Origin: Flaccisagitta enflata
Taxonomy: Eukaryota
Assembly: GCA_965153355.1 (NCBI GenBank)
Contig: OZ231126.1
Location: forward strand, 26,102,001-26,166,000
Direction of reading: 5' to 3'
DNA length: 64,000 bases
This document shows, one piece after another, positions 1-64,000 of this stretch. The notes under the pieces were generated by a model, which had not been told where the DNA came from, searched no databases, and saw only the letters and a program-made list of their open reading frames with translations. The translations under genes and the position numbers were made by a program. The stretch's first letter is position 1; every line of letters starts with the position of its first letter.

Positions 1-810
1 CCACAATCTTCACGTAGACCAGATAAAATACTTTCAAAACGAGACAATTCCACGCCTCCAGGTTGACTATGGATGGGCAGGGGCAGTGACGAGACTCAAA
101 AAAACAATTTTAAAACATTTGTGGAAGAAGTGGTGTACACAATAAGCCGTGCAACAACAATGCACAGAAATGTGCTACAAATTTAACAAAGAGAGCCTCG
201 TCAGTTGTCCCAGAAGTCTGTGAGTTTGAAGTTTGTAGCATGGGCTCATTCATAAATAGTTTCATGTCTGTTCTGGATCATAGGCTGTTATAGCCTTCGG
301 TAGAAAGAGGCGGATGTCACTAACGGCAATCAGTCGCGGACGGTTGGGCAGGAGCAGTAATGTAAAGCTCGCTCCAGAATTCCAAAAAATGTGACGGACA
401 AACGGATTGGATATATGACATACCAACCATTACAATAAGAGTGTGGGAAGTCGCGCGTGTCCGCGACTAAAAATATCAATAACCCATATAATCAAGAGAA
501 TTCCGTACTGCCCCCCCCATCCGGAAACCGAAAGTTATCATTAAGTATAATGCGGTCATAGCTAAGTTGGTTTAAACAGGCGGACGTCGCGCGGAAATGC
601 GAAACATCATAGGAATTGCGGAGGTGTCATTGCGGCAATGCGGCTTCCTCGTACAGCTGCAGCGGTGCAGAGACAGCGGCACTGCAGAGTTTCTCAGCAG
701 AGTAACGCAGCAGCAAAGGACTCCAGGAAGTGAACCGTCAGATGTCCATGTGTAGAAAAAGTATTATCTTGAATGTTTACCAATTTTGTATAGAAGATAT
801 TGTGAATATA

Positions 811-1228
811 CATTTTTTTTTATAAGAACATCATTTTTTTTCCAAAGGCTTCATGTTCTTATTTTCAAGGCCAAATGCAAATGAAGCCTTCAACGTTCTT
901 AGAGTGTTCTTAAATTCAAATACTATATAAACTATAGAAAACCTTATAATATACTATTGATTACACTAAATAGATTTCTATTCAATATTGTTAAAAAAAA
1001 ACACTAATTTTTTATGTCTGGGAATATTTTCATCTTTATTTAAAAGTTATAAGATATTAAACAATTACACTAAAATTCAAGTGTTTTCCTAATGTTATTC
1101 AAATAATATTGTAAGTGGAATTTTTTTCTCAAGATTTGAAGCCTTTGTATGTTCTTAAGATGTTCTTAATTCTGAAGCTATTTGAAGCCTTGATGTGCTT
1201 TTAAACTAGGTTCTTATAAAAAAAAGTG
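811..1228. mobile_element. TA-flanked MITE (family also at 46555-46980)
   Basis: TIR CA(C/T)TTTTT..TATAAGAAC / GTTCTTATAAAAAAAAGTG; TA on both sides; second copy in the opposite orientation. Confidence 0.8.
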
Positions 1229-1721
1229 TATTCAAAAGATACTTGAAAAATATTTAAAGAATATTTTAGGATATAGAGAAAAAATGTGAGTATTGATTTT
1301 TTCCAATAATTGAACTGTTTGCAATCCTGCACCTACACTAGCTATCACCGTGAGGAAAAAAATATTGATCATAGACAACTTTCTACCATTTTTTCATCTT
1401 CAGTCACTGCAAATTTGTTGGTTTCTCAGACTAAATCAAGAGTCATTATATATATTGATTGTACTGAAAATTAAAGAAAAATAGTACTACGCCAAATGAG
1501 CTAGCTGAGCTAAAAAAATAAAAATCATTCAAACAGATAACAAGCTATGCTCACTGACATGCTTTCTTCTATCACCATGCTCAGACTGACATAGCGGGTT
1601 ATAGAGTTGCGTGCATGTGACTAAAAAAAAAATTGAGCAAAATGAGGTAGTTGAGCTAAAATAGTCAAAAATTCCCTCACAGATGAGCAGCTATACTAAT
1701 AAACATGTTTTCTTGTATTTA

Positions 1722-2269
1722 CAGTAGATGTCGTCTAGACTTGGAAATACGGGGGAATTCATTACGGGAAGACAAATTTATTTAAAAGACTGATATTTGG
1801 AATATAGACTAGTAAAGGATGATTGTTTGCCTATGGAGGTGGGTGCTATGAAACACATTTTATGTATTCACCTTAGGCCATCAATATTTTGAGATTTTTT
1901 AGGGAACATTGTTAAATAGAGTTCTGCTCTTTTCCCACTAGTATGTTCTGTAAGAATTAATGCAGTTTATGCATTAGCAGGGTAGTAACTATGTGACAGT
2001 CACGATGCTCTAGCAACACATACTCAGCATTCTTTGTTATTACTAATGGAAAATATATTAGCCTAATACAAAACAATGTTCATAACATTCTCAAAAAAAA
2101 AATTGACTTTTGAAATATAAATATGGAGAATGTGTTTTCATGGCAACTAACACCCATGGGCAATAAAGCATCCTTTTATTGGTTTATATTCCAAATATCA
2201 CTCTCTTAACTTTATTTGTCTTCCTGTAATGAATTCCCCCGTATTTCCAAATCTAGACGACATCTACTG
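1722..2269. mobile_element. Tc1/mariner-type MITE, family M1
   Basis: Long TIR CAGTAGATGTCGTCTAGA...; TA TSD; joined flanks match the uninterrupted host repeat near 40141 and 40280. Confidence 0.9.
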
Positions 2270-2463
2270 TACATGATCAAACATGCTTTGATCCCTAATA
2301 AATCATAAAAAAAACCAAAAAGTTAAATTTGAACTTTTTATGAAAAATAAATGTTATAGAACATTCTGCTTGGGGCCAGATGAAGAGGAATTATCCAAAT
2401 TATTTACCTTGTCAATTTCATTTGAGGGCTCATTCGCTTGATAAAGATTCCCAACTTTCTCAT

Positions 2464-2674
2464 AAACTAGGCCAGATACACGGCTACCCTAGTTGGGCGC
2501 GGGTGGGCAGGAGCAGTGCTGGAGGAGGTCATTAGGGCATCTGGGCAGGAGCCGTATGCTCAAATAGCTCAAAAACCCCAAAAAAAGTGAAAAGGGGACC
2601 GACTAACCGACCAACCAACCAACCGACAGACCAACAAAGCTGGGTGTAGAGTCTCGTAGCACGCGACTAAAAAA
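2464..2674 (-). mobile_element. HINE/DINE-1-like non-autonomous Helentron, family A
   Basis: Stem-loop end GGCC.GATACACGGC, subterminal repeat, (GACC)n microsatellite, terminal hairpin ...GCACGCGACTAAAAA. Confidence 0.75.
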
Positions 2675-3147
2675 TTAGCAACTATAAGGTTGATATTTCT
2701 ATTGCTCTGAAGGTTGGTTGGTTTGTCTGTGAGAAATTGCATAAAATTAGCCTTTTCATTCATAGATCATGATTGGTAATTAAAAATCATCATAAGTGAT
2801 TGTTGATAAACATCTACCTATAGGTTTTTTAAAAAGTAATTATAGGTTTATGTAAACAATTAGGAAATGAGCTCTTTCTTAGTTATAAATATCATGTGTA
2901 GTCACATTAAGCCCAAAAAGCTAATCAACTTTCTTATTTGATTCATCAAAAAACCTGTTTATAGTGGATTTAGTGCATGATACTTGAAGCGAAAAACTGA
3001 TAATGAAATAACTTGAAATTTGGTGTTTAGTCGGTCCATCAAATCTATGCAAAGTTAGTCTGATGAATATTTTTTTCATTATAAATTAGACATATTCTAC
3101 AGGTTTATTTTTAGATTTTTTTATTCAAAAGTTATAAACCACTTTTT

Positions 3148-3215
<68 letters not shown>

Positions 3216-3843
3216 AAAAGAAATTTATTGATTTGCAAATTTGTCAAAATGGACTGTTGACCGTTCTTATACCTTCATCCGTTGAGCAAGGGCAGTAATC
3301 GGAAGGAGGATATCTGGGTGGACAAAGTCCTATTCATCCTGAGGTGACTGATTCCTATAAAAGCCGAAGCTGGCCATCGAAAGATTGAAGGCTTGCGTTC
3401 CTCTAGCGAAGGCTTGCCTTCCATCCCACTGGGGTAAGCATTAAGATTTCTCCCTCGTTTCTCCCTCTCCACTCTTCTCGACAATAACAAGACGCGGCTT
3501 ACGCTACAGTTAACAATTCTCTGGGAACCTTTCAGGAAGGAATAGGGTGTGAGGTGTTACTTCAAATTCATATTGTTTTTCGCTCAACAATTGCTTGATA
3601 GACTAAGCTATAAGGTGATGACCTGCTGGCCAGGCCAAGCCTTGTGCTGGGTGGCTGGATGCCATGGGCCCTCTACACCAGAGCCGGAATTTCGGTGAAT
3701 GGACTATGCGGGGGAAAGCATACTCATGGAGCACCCAGTTTTACAAGGAAGGCTAAGTTGGGTGGGGAATTTACTGAAATGTGAAGTCTTGATGATGATT
3801 GTAGAGCGGGGATAACTGATATTTAAGTAACAAAAAGGTAGGG

Positions 3844-4078
3844 TTGTCTGTCTCTGCTGGTCTGTCTTTGCTGGTCCATTCCCTGTCTGTCTCCGCCTGT
3901 TTGTCTCCGCCTGTTTGTCTCCGCCTGTTTGTCTCCGCCTGTTTGTCTCAGCCTGTCTGTCTCCGCCTGTTTGTCTCAGCCTGTCTGTCTCCGCCTGTCT
4001 GTGTCTGGTTGTCTGTCTCTGCCTGTACGTCTGCGCCTATCTGTATTTGCCTGTCTGTCTTTGCCTGTCTGCCTGTCT
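3844..4078. repeat. Degenerate GTCTCCGCCTGTTT minisatellite
   Basis: Tandem imperfect units seen directly. Confidence 0.8.
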
Positions 4079-5349
4079 GATTAAAATTTATAGTTGTATT
4101 TGTTGTAATATAGAGATTGGGTGAATTAAGATAAATGATTAACTATATTTGTACAGTCAACTACCCAAAATTAGTGTTTGCAGCCATCAAAGAACTGTTA
4201 GCTAATGTTGTTGTTGTAGACTACAATTATGATGTAGTTTTTCTCATCTTTTATGTTTCGATTGTAGTATGTTTTATCTGTTTTGTTAACCTTATGCATA
4301 TGCTTCACCTTGCTATTGCTGGCATCCTCGTCACATCGCATCTTCCTCACCGCGTCCATCTCATCACGTCCAGCTCATCGCTACATCATCGCCTCTGCGC
4401 TTTTTTGTAAGTAGGGAAGGGTCTGGGCTTGTGAGTTTTTTTCCCTAACAGGTCCAGGTTGGCTCTCATCTACACGACGCGACGCGACGCATCACTCCAT
4501 TTGTTAACATTTTTTTCATGATTGATTTATCCCGTTCATTAACCTAGTTACTGTTTTACTTTATCATCTATGTTTTTTTTTTTGTTTTCTAGCTTTTTCA
4601 TTTATGCTATATTGGCTAACTAGTTCTATTGATGGCTACACCGAGAAATTTTTCTAAAAGTGGCTTTTCTGAAGGGCGTTTTTGTTTTTAATTGTGTTTT
4701 CCAAATTATCCATCCATTTCTACGTCAGTGACTGGCCTTTGCTTGTCTGCTTGTTCAAAGATCTGGGCTATCTGTCGATTCGGTTGTGATAGTGTCAGTT
4801 TGTATCATTGTGATGCATCAAGCAAGAGTCAGCAAGTAGAGGCAAAGTTGAGGGTTGGCTGGTTACAAGGCGCGATTAACCTGCATTCTGGTTAATCTCA
4901 AAAGCAACTTGCAGTTGGTAACTGCATGTAGCGTGGAGCAAAATCGATGAGTGGTAAATTGGCCCGAAATAACAATTGCAAAATGCTTTCATGCTTTCTC
5001 TGTCTTTGAAAGTCTGTACCCCATGGATGAGGCTGTCAAGACTCTTCCGTGGACCCTTCTGGGTTCCATCGCTCGTACCGTTGGTATGTTACCAATGGGG
5101 AGACTTTTAGGACTATCCTCTGGAGTTTTTTAAACTTCTTTGTGTGTCTGCAGATCCCTCCATTGGTGTTGTTAAACATCTTGGTTCAGATTTGCAGTCT
5201 CTTATGCAGCGGTCGGTTGTGGTGTGGACATACTAGGACAATCTGATAGTTTTGTAAGCTTTATGTGCCAAAATCTAAAACGCAACATCCATACCGGTGA
5301 TGATTTATATAAGTGCATATGCACGCCCTAAACTGAGGTATGGATATAA

Positions 5350-5780
<431 letters not shown>

Positions 5781-5782
5781 AG

Positions 5783-5893
5783 TTTATAATAAGAGAACGT
5801 ATCGTCGTACGCCGCGGTGTTCAAGATGGCGCGAAAAACGTCCAACCATGGATTGAGGAAGACGAGGAAGACGAGGAATTAACACAAATCTAG
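5783..5893 (+). CDS. Candidate terminal exon (FIIRERIVVRRGVQDGAKNVQPWIEEDEEDEELTQI*)
   Basis: (CT)n tract plus TTTCAG acceptor, CpG-rich coding-like composition, acidic C-terminus and stop; no upstream exon identified. Confidence 0.3.
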   Translation, partial: FIIRERIVVRRGVQDGAKNVQPWIEEDEEDEELTQI

Positions 5894-6479
5894 ATAGCTT
5901 TTAAAGTCAGGAAGAATGAATTAAAATTCCAAATTTTGACCATCGTCCATATTCAAATCCATATCCATAACATATCCATATCCATTTCCATGTATTTTTG
6001 ATGCAACTCCATATCCACATCCATATTTTTGCGTCACTTTTCAACCTACTTTTCGCCGACTCAACAAATGAACAATCCTCCACTTCTTTTTGCATCTCGA
6101 TTTACTAGAATTCTTCTAAATGCGTTAAACATTCTAACATTCTAACATTCTAACATTCTAAACTAAAGGGATATTAGGCATGAATGACCACTTCAATTTT
6201 AGAGGATAGGATAGCTACTAGTATTTGAACTGTAAGAAAATAGAGCAGGGCAGTGTTAACATTAAAATCGACTTAACTCATCCCTAATTCAAGCTTATTC
6301 AAAAATTACTTTGAAATCAATTTACAGCCACCAATTTCTTTATGTAAAAGGATTTTTATTGCTTTTTGATGTTTTCAATGCGGTTGTATTACTTTTTAAA
6401 ACATTCTAAAAATGTTATTTGATGAAAAAGAAGTGAGTGACTAGTGTTTAACACTGAGTGTTAGATTTGGTGCACTTGA

Positions 6480-7450
6480 GAGGTGGAGGCCTGGGAGAGG
6501 ATGGCAAGGGTAGAAGAGATAGGGCAAGGATCGGGGAGAGGATGAGGTGGGGAGGAGGATAGGAGGCAGTGGGTGCGGGAGGAGGCAAGGGGGTGTTGGG
6601 AGGGTAGGGGGCAGTGGGTGGGGGAGGGGAGGGCAGGGGGAAGGGGAGAGAGGGGAGGGGTGGGGAGGGGTGGAGTAGGGTAGGGAGGAGCGAGCAGGGG
6701 TTGGGAGAGGAGGGGCCAGGGAGGCCAGGGGGGGAGGGGTGGGGAGGGCGGAGAGGTGAGGAAGGGCAGGGGTGGGGCAGGGGGCTGGGAGGGGGTTTGG
6801 GGAGGAGGGAAGGGGTTGGGGAGGGAGGGTTGGGGAGGGAGGGCCAGGGGGTGGGGAGGGGTGGAGGAGGCAAGGGGTGGGGAGGAGGGGAGGGTTGGGG
6901 AAAAGGGGTTTAAGGAGGAGGCGGGGTTGGGGGAGGGTTTGAGGGTGGGGGTTGGGGTGGGAAGTGAGGTGGGGGCAAGAGGGGTTGGGGGAGGGGCAGT
7001 GGGGGTAGATGAGAGGGGAGGGGTTGGGTGAGGGGTGGAGGGCAAGAGGATTGGGGAGGGAGGGGGTGGGTGAGAGGGTAGGTGGGCAGGGGGTTTGGAG
7101 GTTGGTGGGAGCAAGGGGTTTAGAGAAAGGAAGAGGCAGGTGGGCACAGGGGACATGGGTCAGGGGAAAAGGGAGTTGAAAAGGTATGGGTTGGGGAAAG
7201 GGTGGGTGAGCAAGGGGTTTGGGGAGAGAGGGTGGAGGTGAGGCAGCCAGGTTTGGGATTGGTGGGCAGGAAGGTAGAGCTGGGTTGTGGTGGGGCGGGG
7301 TTGAGGCAGAGTGGGTGAAATGAAGGGGAGTTGCAGTGAGAGAGATAAGGTGGTGAGGACCAAATTTAGGAGTGGAAGGAGATACAGTGGATAGGGCAAA
7401 AGAAGATTGGGGCCAAGGAGCGCCAGGAGATGGGTGAGGCAAGGTTTGGG
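6480..7450 (+). repeat. G-rich low-complexity tract
   Basis: About 1 kb of G runs with strong strand skew; explains the Pro-rich and Gly-rich ORFs. Confidence 0.9.
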
Positions 7451-8012
7451 TATGGGTGGTGCTGGGTGCTGTCCTCTCAACATGAGTCATAGTCAAAAGT
7501 TAGCTAGATGGGGTGTTTGGGGGTGGTAAGTACAGCGTGGGGATAATTGTGGTGGGTAGAAAGGTAGGCACTGTCCTCTCAACATGAGACAAGGTCAAAA
7601 GTTAAAGCATAGAGGGTTTTTGTTTCTTTGTCTGCTGCCCAAAAAGTTGTGCCTAGTTTCAGAACCTTTAGGGTGGTTTTACCCTTACCCTCAATACCCC
7701 CCTAGGGTTATGGGGGGGTTGAGTGGGGTGGGGGGATATTGATGGGGTTTTTTCAAGATGAGTGTAAGGTTGGGGTATGGGTGGTACTGGGTGCAGTCCT
7801 CTCAACATGAGTCCTAGTAAAAGTTAGCTGGGGGGGGGGTGTCTGGGTGTGGTAAGTACAGCGTGGGGATAATTGTGGTGGGTGGAAAGGTAAGCGCTGT
7901 CCTCACAACATGAGACAAGGTCAAAAGTTAAAGCATTGAAGATTTTTGTTTCTTAGTCCCCTGCCCAGAAAGTTGTGCCTAGTTTCAGAACCATTGGGGT
8001 GGTTTTACCTTT
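7441..8012. repeat. Direct duplication, about 250-bp unit, period about 326 bp
   Basis: 7441-7690 is repeated at about 7767-8012 (CTGTCCTCTCAACATGAG...GCCTAGTTTCAGAACC). Confidence 0.85.
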
Positions 8013-8519
8013 AACCTCCATAGCCACCCCCCCTTTGAGGCCACTGCCCAAAAGACATAATGAGGATACTTTTTGCTCAATAGGGCCTTAACTGCATTTA
8101 TTTAGTTGAACTTTCACAGAAATATGTTGAGTAAAACAGCCTTACATATGTCAAACCGTTGGAAAAAAAATTTCTGACAAACATGAGAAAATGAACAAAA
8201 GACACTTCAAACAGTCACACAGAACCTTAAAATCAACTCTGGGGTTCTCCAGAATGATTGTAATGAAAAAAAAAATTAATATTAGTGATGGAAGAATCTG
8301 TCATGATTTCAAGATAAGAGTGCTTTATCATCATTGTATTTATCATTTTTGACATCATCATCATATTCATCATCATTGCCATAGTTGTCATTAAAATTGC
8401 CCTTGTTATATTTATCATCACTGTTTTCATCATTATTATTGCCATTGTCATAATTATCATTGCCCTGAATGTTATCATCTTGATCATAAACCTCATCATC
8501 ATCATAGGTATCATGGTTG

Positions 8520-8797
8520 TTTTTAGATGCGTCCTCGCATCTCTGTAAGAGGGTCTGTCCATCCGTCCGTCTTTCCGTTGGTCGGTCCGTCGGTCGGTCT
8601 GTATGTCTTTTACGCCTCCTTGGAAATCACAGTTTTTGGCACTTTTCAGCCAAGGATATCATGTATCTAGTCGTTAGGATATTTTAAGAGCCTCTTCGAT
8701 ACTATGTCGTCATCTGTTTGTCCATCCAAGTCTAGCGCCAAAGTCAATACATGCAGAGACACAGTCAGGACGCATTGTTGCCTGGTCGGGCTTGTTT
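8520..8797 (+). mobile_element. HINE-like element (family A variant)
   Basis: TTTTAGATGCGTCCTCGCATCT hairpin, (GTCC/GGTC)n, 3' stem-loop plus CTTGTTT. Confidence 0.7.
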
Positions 8798-9009
8798 GTT
8801 TTTGACTGAAATAATTAGGGACATGAAAGATGAGATGTTTTTTCAAAGACGATTCAAATCTTTTGTTTTTTTTAGTTTTCCCACTTGGGCGAAGCTTTCA
8901 CTCAAGTAGATTCAGGTTGAAATGTGTAAAACCCAGCTGTCACCTAGCCCTAACGCTAGCCCTAAGGCTAACCCTAAAACCAACCCCAACCTTAACATTA
9001 ACCCTAAAT

Positions 9010-9959
9010 AACAAGGCTGGATACACAGCTACCCCAGTTGCGTGCGGGTGGGCAGGGGCTGTTTTTGAGGTCACTTGATCATTTGGGCAGGAGCAGTGAG
9101 GCCATAAAAGCCCAAAAAAGTAGGGAGTACGTGGACGGACTGACATAGCGTGGTGTAGTGTGCAGAAACGTGAGTAAAAGCCCCATAGAAAGTCAGTAAA
9201 ATAAAAGACCTCACCGAATTCGAAAAAAGTACCAAAAGGTGAAGAAGAGTTTCTATGAGATTTCAAACACTTTCTGCAATTTGTCACTTGAGCGTGATGG
9301 ACGACCAGCCAACAACCGATCAAAGGCCTTTAAGAGGTTCTTCGGTGCCAAAATGCATGAATCCATATAATCAATTACAATTAAGCGTCAAAAGTGTACT
9401 GAGTGAGCGGGCAATATTTTCATACATTTTGGCATTTTAGTCATTTTAGTCATCCCCAGCCCCAAATATGACGCTGGTTGGTCTGAATAAGTGACGCGGG
9501 GTCACAAAGTTGTTGCGGATGGGTGGGTAGGGGCATCCAACCCCCATTCACACCCCATGCCCCCTACACATACACAAACGGATGAAACAATTAAGTAAAG
9601 GAGGCTTTCAAAACATGTTGGTTGATCATTTGTGTTGGTTGATCATTTGTTTTAGTGTGGGATCTCACCGTGGCCAAGAACAGCCAAGAAACGCGATTTT
9701 TTCTCAGGCGTGACGGACGGACTGACAAGTGAACAGACAGATGGACAGACAGACGGATGGACAGCCCCTTTTATGGAGCTGCGTTCCTGACAGACACATC
9801 TAAACATGAAAAATTTCAGGGGTGATTTTTAGTTGCGGACACGCGACACTAGAACTTGCCGTGTTGGATGGTCGGTCTGTCGGTAGGTCACATAACATTT
9901 CAGTTTTCCACTCCTGCCCACCCATCCGCTACTGGGGGGGAGTGTATACTGCCTTGTTT
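9010..9959. mobile_element. Cluster of three HINE-like elements (about 9010-9179, 9487-9805, 9827-9959)
   Basis: Shared AACAAG..GGGTGGGCAGGGGC end, GACG/GACA microsatellites and terminal hairpins. Confidence 0.7.
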
Positions 9960-10448
9960 ATACAAATACATATACAAGTACATGCACTCTCTGTGGTTAT
10001 CTTTTTAGTAATTTTGAGGGCAGATTTAACTTCAAACAGAGTTTTCCAGTTTGTTTGTTATATCGCACAGAAATTTAAAGGTCATTTTATTGTTGTATCA
10101 CAATTTGATATACTATTAGAATAGCTAAATCAACTTTTTATTTCTTTGGCAAAAGTATACAGTAGATCTTGTCTAGACTTGGGTTAAGGGGGCAAGCATT
10201 ATGGAACAACAAATGAAGGGGATTGATGTTTGAAATATAAACTTAAAAGAAAATGATTTATCGCCCATGATAGTGGGTTGCTATTGAAACACATTTCCAT
10301 GTATTCCTGTAATAATATCAATATTTTGAGAAAGTCTTCAAGGGAACCTTGCTTAAAATTAAATTTGCTACAATTTTCCTATAACATGTTTTGTTAGAAT
10401 GTCGCTTGTTTAGCCTTTGCTAGAGGTTGTCATACATGGATACACTTA

Positions 10449-11243
10449 CATGGTCCAGAAATGTGTAAAAAGTGTGATAGAATTTCATCCACCTGTCACA
10501 AGACAAATTAAAGGGTAAGGAATGAGCTGTCTGTCAAAAATTTTCTCTGGTCAATATTTGGGACGCTACCGCTGCAAATCTCAGGTCAAAAGGCAATATG
10601 AGGTCAAAATTTCAAAACGGGAAAATTGAAAATCTGATAGCAGATTCAAATTCCTTGCAAAAAAGTTTCAAAGAAAGTGTTTTTCTTTTTTTGATTTTCC
10701 AACCAGAACATGGTCTGATCTGACGTTAAAGTTCATATTCCGGTCAAATATGCTCTTTTGTCTAAAATTCGATTTATTTCAATGTTTGATGATAATTTTG
10801 ACTATGATTCAGATGGAATACCAAAGTTTTTTGGCAGTTTTTTGGCAGTTTTTAAGCAGGATTCTGAATATGCAACCAGATTCCTAAATTTCCTATTTTG
10901 AAATTTTGACCTCATAGCCCTATGACCTGATATACAGTCGAATCCTGCTCCAACGGATTTCAAGGGACTAACAAATCTTATCTGTAATAGTTGGAATTTT
11001 TTTCTAGCCAACATTGGAAATAAAAGAAAACTAGTCGAAGGGACCAAGAATCAGTATCTGTTATAGGCGGAATTCCGTTAAAAGCTGGTCCGTTGGAGCG
11101 AGGTTCAACTGTATGCAGCGGTAGCACCCCAAATATTGACCTGAGAAAGGTTTTGACGGACTGAGCTCATTCCCTACCTTTTAATTGATCTTGTGACAGG
11201 TGGATGAAATTCTATCACGCTTTTTACACATTTCTGGACCCTG
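10449..11243. mobile_element. Palindromic Tc1-like MITE nested in M1
   Basis: TIR CA(T/G)GGTCCAGAAATGTGTAAAAAG..., arms over 150 bp. Confidence 0.85.
10935..11111. mobile_element. Small pogo/Tigger-like MITE nested in the nested MITE
   Basis: TA|CAGTCGAATCCTGCTCCAACGGA ... TCCGTTGGAGCGAGGTTCAACTG|TA; degenerate relative near 43970-44115. Confidence 0.85.
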
Positions 11244-11569
11244 TTAATAGATATGCTTCCTAGTAGCAGCCAGACAAGCGATATTCTTACAGAACACATT
11301 ATGGGAAAGTTCTAGCAAAATCAATATTAAGCAATGTACCCTCAAAAAATCTCTCAAAATATTAATATTTTAGCAGGAGTACATAGAACTATGTTTCCAT
11401 GGCAACCAATTATCATGGGGAATAAATTATTCTTTTATTAGTTTGTATTCCAAATACCAGCCTCCTAGCTTCATTTGTTTTTCCATAATGCTTGCCCCCG
11501 TTTTCTCATGTCTAGACGAGATCTACTGTATAGTGTGACATATAACCCACAAAGCACTCATGGAGTCCA

Positions 11570-12460
11570 TTAAGTCAAGTCAAGGCAATAAAGTCATCTA
11601 GCTCATCAAGGTCATTCAAGTTATTCAAGCAATTTAGGTCATGCAAGTCATTCGAATAATTAAATCTGGTGAGATCATTAAAGTGATTTAAGTGTTTCAA
11701 GTTGATTTTGTCAACTTAGTCATTTAAGCTATTCTAGTCATTCAAGCAATTCAAGCCATTCATGTCAAAGGGTCATTTGAGACATTTGAGTCATTCTAGT
11801 TGATCAAGTTATTCAAGTCAATAAGGTAATTCAAGTCATGAAAGTCATTAGAGTCATGTAAGTCAAGTCATTGAATTCATTGAAGTCATGAAGTTATTGA
11901 AATCATTTAACTGATTTAAGTCAACAAAGTCATAAAGGTCATTCAAGTGATCAAGTCATTCAAGTCCTTTAAGTCATTTCAGTCATTTTAGTCATTCAAC
12001 TCAATATTGGCGTATTAGTCATTTAAGTTATTCTAGTCATTCAAGCCATTCAGGTCAAAAGGTCATTCAAGACATTTAGGTCATTCTAGTTGATCAAGTT
12101 TTTTAAGTAAATAAGTCATTGGAATCAATTAAGTCAAGTCATTAAAGTCAATTAAGTCATGAAGTTATTAAAGTCATTCAAGTCAACTAAGTCATAAAGG
12201 TCCTTCAAGTGATCAAGCCATTTATTTCCTTTGAGTCATTTTAGCCATTTTAGTCATTCAAGTGAATGATGTCGTTTGAGTCATTCAAGTCATTCAATCA
12301 TTCCAGTCTTTCAATTCAAAGTCATTCAATTTGTTCCAGTTATTTCTGTATTTTAGTCGATTTAGTCATTCAATTTGTTCCAGTTATTTCTGTATTTTAG
12401 TCGATTTAGTCGATTTAGTCATGAAGTTGTTTCAATAGTTCAGTCCATTCAAGGTCATTT
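11570..12460. repeat. Degenerate 9-bp (AAGTCATTC)-like satellite
   Basis: Seen directly. Confidence 0.85.
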
Positions 12461-13147
12461 GAAATATCTGATCAACAATTGCTGATTTTGTTTAGACCGA
12501 TTTTTTACAGTGAAGCCATCAAGTTTGTTAGGGGCAACATGGTTTGAAATAGTGATGTGGAAGCGCCAAAATTTTGAAACGCATCCTTTTCAATTTGAAG
12601 AAAAGATTTTTTGCTTCAACTTCCGCTTCCACTTTAAAATTTTTGTTGCTTCCGCTTCCACTTCCATTTATAAAAAATTGCGCTCCTGCTTCCACTTCAA
12701 TTTAGAATTTTCTTCCAGCTTCCACTTCCATTACCTGAACTCTATTTTATCTTCAAACATAAAAAAACATCAATTTTAATAGTTTTTATTTGCCTGCTTC
12801 CCAACTCTACACCCCGCTTTGTCTGTCAGTTGGTCGGTCAGTTGGTTGGTTGGTTGGTCGGTCTCACTTTACTTTTTTTATGTTTTTTATTCTTTGACCG
12901 TACTGCTCCTACCCAAATGCTCTGGTGACCTTAAATATGGCCCCCTCCCCACCCACACACGACCTTGTTGATTCACAAGAATCCTAAATAATAAAAAAAC
13001 GGAATTTGTAACCTTGCAAAAAAGATTGCCCACATATCTTTAAATACATATCTATTCGCTCTTTGAAAAATAAACTATAGAAAATCAATGACTGTTAGAA
13101 AGATATTCAAAAATTCTTTTAAACTAGACCAAGCAGAATATTGTTAT

Positions 13148-13705
13148 TTCTAGTTGCGCGCACGCGACTCTACATCTCGCTTTGTTGGTCCGTTGGTCGA
13201 TCGGTTGGTCCCCTTTTTGGGCAGCAGCCTCGAAGGGGCCGATGACCTATGCTTTCACACAGGGGAAATTTCTCCTTCTCCTTCATCTTCTTCTCCTTCT
13301 ACATCCCCCCCCCCCGGCTTTGGGACCCAAATCCCACCCTCAAGGCCATATCCCAGCCTTTACACCCAAATTCTGGCGTAGAGGCCCAAATTTCAGCATT
13401 GAGACCCAAATTCCAGCCTTAAGGCCCCAACCCCAGCTTCAAGGCTCAAACCCCAGCTTTCTGGCCCAAATCCCACCCTTGAGCCCTAAATTTCATCCTC
13501 AAAGCTGAAACCCCGACCAAAATCACAGCCTCAAGGCGCAAATCACAGCCTTGAGGCTCAAATCCCAGTGTTGATGCTAAAATTCAGCCTAGAGCCAAAC
13601 ACTAGCATAGATCATCGACCCTTGGGGCCTGCCCTCTCACATCACACATCAACACTAAACAGGCAGCAGGAGGTACTGCTGACCATCTGTTGCCCTAAAC
13701 TATTA
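13148..13705 (+). mobile_element. HINE family A fragment followed by HINE family B with about 20-bp central tandem repeats
   Basis: TAGTTGCGCGCACGCGACT hairpin, then TTTTTGGGCAGCAGCC.. subTIR and AAATCCCAGCCTCAAGGC-type array. Confidence 0.7.
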
Positions 13706-13729
13706 CTTTTTATATATTATTTTGGTTAT

Positions 13730-15712
13730 TTTATATCATTTTACATCATTTTAAATCATTTTACATCATTTACATCATTTTACTTATTACATCATTTTAC
13801 TTCATTTTACATCATTTTACATTCCTAACATCATTTTAACATTTTATCATTTTGCATCATTTTACATCATTTACATCATTTTATGTATTTATTATTCACA
13901 TCATTTTATATCATATTCATCATTTACATCATATACGTCATTTACGTCATTTTATCATTTACCATCATTTACATCATTTCATCATTTTACATCATTTTAC
14001 ATCATTTTACATCATTTTACATCATATTACAGCATTTTACATCATTTACATCAATTTACATCATTTTACATCATTTTACATCATTTTACGTTATTTTACA
14101 TCATTTGCATCATTTAACATCATTCTACATCATTTACATCATTTACATCATTTTACTTCATTTTACATCATCTTACATCATTTATATCATTTTGCGTCAT
14201 TTTACATCATTTTACATGATTAAACATCATTTTACATCATTTTACATCATTTTACATCATTTAGATCATTTTACATCATTTAACTTCATTTATGTCATTT
14301 TATTTCATTTACATCGTTTTACATCACTTTACATCACTTTACATCATTTTACATCATTTTACATCATTTTATATCATTTTGCATCACCACACATGATTTA
14401 CATCATTTTACATTATTTCACTTCATTTTATGTCATTTTACATCATTTTACATCAAATTACATCAATTTACATCAATTTTCATCATTTTACATCATTTTA
14501 GATCATTTATATCATTTACATAATTTTACAAAATTTTACATCATTTTACATCATTTTACATCATTTTATATCACTTTACATTACCATACATGATTTACAT
14601 CATTTTACATTATTTCACTTCATTTTATGTCATTTTACATCATTTTACATCAATTTACATCATTTGCATCATTTTACATCATTTTACATCATTTATATCA
14701 TTTACATAATTTTACATAATTTTACATCATTTTACATCATTTGACATCATTTTACATCATTAACATTATTTTACATCATTTTACATCATTTTACATCATT
14801 TTTAATCATTTACATCATTCTACATAATTTTACATCATTTAACATCATTTTACATCATTTACATCATTTTACATCATTTTATATCATTTAGATCATTTTA
14901 CATCATTTCACATCATTTTACATTATTTTACATCATTTTACATTATTTATATCATTTTGCATCATTTTACTTCATTTTTTTATCACTTTACCATCATTTT
15001 ACATCATTTTACATCACTTTACATCATTTACATTATTTTACATCATTTTACATCATTTTACATCATTTTACATCATTTTATATCATTTACATCATTTTAC
15101 ATCATTTTACATCATTATACATGATTTACATCATTTTACATTATTTCACTTCATTTTATATCATTTTACATCATTTACATCATTTTACATCAATTTACAT
15201 CAATTTACATCATTTTACATCATTTACATCATTTTACATCATTTGCATCATTTTACATTATTTTACATCATTTATATCATTTATATCATTTTTCATCATT
15301 TTACATCATTTTACATCTTCTTATATCATCCTACATCATCAACATCATTTTACATCATCTTACATCATTTAACATCAATTTACATCATTTTACATCATTT
15401 TACATCATTTACATCATTTTACAGCATTTTACATCATTTTAAATCATTTACATCATTTTACATCATTTAACATCATTTTACATCATTTACATCATTTACA
15501 TCATTTACATCATTTTACATTATTTACATTATTTTACATCATTTTGCATCTCTTAACATCATTTTACATCATTTTGCACCATTTTTTATCATTTACATCA
15601 TTTTACATCATTTTACATCATTTTACATCATTATACATGATTTACATCATTTTACATTATTTACATCATTTTACATCATTTTGCACCTCTTTACATCATT
15701 TTACATCATTTT
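13730..15712. repeat. About 2-kb satellite of 9-10-bp units (TTTTACATCA)
   Basis: Seen directly; explains the His/Phe-rich ORFs. Confidence 0.95.
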
Positions 15713-16176
15713 ACTCCATTTCCACTTCCGCATCTGTTTCCATCAAGATTCTGAAAACTGCTTCCGCTTCTGCTTCCGTTTCTACTGAGAAAGTGACGCT
15801 TCCGCTTCCACATCTCTAGTTTGAAGTCATTTTAGTCAAGATAGTTTGAAGACGGTCTTTAAAGAAGGTTCTTAAGATGTATTCTTAAGCCTGTCTTGAA
15901 GAAGGTTCTTGAAAAAAACATTCAAACCATTCTTCAAGACGATTTTGAAGAAGGTTCTTGAAGCTGGGTCTTAAGACGATTTTGGGAGGGGGTTTGAAGA
16001 CGGTCTTAAGAAGCAAAAAATGGTCCATGTGAACGTCCCTCAGAAATTCGATGTAGTTTTAGAATCTCACTGATTTTTATATGATTTTATTTTTTTTAGC
16101 ACAGATATGACCCAAAACGCTCGCCGATATATATATGTTCTAGATAGTAAATGTTTTTTTTCAGTTGGTTACACTT

Positions 16177-16364
16177 AAACAAGGTCGGATATACGGCTAC
16201 CGAAGTCGCGTGCAGGGCTAGGGGCAGTGATGAAAAAGGCTTACTCAAGCATTTGAGCAGAAGCGCCCGAAAACGCCAAAAACGCCAAAAAAGCAAACAG
16301 TGACCGACCGACAGACCGACCAACCAACACAGCGGGTTATAGAGTCGCGTGCACGCGACTAAAA
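16177..16364 (-). mobile_element. HINE family A
   Basis: AAACAAGG.CGGATA..CGGC ... (GACC)n ... AGTCGCGTGCACGCGACTAAAA. Confidence 0.8.
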
Positions 16365-16470
16365 GTATAAAAAATGTTTTAGGATGTGAATGATTGACAA
16401 TATATTTTTGAAACTGTTTTTCCTAGTGTGACAAGTGAAACAATATCCCTCACTTAAGCCTAATACTCAC

Positions 16471-16520
16471 TTAGTGTTTTGTCCAAAACTGAAAATGTCC
16501 TCCAGTTTGAACGAGGCCAT
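16471..16520 (-). CDS. Candidate first coding exon of an unidentified gene (MASFKLEDIFSFGQNT...)
   Basis: AGAATGG start context, 50 nt open, donor |GTGAGT, unique non-repeat sequence. Confidence 0.3.
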
Positions 16521-17123
16521 TCTCTCACTGCCGAATTTTCAAGACTCGCAATTCTCAAATGGAGAAGAATTTTGTCGAGCAGAAAGGTTATCTTTTTTTT
16601 TCTTCCTTTTGGAGGAAAACTGAGGAGAAATCCAAAACAGAGATATTCATCGAAAGGGCAAAAAACCTAAGCAGCTACGAAAGCACAGAATTGGTTTAGT
16701 TTATCTGAAAACGTGATCTGTATCAAAGAAACTCGTAAAAGGGGGATATTCATTCATTGATAGTACTTTCTCTATCTTTTTCGTTCGTTTTGTCCTCAAA
16801 AAACAGTTTTCTTGTTTTTGAGTGATCAAGACAAAGACAAGTAATGAAGAAGAATCAAGGTCAGTATCAGTGATTGATTAGTGCGGTGAGGTGATGACTG
16901 ATGACCCTCTTTATCTACATTCATCAATAAATCTCTATCTGTCAAATACTTGATCAATTGAATTTTTTACAAAGGTGACCTCATTCTACCTGTTGCATAC
17001 CCTAATTGTCAAATCATCTACTTTCACCGCAATAACTGCATTGAAATTTGCCAGTGATCACGACTCCACAATGCAATGTGGATTTCACATTTTCTTTCGA
17101 GCTTCATGTCATCACCTTGCGCA

Positions 17124-17200
<77 letters not shown>

Positions 17201-17762
17201 CTCTATATCTTATTGTCTTTTCTGCCTCCGTTTTTCCTTCGTTAGGTCTTTCAACGGTAGAAGCCTTTATGAAAAATCCTCAGTTTCTTGTAGAGAGAGA
17301 GAGAGATTCTTTTCTCTCTCTCTCTCTCTCTCTCTCTCCTTTTTTCGTTTCCATGAGTCATGAGATGTCAAAGGATGATTTATTTGGTTTGTGGTTAGAA
17401 ACATTGTGTCTGGAAAAACAAAGATTTTTTCTTCAGGGTCAACGTCACTTTGAGCCTCAAAACAAGCGAGAATTCGAGATTTTTTTCTCTTTTCCTTTGC
17501 TTGTTATCCTTCTATCTTTTTTTCTTTCCATGGAAACTGATATCAAACCATATAAATTTTTCTTCTTCATCCCCCCCCTTTTTTTTCGTTTTGGTTGTTG
17601 AGTTGTTTTATCTGAAATACAAGAATAATTCAATGGATAAATTCTATTTCCATTTTAGACACATACGCATTTATTCATTTCAGTCATGGTATGAGATTCG
17701 TTATATGATATCTTTGCTTCGTTTCCATTTCGTCACATCTACACCTCCAATATGCCCCGATC

Positions 17763-18158
17763 ACCATATTTCTCCTAATTAGCGCCTCCTCCCAGATTAT
17801 TTTTTTGGCCCTCCTTCTTTTTTTCAGTAAAAAAAAATTTATCACAATTACAAAATTCTCTTTTTTTTCTCAGCAATTCTAACCATAAAAAAAACAAATT
17901 TATCACAATTACAAAATTTTCTTTTTTTTTCAGCAAGTCTAACCATGAAAACCATGATTGTTTTTTTTTTCTTTTTTTTTTTTTGTCTTCTTGTCTTTGC
18001 CTGTTTTGCTCATCATCTTTCATTCCATTTTTAATTCTCTCACTTTCTATAATAAAAAGTGGGATCAATCTTATTTGAGGGGGCACTAATTAGAAGGGTA
18101 AAATGATATTGTCAAATATTGATTTTACAGGCGCCCGGAGCGCTAATTAGGAGTACGG
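17763..18158. mobile_element. pogo-like MITE
   Basis: Imperfect TIR ..CTCCTAATTAGCGC / GCGCTAATTAGGAGTACGG|TA. Confidence 0.6.
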
Positions 18159-18454
18159 TACAAGAAGATCTACAATCACATACAAAATAGAGTCGACAAA
18201 GAGTTAAAACGAAAATAAATACCTTTAAAAAAAAAAAGAAATACTGCATTGAGCAATTTGACTTATTTGAGCCTTCAATGCAATGGTATGATAAAAAGAA
18301 TATTCGAGGGTTTGAAAGTGAAGCACAAATGAAGCACAAATGAGGCGTTCCATTACTTTATGTCAGAGCTGTATGAAAGTATTACCATTTGTAATTAGAC
18401 ACTACCATTTGAGTACCCAGTGAATACCTTGGTGGCTCATCTTGTTTAGGTTTT

Positions 18455-18676
18455 TTTTTAAGTCGCTCGCTAGGTGACACTATATCGTATATGAGGGTAT
18501 GTTCGTCCGAAGTTTCTAAGGTCCGTCTGAAAGTCGGTTAAGCAAAATTTTCGATGACGCGACACTAGCCGATATAGTGATTTCCGAGCATTCCTACCTC
18601 TGCCCAACCACAGCTCAGCCCCCACCCAGCCGCATTAGCAAGCGACTACTTTTTGTTCGTGTATCCAGCCTTGTTT
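18455..18676 (+). mobile_element. Degenerate HINE family A
   Basis: AGTCGC.. hairpin remnant, CTGCCC motifs, GTGTATCCAGCCTTGTTT end. Confidence 0.55.
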
Positions 18677-18754
18677 ATTCCTTCAGTCCTTTAAAACTCT
18701 CTTTTAATACCTGCTCTCGCTTTTACTTTTTCTCTGTTTGTCTGTCTGTCTCTC

Positions 18755-18854
<100 letters not shown>

Positions 18855-19974
18855 CTTCTCCCCATTTTCTTTCTCAGTATGGTGATGTAATGGAATGCTC
18901 ATTAATCAAAAGGCGATTCGAGCGTTGTAACGCCGATGTCAAATAACTGGGTGAAGAGAGAGGCACTAGAGTCAGAGAGATCACTAAACCTAAATGAGCC
19001 TAAACTTTCTGTAGCTCTCCTTAAGCATCAGAGCCAGAGAGAGGGAGAGAAAAGGAGAGATAGGGACAAGGACACTCAGAGAGACAGAAAAAACAGAGAC
19101 AGAGAGAAACAGAGACAGCGAGACAGAGACACTGAGAGAGTAGAGATCCCTTCTATTCCTCTATCCTCATGTTTTTTTTTCTCAATCTTATGCCTAATCC
19201 TCTTTTCTTTTCTCTTGCGTTCTTTCTAACCCTATCTCTTGGCGTGTTCTTCTTCCCTTTCCTTGGCCTATTCCTATCACCAGGATTTCCAAGAAAAAAT
19301 TTCTTTTGCTTATTTTCTTCTATTCATCTGTCCTTTTTATCCAACAGCCCCACCCCATTATCACCGATCCAATGATAAAAATGTTTTTCTAATTTCATAG
19401 TTTACGATGGCAATGACGGAAATCCACCATATGAGAAAAAAATGTATATCCTATAAAACTTACTATTTTGAGTAATTCCTTCAGATAAGAAATTTGCTTA
19501 CATTGGAAGTGTGTCTGCAACTTTTTTCCCAATTCATTCCTTTTTTCAATAAGTTACAAAAAAGATTTTGTTTTTTTTTTTCAAATTGCATTTCATCTCA
19601 CGTTACGCAGCTTGACCATCCTTGTAAAACGGTTCAAAGTACGCCCTTTATGGTTTCCAACCTTGCTCAACCCCCCTACCACACCTTGACTTATTTGGAA
19701 TGTTCTTACATCAATGCCCCTTTTTCCCTCCTTCCTGTCCTATCGCGTTTCAGAGACCCACTCTCCTAAACGTATCATCTTTTTTTATATTTCCGATATT
19801 TTCCTTTCTCACTCCTGAGAGACTTGGCATTTTTCAGAATATAAAACTTCGATAAACCAATGAAAAAAAAAAGTGGAAATTCTTCCTCGTGGGAAAACAT
19901 TGGAAAAGTTAAGCGCCAGAATTTTTATTAGAGTAAACCGCGGGAAGAGCCCTTGGTGAAATTGCGCCTCTATA

Positions 19975-20735
19975 TATGGGGATGTCCACATTGGATCAAT
20001 TTGACACTTCTCTTCATTGGAATATACACATTGGATCAAACTGACACCTTTCTTAATGGGAATGTCCACATTGAATCAAATTGACACTTCCTTTCATGGG
20101 GATTTACACGGAAAATCAAACTGACACTTCTCCTCATAGGGATGTCCACATTGGATTAAATTGACACTTCTCTTCATGGGAGTGTCGACATTGGATCAAA
20201 TCAACACTTCTCTTCATGGGGATGTCCGCATTGGATCAAACTGACACATCTCCTAATAGGGATATACACATTGGATCCAATTGACACTTCTCTTCATGGG
20301 AATGTACACATTGGATCAAACTGACACCTTTCTGAATGGCAATGTCCACATAGGATCAAATTGACACTTCCTTACCTGGGGATTTACATGTGGAATCAAA
20401 TAAACACTTCTCTTCATGGGGATGTCCGCTAGCATAAGAAAAAATAATGTAATGTCATAGAAAACTTCTCTATCAGAGGGTTATAGCCCTAAATCATATT
20501 TACAGATGGTCCCTGAAAGAAATTTAGCCCTGGAACCCCTATAAATTGACGCCGCCACCCGCCCCCTTTCCAATAATAAAACATGGGAAATTGACACTTC
20601 TTTTCATGGGAATGTCCACAATGGATCAAATTGACACTTCTCTTCATGGGAGTGTCCACATCGGATTGATTTACACTTCTCTTCATAGGAATGTTCAGAT
20701 TGGACCAAATTGACACGTCTCTTCATGGGGATATA
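19975..20735. repeat. 40-bp minisatellite, interrupted at about 20430-20585
   Basis: Unit GATGTCCACATTGGATCAAATTGACACTTCTCTTCATGGG with exact 40-bp period. Confidence 0.95.
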
Positions 20736-20849
20736 CATATTAACGCCTCTCTGTATGAATATGTATACATCGGAAAAAAATGATACCTTTCTTCATGGTT
20801 ATGTCCATGTTGTCATTCTTTTTGTTGTTTTTCTTTTGTTTTTGTCGTC

Positions 20850-21444
20850 ATTTTTGTTGTTGTTGTTGTTATTGTTGTTGTTGTTGTTATTGTTGTTGTT
20901 ATTGTTGTTATTGTTATTGTTGTTGTTATTATTGTTATTTATTATTGTTGTTATTGTTTTCATAATTGTTATTTGTTGTTGCTGTTATTATTGTTGTTGT
21001 TGTTATTTTGTTGTTGATGATTTGTTGTTGTTATTGTTGTTATTTGTTGTTGTTGTTGTTATTTATTATTTATTTGTTTATTTGTTTATTGTTATTGTTG
21101 TTATTTGTTATTGTTGTTGTTGTTGTTGTTGTCGTCTTCATAAGTTGTTGTTGTTGTGTTGTTGTTTTGTTGTTGTTGTTGTTATTTGTTATTCTATTTG
21201 TTGTTGTTGTTGTTTGTTGTTGTTGTTGTTGTGGTTGTTATTTATTATCGTTATCGTTTGTCATTGTCGTTGTCGTTGTTGTCGTCGTCGTCGTCGTCGT
21301 CATAATTATTATTGTTGTTGTTGTTGTTGTTGTTGTGGTTTGTTGTTTGTTGTTGTTAATGGTGTTGTATTTATTGTTGTTGTTATTGTTGTTGTTGTTG
21401 TTGTTGTTGTCCAGAGTTATTCTTGTTATTGTTGTTGTCTGTGT

Positions 21445-21479
<35 letters not shown>

Positions 21480-21544
21480 ATTATTTGTTGTTATTTGTTG
21501 TTGTTATTTGTTGTTGTTGTTGTTGTTGTTTATTTATTGTGGTT

Positions 21545-21601
<57 letters not shown>

Positions 21602-21605
21602 ATTG
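20850..21605. repeat. Imperfect (TTG)n microsatellite
   Basis: Seen directly. Confidence 0.95.
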
Positions 21606-21859
21606 CTAATGAAAGATTATTCACTTTCCAATTATGTTCAACGTTGCTCTTTTATCGGACTTGAGATTTGGAAACTTCACTAAAAGATGGCATCAATAGT
21701 CGAAGAGCGAGGAAATGGAAGCAGCAGAAGATGAGTGATTGAGAGAGGAGGGGGAAGAGGAGAGGGAAGAAGAGGAGGTGGAGCGCAACAATCGAAACTG
21801 TGATAACCGATCACGAACCAATGCCATCTACTTAAGTGTCGCACAAAAATCAGAAGATG

Positions 21860-21907
<48 letters not shown>

Positions 21908-22184
21908 AGGAATCAAGGATCAAATGTAGGAGTAGCGAGAAGAAAAGAAACGCAGAGCGAAAAAACGCTAAGGAAGGAAAAAACTAATAAGAATGGTAAC
22001 AAAGACAGAATAGAAAAAAGAGACAAAGAAACACAAAAACATAGAAACAAAGAAACAAGTAACGAAAGCCACAAAAAAACAAACAAACAAAGAAACCAAG
22101 AAACGAACAAAGAAAGATTGATATTAGATAGAATGAAATATAGAAACATAAAAAGAAACAGAGAGAGGAAGTTTGAAAGAAACA

Positions 22185-22655
22185 AAACAAGTCATCTAAG
22201 GATCGGACATGGTCAGCGGTACCCGATGCCCTGCTTACAGCGATCAGCTGAAGAAATGAAGTGGGAGCAAGGCAGTGGCATCAAAGGGCTGATGTCCTGT
22301 AGGACACAGGGGTGAATTTCCGTATGTCTCAAGAGGGCATATTTGAGGCCTTTGGGGTAATTTTTTTCAATGGCGATATATATTGTTTCCATTTCTCGTC
22401 AGTATTGCCTGTTATTCAATTTGGATGTCATATTTTTTTCAATTATTGGTCAAGTTTCCATGTTATCCAAACAGAATTTTGCATCATTTTAATTTTTCCA
22501 TGTAACTCAATGGGAGGCTTGCATTTGGTCAATTTTCCATGTTATTTGAGAAGCTTAGGGGTGGGAGGACGGATAAATGGATAGACAGATAAATGTATAG
22601 AAATTCATCCCTGTGTCCTACAGGACATCGGCCCTTTGGGGCCGCTGCCAAAAAA
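22185..22655 (-). mobile_element. HINE family B
   Basis: AACAAGTCATC..GGTCAGCGGTACCCGATGCCCTGC end; about 45-bp subterminal inverted repeats (..AAAGGGC.GATGTCCTGTAGGACACAGGG). Confidence 0.8.
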
Positions 22656-22771
22656 GGAAACGAAATTAGAAAACAATCTACAGCTGAACCTTGGTATTGC
22701 CCTTTGTAGATACTTTCCTTCATGTGAAAGCGCCACATCACATCGCAACATCGTTACGGGCGCCCGAAAAG

Positions 22772-23606
22772 AAAACAAGGCCAGATACACGGCTACCCCA
22801 GTCGCGTGTGGGTGGGCAGAAGCAGTGCTGGAGAAGGTCACTATTGCATTTGGGCAGGAGCAGTAAGCTCAAAAAGCTCAAAAACGCCAAAAAAGTAACT
22901 AGTCATCCAAGGATCGCACATGGTCAGCGGTATCCGATGCCCTGCTTAGATTGATTAGTTGCAGAAGTGGATTGAGAGCAGGGCAGCGGCCCCAAAGGGC
23001 CGATGTCCTGTAGGACACAGGGGTGAATTTCCAGACGTCCTGAGAAGGCACATTTGAGGCCTTTGGGGCTACTTTCCTTGTTATTTAATGAAAACATTGA
23101 ATTTTTTTCCCATTTCATTGTCAATTTTCCATGTTATTCAATCTGAATTTTGCATTTATTTACAAATTTGTCAATTTTCCACGTTAGTCAATAGGAATTT
23201 CCCATATTTCTAACCTCTAGTAAATTTTCTATGTTATTCAATGGGAATTCCATATTTTTTTTCATTTCTTTATCAATTTTTCATGTTATTCAATGGGAAT
23301 TTTGCATTTCTTCAATTTTCCTTGTTATTCAATGGGAACATGAGGCTCAGAAGCTTTGGTGAGGGGGGGGGGACATACGGATGGACGGATGGACGGACGG
23401 ACGTCTGGAAATTTACCCCTGTCCTACAGGACATCGGCCCTTTGGGGCCGCTGCCCAAAAAGGGGACCAACCGACCGACCGACCGACCGACCGACCGACC
23501 GACCGACTGACCGACCGACCGACCGACCGACCGACCAACCGACCGACCGACTGACCAACGGACCGACATAGTGGGGTGTAGGGTCGCGTAGCACGCGACT
23601 AAAAAA
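22772..23606 (-). mobile_element. HINE family A interrupted by HINE family B (22897-23460)
   Basis: The A halves rejoin as AAAAAAGT.AAAGGGGACC, as in the intact copy at 2581. Confidence 0.85.
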
Positions 23607-24423
23607 TGAATTTCAACATGAAAAATTTACAGGGCAATGTCTTGAACGGATAAGCCAATGGTCTAGAGAGATCTGAGTTTATTTTGGCAAAGGTCATTAA
23701 ACTAAGTGCGTTTGTGATTTTGCCAAATACTTTCAACTTAAGGCCAAGCAAATGTAAGGAACAACGAACTTTAACCGGGATGTTTTTTTTTTCATCAAAT
23801 TCATTACATAATCATAACAAATAGTGGTCAAGGTTAACGATCTTTTAAACGCATATCAGTAGAAGGCGTTGTAATAAATATAGGTGATTCTTGAATAACC
23901 ATAACGATGAAATAAAAAGGCAAACAGTGCTCGTAACATATCAAATCTATGAAAAAGGGCAGGGCATATGAAATGCTAACATCCCTAGTCGTATGCGGTA
24001 GTTGACTGGTGACAAAAAGATGAATTGGCAAATGATCCAACACTTAGTGTTTAATGCACATACAATAAAACCAGCAAGAAGAAAAAAATGGATTTTTTCC
24101 TATTTTGGTTTTCAGATCTATGTGCACCCGATGGCCGGTAATGGAGTCTTACTGAATGAAGAACTATACATACGGAAGACAAATTTCAACTTTCTTTCTC
24201 TCCATGATCTGAAATGAACAACAAACGTTTTTATACGAGTTTTTTAACGCGATGTATGACTCAATTTCAGACAAAATCACATGTAGGCAATCATTCAAAA
24301 TGCATACTGGTAGAAAAAAATGACCGTGTATTAGGTTGTAAATGCGGACAATGACAATCAAAATGATAACAAAATGACTTCACACCCCCATTTCTAATCC
24401 CTGTGGTCTGTTTTCACCGGCTT

Positions 24424-24996
24424 CTACGATTTTCTAAACTGTGTCAACATCTCAGGATTCCGTTGTCTACATTGGACAATCGAACACATGCATCCATCAA
24501 CGACGATTTTGTACGTTGCCTCCATTTTCGTGTGTCTTTTGTCTCGCCTCTTAAGACTCGCCCACCGATCGGGCACGCAGCAAGGGCAGTAATGGTCGCC
24601 CGTCCACTGCACGCGCGAGAGAGCGTAGGCTCGGGCCAGAGTGTTGCTTTCGCACGAACCTTTCGGGTTGCATCGTTTTATATTTTCGCGGTTGCCTTGA
24701 ATGTTGATGACGTAGTCTACTGGCGCGCATCCTTGTTGCTGCAAAGCGTTTGTACTTCTACGACGGCGGCGTGAGGCGGCGGAAGACGAGGAGGAGGAGG
24801 AAGACGAGGAGAAGGAGGAATAGGAGGAAGAGAAAGAGCGTTGATGCTGGGATAATCGATTCCACGCGGTGTTGCGCGAATGTTCGTCGACGAAATACTT
24901 GAGAGGAAGTTGAGAATGCTCAACGAGGACGAGGAAGGGCCGAAATGTCATGGAGGCCGTGGGATTGAGCGTGGATGCGGAGGTGGAGGATGGCAC
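24424..24996 (-). CDS. Exon 3 of divergent TGF-beta-like precursor (end of prodomain, furin site, mature cystine-knot domain)
   Basis: 190-aa open frame; FRPFLVL resembles the end-of-prodomain motif; RRRRR|S site; mature region with C...CNPKGSC...CPCCVP...IVVDGCMC (compare BMP2 CCVP...MVVEGCGC); exon start inferred at AAG|GTG. Confidence 0.85.
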   Translation of the reverse strand: MPSSTSASTLNPTASMTFRPFLVLVEHSQLPLKYFVDEHSRNTAWNRLSQHQRSFSSSYSSFSSSSSSSSSSAASRRRRRSTNALQQQGCAPVDYVINIQGNRENIKRCNPKGSCESNTLARAYALSRVQWTGDHYCPCCVPDRWASLKRRDKRHTKMEATYKIVVDGCMCSIVQCRQRNPEMLTQFRKS

Positions 24997-25291
24997 CTTG
25001 ATTCAATAATAAAGAACGCTACAAACTGACATAAAGCCGAGCTAAAAGACAGAGAGACAGACACGAAGAGAGAGCTGACACTTCATAGAGATGCTTTGTT
25101 GCACTTCATGAAAAACCGAGAGCTTCACTTTTGGGGTATTGTTAGTGTTGTCGTTAGTCATTTTGTGTATACATATGGATACCAAGAAAAATTTGAAATT
25201 GACCTTTCTCATGTCCAAAAATATATTTTGTTTAAATCAAAAGCAAGAATCGCTCCATTTCATCTATTTATCAACTGATTCTACTGTGTAC

Positions 25292-25618
25292 CTGATTATC
25301 ATCAAAGTTTTCCATAGAATCGTTGTTTACGCCTCTGAATCTCAATCGAAGTAAATCTTCCTGAAAAGGGGAGGTCAGAGGATGCAACGGAAGAACAAAG
25401 AATTGTCTCTGATCAGAGACATTGTAGAAATCCTCGTTGACGTAAAAGCTCAGATTATGCAAATTAGATTGCTGCTGCACATTCCGTAACGAAGGAAGAT
25501 CATCTTTTGGCTGTCGAAGGTTTGGAAGTCCAAAGCCAAAGAAAAGTGACGACAGATTTGAGGCTTTGGAGAGCTTCTTGGTGAAATTGAATCGATGGGA
25601 AAGGGATGAACCTTCAGT
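25292..25618 (-). CDS. Exon 2 of divergent TGF-beta-like precursor (prodomain)
   Basis: Acceptor (CT)n-CATTTCTTGCAG|ACT, open 109 codons (TEGSSL...FDDNQ), donor CAG|GTACAC; phase 0 at both ends, matching the neighbouring exons. Confidence 0.75.
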
Positions 25619-25625
25619 CTGCAAG

Positions 25626-25670
<45 letters not shown>

Positions 25671-25773
25671 AAACATTTCTTCTTGACCATGTATCCGTTA
25701 AAAAATATTTCTTTCTACGCACTATTTCATTTGGAAAAAAAAGAAACTGCTGCGTAAAAATGAACACTAGATT

Positions 25774-26150
25774 GATGGATGGATGTTTTGATGGATGGAT
25801 GGATGGATGGAAAATGAACAATGGATTGATGGATGGATGTTTGGATGGATGGATGGCCGATGGATGGATATATGGATGGATGGATGGATGGATAGATGGA
25901 TGGATGGATGGATGGATGGATATTAAATGGATGGATGGATGGATGGATGGATGGATGGATGGATGGATGGATGGATGGATGGATGGATGGATGGAAATGT
26001 GGGTGTATGGATGGATTGATGGATGGATAGATGGATGGATGAGCGGGTGAATGGATGGATAAATAGATAGTTGGATGGATGGATGGATGGATTGACAGAT
26101 GGATTGATGGACGGATGAGTGGGTAAATACTAAATAGATAATTGAATGGG
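25774..26150. repeat. (GGAT)n microsatellite in intron 1 of the TGF-beta-like gene
   Basis: Seen directly. Confidence 0.95.
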
Positions 26151-26323
26151 AGGATGGAGGGACCGATAGATTGATTCATGATTGTACAAGGGGTTTATGG
26201 ATGGACGACACAACGAATGGACACATGGATTGATGGATGGGCAAAAAGATTGATATACGGTTAAATAGAAAGAGTAAAACAAACAATAGATACATGGACA
26301 GAAAAACGTTTAGAAAAACCTAC

Positions 26324-26629
26324 CTGTACTCTTCCAAGCGGCACGACTTTGACAACGACTCTTTTGTGCCTTAGTCTCAGCACTTCCTCGTCATTGGTTG
26401 AATCCATTTCCGCATCCAGAATGTCGACGATCTTCTCAACTTCCTTGAAAAATGCGCGATGATCGGGTCCCATCGACGGAGTCACGGTCGACGAACGTTT
26501 GGGGAAATCGGATGCGAGGCGCTTCGTGGGGATACTGGAGCCGGTCGTCGGAATAACAACCGTCCACGAAAAAATTGTGAAGACGACGGAGACTAAAATG
26601 ACCGCGGCAATCGTCGCAGAAACGTTCAT
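26324..26629 (-). CDS. Exon 1 of divergent TGF-beta-like precursor (signal peptide and N-terminal prodomain)
   Basis: ATG at 26629; hydrophobic N-terminus MNVSATIAAVILVSVVFTIFSWTVVIP; 102 codons ending RVQ at donor CAG|GTAGGT (phase 0); contains RHKR. Confidence 0.8.
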
Positions 26630-26754
26630 GATGGAACTGTGTGGTTTATGAAGTTAAACGAATTGACGGCGCAATCGAAGTCTCGATGTGTGATATCGTT
26701 TGAGGAACGTAAATTCAAACTCGGGATCATGTTCCATGAAAGAAGATGCGCGGC

Positions 26755-26860
26755 TTTATATGCTGTTGAGAGTGAGGCAGTGGCCGCCAATAAAAGGGAG
26801 AATGCGGGAGGAGGAGGAGGAGGAGGAGCTTTTAGAACGGAGCCAAGTCTTCTAACCAAT
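26755..26860 (-). promoter_or_regulatory. Putative core promoter of the TGF-beta-like gene
   Basis: TATAAA on the minus strand at 26760-26755, about 130 nt upstream of the ATG; CCAAT boxes at 26787-26791 and 26856-26860. Confidence 0.5.
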
Positions 26861-28158
26861 AAGACGGGAGGAGGAGATGTACAAAGGTGATTGACGCAAG
26901 GTTACATAAAAGTTCTCTCCAAGATTGTATATATTATGTAAAGCCATATCTTGCACTTTTGAAACAAAATACAGACGGCTTTTTTAAAGCTATTATGTGA
27001 TGCGACGCGGCATATGAAAGAACTTGAGAGACTTCGGCGAAATACCCTTTCGATGACTCGATGTCTTATATTCATTTTCCTCCGAGCAACAGAATGATTA
27101 GGTAATAAATTCATCCTTGGCACTCATTGGATCAACGTTTGGAATAAGACTATAACGAAGTTGGTCGACTCGTTTCACAAAATATTAGTAAAGAATTGTT
27201 GTAACAAGCCAAACGAGAATGTATCATTTGAGGCTTTGTTGAGAGATGTTTTGTTTTTCCAGATCGACGGTCAATAACTTGTTTTTCACTTCAAAGAAGA
27301 AAACAAAATACAAAAGATCGATCGACACAATCGGAAACTTTTGGAGAACTCGAATACGAACACATAATCACATTCCCTCTTTAAATTCCTGCAACGACAT
27401 CAGGTTGAAATGCGTGAGCTGACAGCATGGAAATTAACGTGACTGTTGAATATTTACAAGTATAACATGATGTGCAAAGTAGTTGGTATGATTTTGGGAA
27501 AACATTCAAAAACCGGCTTTTACAGACATTGTTACATCAAAAACAAAGTTGATTGTGTTGGTCAACTTTTTTAAATGTTCATCAAAAAAGAGATCGATAA
27601 AGGATATGAAATGTTCATTGATAATGGTCTAAAGAATATTGGCTTTTTAGGGACAATCAAAACCTGGTAGAGTGAAGGGTAGAGTGAAGTGAAATGGGTC
27701 ACCTCTCACATATTTAAACGAACTGGCAAAATGATCAAAATTGACAGAATCAATGCATTCACTGGGCTGAAATTTGACACAGAGGGAGCTAAAATATAGT
27801 ATCTTTGCAAATCGAGACAAAATTGTGTACCCGGGAAAGTGCGTGGCTCTCGGAAAGGGTTTTACCAAAAATCCAGTGAAAGATTTTGACTGATTTTGCG
27901 AGAAACTTTTGATGATGAGACAAATTAAACCTCCTTAGAATTTACCATGTAAAAGGCAAGAAAACATCAATTTTCGGGTTAACAGACAAAAATGAGTCAA
28001 CAGTGCCTAGATACCGTCACTGACAGCTGCAAGAAATATAGGAACCCCTTGTCAAATAGAATGGTTTTCGCGACAGATTTGAAGCAAAACTAAACCTAAA
28101 ATTTGCATGATTTAATTTGATGACGCTATCCACAGCTATTGGATGACATGATTTGAAG

Positions 28159-28354
28159 TTTTGAGTCGCAGACTAGCGACTCTATAAGAATCTTTGTAGG
28201 TCTTTCGGTCCGTCGGTCCGTCGGTCCGTCGGTCCGTCGGTCCGTCGGTCCGTCGGTCCGTAGGGGTGATCGAGTCGAGAAAGTGTGAAAACGCGCATTT
28301 TCGCCCCTGCCCACCCATCCGCGACTGGTATTAGCCGCGTATCCGGCCTTGTTT
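28159..28354 (+). mobile_element. HINE family A variant
   Basis: AGTCGCAGACTAGCGACT hairpin, (GGTCCGTC)n, GCCGCGTATCCGGCCTTGTTT end. Confidence 0.8.
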
Positions 28355-28714
28355 AGTAGAGCCCTCATGGCAACATGTTTTGAAATTATCATTTACCTGG
28401 ACTCCCTCATGGCAACATGTTTTGAAATTATCATTTACCTGGACTCCTGTTTTGGACTTGAAAAACACAATTATGGACAAGTTCTGATCCCAGTTCGTCT
28501 AATTTTGTGAGAGGTGTTATTTTTTTCGAAGTATCTGAGGAACATATCATCATGTTATGATAGTTAAGGAGGCGGAAGGTTTATTGCGTTAAGTTATTGA
28601 TGATAACAGAAATTTTGCGAAAACTGATACTTGGGCTGAATGAAATGGGTGACCCATTTGGCCATTTCCCCCCATCATCCCCTAGCAAATCTTTTTCACA
28701 TCATGTTTTATGTA

Positions 28715-29150
28715 CAGTAGATGTCTTCTAGACTTGAGATAACGGGGGCAAGCACTGTAGAAAAACAAATAAAGTCAGAGGAGTGATATTTAAAACATAG
28801 ATTAATAAAGGGATGCTTTATTGCCCATGATAGCTGGTTGCTATGGAAATACATTTCAATGTATTTTTGCTAAAATATCAATATTTTAAGAAATTTACTG
28901 AAGGAACATTTCTTAAAATTGAATTTGCTACAACTTTCTCACAGTATGTTCTGTAAGAATGTTGTTCTAAATCTCTCAAAATATTGATTTTCTAGCAAGA
29001 ATACATGAAAATGTGTTTCCATGGCAACCAGCTATCATGGGAAATCAAGCATCCTTTGATTAGTCTAAGACTTAAATATTGCTCCCCTAGCTTCATTTGT
29101 CTTTCCACAATGTTTGCCCCCATTATCTCAAGTCTAGACGAGATCTACTG
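28715..29150. mobile_element. MITE family M1, internally deleted copy
   Basis: TA|CAGTAGATGTCTTCTAGACTTGAG ... CTCAAGTCTAGACGAGATCTACTG|TA. Confidence 0.9.
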
Positions 29151-29336
29151 TACGTTCCTGAATTTTTTTTTACCAGTAAAGGCGGCTCTCGCCGACCAGA
29201 AAAAAATCATAAGATTGTTTTTGTTGTTTTCAGTTTCTTCTTTCTCCTCATTACATTCACGCGCCTTTGTGTGTGTGTGTATGTGTGTCTCTGTGTATGT
29301 GTGTATTTGTGTGTCTGTCTGTGTGTCTGTGTGTGT

Positions 29337-29491
<155 letters not shown>

Positions 29492-29503
29492 CCTCTCTCT
29501 CTC

Positions 29504-29991
29504 TTTGGGCAGCGGCCCCAAAGGGCCGATGTCCTGTAGAACACAGGGGGGAATTTTGAGACGTCCGTCCTTCCGTCCTTCCGTCCGTCCCCCCCCGTTG
29601 ACCATCAAGGCCTCAAATTAGCCCTCCCAGGACTCAATTTAGCCCTCCAGGCCTAAAATCAGCCCTCTTGGCTTCAAATCAGCCCCCTCCCATGCCTTAA
29701 ATCTGCCTCCCAGACCTCAAATCTGCCCTCCAGACCTTCAATCAGCCCTCCAAGCTTAAAACCGGCCCGTCAAACCTCAAATCTGCTCTCCAACCCTCAG
29801 ATATGCCTTCAGTGGCATAAATCAGCCATCTAGAGCCCCCCTCAGAACGGACGGACGTCTCGAAATTCCCCCCTGTGTTCTACAGGACATCGGCCCTTTG
29901 GGGCCGCTGCCCTGCTCTCACTCCACTTTTTCACTGGATCACTCAGCAGGGCATCGGGTACCGCTGACCATGTGTGATCCTTGGATGACTA

Positions 29992-29994
<3 letters not shown>
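29504..29994 (+). mobile_element. HINE family B with about 21-bp central tandem repeats, inserted in a (CT)n tract
   Basis: Both subTIRs, (GTCC)n, central array, family 3' end ..GGATGACTAGTT. Confidence 0.85.
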
Positions 29995-30072
<78 letters not shown>

Positions 30073-30811
30073 TCATGCATAAGGTAAAAAATTTTCATGA
30101 ATGCTGATTTTTCCAAAAATTTTTGATAAAGGCTTTTTGACACCTTAGGTTAAGACATATTTTGCATATTGGCAATCTTGATTGCCCCTACAACTTTAAG
30201 AAAAAAACTTTTTCTTAATTTTCTATAATTTTGAATATTTTAGTTATTGCTAGAAATAGATTAAGAAATATCAAACTACAACTATCCATTGAAAATTGAT
30301 AAAAAAATGAAAATATATCTCTTGATCTAGCTATTGGTGAAGTCTTTATCTGCTTTCATTAAAGTTTGACATTCTTTTGAAAATAAGAGATTTTGAAATC
30401 AGAATTTGTTTATCTTGTCACCTGACTTATGTCCACTGAAAATAACAAATTTGCATAGGGAATCAAAAATTACAAAAACCAAGAACATGCGACTCTTGTA
30501 AATTATGATATCTAAAGTCGCATGTTTTAGAAAATGCAAATTTTTGACTCATTTCACAGATTTGTTATTTTCAAGATAGATTTATCACATTTTTTGTTAC
30601 ACATGTTTAACCTATTTTTCTCTGAATTATGTTTCAGAGGATGATTACGATCGTTCCAGTGATAATGAATTTGGCCATGTGTTTGCTGTTTATACCATTT
30701 GCTTGCTGATAATAACCATTTGTTGCATTTAAGAGGAAAATTATTAAAAACTACAAAAAATTGACTCTAAATTGCATGAATAAAAAATTCGATACGATTG
30801 TGCAGCATGTC

Positions 30812-30814
<3 letters not shown>

Positions 30815-30885
<71 letters not shown>

Positions 30886-31400
30886 CTTTTTTTCTCTTTC
30901 CCTCTTTCTCCCTTACTTTCCCTCCCTCTTTCTCCCTCTCCCTCCCTCTCGCTCCCTCTCTATCCCGCCCTCTCTCCCTCCCTCTCTCTCTCCCTCTCTC
31001 CCTCCCTCTCTTCCTTTCTCTCTCCCTCCCTCCCTCTCCCTCCCTCTCTCCCTCTCTCTCTCCCTCCCTCTCTTCCTTCCTCTCTCCCTCCCGCTCTCCT
31101 TTTCTCCCTCCATCCCTCCCTCTCTCCCTCCTCCCTCCCTCTCTCCGTCCCCATCTCCCTCCCACTCTCTCTCCCCCCGTCTCTCCCTCCCTCTCTCATT
31201 CCCTCTCTCATTCCCTTTCCTTCCCCCTCCCCCTCCCTCGCCCTCCCTCCCTCTCCCTCCCCCTCTTCCTCCCTCCCTCACCCTCCATCTCCCTCTCTCC
31301 TTCCCTCCCTCCCTCCCTCTCTACCTCTCCCTCCCTCTCTATCTCCCACCCTCGCTCCCTCCCCGTCTCCCTCCCTCACTCCCTCTTCCTCCCTCTGCCC
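30815..31400. repeat. Polypyrimidine (CT/CCCT) low-complexity tract
   Basis: Seen directly. Confidence 0.9.
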
Positions 31401-31736
31401 TATGCTGAACTCATTTTTGTTGTTACAGAGGGCTCAAAATTGAGATCGATGAAAAATATTAATCTGTGAGAAATATGCGGATTATGTGAAAAAATAAAAA
31501 AAAGATTAAAAAATTCATAGCGACTAAAGTATTGGTCCGACAGTGCCCAGCTTTTTTCCAGAAGGTGTAAAAAAGTGCCCTCTTTCACCCTGTACCAATT
31601 TCAACCCCAGCCTTGGGTGAGCCTAGTTCTGACTCAACTTTCTCAAATTGGCGCAAGCGAAAAAAGGAAACATTGATTCCTAGCCTGGGACTCAAAAAAT
31701 CGAAAAATGTTTTTCGTTTTTTTTTTTTCCCAATTA

Positions 31737-32730
31737 CAGGGTGTTTCACGCGTTTTGAGGTTTAAAGAATCAACATAGCTTTTCTCCTAGAAAAGTTATT
31801 CCAATTCTGAAAAAAGGTCTGAATAGATCTTGAAGTGCAGTTTTTTTATGTCACCAATTTTTTTTATCTGCGCTGTTAAATATGCCCACTATGTAAGTTT
31901 GAAGAAAACAACCATATCCAGCATGCATCTTTAATCCGGATAATTATGGCAAAAAAAAATGGAAACTACTTGTTTGTTAGCGTTTTGCATCCAAGCAATA
32001 AGAAAAACATAGCAAAATCCATGACCATCGTGAAGCTCTGTGAAAGATCTTTCCAATGAGACCTTGCTGGTTGTCATATCTCTATCCGTTTAGAAATGGC
32101 AGAAGAATGAAGACAGGTGGTCAAGAATTTGGAAAGTCAGTAACACCTGATTTTCATGGGCTATCTTTATTGTAACATAGAAATTGAACAGATTGAGTTG
32201 GAAATTTGTTCTTGGCTCCATTTTATAGAAAATTCATGGCACTTTAATTTGCTCATGGATATCGAGTAGCTAAGGCAATCCTGAGTTTGCAATTGACAAA
32301 AACAAAGAGAGTAAAATTTCTCAATGGAAAAAAATTGAAAGGAGCATTTTTTTCAATTTGTGATTTTTTTCTTTAATCTTTTGCCATTTCTAAATGAATG
32401 AAGCTACAATGTCCTGCAATGTCGCGTTTTGAAGATTTTTTGCGGAGCTTTTAAACAGTCATGGATTTTTTGTAGTTCAGGCCAATATTTGACCAGAAAC
32501 TAGTAAAAGAAGTTGTCCATTTTTTTCTTTACCATGGTTAGTTAACTGGATAATGTTGTTTACTTTAAACTCCCGTAGCTCCCAAGCTAAAAAACGCAAA
32601 TACAAAAAATTGGTGACATAAAAAAACTGCACTTCAAGATCTATTCAGACCTTTTTTCAGAATTAGAATAGCTTTTCTAGGAAAAAAGCTATGTCGATTC
32701 TTTAAACCTCAAAACGCGTGAAACACCCTG
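31737..32730. mobile_element. Tc1/mariner non-autonomous element, about 1 kb
   Basis: TA|CAGGGTGTTTCACGCG... near-perfect TIR of about 125 bp ...CGCGTGAAACACCCTG|TA; no transposase ORF. Confidence 0.92.
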
Positions 32731-32978
32731 TATGTATACCATCTGATTGTGTGTGTGTCTGTGTGTGTGGCTGTGTGTCTGTGTCTGTGTGTCATAGTAA
32801 AGGTGGCTGTATATTCGTGTCTTTGAATCTGTGTCCGTGACTTTGCGTCTATGTGAATGTGTTAGCTATGGGAAATGTAAAGTGCAAGGAAAGGAAGGGA
32901 GGAGAATAGAGAAAGCAGAGAAAGAAAAAGAATCAGGAGTTGGAAAGATAAAGAAAGGTAAAGAACAAGGCCGTAAAG

Positions 32979-33194
32979 AACAAGGGGATACACGGCTATC
33001 CAAGTCGCGTGCGGGTGGGCAGGAGCCATATTTGAGATCACAAGATCATTTGGGCAGGAGCAGTAAGGTCCAAAAATAAAAATTATAAAAAAAGTAAAGT
33101 GTGACCGACCGACCGACCGACTGTCCGACCGACCAACCGACCGACCGACGGACGGACAAAGCGGGGTGTAGAGTCGCGAGCACGCGACTAAAAA
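32979..33194 (-). mobile_element. HINE family A
   Basis: Complete structure with (GACC)n and terminal hairpin AGTCGCGAGCACGCGACT. Confidence 0.85.
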
Positions 33195-33380
33195 GTAAGG
33201 GCGTACGCCGCGCCGACGTGCTAGGGAAAAGTGGGTGAGAGATAATCATTAGTAAATCAACAACCACTCATCCAGGAATCACATAAGTTCCACGGTATCT
33301 GTTGCCCTGTTTTGAATGATTAGCTTAAAAAGCAACGTGGGGTTATAACATCGTCGCTGATGGGTGGGCATGGCAGGGGC

Positions 33381-34678
33381 CACAATGCGGCCAAAACCTA
33401 ACACCCGGAGATAAATGCCCTATCTCCACTCCGACCACCCTAATCACCCCTGCCAGCCTACACAATGCGGCCAAAACCTAACACCCGCAGATAAATGCCC
33501 TATCTCCACTCCGACCACCCTAATCACCCCTGCCAGCCTACACAATGCGGCCAAAACCTAACACCCGGAGATAAATGCCCTATCTCCACTCCGACCACCC
33601 TAATCAACCCTGCCAGCCTACACAGTGCGGCCAAAACCTAACACCCGGAGATAAATGCCCTATCTCCACTCCGACCACCCTAATCAACCCTGCCAGCCTA
33701 CACAATGCGGCCAAAACCTAACACCCGGAGATAAATGCCCTATCTCCACTCCGACCACCCTAATCACCCCTGCCAGCCTACACAATGCGGTCAAAACCTA
33801 ACAACTGGAGATAAATGCCCTATCTCCACTCCGACCACCCTAATCACCCCTGCCAGCCTACACAATGCGGCCAAAACCTAACACCCGGAGATAAATGCCC
33901 TAACATCTGTACACTTATTATTGTCAAAAGATCAAACAGCTGTCAAATCTAAGCAGACATATTTAACCATATGCCAATTTTTCCATTAGTTAGGGCTTGA
34001 AAAAATTTTCATTTTGCTCATGAATTTCACCTCAATTGCATTGTACAAAATCAAATAAGATCAAAAACAGTAAAAACATTCCCAAAGCAAATTATGGCAA
34101 AATTACCAGAAAAACCTTATGAACTTCAGTTGTTCACCAAATCTACATAAAGATAGATAATCAGATGCAAATTTCACGACTAAACAGCTTTTGAAAAGTT
34201 CTTTAATTTGCCCACGGATTTCAATTGATTTTGTAAAAGTTAATGCTTCAAAAATTCGAACCAAAGTTGTGGAAAAATTTGTACCTTGGTGTTAAATGTT
34301 AGTTGTCAAGAGGTCAAAAAGTTTAAAACAAGCATCCCAATTGGAACAAAATACAAAAAATAATGTGGAATATATTGGGAAATACTCATAAAATATATAA
34401 CTTCAGGGAATTGAATCGTTCCTCACCAGTAGTAGCGAGGTATGTATAGTTGTAGCACTACCTTGACAATAATTAGTGTACAGGTATTATCTCCACTCCG
34501 ACTACCCTAATCACCCCTGCCAGCCTACACAATGCGGCCAAAACCTAACACCCGGAGATAAATGCCCTATTTCCACTCCGACCACCCTAATCACCCCTGC
34601 CAGCCTACACAATGCGGCCAAAACCTAACACCCGCAGATAAATGCCCTATTTCCACTCCAACCACCCTAATCACCCCT
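33381..34678. repeat. 80-bp satellite (about 9 units) split by a MITE
   Basis: Units start at 33381, 33461 ... 33861; array resumes at 34490. Confidence 0.95.
33903..34487. mobile_element. TA-flanked MITE inserted in the 80-bp satellite
   Basis: TIR ..CTGTACACT.ATTATTGTCAA; TA duplication shown by uninterrupted units (GCCC-TA-TCTCC). Confidence 0.85.
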
Positions 34679-34711
34679 CTCCTCACTCACAGCCACACAC
34701 ACACATACAGT

Positions 34712-34828
<117 letters not shown>

Positions 34829-35192
34829 CACCATCCGTTCCAACTACCGTCAGGTGGTTTTTACTTTTTAGTAGTGCTCTGAACTATCCTCTCGTTTTAA
34901 CTCAGGAAGCACTTCCTGTATTGGGATCCAGCGTCAAAGAAATCTTTCTTGTGGCGCCTTAAAAGAAAAAAATTCTATTTTGCCCTTAGGTTTTACAGGG
35001 TTGTTAGATAACCTTTTTAGATAGCATATTTGAGTTCCTGATAGAATTTCCTCTCATTTGATAAGTCGCACTATACATCTTGAACTACCTTGTAAAATCT
35101 GAGCGCAAAATAGGATGAAAAGTTACACTATACGCTTTATAGGCAAATCCAGCACAGTATCAATATGCAATATGGCATTATGGTCACCATAA

Positions 35193-35833
35193 CGTCCGTC
35201 CGTACGTCCCCCCCCCGAAGCTTCTCAGGGCTCAAATCCATCCTCTCAGGCCTCAAATCCAGCCTCTCAGGCCTCAAATCCAGCCTCTCAGGCCTCAAAT
35301 CTGGCCTCTCAGGCCTCAAATCTGGCCTCTCAGGCCTCAAATTCAGCCTTTCAGGCCTCAAATCAAGCCTCTCGGGCCTCAAATCCAGCCTCTCAGGCCT
35401 CAAATCTGGCCTCTCAGGCCTCAAATCCAGCCTCTCAGGCCTCCAATCCAGCCTCTCAGGCCTCAAATCCAGCCTCTCAGGTCTCAAATCCCACCTCTCA
35501 GGCCTCAAATCCAGCCTCTTGGCCTCAAATCCAACCTCTTGGGCCTTAAACCCAGCCTCTTGGGCCTTAAACCCAGCCTCTCAGGCCTCAAATTCCCATT
35601 GAATAACATGGCAAATTGACAAAAAATTGATAAAGATGCAAAATTCCCAATGAATATCACGGAAAATTACCCTAAATATGCCCTCTCAGGACGAATGGAA
35701 ATTCACCCCTGTGTCCTACAGGACATTGGCCCTTTGGGGCCGCTGCCCTGCTCTCACTCCACTTCTTCAGCTAATCACTTCAAGCAGGGCATCGGGTACC
35801 GCTGACCATGTGCAATCCTTGGATGACTTGTTT
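35193..35833 (+). mobile_element. HINE family B (5'-truncated) with homogeneous 21-bp array GGCCTCAAATCCAGCCTCTCA
   Basis: Array at 35222-35595; 3' subTIR and end ..GGATGACTTGTTT. Confidence 0.85.
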
Positions 35834-36568
35834 AAGTTCATGTTTAAAGTTCATCCCCATAAGTGTAGTAGAGGCTCTAACCGTAAAAAACACCCTGCTT
35901 TACAGGCTCCAAAGGGCCCTATGGACCCTATAATGAGGTTTTTAAGAAAATCAGAATTTTTTGCCATTTTTGTTGATCAATCAATATGTTCATTATAATT
36001 TGCAACCCAACTTGAGTCAAGGAAGCCCCGGCATGCAACGTAGAGCAGTGTAACGGGCTCCAGTGGGCTTATGGGGCCTAAAAGTTGGGTTTCTTAAGGA
36101 AATCTTGCTATTTTTAGCATTTTTTGCTCTGTAACATGTATCATCCATCCTTATTTCAATAAAAAACAACCTTGCTTGTATCTAGAAGCCCTTCAAAAGC
36201 CATTGTGTTTTTGTTACAGACCCCAGGGAGCCCCACAAGCCCCCATAAGCCCAAAAATAAGTTATTTTTTTTTAGTAAAACAACAATTTTTCCCGCTTAT
36301 CATGCACAAATTATTCCTTTCATTCCCAAAAGATTCTTTGCTTGTGTAGAAAATAGTGACAATCATCAGAATGCTGTTTATGGGCCCAAAGGGCCTCTTT
36401 GGGCCCCAAAAATGAGGTTTTGAAAAAATTTTTAGTGATTTCTTTAAAGCAAGGCCAAAACAAGTTTGGTTATTTCCACCTCCCCTTCCTCCTCCTCCTC
36501 CCCCTCCTTGACCTCCACCATCACCACCACCTCTCAAATTACCACCACCTCAACCCTTCACAATTTAT

Positions 36569-37155
36569 AACCAGTCGCCCAAGGGTGGTCAGCGATAACC
36601 GTTGCCCTGCTGTGTATGTAGGTGATGGAAGGTGATGGGTAGCAGGGCAGCAGCCTCAAAGGGGACAATGTCCTGTAGAACACAGGGCAACTTTCGTTCG
36701 TTCGTTCGCCCGTCTGTTCGTCCGTCCATTTGTCCGTCCGTCCGTGCAGATTTGAGCATCAACCTGGGATTTGAGCCTTGGGGCTGGGGTTTGAACCTTG
36801 AAGCTGGGATTTGAGCCTCAAGGCTGGGATTTGAGCCTCAAGGTTGGGATTTGAGTCTTGAGGCTGGGTTTTGAACCTTGAGGCTGGGATTTGAGCCTCA
36901 AGGCTGGGATTTGAGCCTTAGGACTGGGATTTGAGCCTTAAGACTGGAATTTGAGGCTGGGATTTGAGCCTCAAGGTAGGGATTTGAGCCTCGAGGCTGG
37001 GTGGGACTTGAGCCTTGAGGCTGGGATTTGAGCCTTGAGGCTGAGATTTGAGTCTCAAAATGGAAGGGGGACGCACGCACGCACGGACTGACGAATGAAT
37101 GAAAGTCCCCCTGTGTTCTACAGGACATCGTCCCCTTTGGGGCCGCTGCCTAAAA
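36569..37155 (-). mobile_element. HINE family B variant with 20-bp array (GAGGCTGGGATTTGAGCCTC)
   Basis: Paired subTIRs, microsatellite and central array. Confidence 0.8.
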
Positions 37156-37505
37156 GACAAACTTCTTTCACCAACCTCCATTAAAAGCATCTTTAAAAAA
37201 TGAGACTAAATCACCAATTTACTTGATTTTTGGTCTACTTTTTCCACTTTTTACTCCGCCTCCTCCTCCTCCTCCTCCTCCTCTTTAATCATGTAGTCCC
37301 ACCTATTTGCTTGCAAACCTACACAATTATCTTGAAAATTAGGCTAAAATAACAAGTTTTTTGATTGCCGGCTCTCCTTCTTCCTCCTCCTCCTCCTCCT
37401 CCCCCACCTCACAAACTTCGACCACCATATCCTAAACCTGTGACTTTGTGTCAACATTAGTATATCTGCATAAAAAAAAAAACTTTTATTTTTCCCCAAA
37501 AAGTA

Positions 37506-38098
37506 GGTCAGCGGTACCCGTGCCCTGCTTGAGTAGTGTGTGATTTAGGTTGAGGGGAAGCAGGGCAGCGGCCCCAAAGGGGACGAAGTCCTGTAGAACA
37601 CAGGGGGAATCTGTTCGTCACCCCCTGCCCCATCCTCAGGGCTTTGTATCCTTTGGGGCCTATTCTAACCAAAATCCTGCCAAATAGCCCAAATCCAAGC
37701 AATATGGCCCAAATATAAGCAAAATGGCCGAAATCCAAGCAAATTGGCCAAATCTTGCCAGAAAACCCCCATTCTGGCCTGAGGTCCATCATTTTGGCCC
37801 CTTAGACCTATATTTTGGCCTTCAATACCGAAGGTCTGACCAGGTTTGGGCCATTTCGCTTGAATTTGGGCCATTATGCTTGGATTTTGGCCATTTTGCT
37901 TAGATTTTGGCCATATTGCTTGGATTTGGGCTGTTTGAAAGAATTTGGGTCAGAATAGGCCCTAAAGGATACAAAGCCCTGAAGATGGGGCTGGGGGGAC
38001 GGACGGACGGACGTACGTACGTATGTACCTACGTACAGACAGACAGATTCCCCCTGTGTTCTACAGGACTTCGTCCCCTTTGGGGCCGCTGCCCAAAA
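37506..38098 (-). mobile_element. HINE family B, foldback-like derivative
   Basis: SubTIRs extended into inverted arms of about 200 bp. Confidence 0.8.
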
Positions 38099-39104
38099 GG
38101 CTATTTCCAATGGTGCCCATTCCCAAATCCTCTCATGGAATAAGGAAAATAGCTAGGTGCAATATCTCCAAATTGGTGAGGTGTACATAAAAATGGAAAC
38201 TAGTCGCTATACTAGTAGGCCATTAATAAAGGGTAAGAATTGCTAAAAAGAATCACCTAAAGTCCAAGGTGTACATTGCTGAAATAGAATAAAACTGTAT
38301 TTTTTGCTCTTCCCCTTTCCATAGGATTATAATACGAAGTTACTCGTTCATTTTAGAAAAATGCATTTTGTTGTACTGACAAAAAAATATGAGGTGTACA
38401 TACAAATGGAGACCTGATTATGAAACCTTAAAGTCTCCTCTTGCATTTCCATCACCAATAAAGCCTTAATGTCAGGGTGTAGTTTGATCTTAAAACAATA
38501 ATAAGTAAGATAATTCCTTTATTTTGAACAAAAATCGCCCCAATAATAGGGTTTTAAGACCCCTTGAGCCCCCCAAATGCAAAATATGGGCCAAAATTGT
38601 AATGAATGATGTTATATTTGTCAAAAAGATGACAGTAGCACACCGCAACATACTCAAAAAACTACAGAACTACCAATTTAATATAGATTGCAAGTAATAA
38701 GTCCTTTCCTCATAAACCAATACTCTTTAGTCACAATCATTATTTCATCACTTTTTGCATTTTTTCGTTTGAGCCAAATCGACCATTTGAGCTCCCACAG
38801 CTAGTCTGGCCGATTACATAGCGGGCACCTACTTCCGGTCAAGATGTTATCCTATGGCTGGTTAATATAGAATTCATATAGAATAAAGATTTAGTTTAGC
38901 GTTTTTTGTTTCCCCATTTTTGACATACTGTGCCCTGGCCCCTGTACAATACTGGTTCGGCGTATCATAGGAGAATTCTCAGAACACTCGTTGCTTAGGT
39001 GAAGCTTATATTGTCTTAGTCTTAGCCAGATTTGATTTTTTTTTCAAGATTATTTTTTTCTTGACTGAAAACTAGAAAAGTCTGTCACTCCTTAGGCTGA
39101 GAAG

Positions 39105-39418
39105 AAACAAGGCCAACACCTATAATTCGCGTGCGAGACTTAAACTATTACTTTATAACATAACCACATCACTTCATTGAATTTTATTGACATAAGATAA
39201 TTCAAAATGACCTAAAATAACTTAAGTTGACTTAAACTGACTTAAAATGACCTAAAATGACTTAAAATGATCTAATCTGACTTAAAATGACCTAATTGAC
39301 TTAAAATGAGTTAGTAGGAATAAAGCGAATAAAAAAAGTAAAGTGTGACGGACCAACCGACCAACCGACCGACGGACAAAGCGGGGTGTAGAGTGGCGTA
39401 GCACGCGACTAAAAAAAA
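39105..39418 (-). mobile_element. HINE family A with internal 10-bp repeats (CTTAAAATGA)
   Basis: AAACAAGGCC start, (GACC)n, GCACGCGACTAAAA end. Confidence 0.7.
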
Positions 39419-39558
39419 TACTCTACTGGAATCCTTATTGGATAACCCATTCAGACAGGTATTTTAACCAGCCAAAGCAGGAAAAGATATTAATCAAAAA
39501 TAAATAAAACAATTAAAAGAGTAAGGTTCCTTATTTCAGATGAGTGAGCTATCAATTT

Positions 39559-39642
<84 letters not shown>

Positions 39643-40941
39643 AGCGCAATGCGCATGATTTTACACTTTTTGACTTGATCATTATTGATAGATAGATAGA
39701 CAGACCGACTGATCGATGGACCAACCGATCAACCGACTGACCATTGGATGAACGCAGTCTCCGATGGAATCGAAAGTCTCCGAGTAAAAAGTAGAGAATG
39801 AGCTGACATCGGCCCCAAACAGCTTGTAGATCGCAAGGATTACCAGTAATGTTGGCTGTCGCCGTGTGGAAAAAAGTCGTAAGCATTGGTCACATTTCAC
39901 CAAGTTTTGTATTCCGTCACTGCAATTCTTTTTTATTTGTTAGATCAAATCAAGAGCATATGTATGTAATGTCTGCACTGAAAATCAGAGAAAAATAGAA
40001 CTGTGACAAATGTGCTAGATGAGCCAAAATACTGAAAATCACTTAACCGGCGACCAACTATACTTACTAACATGCTAAATGAGCTTACATACTCAAAAAC
40101 ACCCTCATAGATGAGGAGCTATACTCACTGACAAGCTTTATTGTATTTGCATGCTCAAACGTGTATCAAAACATTTTCATCTGTCTCGATTAAATTCCGA
40201 TAAAAAAATTGAGCTAAATGAGCTAATTGAGCTAGAATACTGAAAAACACCCTGACAGATAAGCAGCTATGTTCATAAACATGTTTTCTTGCATTTGCAT
40301 GCTCAAACAAATATCAATACACTTTTTTATTGATCCAACACAAAATCACAGAAAATCGCAACAAATTCAATTTAAATTTTTCATAAAAGAGATATCAAAG
40401 AATTCATAACTCTAAAAATATTTGTCCAAGAACATTCTGCTTGGCGGCAAATGTAAGAGAATTTTTAAATTTACTCAGCCTTTCAATTTCATCCAAAAGA
40501 TCAATTGCTTGATCAAGAGCCTCAACTTTCCAATAAGACAATGGAAACCATGTTTCTCTGGAATATGACAAAAAGTCGACTGACTTCGACTTTTTGGGGG
40601 TTGGCCGCCCCTGCCCACCCGTCCGCAACGATATTGTGACCCCGCGTCACTTGTTTTTCACTCATTATAGTCATAAGAATTGAAATTTGAAAGTCGAAAG
40701 CTTGGAATGGAAAACCATGCTGCTTGTAAATATATTATGTTGAAGAGGCCTAGTTGAAGCTTCTTTACTCTATAATGTTCCATGTTACACCGCTTTTAGA
40801 TCGAAATGTCGCGAAAAGAAGATATATTACTCATAAAATACTTAAGACAACTACTTGATTCTTTTTTTCTGTGATAGATAATTTGATTAAGTTTTGTTAC
40901 AAAAAAGAATTAAAGCCCCAGTATTGAAATATTCGCTCTTA

Positions 40942-41504
40942 CAGTATGTTTCATCTCGACTGTAACATTTCATGACAATGTAGCTCCAAAAGTATTAAAG
41001 ATAATTCAATTCTGTAAAAAATATCTAAAAGATAATACTTTAGCATTTAATGTTTATCAATTCCTAGGACTTTTTGACAAAAATTGGACGCTTTTATCAC
41101 ATAGCTAGCTAGATCGCACAAAATGCAAAAAATGTTATTTTCTTTATATTTCTGAGGTATTAATCAATAGGCTTTTTTTCTTTTTCATTATTTACTAACT
41201 ACAATTAAATTTCTCTCATTTAAGACCAATCTGGCATCAGTAGCTAAAACTGTTTGAAAATAAGAGCAATTTAAGGAAAGACAGTATAACCAGCAAAATA
41301 ATAGAATATCTTTTTTTTGCATAGCATATTTTCCAGCTCATAATGTTTTTAAAGGCTGATATTTCTTTAAAAAAAGTCCTAGGAATTATTGATAACAAAA
41401 TGCTAAAATATTATCTTCCAGATGTTTTTTACAGAATTGAATTATCTTTATTACTTTTGGAGCTACACCATCATGAAATGTTACAGTCGAGATGAAACAT
41501 ACTG
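40942..41504. mobile_element. Tc1/mariner-type MITE
   Basis: TA|CAGTATGTTTCATCTCGACTGTAAC ... GTTACAGTCGAGATGAAACATACTG|TA; arms about 135 bp. Confidence 0.9.
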
Positions 41505-41874
41505 TAATTTCATGACAGATATTAGTCGATTTCAGCCAAAAATAGCCTTTTTCCATGGAAAAAAGAGGTTAGACAGCAGCAGTGCTTCTTTTTTTCAACA
41601 AGAGTGGTCCAACAGTGTTGGCTATGAGGAATTAATGAAGTTTTGTTTGAAATACTGAAAGATTTGACTGATGATTGATTTTGACCCCAAAACACTGCAA
41701 AAACCTCAAGATTTGGGAAAATTTTGAAAAATTGTCAGCAAATTGTTCAAAATTAAAATCAGTGAGACCATTTTTTCCTTACAACATAATCTACATTAAA
41801 TTCTCTTGAATTCAAGACCAAGCTCAGCAATTCAGCTCAATTTGTGTGGAAATGACAACTATCAAATATAATTA

Positions 41875-42767
41875 AGAATAGTCGCAAAAGCGTTACATGT
41901 TCAGCGGTACCCGATGCCCCTATGTTAGTTTATTTTGTTATTAGATGATGAGTGGGGCAGCGGCCCCGGAGGGGCCAATGACCTATGATTCCATGCTGGA
42001 CAATTGCTGGGTCTTTAATACCTAATTTTGGGTCTAAATAGCCTGATTTGAGGTCTTAGTTGCCTGATTTAAGGTCTAAGATGCCTGATTTGAGGTTTGA
42101 GAGGTTTCAGAAGCTTGTTTTGGAGCTTAGAGGCCTGATCTTGGGTCTAATTCAGGGTCGGAGGCCTGTTTGTAGGCTGGGAAGGGCTGATGTGGGTCTG
42201 ATAGGCCTAGTTTGAGGTCTCAAAGATCTGATTTTGGGTTTGAAAGGCCAGATTTGGATCTGAGAGAACTGAAGTAAGTACTGAAATGCCTGAATTAGGG
42301 TCTGAGAGGCCTGATTTGAGGTCTGAATGGCCTGATCAGAGGCTCAAAAGGCCTGATAAGGGGTCTGTCAAGGCCTGATTTTAGATCTGAAAGGCCTGAT
42401 TGGGGTTCTTAGAGGCCTGGTTAGGATTCAGGAGGCCTAATTTGAGGTCTGGAAAGCCTGACTTGGGGTCTGACAGGCCTGATTGAGGCTCTGAGAGGCC
42501 TAAATTGAGGTCTGGAAGGCCTGATTTGGGATCTGATAGGCCAGATTAAGGTCCTGAGAGGCCTAGGTTGGGGTCTGGAAGCTCTGATTTTTGATCTGAT
42601 AGGCCTGATTGGGGGTCTGAAGGGCCTATTTTGACGCCCAGGAGGTTCTTTTCTAGGCTCGAGGGGGGGACAGACGGACGGACGGACGGACGAACGGACG
42701 GAAACCGGAAAATTTGCCCTATGTGGAATCATAGGTCATCGGCCCCTCCGGGGCCGCTGCCCAAAAA
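41875..42767 (-). mobile_element. HINE family B variant with long, about 21-bp central array
   Basis: GGGCAGCGGCCCCGGAGGGGCC.ATGACCTATGATTCC subTIR pair; array at 42020-42630; (GACG)n. Confidence 0.8.
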
Positions 42768-43263
42768 GTGGGTGGGAAAAAATCCTTCTATGTTAAACAT
42801 GCAATATTCATTTACTGTGAGTAGGCGTCTAAAATTTTTTAGTTGGTGGGACATTCTTTGCTTGTAGCAAAACTTAATCAAATTATCTATCAGGAGAAAA
42901 AAGAAAAAAGTAATTACTATGAATAGTTTTGGAGTAATATATCTTCTTTTCGCGACATTTCGATCAAAAAGCGGTGTACCAACAAGTCAGGAAGTCCAAT
43001 TGTGACGAACACAGTCGGATACTCGGTCGATACTCCAATCGCGTTCTGGCTATGGGCTTTGATGAATGAGGTCACACTGAGGCAGGAAGAACGCCCAGAT
43101 ACGACAGAAAAAAAAGTGCATGTGTGTGATGGAAGGACAAACCGACGGACGGACGGATTGATATGGCGAATCATTGAGTTGTGTGCACGCGACTAAAAAT
43201 GATAACGGTAGGAAAATGACCAAATTAAGACGGATGGAATGATATGAGTACACATAGATAAGA

Positions 43264-43641
43264 CATGAACATTAGGCTGGACTCATTTTAGGCTTTGGAA
43301 AGAAAAATTGTCTCCAAGCAATTTTCATGTTCCACTTGTATATTTAGAGGCCTATCTACTTGCAAAATAAATTTGGACTTGATCTTGTCAGATCGTCATC
43401 AATGCTGTAGTTGTATAGAATTGATCGCTGTAGTTGTGAAAGAAATTTCTCCTATAGTAATTCTATACAACTACAGCATTGATGACGTTCTGACTAGATC
43501 AAGTCTAAATTTATTTTGTTTGTAGATAGGCCTCTAATTATACATGTGGACCATGAAAATTGCTTGGAGATAGGTTTTTTTTTCTTTTTTTCTTTTTTTT
43601 TTTTATTGTGTGCCCAGATTGAATCCAGCCTAATGAACATG
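43264..43641. mobile_element. Palindromic (foldback) MITE-like element
   Basis: Inverted arms of about 160 bp (CATG..CATTAGGCTGGA / TCCAGCCTAATG..CATG). Confidence 0.75.
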
Positions 43642-46216
43642 GTGATTAAAAACATGTTGAACATGCATTCAATCTGCAATAAATGGGAAAAATGGAGCAA
43701 GAGCGGGAAGAAAACTTTCTAAAAATTTGAATTGCTTTTGCAGTTCAAGATGAGTTCAATGGGACTAAGCCAAATCCGCGAATTCTTTTCTTAACTTTTG
43801 ATTTTTTTTGGGATCTTTGAACCATTTGGAAAATTCCAAAAAGTGGGGGTCTGATTTGGCACTTAACAATAACGGTAGGATAACTCAATTTGTGGCAACT
43901 TTCAGACTTGATAGGAAAAGTCTGAATAGATTTTTAGATGTAATTTCGAATTAAGTTGCACTGACATTCGGAGGAAACCCGCAAAAACGGATGTCAATGG
44001 TGAATTACTGCTGTTGCCAATATAAGAAATAAAAAATGACATAAGGGACCAAAATTTTGAACTCATTGTGGGTGGATTTCCATAACTCCTGGGTCTGTTA
44101 TATCGGAAGTGAAACATTCTAATGTTTGGTGATCGTTTGCCAAGAATCTCGACCTTGACTTTCAAAGGAACAGCTACGTAATTCTAATTTTTTATCGATG
44201 ATGCGTTCAGATTCGACTAACCAAGCAACAAATTGAAACATGGAGAAAAATGAATTGTCGGATTCTACGAAGCGTTTACAAGACGGCCCTTTAAGTTACT
44301 CTAGTTACTGACAAACAGGATAGGTATCAAGGGTTGGGTAACATCAACTTTAAGGGCAGGATTAAGGGCTATCATGAAGAAAATCTATTAGGCAATTTCT
44401 CCTATAAAGTGGGCCAGCTGAAAAACATGATTTGGCAAGCAAAAAAACACAGTTTTACCTCACCTATCATTTTGTTGATAATAGAAGCTGTTCTGACACA
44501 TCCCCTGGAACCAAGTGTCTAACATACATGCTTCATAATCAAGATTTTGATAGATTAGGTGGCCAAAAAGAGAGCCAAATAAGCCTATTTTCCCTGTCAC
44601 ACTTGTGTCACACTTCATATCTACTAAGATAAAGACACCAAGAAATTGTCAAGCTTATCCAACTATGGGTCATTTTTGTACCATTACTATCCCTAAAGAA
44701 ACACCAAAAATTTCATGGTGATCGGTGGTCATTTACTATGGAAAAAGTTTGCTCATAGTTGATTTGGCAAATATGAAAAAATATTCAATCTTGATAAAGA
44801 AATATGCTGTACACAAAAAAGCATACTTTTAAGTGTGATGGAAAATTTTTTTTCCCCCTGTTTAGTAAAGACATAACCCAGGTTACATACCAAATTTCAG
44901 ACCTTCATATCTGTTCTAGCCAGAGATATTGATTTTTTAGAAAAGTGTCCTATCGAGTTAACACCTTGTCACACTATGTCACACTGTTTTTCATAAAAAG
45001 TCATATGATTAAACACACTTTAAGACTTTAAGTGATTTTTTCAGTATGACTTGAAAAAGTATCAAATTCTGAGCCTAGAATCAAAATTTCAAGCTGATAG
45101 ATGCAACTATCATTGAATTATATTATTTTTTTCAATGTTAACTCAATCAGGCACTTATTTTTTGCCGGCCCGGTTTATAGGAGAAACTGCCATTAGCAAA
45201 ATAAGAATTTTGAAAAATCAGCCAATTCTCATGGTGCCGATTAGGGTTTTAATTCAGTTTATGGTAGAGTTGGCTTTGGGGTAGCCAAACAACCAATGGC
45301 CACCTACCACTAACTTGAATATTAGAATATAAGTGCGCGTCGTTTCACATTTTATTCTTAGACTGCCTGCTGTTTCATGATTAACTAGTTCTGATTCAGC
45401 TTACAGAGCCGACCATGAAAAACTCTTCTAGCGATGGACTGACTATCATGACCGATAAAAAGTGAACTCAAAAGTCTTTCATACTTACATATTTTTTGTA
45501 CAGTACGCACTTTTTTTCTTATCGGGTAAAAAAGTGACAACTTTAGCCGCTATAACTGTCGGTCAGATGGTCGATCCGTCGGTCCGTAACACTTTGGCAT
45601 TTATGGACATTTATGGGCATTTATGGGCGTCTTTGGCTTTACTGCTCCTGCCTTAATGCTTGATTGGCCTTTTTATGACTGCCCCTGCCCGCCAACCCGC
45701 ACGCGAATTTGGGTAGCCGTGTATTAGGCCTTGTTTAGTTCTAACCTCTTCGGCTTTGATATTGATTCAGATAGAGAAGATAGCCTTCAAAATTGTGGAA
45801 GTCTGTGTTCATTTGTTTTTGAAGTTCCAAGATTTGCAAAGAGAGTTCGCCTTTCTGAGCATGTTTAGCGTGTCACAAGAAAACAAAAGAACAATGGGCA
45901 AAAACGTTACACGTACTTCATTGAAAATTTGAAGCAGTATGTTTTGGGGTTAGGTTGAGAGGAATGTTTTTCAGATTCTGTTTTATGGAAAACTAGGAGT
46001 GGTGCGCGTAATAACTAGTCAGTGAGGGTTCACAAGGCCCTCTTCCATTTATTTCAGTTTGGGATAGTGAGGGATATTGTTCCACTTTTCATATATATGC
46101 ATAGTGCGAAGACTTATGCAAGAAACGATTTACAAGTGAATGAAACATAAATGGGTAATGATAAGCATGGTGAGGAAAACCCAAAACGAGGCACACATTG
46201 GAGGCGAATCCACAAA

Positions 46217-46315
<99 letters not shown>

Positions 46316-46361
46316 TCTCTCTCTCTCACCGTGCCACTCGCATACAGACGGAGTACGTGCG

Positions 46362-47152
46362 TACGTACACTACGTCAATTGAAACGCCCCAAAGTTAAAC
46401 ATTGGCTCACACCAGTCTTACCATAGACGAGGCTTGGTAAAAAAATATCTCATGCAAATTTTCAGGCCTCTGGGATAGGGGGAACCTTCGTTAGGATGAC
46501 CATGAAGTTTCCATAGAAATCTATGGCAGAGACAAAATTTGCATAATAGAAATACACTTTTTATTTTTTATAAGAACCTAGTTTATAAGAACATCAAGGC
46601 TTCAAATTGCCCAAAAATTAAGAACATCTTAAGAACATATAAAGGCTTCAAATTCAAAAAGAAAATTTTTTTCTTACAATAAGATTTTTGAAATATTGAT
46701 GAAATACTTGAAATTAGAAAATATACAATAAAATTCTGTTATTTCTAATATAAATATGATAAAAATATCCTTTGACTTTACAATTTAGTATCTATTTTAA
46801 CAGCTATTATTAAAAATACATTTTTCTTATTATTAATAGTGAATTAAAAGGTTTACTATAATTTATCTGTTATCTAGAATTAAGAACGCTCTAAGAACAT
46901 TGAAGGCTTGATTTTACCTTAAAAATAAGAACATGAAGCCTTTGGAAAAAAAATGACGTTCTTATAAAAAATAAAAAGTGTATTGATTCCAATGCTAATT
47001 CAATGCAAACTTCAACCTCACCCTAACGAAGGTTCCTGCTATCTGAGAGGCCCAAAATTTTGCATGGAATATTTTCTTACCAAGCCTCAACTGTGGTAAG
47101 ATTGGTGAAAGCCATAGTCGAAGTTTGGGGCGCTTCATGGTACGTAACGTAC
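46362..47152. mobile_element. Palindromic MITE-like element hosting the 46555-46980 MITE
   Basis: 46362-46520 is an inverted copy of 46995-47152. Confidence 0.75.
46555..46980. mobile_element. TA-flanked MITE, same family as 811-1228
   Basis: TA|CACTTTTTATTTTTTATAAGAAC ... GTTCTTATAAAAAATAAAAAGTG|TA. Confidence 0.9.
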
Positions 47153-47166
47153 ACACACACATGTTC

Positions 47167-47232
<66 letters not shown>

Positions 47233-47272
47233 TCCTTCGTTTCTTTCTTTTTGTTTCTATTTTTTTTCTCTA

Positions 47273-47538
47273 TTTTTAGTTGCGGACACGCAACTCTATA
47301 AGAGGCTTTGTCCGTCCGTTGGTCCGTCGGTCCGTTGGTCCGTCGGTCCGTGACCACGAGTCGAAAAGTGGGAAAACGAGCGTTTTTGAAGCTTTTTGTG
47401 TATGGGTCTGAGTTGGGAAGGTGGTTGGGTGGGGCATTGGATGTGGAAGGTGGTTGGGTGGGGCATTGGGTGTGGATGGGGGTTGGCTGCCCCTGCCCAC
47501 CCGTCCGCAACGATATTGTGACCCCGCGTCACTTGTTT
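47273..47538 (+). mobile_element. HINE family A variant (similar copy at 59847-60089)
   Basis: TTTTTAGTTGCGGACACGCAACT hairpin, (GGTCCGTC)n, GTGACCCCGCGTCACTTGTTT end. Confidence 0.85.
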
Positions 47539-47684
47539 CTCTATTGCTCTATCCTCCGTTTGCCTTTATTTTCCCCTTCTTTACTTTTTCCCTTGACTAA
47601 CCTGATTGTTTCTCTCAGCTTTTCAATTTCCACTTTTCTTCGTCCTTCTTAGCAAAGAAGGTCTTTGGGGAGGAAAAGCGGAAC

Positions 47685-48800
47685 ATGTGTGGATGAAGAA
47701 AAAGAAAATGAAGTAAAGATGTAAAGAAATAGGTGAAGAAAATGTGGATGAAGAAAGAGAAAATGAAGAAAAGATGTAGAGAAATAGGTGAAGAACATGT
47801 GGATGAAGAAATAGAAAATGAAGAAAAGATGTTGAAAAATAAGTGAAGAATATGTGGATGAAGAAAGAGAAAATGAAAAAAGGATGTTGAAAAATAGGTG
47901 AAGAATATGTAGATGAAGAAAGAGAAAATGAAGAAAAAATGTAGAGAAAGAGGTGAAGAATATGTGGATGAAGAAATAGAGAATGAAGAAAAGATGTAGA
48001 GAAATAGGTGAAGAATATGTGGATGAAGAAATAGAAAATGAAGAAAAGATGTTGAGAAATAGGTGACGAATATGTGGATGAAGAAAGAAAAAATGAAGCA
48101 AAGATGTAAAGAAAAAGGTGAATAACGTGTGGATGAAGGAAAAGAAAATGAAGACAATATGTAAAGAAAATATGTAAAGAAATAGGTGAAGAACATGTGG
48201 ATTACGCCGATTGCATCCCAGACTTTGCTGAATCGCTCTTATGTGCCCCCTTCATCATGTGACACTCACGATTTTATTTCAAACAAGCCAATGCGCAGCT
48301 TTCTAGCTTGATGGGAACCTTTTTTAGGGTCAATTTGAAACTAACAAAGAAAATAAACAGATTTTCCTAAGGGGATTCTTACGAGGATTTTTTCCCATGT
48401 ATTTCAATGTAAACTTTAAACGGGCCCTAAAAAAGGTTCCCATCAAGCTAGAAAGCTGAGCATTGGCTTGTTTGAAATAATACGCGAGTGTCGCGTTATA
48501 AAGGGGGCACATAAGAGCATAATGTGGATAAAAAAAGAGAAAATGAAGAAAAGATGTAGAGAAATAAGCGAATAACTTGTGGATGAAGAAAAAGAAAAGG
48601 AAGAGAGGAGGTCCAGAATAAGGTGAAGTACATGTGAATGAAGAATAAGAAAATGAAGAGAGGAGGTAGAGGAATAGGTGAATAACATTTGGATGAAGAA
48701 ATAGAAAATGAAGAAAGAAGGTAAAGAAAATTTTGAACATGCGGATGAAAAAATGGAGAGAGGAAGTAGAAAAGTACGTAATGAGTATGTGGATGAAGAA
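47685..48800. repeat. 55-bp purine-rich minisatellite
   Basis: GAATATGTGGATGAAG recurs at 47958, 48013 and 48068. Confidence 0.9.
48235..48518. mobile_element. Palindromic MITE within the 55-bp array
   Basis: GCTCTTATGTGCCCCCTT / AAGGGGGCACATAAGAGC; arms about 100 bp. Confidence 0.8.
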
Positions 48801-48966
48801 CAAGTGACGCGGGGTCACAATATCGTTGCGGACGGGTGGGCAGGGGCATCCAACCCCCATCTACACTTAAACCCAAACCCTCACTCAAAAACACAAAGAG
48901 TATCTAAAATGTGTGTGAAAGCATAGGTCATCGATAAGGTGGGCCGCTGACCAAAAGGTGGAATGA

Positions 48967-49470
48967 GAGGCGGGTAAGTCGGTAGTCAGAGGCGGGTAAG
49001 TTGGTAGTCAGAGGCAAGTAAGTCAGTAGTCAGAGGCGGGTGAGTTGGTAGTCAGAGGCGGGTAAGTCGGTAGTCAGAGGCGGGTTAGTTAGTAGCCCAA
49101 GGCGGGCAAGTCGGTAGTCCGAGGTGGTTAGTCGGTAATCAGAGGTGGGTAAGTCTGTAGTCAGAGGCGGGTAAGTCTGTAGTCAGAGGCGGGTGAGTCG
49201 GTAGTCAGAGGCGGGATAGTCGGTAGTCAGAGGCGGGTAAGTCGGTAGTCAGAGGCGGGTGAGTCGGTAGTCAGAGGCGGGCAAGTTGGTAGTCAGAGGC
49301 GGGTTAGTCGGTAGTCAGAGGCGGGATAGTCGGTAGTCAGAGGCGGGTAAGTCGGTAGTCAGAGGCGGGTAAGTCGGTAGTCAGGGGGGGGTGAGTCGGT
49401 AGTCAGAGGCGGGTGAGTTGGTAGTCAGAGGCGGGCAACTCGGTAGTCAGAGGCGGGTGAGTCGGCAGTC
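48967..49470. repeat. 22-bp minisatellite (AGTCAGAGGCGGGTAAGTCGGT)
   Basis: About 23 tandem units. Confidence 0.95.
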
Positions 49471-50540
49471 ACTCCGGGTTACCAAGAAACACTTTTAATC
49501 ATAGTCCTCGCAGCCTTTTTTCTCGTGAGCAAATTTTCCTCTCCTTCTTGCTGGGATTGGGTTTGAACTTTGCCCTCGCTTTCTTTTTCTTCTTTTTTTC
49601 CTTTCCTTTCTTTGAATCTTTTCCCTATTTCTTCACCATCACTTTGACTTTTTTCCTCCTCTCTTTTAAAAATTTCCATCTTTTACCCCTTTTGAAACTT
49701 TTTTCAACTTCGATTTCTCCGATTTTCTCGTCCATCTTTTTAACAGTTGTGACTTTCCCAATTTTATCAGAACAGTGATACTGATGGTGCTGTTAGCCTG
49801 TTACAACCAGGTCCCTACTTTGAATAGGTCTTTGCTCTGCCCCTGCCCAAAGTGCCCATTTGAAATCCCAAAATGCAATGATACCCTCCATCCTTGAGTC
49901 ACTTGAGCTTCACTGAGCGCATACCACTCGGCTAAGAAAAAAAGACGCACCTGTTTATAAATTGATATAACAGGTATATGAATTATTTATAACTTTTTTC
50001 AAAGAAAAGATTTTCAAAAATTTTTTCAATCTAGACCAATCCCACCTCTATATCTCGAACGGTTTAGAAGCTAGAGCTTGGCAAAGAGAAGCACTAATTT
50101 GCTAAAATGCATTTTTACATAGCGATTGCAAAACTGAAATGGGCAAAATTTTCACTCAAACTAATACCATTTCTAAACGTAAACAGATAGCAATACCAGA
50201 TTGGCGTCAAATGAAAGTACAGTGGAGCACCGCAAAAGCACACCCACTAATATGGCATGCCCGCCTATAAAGCATCCAACCTACAATACCATAAGAGATT
50301 TTGTAATTATTTGTATATTGGCTATAAGGTAGCTTCACTATAAGGCATAATTTTACACAGTCTCTTGGAATGCGCTCTCGTAAAGCTCAACTGTACTGTA
50401 CTTTCAAAGGGCTTTCAGATGACTTAAGATTTTAATAGGTTTTTTTCATTCATAAGTAAAATTAGCCATCTAAAAGTGCGTCTTATTTTTTAGTCGTATG
50501 GTACATGTACCAAGGGACAGCTGTTTATTGCCAACATAGA

Positions 50541-50737
50541 AAACAAGGCCGGATACACGGCTACCCCATTCGCGTGCAAGTGGGCAGGGGCCATAATTGA
50601 GGTCAGTGGAACATTTGGGCAGGAGCAATAGGGCCAAAACCCCTATCAACGCCAAAAAAGTAAAATGTGACCAACGGACGGACCGACGGACCGACCGTCA
50701 ATGCGGGGTGTAGAGTCGCGTAGCACGCGACTAAAAA
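50541..50737 (-). mobile_element. HINE family A
   Basis: Complete structure with AGTCGCGTAGCACGCGACT hairpin; further partial copies at about 45510-45736, 51724-51832, 55562-55720 and 57777-58000. Confidence 0.85.
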
Positions 50738-52133
50738 TCTTGCCTTGTTGTAGGTGAGAAAACTGAACAGACCATAGTAGCGGGTTTGCTACAGCGGTGC
50801 TCCACCGTTTCCCATCGCGATGTCATCATGCCCATCATCATCTTTCACATTGGCTCTCACTGCATCCCAAAGCAATCCCATCACAAGAACATCTGTAATA
50901 ACCATTGATCATTTCAGAAAAACTCACATTCTTAATCAAAACGAACCTGTATCAGAGCATTCAGAGTTACTTATTAAAGCTAAAATAATAACTTTTATTT
51001 TTTGTTGAAGATATCTTGAACGTTGAAGAGCACAAAACAAGAAAAGATAACTACTCCTTTCAGTTTCCTCTAAAATGAGAAAATTCTGTCTCTGAAAAAA
51101 ATTTTTATGATGCAGTTTAAACACTGTAAACTGTTGTTTAAGGGATCCAAAGTTTTCTGCAATGTGAGGATTCACTTCCCACCACAAAAAAATCCCTCTA
51201 AAGAGTTCGAAGTCCGGCAAAGCAGCTAATCAGTTAAGTGACTTTTAAAACTGATCTTAGTTGCATTTTCGTCCCATTGCTACTACGCAGAGAGCCGCGG
51301 GGACGGCTGCAGTGGCGGCGGAGAGAGAGAGAGAGAGAGAGGTGCAGTGAGACAGAGAGACAGAGACATAAAGACAGGCAAACACAAACACACACAAACA
51401 CTCACAAACACTCACACAGGGTAGCACAGAGAAAAATTGACAGACAGACAGATAGACAAATGGACAGATAGTCACAAAAGCAGACATAGCTTCATCCACA
51501 AGTAGGCAGTCAGGGACAAACAGTGAGTGTCAGACTGAGACAAAAATGCCAAGAGAGTAAGGTTAGAAAGACGGGTAGAAAGATACAAACAGTACCAAAT
51601 GTAGAGATAGACAGAAAGAGACGCAAGCAGAGCAGAGACGGGTCACAAGGATACCGAGACAGACATATGAAGATAAGGTGGAGTGGATGGCGATGGTGGC
51701 AGCGGCTACTCCCAGGTACTTGTCTTTTTAGTCGGTTAGTCGGTTGGTCGGTCGGTCGGTCGGTCGGTCACATTTCTGTTTTCTGCTCCTGCCCACCCGT
51801 CCGCGACCGGGGGAAGTATATACGGCCTTGTTAAGAATCTAGGTTAGATAGGCAAATGTCAATGACACTTGTGTCAGTTCGGTTGGTCAGGGGCGATGAA
51901 GCATGAAACCAAATCTTGAAAAAAGCCTATAAAGTAAGCATTACAATCTACTTAATCGACCAACCTTCCCACCGTCCATACGACGTGCTATAAACACGCT
52001 TTAACAGTGAGATGTCTGTTTGTCAATTTTTCTTTCTCAGTCTCTCAATGTCTATCTCTGCCTTTCTGTCTTTTTGTTTTCTGTCTGTCTGTCTGCCTGT
52101 CGCTTTGTCTCTCAATATTTCTGTCTCTCTATA

Positions 52134-52281
<148 letters not shown>

Positions 52282-52339
52282 CTCGTTTTTTTTAATCTTC
52301 CAAAGGAAAGAATGAGACTGTAACTCAACTAAAACGCAT

Positions 52340-52770
52340 CTTAGTGTCGTCATTTCGTCATCTTCGTCATTATCGTGGTCGTCATTGCCGTCGTCGCCGT
52401 TTCCGCCCGCCGGACGTCGCCGCAGCACCCGCGTTGACGGCCCTTATCGACCCTGATTGGACACCGTATCACAGCTGCTTGTTCCTCATTGGCTAGAAAG
52501 CCTTACTCTTTAGACGTCACAAGATCATGTTCTCAGCAATAACAGCAACAACCGCGCGGCTGCGACGAAGAAGCAAAAAAATCCTTAAAAAAAGAAGAAA
52601 ATTACGAGGATAAAAAGTAAAATAGATGGTAATAAAAACGCGTTTTAAAAAACGCTGCGGCAGCTGACGGCCGGCGGCACGACCGACCCGCAGCGCGGCG
52701 CCGCAGCGGCCGTCCTCCTCCGCGTCAGCAGCGGCGAAGAACTCAGCAGTTAATATCCTCTCCAGCTGAC
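52340..52770. promoter_or_regulatory. CpG-rich promoter/enhancer-like island
   Basis: High GC and CpG; ATTGG at 52456 and 52488; GACGTCA at 52513; CAGCTG E-boxes at 52472, 52661 and 52763. Confidence 0.4.
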
Positions 52771-53422
52771 AAGGAGTCATTTTTCATATCAGTACGATTC
52801 TTCGGAGGAACTGATGGACTTCTTTTCCTCGCTCTTTCTTTCTTCGTTTCTGTCTCTGTCTCTGTCTCATTTCGGATTCACTCTCTGTTTTCCTCGCTAT
52901 CTCTATCTCTCTCTTCCTCGTGTGTTCGCGGGCGCGTGTGGATTTACGGGCGCCTCCAGTCATGGGAGTCGAAATGGGGAAAGGGAATCCGAGCGAGAGA
53001 GAGTCAGAGCAAATAACGAGGGAAGAAGACGACGAAGGGGAAGAGATAGCGCCACCCTGGAGTAAAAAAAGTAAAATAAATCATTCATCGACTTACGTTG
53101 TCTCTGTTGCGCACTTTCTCTCTCTTTCCGCCTGTTTGTCCGTCTTGAAGCTGATTGTCTGTCATTCACTTGTATGTCTCTTCGTTTTGCTGTCTTTTTC
53201 TGTCTGTGTATCCGCCTGCTTGATTTCATCTATGTTATCATCTGGATATTTTTGTCAGTATATCCTATCCCGTGTGTCAGCCCGTCTGCTTGTTTTCTTC
53301 TTCATAAAACTGCGTTTTTATGACTCTTTCCCATGTCAGTCAGTTTGTTTGTCAGTCTTGCCGTCTGTCTCTGTCACTGCTTTTGTCTCTTTTCGGTCCG
53401 TCTGACTCCCTCTGTCTGTCTG

Positions 53423-53514
<92 letters not shown>

Positions 53515-53661
53515 CTTTTCACGTACTATTTCATTGTAAATCACCTGTTTTCAGTTGCATTAGTTATAATCCTACCCTGGGCACCCATGGAAGCAACCAC
53601 GAGACAGAGATTAACGGCAACAAACGTCGTTACAACCTCTCTCTTTTGCTCTCCCACGCGC

Positions 53662-53755
<94 letters not shown>

Positions 53756-56345
53756 TTATTTCATCGTCTCTATCTCTATCTCACGCGAAACGCGCGCGCG
53801 CAGAAATCGTCGAAATCGATGAAGAAAAATTGCGTGAAGGAAATCGTTTTCGTTGCGACTTCATTTTCCGACCATTCATCTTACTCGCAAAAGAGAGAAT
53901 TCTGACTTTCACTTACTTTTTCTTCTGTTCTCGCTTTTCTCGCTTTTTTTCCTCCTTTTTTTCGCGTGTTGCGTCCTGTTTTGTGATCACACTGGAATTC
54001 TCTCACGCTGTTTGTTGATTTCATCACATTTCTTCACACGTTTCGTCACGTGTTCGCTCTCTTAAATGACTTTTTAATCCTTTAAGTTTTGATTATGATC
54101 TACGATCCATCTAGGATCCATCTTTGATACCTAATAAGTTGATAAAATAAACTTTTACATCTAAAGAAAATGGCACGCCCAAACAAACAAACAAACAAAC
54201 AAACAAATAGCCGGATAAAAATTCAACAAAAGACAAACAAACATACATAGGCCCTCCCCACACTTCACAAACACACCCACTGAGTTTCAATCGTTGCACA
54301 CGCAAATCAAACCACACAAAAGTCAAAAGCAAAGAAAAAGAAAAAAAAAAGAAACTCGAACAAGACCATTAATTTTACGTCGGTACTCGAGGCATAACGG
54401 GCCATCCATCCATCCATCCATCCATTCATTCATGGCGCGGCGGTGGCTGTGTGTGTGAGGGAGAGAGAGAGTGTGTGTGTAATGGTCTTTTAATCATCCC
54501 GGTGGTTGAAATAAACTCGTGACACTCTCGCGCCCTCCTTTGACTTTTTATTCCGACCGATAAAGTCGTTATCATTTTTTTCTTCTTTTCTTTTTAGTCT
54601 TTTGTTCGTTCTTCGACTTGATTTATGGTTTTTTTCACGTTGTTTCTTCTTCATCTTTTCTCTCGTACGTGAAAAGAAATCCGGTCAAGGCCGTGGTGCT
54701 CCTTTTTTTCTGTTTCTGTTTCGGTCGTTGGCACATTTCACTCTTTGAGCCAATTGTAAAAGAATTTTGTCCCATGAAAATTTGCGCGAAAATTTATCAC
54801 CTAGAAAAAGAATTCGCGTTTTTACCAATTGTCCGGGCAAACGACTATGCAATCGCGTTCTTGTTAGTTGGAGCCAGTGTAAACGCGACAAAGTGAAACT
54901 TCACATGGAAAACCAATAATCGAGCTGCAACATCTAAGCTGAATGTGATGAGCCTGACCCACTTTGTTTCTTTCCTTTTTGGCGTCAAATCCGGCTCCTT
55001 CACCTGTGTTCCTCGTCGTTCTTCATTCCTCAGCTTCATCATACTCACGTTGCCACCACATTGAAATCAGTTGCTCCACATGTGACCCTCGTCGTTTTTC
55101 GTTACTTCGTTTGTAAACTTCATGATACTCACTTTGCCACCACATTGGAATCAGTTGCCCCGCTTGTGAAACTGATCGCACTCGGTCGCTCCTCTCGTGA
55201 CCTTTCTTATCGAAACACGGCTAAAAAAGACTACGTGAACGAATCCAGGCAATAAACCTTTGTACTTCACGTGACTAATCGACAACTCATTGAGGACTGA
55301 TAACTTTTAAGTCCAGACGGATTACTTTTTTTTCGCTGAAAAAAAATGAACGTAAACAAAATACAATGGATAATTGTGTTCTCAAATTACTCAGCCACCG
55401 AATGGATTATGCATTTGTTGGGTTCTAAATTCACTTCGGCCATGCCAGAAACGTAAAGGAAATCTTTTTAAATCTGTATTTCCTCGGTAGTCAAAGGTTT
55501 CGTTGGCAAATGAATATTGAATTGATAAATATCTTTTTTTCAAAATGACCTTTAGAAAAAAAACAAGGCAGGATACACGGCTACCCCAGTCGCATGCGGG
55601 TAGGCAGGGGCCATATTTGAGGTCACTTCATCATTTGGGCAGGAGCAGTTATGCCAAAGACCGCGAAAACCCAAAAAAAGTAAAGTGTGACGGACCGACG
55701 GACCGACGGACCGACAGAGCGGAATGGAACTCCGAGGCTAGGAGTCCCAGCAAACAAGTATCCCGAAAGAACGACAATGCGTCCATGTCCTGCCGTCATT
55801 CTATACAACTGGTCTGGTGCATTATTACACGGCTTCACCTTGCACCCTTTTTTTGTGTTTCAGATGGACGGTTAGACAAATACACAGGCCAATGCATGGA
55901 CAGATAGATGAATGGACGGACAGACGGGTAGACAGATAGATTAATGGATGGATAGACGGAAGGAGATGGAGATCTTCAAAAGATATACGCATTAAAAATT
56001 GGATCCAAAAAATTGGATCCAAAAAGGCCACCAAAGTCTAGGAACTACAAAAGCCAGTAACTACATCACATGGCACCTGGTTTCAAAAACATAGCGTCAT
56101 GTTACAGAAAGCTGGCGCTGTCATAACTCCGGTAGAAGCCGAATACAAATCCTGTAAATCCCAACGATTAAAGGCGCCCCTGACAAAAGATCAAAACCAG
56201 GAACAGAAATGGATTTGTACCCCGATTCAACGTTTTTAATCGGATCAATTGTTTGCTAAATTCATCACATCATTAATCCACAGATGACCATCAACTCTGT
56301 CAAATCCCTTTACATCTCAGAACTTTCCGCCGCTCGAAAACTTAC

Positions 56346-56445
<100 letters not shown>

Positions 56446-57209
56446 ATTTCTTTCTTTCTCTCTTTCTTTCCTCTCCGGTCTGCCCATTAATCACGGTGAA
56501 ATCTGAGAACTCAGACTCAGAAGAGGAAGGAAAAGAAAGAAGAAAGGGAGATGGAGTAACAAGAAAAGAGAAGAAGAGAAGAAGAAGAAAAAGGATAAGA
56601 GAAAAAAGAGAAAAAAAAGAACAAGAAAAAGAAACAGAAAGAAGGAAAGGAATAGAGAAAGAAGAGAGGAAAGTAGTTAAAGAATAAAAAGGAAAAAAAA
56701 ACAAAAACAGAATACAAAAGGAAAAAAGAATGATAAACAATAAAACAAATGTACTTCGTCGAAGCTGCGCGAAGGCATGGGACCGTCAAAAAGAAACCGG
56801 AAGAAAAATTCATATTTCATGAAGTAGACAACTGCCTTCTTTACTTTGCCAGAGCTTTTTTCTCAATCACCAGAAATCAATTTAACTTTTTTGTCATTTC
56901 ACTTAAACACCATTCATTTAAACACCACTTCATCGAACTAAGTGGAATAGAAACCTTCCCTTTTATGGCAAATGGAGTATCCAACAAGTCATGTCAAGCC
57001 TTTCTTAGTGCCTCTCTTTGCGACTTATCCTCGTCTACAAGAGGCTTTGTCCATCTGCTGGCATTTGACTTTATTTCTTTCTATATTTGACTACTCCTTC
57101 TTCCTTTCTTGCCATCTTTCTTTATATTTCATTTTCTTACTTCCTTCTATTTTTCTTTATTTCATTCTTTTTTCCTCTCTCTCTGTCTCTCTGTCTCTCT
57201 CTCTCTCTG

Positions 57210-57306
<97 letters not shown>

Positions 57307-57498
57307 ATCGGCGGCGGATGATCGCCCAGGATTTCGTCGGCTGTAAGTAAGAAGAAATAAACGAGAACGGACCATTAGCGGCATCTCGACGGCATCAAAC
57401 AGAAGCACACACACTAAAGAGAAAAGGTTAAAGGATCTCATCATCTTCGGTTTCAATCCTCATTTATCAATAATAAATTCGTCATTCATCAATAATTT

Positions 57499-57634
<136 letters not shown>

Positions 57635-59846
57635 CTCTCTCTTTCTCTAAAAAAGTTATCTTCTTCTCTTTTTGCCGCACCGTACATAAAACCATATAGT
57701 TATATATAAGGAGGTATAGAGAGAGAGAGAGAGAGAGAAGAAGAAGAAAATAATTGCGCTGAGTTTTATTTCAGTGAAACAAGGCCGGATACACGGCCAA
57801 TAAGCAGTCGCCTGCGGGTGGGCAGAGGCAGTAATGCAAGAGGGCAGGGCACTATGCGGGTGGGCGGGGGCTGTCATGTGGCTGGGCAGAGGCAGTGATG
57901 TCAAAAGATCGCCAATTCTGCCGATTTCGCGTTGTTCAAATTTTCGCGTTCCCTATACGACCTTCAGACCCTCTTATAAAATCGCTTGGCAAGCGACAAA
58001 AAAGATTTTTCGCATCCCCATGAGAGAATTGTGATTACGTTTCTAAGGGCGGCTTCCTAGTTGTTAGGTAAATGAAACAAAAGTTATTACCCTGACTTCC
58101 CCGCTTACCAATCTCCGTTGCAACCGATACAAACTTACGACATATCTAGTTTCAAACCTTCACTTGTCTTCGCCTGTCTAGAGGGATTTACCGATTCAAC
58201 TTTTAAGGTGGCCGGTCTGAAGGGAGTGACCGTGTTGCTATATTTTTTGAAAATAACACTATCAAATTTTACATCATTAGAAAGCCTAGCGTTTAAGCTT
58301 TCCTTGGTTGTTCTTACTTTTCCAATGCTCCTAATATTTCAGTTGTAGTAATAAAAAGAAGAAACATAGTTCATGATTTTTTGAGCGCTCAAGCGTGAGA
58401 TACGCTTAGTCTGAGAACATAACATGTTCGTGATTTTTTTTCTTTAAGTGGCGGAATTCGTCGTGACTTTTTTTACCCAACTTTTGAAAGCTCATATCTC
58501 TTGAACGGATTGACGGATTGACTTGAATTTTTGTATGGTAACATTATTTGACCTTGTTCACTAATGTGTGAAGATTCAAGAAATTTCAGATATTGCAACC
58601 AGCTGAACCAGCCTACCTATCCAAAAATTTCAAATCAGCGTAGCCAAAAAAGTATTCTATGAAAATTTCTGAAATTTTGCATGATTAACCATCCAACCCC
58701 TGGACAAATCCTGTGTGAGTTGTATGCCAATCACATGATTACTTTGGCCGTAATCACATGAAACATCTTTTTCATTAGAAAGCTATTCAGTACTAGTCTA
58801 CAGATTCCAAAGCAAAGCTCCTCAGGTGGAATATTAATGACAAATCCATCCTTTGATGTCATCTTGGTAACAGCATCATGTTTTTACTCCTTGGACTGAG
58901 CGTCTTCGTCTTAAAAAAAAAAAAATAATTCTAACTCGACAAATTCCGTCACTAGCGAAGCTTTCTGGCGACAGAACATAGTAGAGTGTGTTTCAAGGAT
59001 CTTTTCCGAGCGGCAGTTCTTTTCATGAATGCTTCCACAAAAACTTTCTCCCCGACGAAAAACGACAAAAAGAACGACAAAAATCAATAATGATTCGTAA
59101 TAATTGTGAATCTATCATTTCATATCAAGCTTTAAAAAATATCGCACAAAAACGGACTTTCATCTCAAAGGGGAATCTGCGTTTTTATGGTCACCGATCA
59201 CCGTTAAACGAGAACATTGACCTCTTACATAATTGGCAATTTTCACAAGATGAATATTGTATGAGCACTCGACATCATGAAATCAAACTTATTTATTGTT
59301 AGTCGTCTTTTGGTTAAGAGATTCAATTTTACTCCTTGTTCACCGTGCGGACTTGGTTTGGTGGGCTAGCAGGGCTGAGTCGGCTGACAGGAAGTAGTGG
59401 CCTGGCTTAGTTGGCTCAGTTGACTTGGCTGGCAGATCTGGATGAGCAGAGAGTAATCAACATCCTAGATGGTGTCCACTGCTGGATGTGGCTACATGTG
59501 GTCGCCATTCATTCGAAATTTTCTGCCCACGCATGAATGTGTGGTCGCAATTTATTCTTGGTTTTCTGCCCACGCATTTTTGCGTCGTGATCGCGGGGGA
59601 GTTTTCTTTGATTTTTCTTTCTTTTTCTTTTTTTTCGTTTATTGTCTTTTTGATTAACTTTCTGTTGAATTCTTTACGACATCATTTTGTCCATGTGATA
59701 GATTCTGGATTTTCGTGCTTTGGGATGTGTTTTTTTCCCACAAAAAAAAAGAAGAAAAAAAAGGAAAACAGAAGTGGTCTGGCGAAGATTTAATCGTCAC
59801 CACATGACCTGTCGCCATTTCAATCGAATTTCTTTTCAAACTTCCC

Positions 59847-60089
59847 TTTTTAGTTGCGGAAACGCAACACTATAAAAGGCTCTGTCCGTCCGTCTGTTGA
59901 TCCATCCGTCCGTCCGTGAATCCGTCCCTGATGATCGAGTCGGAAATTATGAAAACGCGCATTTATGATGCTGCAGTTGCGATTATCTGTGTGAGTGAGC
60001 ATGGGGTGGAGGAGGGTATGGATGGGGGTTGTGTTTCCTGGCCCCCTGCCCACCCGTCCTGTCATAGTGTGACCCCGCGTCACTTGTTT
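59847..60089 (+). mobile_element. HINE family A variant
   Basis: Same termini as 47273-47538. Confidence 0.8.
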
Positions 60090-60959
60090 CTAAACATCCC
60101 ATCTCTCTCCATATATGATGACATGAGCTTGTGAACGGACCTGCTCGATTCTGGGTTTCATTTAACGTCAAATACGCCTGATCTATACAATATCGCGGCC
60201 TCAACTGATTCTGACGATATCCAACTTGCAAATGCCCTTTTCTTGTCTGACTCCTCTTCGCTTAATTTTCATCTCTTCATTTGCTCAGAATGTGTCATCA
60301 TGATGACAATCGATTCTCCTCATCGTAAGAAACATGAATCTTTTCTGATAAAACCTAAAGAGCAAATCTTCGTTGACAATCGTGGTTGTTGAATCGTCAA
60401 AAACGCGAACTAAATCGGCGCGAAAACGAGTGATTACAGTGGATTAATTACGTATCGCCGCGTATAGTTATTACGATCACAGCTTGTGATTGTGCTTGTG
60501 CTTAACTCGTCAACAACGCCACCAGAAATGGAAAAGAAATTCCACCTTCCCTGAACACGTCTAACTTATCACATCGCTCACTTGTACTCACCTTGGAATT
60601 ATGAGAGGATTATTTGGTTCGTGTATTAACGCTTTGCTAACCTTAATGGCTAAATCATGAAATTAGCGTCAGAAATACTCATCTAACAACGGAAGTTATT
60701 ACCGCATGATCGCAATTCTAAGAACAAAAATACATCTGTGATATCAAATGAAACACACGTTGTTTCAGCATCAAAGGATAACTACAAAATCAATCCATGT
60801 TGTGGAATGGCGTCGTCGAGAACAAATGTCAGAACGAAATTCATTACGCTAATCCATTTTTCAATTGAATTGTGTTTCCATTTTTCCTCAGAAATAAGTC
60901 CATAATTGAAAGAAAAGGAACGGAAGTCTATGAGAAATCTCGTTGAAAGACCCCAGGAA

Positions 60960-61019
<60 letters not shown>

Positions 61020-61874
61020 AGCTTCGTGTCACGTCAATACTTCATCTCTTCGACCCGTGGGGAAGAAAGCAAGAGAAAGAGACCGAGAAGGAGCAAGAAA
61101 GGATTGATGTATATCTACCCTCCAACATCTTTTCATTACTACTTTCAACCCCTCATAAATTAAAAAGAAAAAAAAAACGGATGAAAAATGGAGTCTCTCC
61201 TTCGAAGGGAAATGTGATTTAAATCTCAATCATCGATTCTTAACGACCTCAATTAAGGTAAGTTCTAAAAGACTCGCGTCTTACTAAGGAATATATAAGG
61301 GATACCCGCCACCATTTGTCATTCATCCGCGAAAAAGAGTGAAAAAGAAAAAAAAAGAACCGAAGGAAAAAAAAAAAGAGTAAAAAAGGATTTTTTTCTC
61401 TACAAAATTGTGGAATGAAAACGTTAAGAAAGTGAGAGAAAAATGAAAGAAAACTGCATTGAGGAAGGAGAGAGGTGTATTTCTTCATTATAAAGGATGG
61501 GAAAATGGGGGGGAGAGAGTGTGTGCGAGTTTGAAGCTATGAGTAAAAACTAAAATGAGAAAATACCAATGTCACTGGGAAAGATAAAGCAAAAGAAAGG
61601 AGTGAAAAAATGAAAAGAAAACATCGCTTATTGAACTCATTCTTAGGAACGAAAAAGAGGAAAGTTATGACATGGAGTGGAGAGACAGCAGCCTATAGGA
61701 TAGCTACGAAAAACGACGTAGAAATCAAGTCAAAGAAAACATCAGATGAGCCTCGGGAGAGAGCTGGTGAAAAACAGGAATCCAGTTTGCTAAGAAAGAA
61801 AACTTTAGCCAAGGGCAGGCGTAAAAAGAAATTGGGTGAAGAGAAAAACATGAAGAAATAGAGAGTAACAACAG

Positions 61875-61931
<57 letters not shown>

Positions 61932-62138
61932 GACGAAGCGATTCTTGTGTACCAAGAAGGGAAATTTAGTGTCTATTTCACGAGGATAATTAGATTGATG
62001 TTTATCTGATTCGAGGGGCTTCATGGGTTTCTATGGGTTCTATGGGGCTGAACCGCCGTTCCCATTATGGCTCTCCAGGAAAGATGATGGCACCAGGACC
62101 ATAAAAACGCCGCTGCTAACAGCTGATGTGGGAAAGAG

Positions 62139-62174
<36 letters not shown>

Positions 62175-63105
62175 AAAAAGAGCAATGGGAATGATAAAGC
62201 TTGTGCCCCAAGATTGAGTGTGAAAGCAGCTGTTAACATTCAATTTCTCTCCGATAAATCTTCATTATGATTCCATCATTTGCTGCGCCGAGGCCGAGAA
62301 ATGGGAAAAAGAGGAAGGAGAAGAAGAAGAAGAAGAAGAAGAAGAAGAAGAAGAAGAAGAAGAAGAAGAAGAAGAAGAAGGAAATAAGAGAAAGAAAAAG
62401 AAAAAGAAAAGAAAAAGAAGAAAAAGGTAAAAAGAGAGTAGAAAATAGTCGCAAAAACAATATTTTCTTAAAACAAATGCCAAGAAATAGGTTGCGCGTA
62501 CAACTTGATGGGATAGGAAGGTGGATCCCTCATAGAGTGTTTATTAGGTTGACAGTCGGATATTATTCTATCGCGACGCGTTAACTAATTGTGAATATTG
62601 GCAAATTATTTCCATCCGCAGAATGTCCAAATTCCATGAGATTGAATTTGGCTTGCTCTCTCTTTCTCCATCATTTAACGATGAGATGAAAAGGAGTTAA
62701 AGGAGTGAAAAAAATGTTGGAAATTGTGAAAGAAAACTTAGGAACTCGGAGTCAGTAATGATTTTCCTCCCCTTGCTCGAGGCTCTGTGACTTTTTTCCC
62801 AACGTTGCGATGACTCTTTGTGAACTGTATTTTATGACACGGTTCTGTTGGCATGACGGCCTTTCCACTATCACTCACAAAAATTCTAATACCCTTTCAA
62901 TTTTAAAACTTTTAAGAAATAATGAACGATTATTTCTAGCTACTTCTTACTGCCGTATTCAATCATTCAAACATTATTGTAGGTTTCACCGTATTCTATC
63001 ATATAATCGATCGACCAAGCGAAGTCCTCCCAAGCGATTGCTTCCTCCCCTAACCACATCTTTAAGAGACAGATCTTCGTACCAGATTGATCGTATCTTT
63101 CTCAC

Positions 63106-63141
63106 CTTGTCAGTCCCTTCATTCATGACAAAAAGCGCCAT
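63106..63141 (-). CDS. Candidate first coding exon of an unidentified gene (MALFVMNEGTDK)
   Basis: GAGATGG start context, 12 codons, strong donor AAG|GTGAGA, CpG-rich UTR-like sequence upstream; downstream exons not identified. Confidence 0.4.
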
Positions 63142-63519
63142 CTCCTCCTTTGTTTTTTGTTTTTTTTTTTCTACAGCGCCACTTGCGGCGCTTTTTTCCT
63201 CTCGTGTAAGAATGGCCGGCTTTCTGCTATTTTGTTTTGACCTCGTTTCACGGCGTCGACAAAAGAGCAAAGGAGAAGAAAAGTCGGAGATAAATCGTCT
63301 CCGCGTGGCGCTACGAGTCCGGTCACGACTTCGCTCTACGACCGCTTTCTACGACCACTTCTTCTCACGCCGAGTCTCTATTACCAGTCCATTAACCAAG
63401 ACCAACGAGGGGCTTGGGAAAGAAGCCAGGCGAGAACTAGCGAGGATGGGTGAGGGAGCTATTCAGGGCAGATAGGTGGGGGTGAGGAAAAGAAGGAGGA
63501 AAGAGGGTTTTTTTTACAT

Positions 63520-63617
63520 TGTGGGGTGGTAGTGGTGGTGGTGGTGGTGGTGGTGGTGGTGGTGGTGGTGGTGGTGGTGGTGGTGATGGTGGTGGTGGTG
63601 GTGGTGATGATGGTGGT
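63520..63617. repeat. (GGT)n microsatellite
   Basis: Seen directly. Confidence 0.95.
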
Positions 63618-64000
63618 TTTGAAGCTTCAGTTCAACTCTGTCGTACAGAAATGAAAGGTGGAAATGAAAGAGGAAGAGGAAAGGCAACAATCTTGGCTTT
63701 AGGAAAGGTATATTACAAAAAACAAGGGTAGGGAGTCGTGAATGTCCTGTACACTGTACAGATGCAGCTGACCAGCAGCTGACAAGAAAAATAGAGATAA
63801 AATGTAGCTCTTGAGTCAAAATATGGTGACACGCTAACTTAGATCGAAAATGTACATGAAGAAATTTTACTACAAAGAAGCTAGCACAAAGGAAACTAGA
63901 TGGATGTTTCAAAACCTTAATGGAAACTGTGTATATTCTAACTCTTCCTTTTGCTCCCTTCTCTAAACAAGCCAATGACAAATGACAACCATAATGAACC

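Follow-up and report, generated by a model that had tools for sequence, protein, structure and literature searches.

The minus strand of the window (the whole stretch of 64,000 nt of DNA analysed here) carries a real gene which consists of three exons and is under constraint. The overall account given here, held with moderate confidence, is that it is a single-copy gene coding for a 401-aa secreted ligand precursor and belonging to a small orphan family, which so far has been seen only in this organism and in two related marine-metagenome lineages. Judging by its sequence, the product is probably an orphan, lineage-restricted ligand precursor that is processed by a convertase and has a TGF-beta-like layout. 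A cystine-knot fold of its mature domain is plausible, and a very derived offshoot of the TGF-beta superfamily is hypothesised to be its single most likely origin.

A constrained gene of three exons

The start codon ATG is located at 26629-26627 of the minus strand (context ATCATGA, read in the sequence), and the coding part of exon 1 (26629-26324, 102 codons) is an open frame running from this ATG to the donor CAG/GTAGGT. Exon 2 (25618-25292, 109 codons) codes for the middle of the prodomain and ends with the donor CAG/GTACAC, and exon 3 (24996-24427, 190 codons) codes for the end of the prodomain, the cleavage site and the cysteine-rich domain and is directly followed by the stop codon TAG at 24426-24424. 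Both introns are of the GT..AG type and lie in phase 0: intron 1 (26323-25619) has 705 nt and the acceptor TTTCTTGCAG/A, and intron 2 (25291-24997) has 295 nt and the acceptor TTGAATCAAG/G. The exon 1 donor and the intron-1 acceptor form a strong pair, and the intron-2 acceptor is weak. Read in the sequence, the spliced exons amount to 401 codons without an internal stop. An earlier note on this DNA had proposed a minus-strand model of three exons with phase-0 GT-AG introns of 705 and 295 nt and a product of about 401 aa, and every element of that model was found in place.

Two repeats lie in intron 1, (GATG)n/(CCAT)n at 25770-26117 and (GA)19 at 25630-25667. A TATAAA box read in the sequence at 26755-26760 of the minus strand, about 125 nt 5' of the ATG, may be a core promoter. 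On the other side of the gene, the region 24200-24423 (minus strand) is probably, at least partly, 3' untranslated, with an RNA-library contig on 24200-24384 which continues beyond 24200; the nearest minus-strand AATAAA 3' of the gene is at 23683-23678. No neighbouring genes were recognised in the Pfam scan of the other open frames in the window, which covered 178 of 187 frames of at least 60 aa past the complexity filter (360 frames in all) together with two extra frames and gave only sub-threshold rows (E 0.001-0.0086). Neither an Rfam match nor a tRNA was found in the window. The gene stands alone: the DNA around it is rich in repeats and has no further ORF that is recognisable as coding.

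The phmmer search against 1.84e9 protein representatives gave relatives in two related lineages only, P0005 (E 4.7e-18) and P0006 (E 1.6e-11), with identities to the 110-aa domain of 39% and 34% in the two lineages. Altogether three clusters were found, all of them unnamed marine-metagenome proteins, which agrees with the description of the gene as a lineage-specific orphan in the earlier note. The profile search with alignment A1 returned the same three clusters and no further ones among 4,590 candidates, and the word-index search found no longer proteins related to exon 3 among 1,158 candidates. The 141 pattern matches in JGI metagenome contigs and the 43 in IMG/VR viral contigs included none that was confirmed as a relative, and a full-text keyword search of the literature found no description of such a family. 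The 571-aa repeat protein P0007 (E 8e-07), which matched via five repeated short stretches, was judged spurious and was omitted from every alignment.

P0005 and P0006 are continuous across the position of intron 2, with the equivalents of exons 2 and 3 in one frame, and BLASTP aligns exon 2 with the N-terminal portion of P0005 (E 1e-08). The C-termini of the relatives coincide with the stop of the gene to within one residue. Invariant in all five aligned sequences are eight cysteines and the motifs PF.VLV, S.LP..Y..D...RN..W.R and KIVVD.C.C.I..C. For exon 1 no relative outside the same organism was found among seven candidates, the sole match being a same-organism variant.

Variation within the organism is concentrated outside the exons. 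The same-organism variant P0015 has only two changes in the 102 codons of exon 1 vs four in 42 read-through codons of the intron; the variant P0008 differs at six of 39 read-through codons of intron 2, and its exon 3 has no substitutions in 190 codons outside the Ser/Arg tract. Three metatranscriptome runs, all of the same study, gave four RNA contigs, which are located in exon 2 (25414-25614), over the mature-domain region of exon 3 (24520-24682 and 24542-24771) or past the stop (the contig mentioned above), and none of the four falls in intron 2. Exonic differences in these contigs are synonymous in four of five cases overall and in three of four in the exon 2 contig. The stretch used for the RNA comparison, 24200-25628, was chosen to exclude the long microsatellite of intron 1; no read or contig spanning a splice junction was found on it, and the organism's own poly-A RNA run gave no reads on it in the roughly 6% of the run that was read, a share too small to bear on expression. 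The metatranscriptome contigs constitute weak support for transcription.

Layout of the predicted precursor

From the sequence we infer secretion, convertase cleavage and N-glycosylation of the precursor, the cut probably taking place at a multibasic site. Residues 1-30 (26540-26629, minus strand) form a putative signal peptide, a signal anchor being the other possibility. The N-terminus is hydrophobic over residues 4-27, with Kyte-Doolittle means in 15-residue windows of 2.0-2.7 across residues 1-27, so the stretch which had been called a signal peptide is indeed there, its signal function being predicted from hydropathy. A membrane anchor is a possible alternative because the hydrophobic stretch, at about 24 residues, is long and is preceded by no basic residue. 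Exon 1 further encodes an amphipathic FFKEVEKIVDILD stretch and three KR dibasic sites, one of which is RHKR (26371-26360), and exon 2 carries five N-x-S/T sites, all of them in the prodomain.

The prodomain of about 260 aa is free of cysteines, all nine of which are encoded 3' of the cleavage site. It includes the conserved hydrophobic strand PFLVLV (24922-24939, minus strand; part of FRPFLVLV), which was delimited by the invariant columns of alignment A1, reads PFVVLV in the relatives and is followed by the conserved S.LP..Y..D...RN..W.R. A serine-rich tract (24772-24834, minus strand), which is an imperfect trinucleotide repeat, is length polymorphic and missing in the relatives. It is followed by RRRRR (24757-24771, minus strand), a putative furin/proprotein-convertase site to which RHRR and RSRR correspond in the relatives, so that the position of the multibasic site is common to all three lineages. 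The RPFLV-like motif, the RRRRR site and the 110-aa C-terminal part were thus all recovered where they had been reported.

The predicted mature domain (24427-24756, minus strand) has 110 aa, a mass of 12.6 kDa, a pI of 9.3 and nine cysteines, the first of which comes about 10 residues after the R-x-x-R site. The alignment of the gene with its relatives gives the conserved eight-cysteine pattern C-x18-22-C-x5-7-C-x21-C-x2-C-x28-C-x-C-x4-C. The gap between cysteines I and II is 18 residues in the gene and 21-22 residues in the relatives and contains no Trp; the W-x-x-W motif is missing from the domain, and the earlier statements on both its absence and the 18-aa spacing are borne out. The ring partner segment is C-NPKGS-C, C-NPKAS-C or C-NNPEAST-C, that is, 5-7 residues between the cysteines and no C-x-G-x-C. 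The loop between knot cysteines III and IV comprises about 24 residues, including a likely helix (NTLARAYALSRVQW). Cysteine IV is followed by C-V-P, and the hydrophobic strand KIVVD lies ahead of the C-x-C.

Two of the earlier note's three motif arguments lose force once the relatives are considered. The gene and its six same-organism variants have CPCC where the four relatives have CPYC or CPFC; the CCVP motif is present in the gene, but the relatives read CPYCVP or CPFCIP there, with the knot cysteine kept, so that the family as a whole is not marked by a CC pair. The ninth cysteine (Cys350 in the 401-aa numbering) is confined to the copy of this organism. The VVxGCxC motif is likewise present, but it is not the terminus of the protein: the tail after C-x-C has 19 residues in the gene and 19-20 in the relatives, and it holds an invariant eighth cysteine four residues past the C-x-C. 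The GSCES motif, which had been said to recall GDNF-family ligands, reads ASCAK and STCAE in the relatives, and no sequence match to GDNF was obtained.

The hydrophobic N-terminus would take the precursor into the secretory pathway, the cysteine-free and N-glycosylated prodomain would chaperone the C-terminal domain, and a furin-type convertase would cut after the conserved multibasic site (RRRRR in this gene), setting free the basic C-terminal domain (about 12.6 kDa). The eight conserved cysteines would most likely form a growth-factor-type knot with the disulfides 301-351, 320-380 and 326-382 and an extra clamp, 348-387, which ties down the C-terminal tail. Cys350 sits at the position of the TGF-beta interchain cysteine and could give a covalent dimer; a predicted homodimer of two copies of the mature domain scored 0.30 vs a mark of 0.32 in a prediction made without controls, a result that speaks neither for nor against a dimer. 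The knot topology, the dimerisation, the descent from TGF-beta and any receptor are put forward as hypotheses.

A more far-reaching proposal, to be taken as tentative and open to serious doubt, is that the family represents a new and extremely derived TGF-beta/growth-factor cystine-knot branch within a narrow lineage of marine plankton, with an enlarged C-x5-7-C ring, shortened fingers and an extra disulfide clamping the tail. The interchain cysteine would have been re-acquired in one species, turning a non-covalent dimer into a covalent one, and the receptor-contact motifs of finger 1 would have been lost, which might mean a non-canonical receptor or a role as ligand trap.

Known families and competing explanations

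No known family could be detected for the gene. The TGF_beta profile (PF00019) gave no row at E<=10 with exon 3, the 110-aa mature domain or the four relatives used in the scans (P0005, P0013, P0006 and P0014). The same is true of TGFb_propeptide (PF00688) with exons 1, 2 and 3 and the relatives, this test being a weak one because TGF-beta prodomains are poorly conserved, as passages of PMC7017013 describe. No Pfam cystine-knot family appeared at E<=10 with the three exon products, the mature domain alone or the four relatives, and this includes the profiles for NGF, Spaetzle, noggin and glycoprotein hormone as well as PDGF/VEGF (PF00341) and DAN/C-terminal cystine knot (PF03045, PF00007), which according to passages of PMC4079206 belong to the growth-factor cystine-knot superfamily. 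The exon products thus returned nothing at E<=10 from any of the TGF_beta, TGFb_propeptide, Cys_knot and DAN profiles.

The family profile had no matches at E<=10 among 177,635 distinct PDB sequences. In the phmmer search of PDB with exon 3 the sole match (E 1.1) was spurious and ran through the serine tract. No TGF-beta ligand was found at E<=0.001 by phmmer among the 1.84e9 representatives, which must include many such ligands. The membership in the TGF-beta superfamily proposed in the earlier note accordingly received no backing from Pfam profiles, PDB or sequence searches.

In the language-model search, the clusters nearest to the mature domain were those of PDGF/VEGF (0.80, 0.79 and 0.77) and DAN/Cys_knot (0.75), scores of 0.75-0.80 being at chance level by the calibration of the tool, with shuffled sequences reaching them one third of the time. 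No TGF-beta cluster was among the matches listed for the mature domain, and with the whole of P0005 as query no usable match was obtained. The AlphaFold2 models of the mature domain with alignment A2 (mean pLDDT 33.7) and of P0005 with alignment A4 (mean pLDDT 31.8) contained no residue at or above 50 and were dropped as unusable, since low-confidence models give meaningless matches in fold searches.

These results leave some room for the explanation that the gene encodes a secreted, convertase-processed, cysteine-rich protein whose fold is unrelated to growth-factor knots, such as a lineage-specific hormone, pheromone, defence peptide or matrix component, its likeness to TGF-beta being coincidental. 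No sequence search ties the gene to any known family, AlphaFold2 recognises no fold, the motif likenesses are short and anchored by cysteines, and three KR dibasic sites, as in neuropeptide precursors, are present in exon 1. Nevertheless, we regard this explanation as unlikely: the conserved cysteines fit the six-cysteine knot pattern exactly, including the diagnostic C-x-C, and cystine-knot ligand precursors are laid out in the same way, with the domain at the very end of the chain and a long prodomain devoid of cysteines and a multibasic site ahead of it.

A further possibility, which seems improbable, is that the product is a cystine-knot growth factor from outside the TGF-beta branch (PDGF/VEGF-like, of the NGF/Spaetzle/PTTH type, or of the C-terminal cystine-knot/DAN type) with an independently arisen TGF-beta-like prodomain layout. 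The language-model clusters named above point in this direction, but their scores are at chance level. The C-x-G-x-C ring is common to TGF-beta, PDGF and glycoprotein hormones, and larger rings, like that of the present domain, occur in NGF, Spaetzle, PTTH and noggin; the C-x-C-x4-C ending in turn recalls the signature of the C-terminal cystine knot. None of the Pfam profiles of these families responded at E<=10, however, and there was no credible match to a solved structure. The III-IV loop has 5-13 residues in PDGF, NGF, Spaetzle and PTTH, and the longer loop found here, with its likely helix, suits TGF-beta or GDNF better. The PDGF/VEGF, DAN and C-terminal cystine-knot families are not known to have a 260-aa prodomain cleaved by furin.

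It is very improbable that the gene model is partly wrong, with a foreign exon 1 and the true N-terminus elsewhere, or that the gene is an unexpressed or decaying copy, as might be suggested by the lack of junction-spanning RNA and of poly-A reads in the part of the run that was read, by an exon 1 without a relative in other lineages, by the weak intron-2 acceptor and by the isolation of the gene among repeats, given that the three-exon frame is intact and its stop position conserved, the exons vary much less than the introns and mostly at synonymous sites, exonic contigs occur in RNA libraries, and exon 1 supplies the needed hydrophobic leader, a strong donor/acceptor pair and a TATA box upstream.

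If the preferred cystine-knot reading is true, the gene stands for a ligand family wholly missed by standard profile annotation, Pfam, PDB sequence searches and shallow-alignment AlphaFold2 having all failed on it. It would also illustrate how far precursors of the TGF-beta type can diverge in the size of the ring, the length of the fingers and the C-terminal extension without losing their processing logic, and it would mean that the interchain cysteine, present or absent between close lineages, provides a natural experiment on covalent and non-covalent dimers. The gene is a conserved, expressed-looking orphan of an abundant marine plankton organism; should its fold prove unrelated, its product would simply add to the cysteine-rich secreted proteins that are specific to a lineage, and its interest would be no more than local.

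Comparison with cystine-knot ligands

PDGF is characterised by the signature P-x-C-V-x3-R-C-x-G-C-C and the C-terminal cystine knot by CC-x13-C-x2-[GN]-x12-C-x-C, both of which are absent here, although the C-x-C-x4-C ending of the domain resembles the C-x-C-x(2,4)-C signature of the latter family. GDNF-family ligands are small basic cystine-knot ligands located behind an R-x-x-R site, with a finger 1 shorter than that of BMPs and a helix between cysteines III and IV, and these traits have their counterparts in the present gene, where the helix is likely and the knot itself hypothetical. The prodomains of the GDNF type are short, however, and the C-x-G-x-C-type spacing is kept in them, whereas the prodomain described here is long, the ring is larger and there is no sequence match.

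Members of the TGF-beta superfamily have a dimeric cystine-knot fold made of two fingers and a heel helix, and they signal through type I and type II serine/threonine kinase receptors and Smads. The differences from TGF-beta precursors are found both in the domain and ahead of it. The eight-membered ring of TGF-beta is built from C-x-G-x-C and C-x-C, and its first element is replaced by C-x5-7-C here; a conserved glycine in the cystine-knot ring is described in passages of PMC4079206. In this gene about 55 residues separate the hydrophobic prodomain strand from the cleavage site, vs about 10-15 in TGF-beta. Finger 1 of TGF-beta contains W-x-x-W and has about 28 residues between cysteines I and II, while here it is 10 residues short, with 18-22 residues between these cysteines and the W-x-x-W missing. 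TGF-beta ligands end one residue past C-x-C, and the present domain continues with a conserved 19-residue tail and an extra cysteine. The CC pair of TGF-beta consists of the interchain cysteine and then the knot cysteine, with exceptions including GDF9, BMP15 and lefty; such a pair, with its first cysteine at the interchain position, occurs in this organism only and becomes C-P-[YF]-C in the relatives.

Despite these differences, the gene and the TGF-beta precursors have the same general organisation, namely a signal-like leader, a prodomain of about 260 aa with a hydrophobic strand (PF[LV]VLV here) ahead of the cleavage site, an R-x-x-R site some 10 residues short of the first cysteine and, as in precursors of the activin and BMP type, a basic cysteine-rich C-terminal domain of about 110 aa. 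The six-, seven- or nine-cysteine pattern of TGF-beta ligands, the role of their prodomain and the furin spacer are treated in passages of PMC7017013, and the growth-factor cystine knot, in which the disulfide I-IV threads a ring closed by II-V and III-VI, in passages of PMC4079206. What the domain shares with TGF-beta in this respect is the six-cysteine pattern ending in C-x-C, the C-V-P after cysteine IV and the hydrophobic KIVVD strand.

Gene structure and genomic surroundings

The gene consists of three minus-strand exons, namely exon 1 at 26629-26324 (donor CAG/GTAGGT), exon 2 at 25618-25292 (preceded by TTTCTTGCAG, donor CAG/GTACAC) and exon 3 at 24996-24427 (preceded by TTGAATCAAG), with the stop codon TAG at 24426-24424. 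Both introns (705 and 295 nt) are in phase 0, and the joined exons form a stop-free frame of 401 codons with an A at -3 of the start codon and a TATAAA motif at 26760-26755 on the same strand. The earlier note had described the three segments, the phase-0 introns and the 401-aa product accurately, the one correction being the C-terminal end: the VVxGCxC sequence is not the terminus, as 19 more residues follow C-x-C. The gene is very likely functional, with a structure essentially as described.

Downstream of the TATA box but ahead of the main start codon there are two ATGs (26730-26737, minus strand). One of them starts a short frame, and the frame of the other closes at a TGA that overlaps the main ATG; depending on the start site, they may or may not be part of the transcript. 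Intron 1 contains a (GA)19 run at 25630-25667, directly upstream of the pyrimidine tract of the acceptor, and a GATG array (CCAT on the coding strand) of about 88 copies at 25770-26117. In intron 2, an in-frame stop (Y-Y-stop-I-K) is found at 25003-25005 of the minus strand, six bases upstream of the acceptor AG. Three metagenome variants have Trp at this position, so bacterial-style gene callers ran the exon-3 frame into intron 2 in those contigs.

The gene is single-copy within the 64-kb window, standing alone amid microsatellites, minisatellites and a dispersed short element, with no other Pfam-recognisable open frame among those scanned in the window and no Rfam matches or tRNAs there. The dispersed element consists of a (GACC)n-like run and a core of about 40 nt that is conserved and ends in GCACGCGACTAAAA; it is probably a repeat of this genome resembling a SINE or MITE. 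It occurs at about 10 places on the listed strand (e.g. 2609-2672, 16302-16365, 23541-23604, 33131-33194, 39351-39414 and 50673-50736) and in related inverted copies, and the stop codon of the gene is followed by one copy at a distance of about 800 nt. Large minisatellite arrays are located at 13700-15800, 19930-20470, 20790-21600, 33300-34020, 35155-35595, 47630-48800 and 48900-49540, with periods of about 10, 40, 3-9, 80, 21, 55 and 22 nt, respectively. Such repeats, along with numerous (CT)n and (CA)n runs, give rise to the majority of the window's long open frames; no Pfam domain occurs in any of these frames.

Relatives, within-species variation and RNA

The phmmer search with the 110-aa mature domain against 1,835,955,588 representative proteins (E<=0.001) resulted in four matches: P0004, which corresponds to this same frame of exon 3 as predicted from a metagenome contig, P0005 (255 aa, E 4.7e-18) and P0006 (214 aa, E 1.6e-11), both genuine relatives and representing two other lineages, and P0007. 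The latter is a 571-aa metagenome protein built of repeats of about 75 aa with one Cys each; it aligns five times with residues 10-43 of the mature domain (E 8e-07) and was rejected as a chance match inflated by its repeats. The clusters of P0004, P0005 and P0006 comprise 6, 2 and 2 unnamed proteins, respectively, encoded on metagenome contigs of 880-2,449 nt.

In the five-sequence alignment, identity is 34-38% to exon 3 and 33-39% over the 110-aa domain (43, 43, 37 and 36 of 110 residues). Eight Cys are invariant, as are the prodomain strand PF.VLV, followed by S.LP..Y..D...RN..W.R, and the block KIVVD.C.C.I..C. A multibasic site occupies the same position in each of the three lineages (RRRRR, RHRR and RSRR), their stop positions agree within one residue, and the serine tract is missing from the two related ones. 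The N-terminal part of P0005 matches exon 2 (BLASTP E 1e-08, 16/59 identical) and both P0005 and P0006 have one continuous frame across the intron-2 position; therefore, the products of exons 2 and 3 are one protein. No exon-1 relative was found in the other lineages, and exon 1 rests on its own signals and variation pattern.

Within-species variation points the same way, agreeing with a real gene. P0008, a same-organism variant reading through intron 2, differs from the window in 6 of the 39 intron codons (at two of the six the window has a stop) and has no substitutions in the 190 exon-3 codons outside the Ser/Arg tract. Six exon-3 variants have two substitutions in total plus changes in serine-tract length (all six are one Ser shorter than the window), and one has RRRR instead of RRRRR. 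The exon-1 variant P0015 differs in 2 of 102 codons, which both belong to the hydrophobic leader, and in 4 of 42 read-through intron codons.

The gene has little support from RNA. In one study, three metatranscriptome runs, libraries in which DNA carry-over is possible, gave one or two short contigs each, and all four pieces fall in exon 2, in exon 3 or shortly past the stop codon, with five exonic differences, four of them synonymous. Over 24200-25628, a stretch chosen to leave out the intron-1 array, no piece was found in intron 2 or across a splice junction. The organism's own poly-A run gave zero reads on the gene with about 6% of the run read.

Predicted product and tests against known families

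The N-terminus is hydrophobic (Kyte-Doolittle means 2.0-2.7 over residues 1-27). Between the leader and an amphipathic stretch, exon 1 encodes the dibasic sites RHKR (26360-26371), T-K-R and P-K-R, which could be extra convertase sites freeing small N-terminal peptides. A cysteine-free stretch of about 260 aa contains five N-x-S/T sites. The serine tract comes from an imperfect (GAG/GAA)n-type trinucleotide repeat (24772-24834, minus strand) and precedes the putative cleavage site RRRRR (24771-24757, minus strand), after which the last 110 aa contain nine Cys (pI 9.3, 12.6 kDa). In the proposed mechanism, the precursor would enter the secretory pathway and be glycosylated, the prodomain would assist folding, and a convertase would cut after the multibasic site to free a ligand of about 110 aa that is basic, rich in disulfides and probably dimeric. 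We give this mechanism, including a cystine-knot fold, an even chance.

The sequence-based tests against known families were all negative. Membership in the TGF-beta superfamily, to which the earlier note likened the gene, found no backing in Pfam scans of the three exon products, each alignment member and the mature domain alone: no TGF_beta, TGFb_propeptide, Cys_knot or DAN row appeared at E<=10, nor any for PDGF, NGF, Spaetzle or noggin. Exon 3 matched PDB sequences by phmmer only through a serine-tract artefact, and the family profile gave 0 matches at E<=10 among 177,635 distinct PDB sequences. AlphaFold2 mean pLDDT was 33.7 for the mature domain and 31.8 for P0005. The family is undescribed in the collections searched, having no names, Pfam family or solved relative; keyword searches of the literature found no published description, a weak sign that none is in print.

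An unrelated cysteine-rich secreted protein, a reading that suits these negative tests and has the knot-like cysteine spacing against it, is unlikely. Another cystine-knot branch is rather improbable. A language-model atlas places the mature domain nearest the PDGF/VEGF and DAN/Cys_knot clusters (0.75-0.80), at a level that shuffled sequences reach in a third of cases, and the whole relative P0005 has no usable match there. A wrong model or non-functional gene, with the thin RNA in its favour and the relatives and variation pattern against it, is very improbable.

Cysteine pattern and comparison with TGF-beta ligands

Near-identical DNA is present in marine metagenomes of several studies, so the gene comes from a planktonic eukaryote that is abundant in the sea. 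Growth-factor cystine knots, in which I-IV threads a ring closed by II-V and III-VI, have not been found outside animals according to PMC4079206. The conserved pattern of our family is C-x18-22-C-x5-7-C-x21-C-x2-C-x28-C-x-C-x4-C, and six of these cysteines can be fitted to the knot pattern I...II-x(n)-III...IV...V-x-VI; Cys 348 and 387 (401-aa numbering) would then anchor the tail at the base of finger 2.

The features compared with TGF-beta ligands come mostly from general knowledge and are leads, not tests. A TGF-beta-type origin is favoured by the entire precursor plan, by the prodomain with its size and hydrophobic strand, and by the spacer of about 10 residues between the multibasic site and the first cysteine, for which Dpp has 14 (PMC7017013). 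The long, helix-like III-IV loop, the C-V-P following cysteine IV and the hydrophobic strand ahead of C-x-C speak for it as well. Against it, the gene lacks C-x-G-x-C, has a short finger 1 without W-x-x-W, and has a C-terminal tail. The CCVP motif, an argument of the earlier note, loses some of its weight since the CC pair is no family feature: relatives read C-P-[YF]-C, keeping the knot cysteine and lacking Cys at the interchain position. In TGF-beta ligands the first Cys of the CC pair makes the interchain bond. This organism's copy has C350 there as a ninth, odd cysteine, and therefore a covalent dimer could form here but not in the relatives.

True descent from the TGF-beta superfamily is possible, if doubtful. 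As an orphan the gene is solid and its layout is intriguing; it would be exciting only if it truly were a hidden branch of that superfamily, and it is filed as a secreted ligand precursor, rich in cysteine and processed by a convertase, whose build resembles that of TGF-beta.
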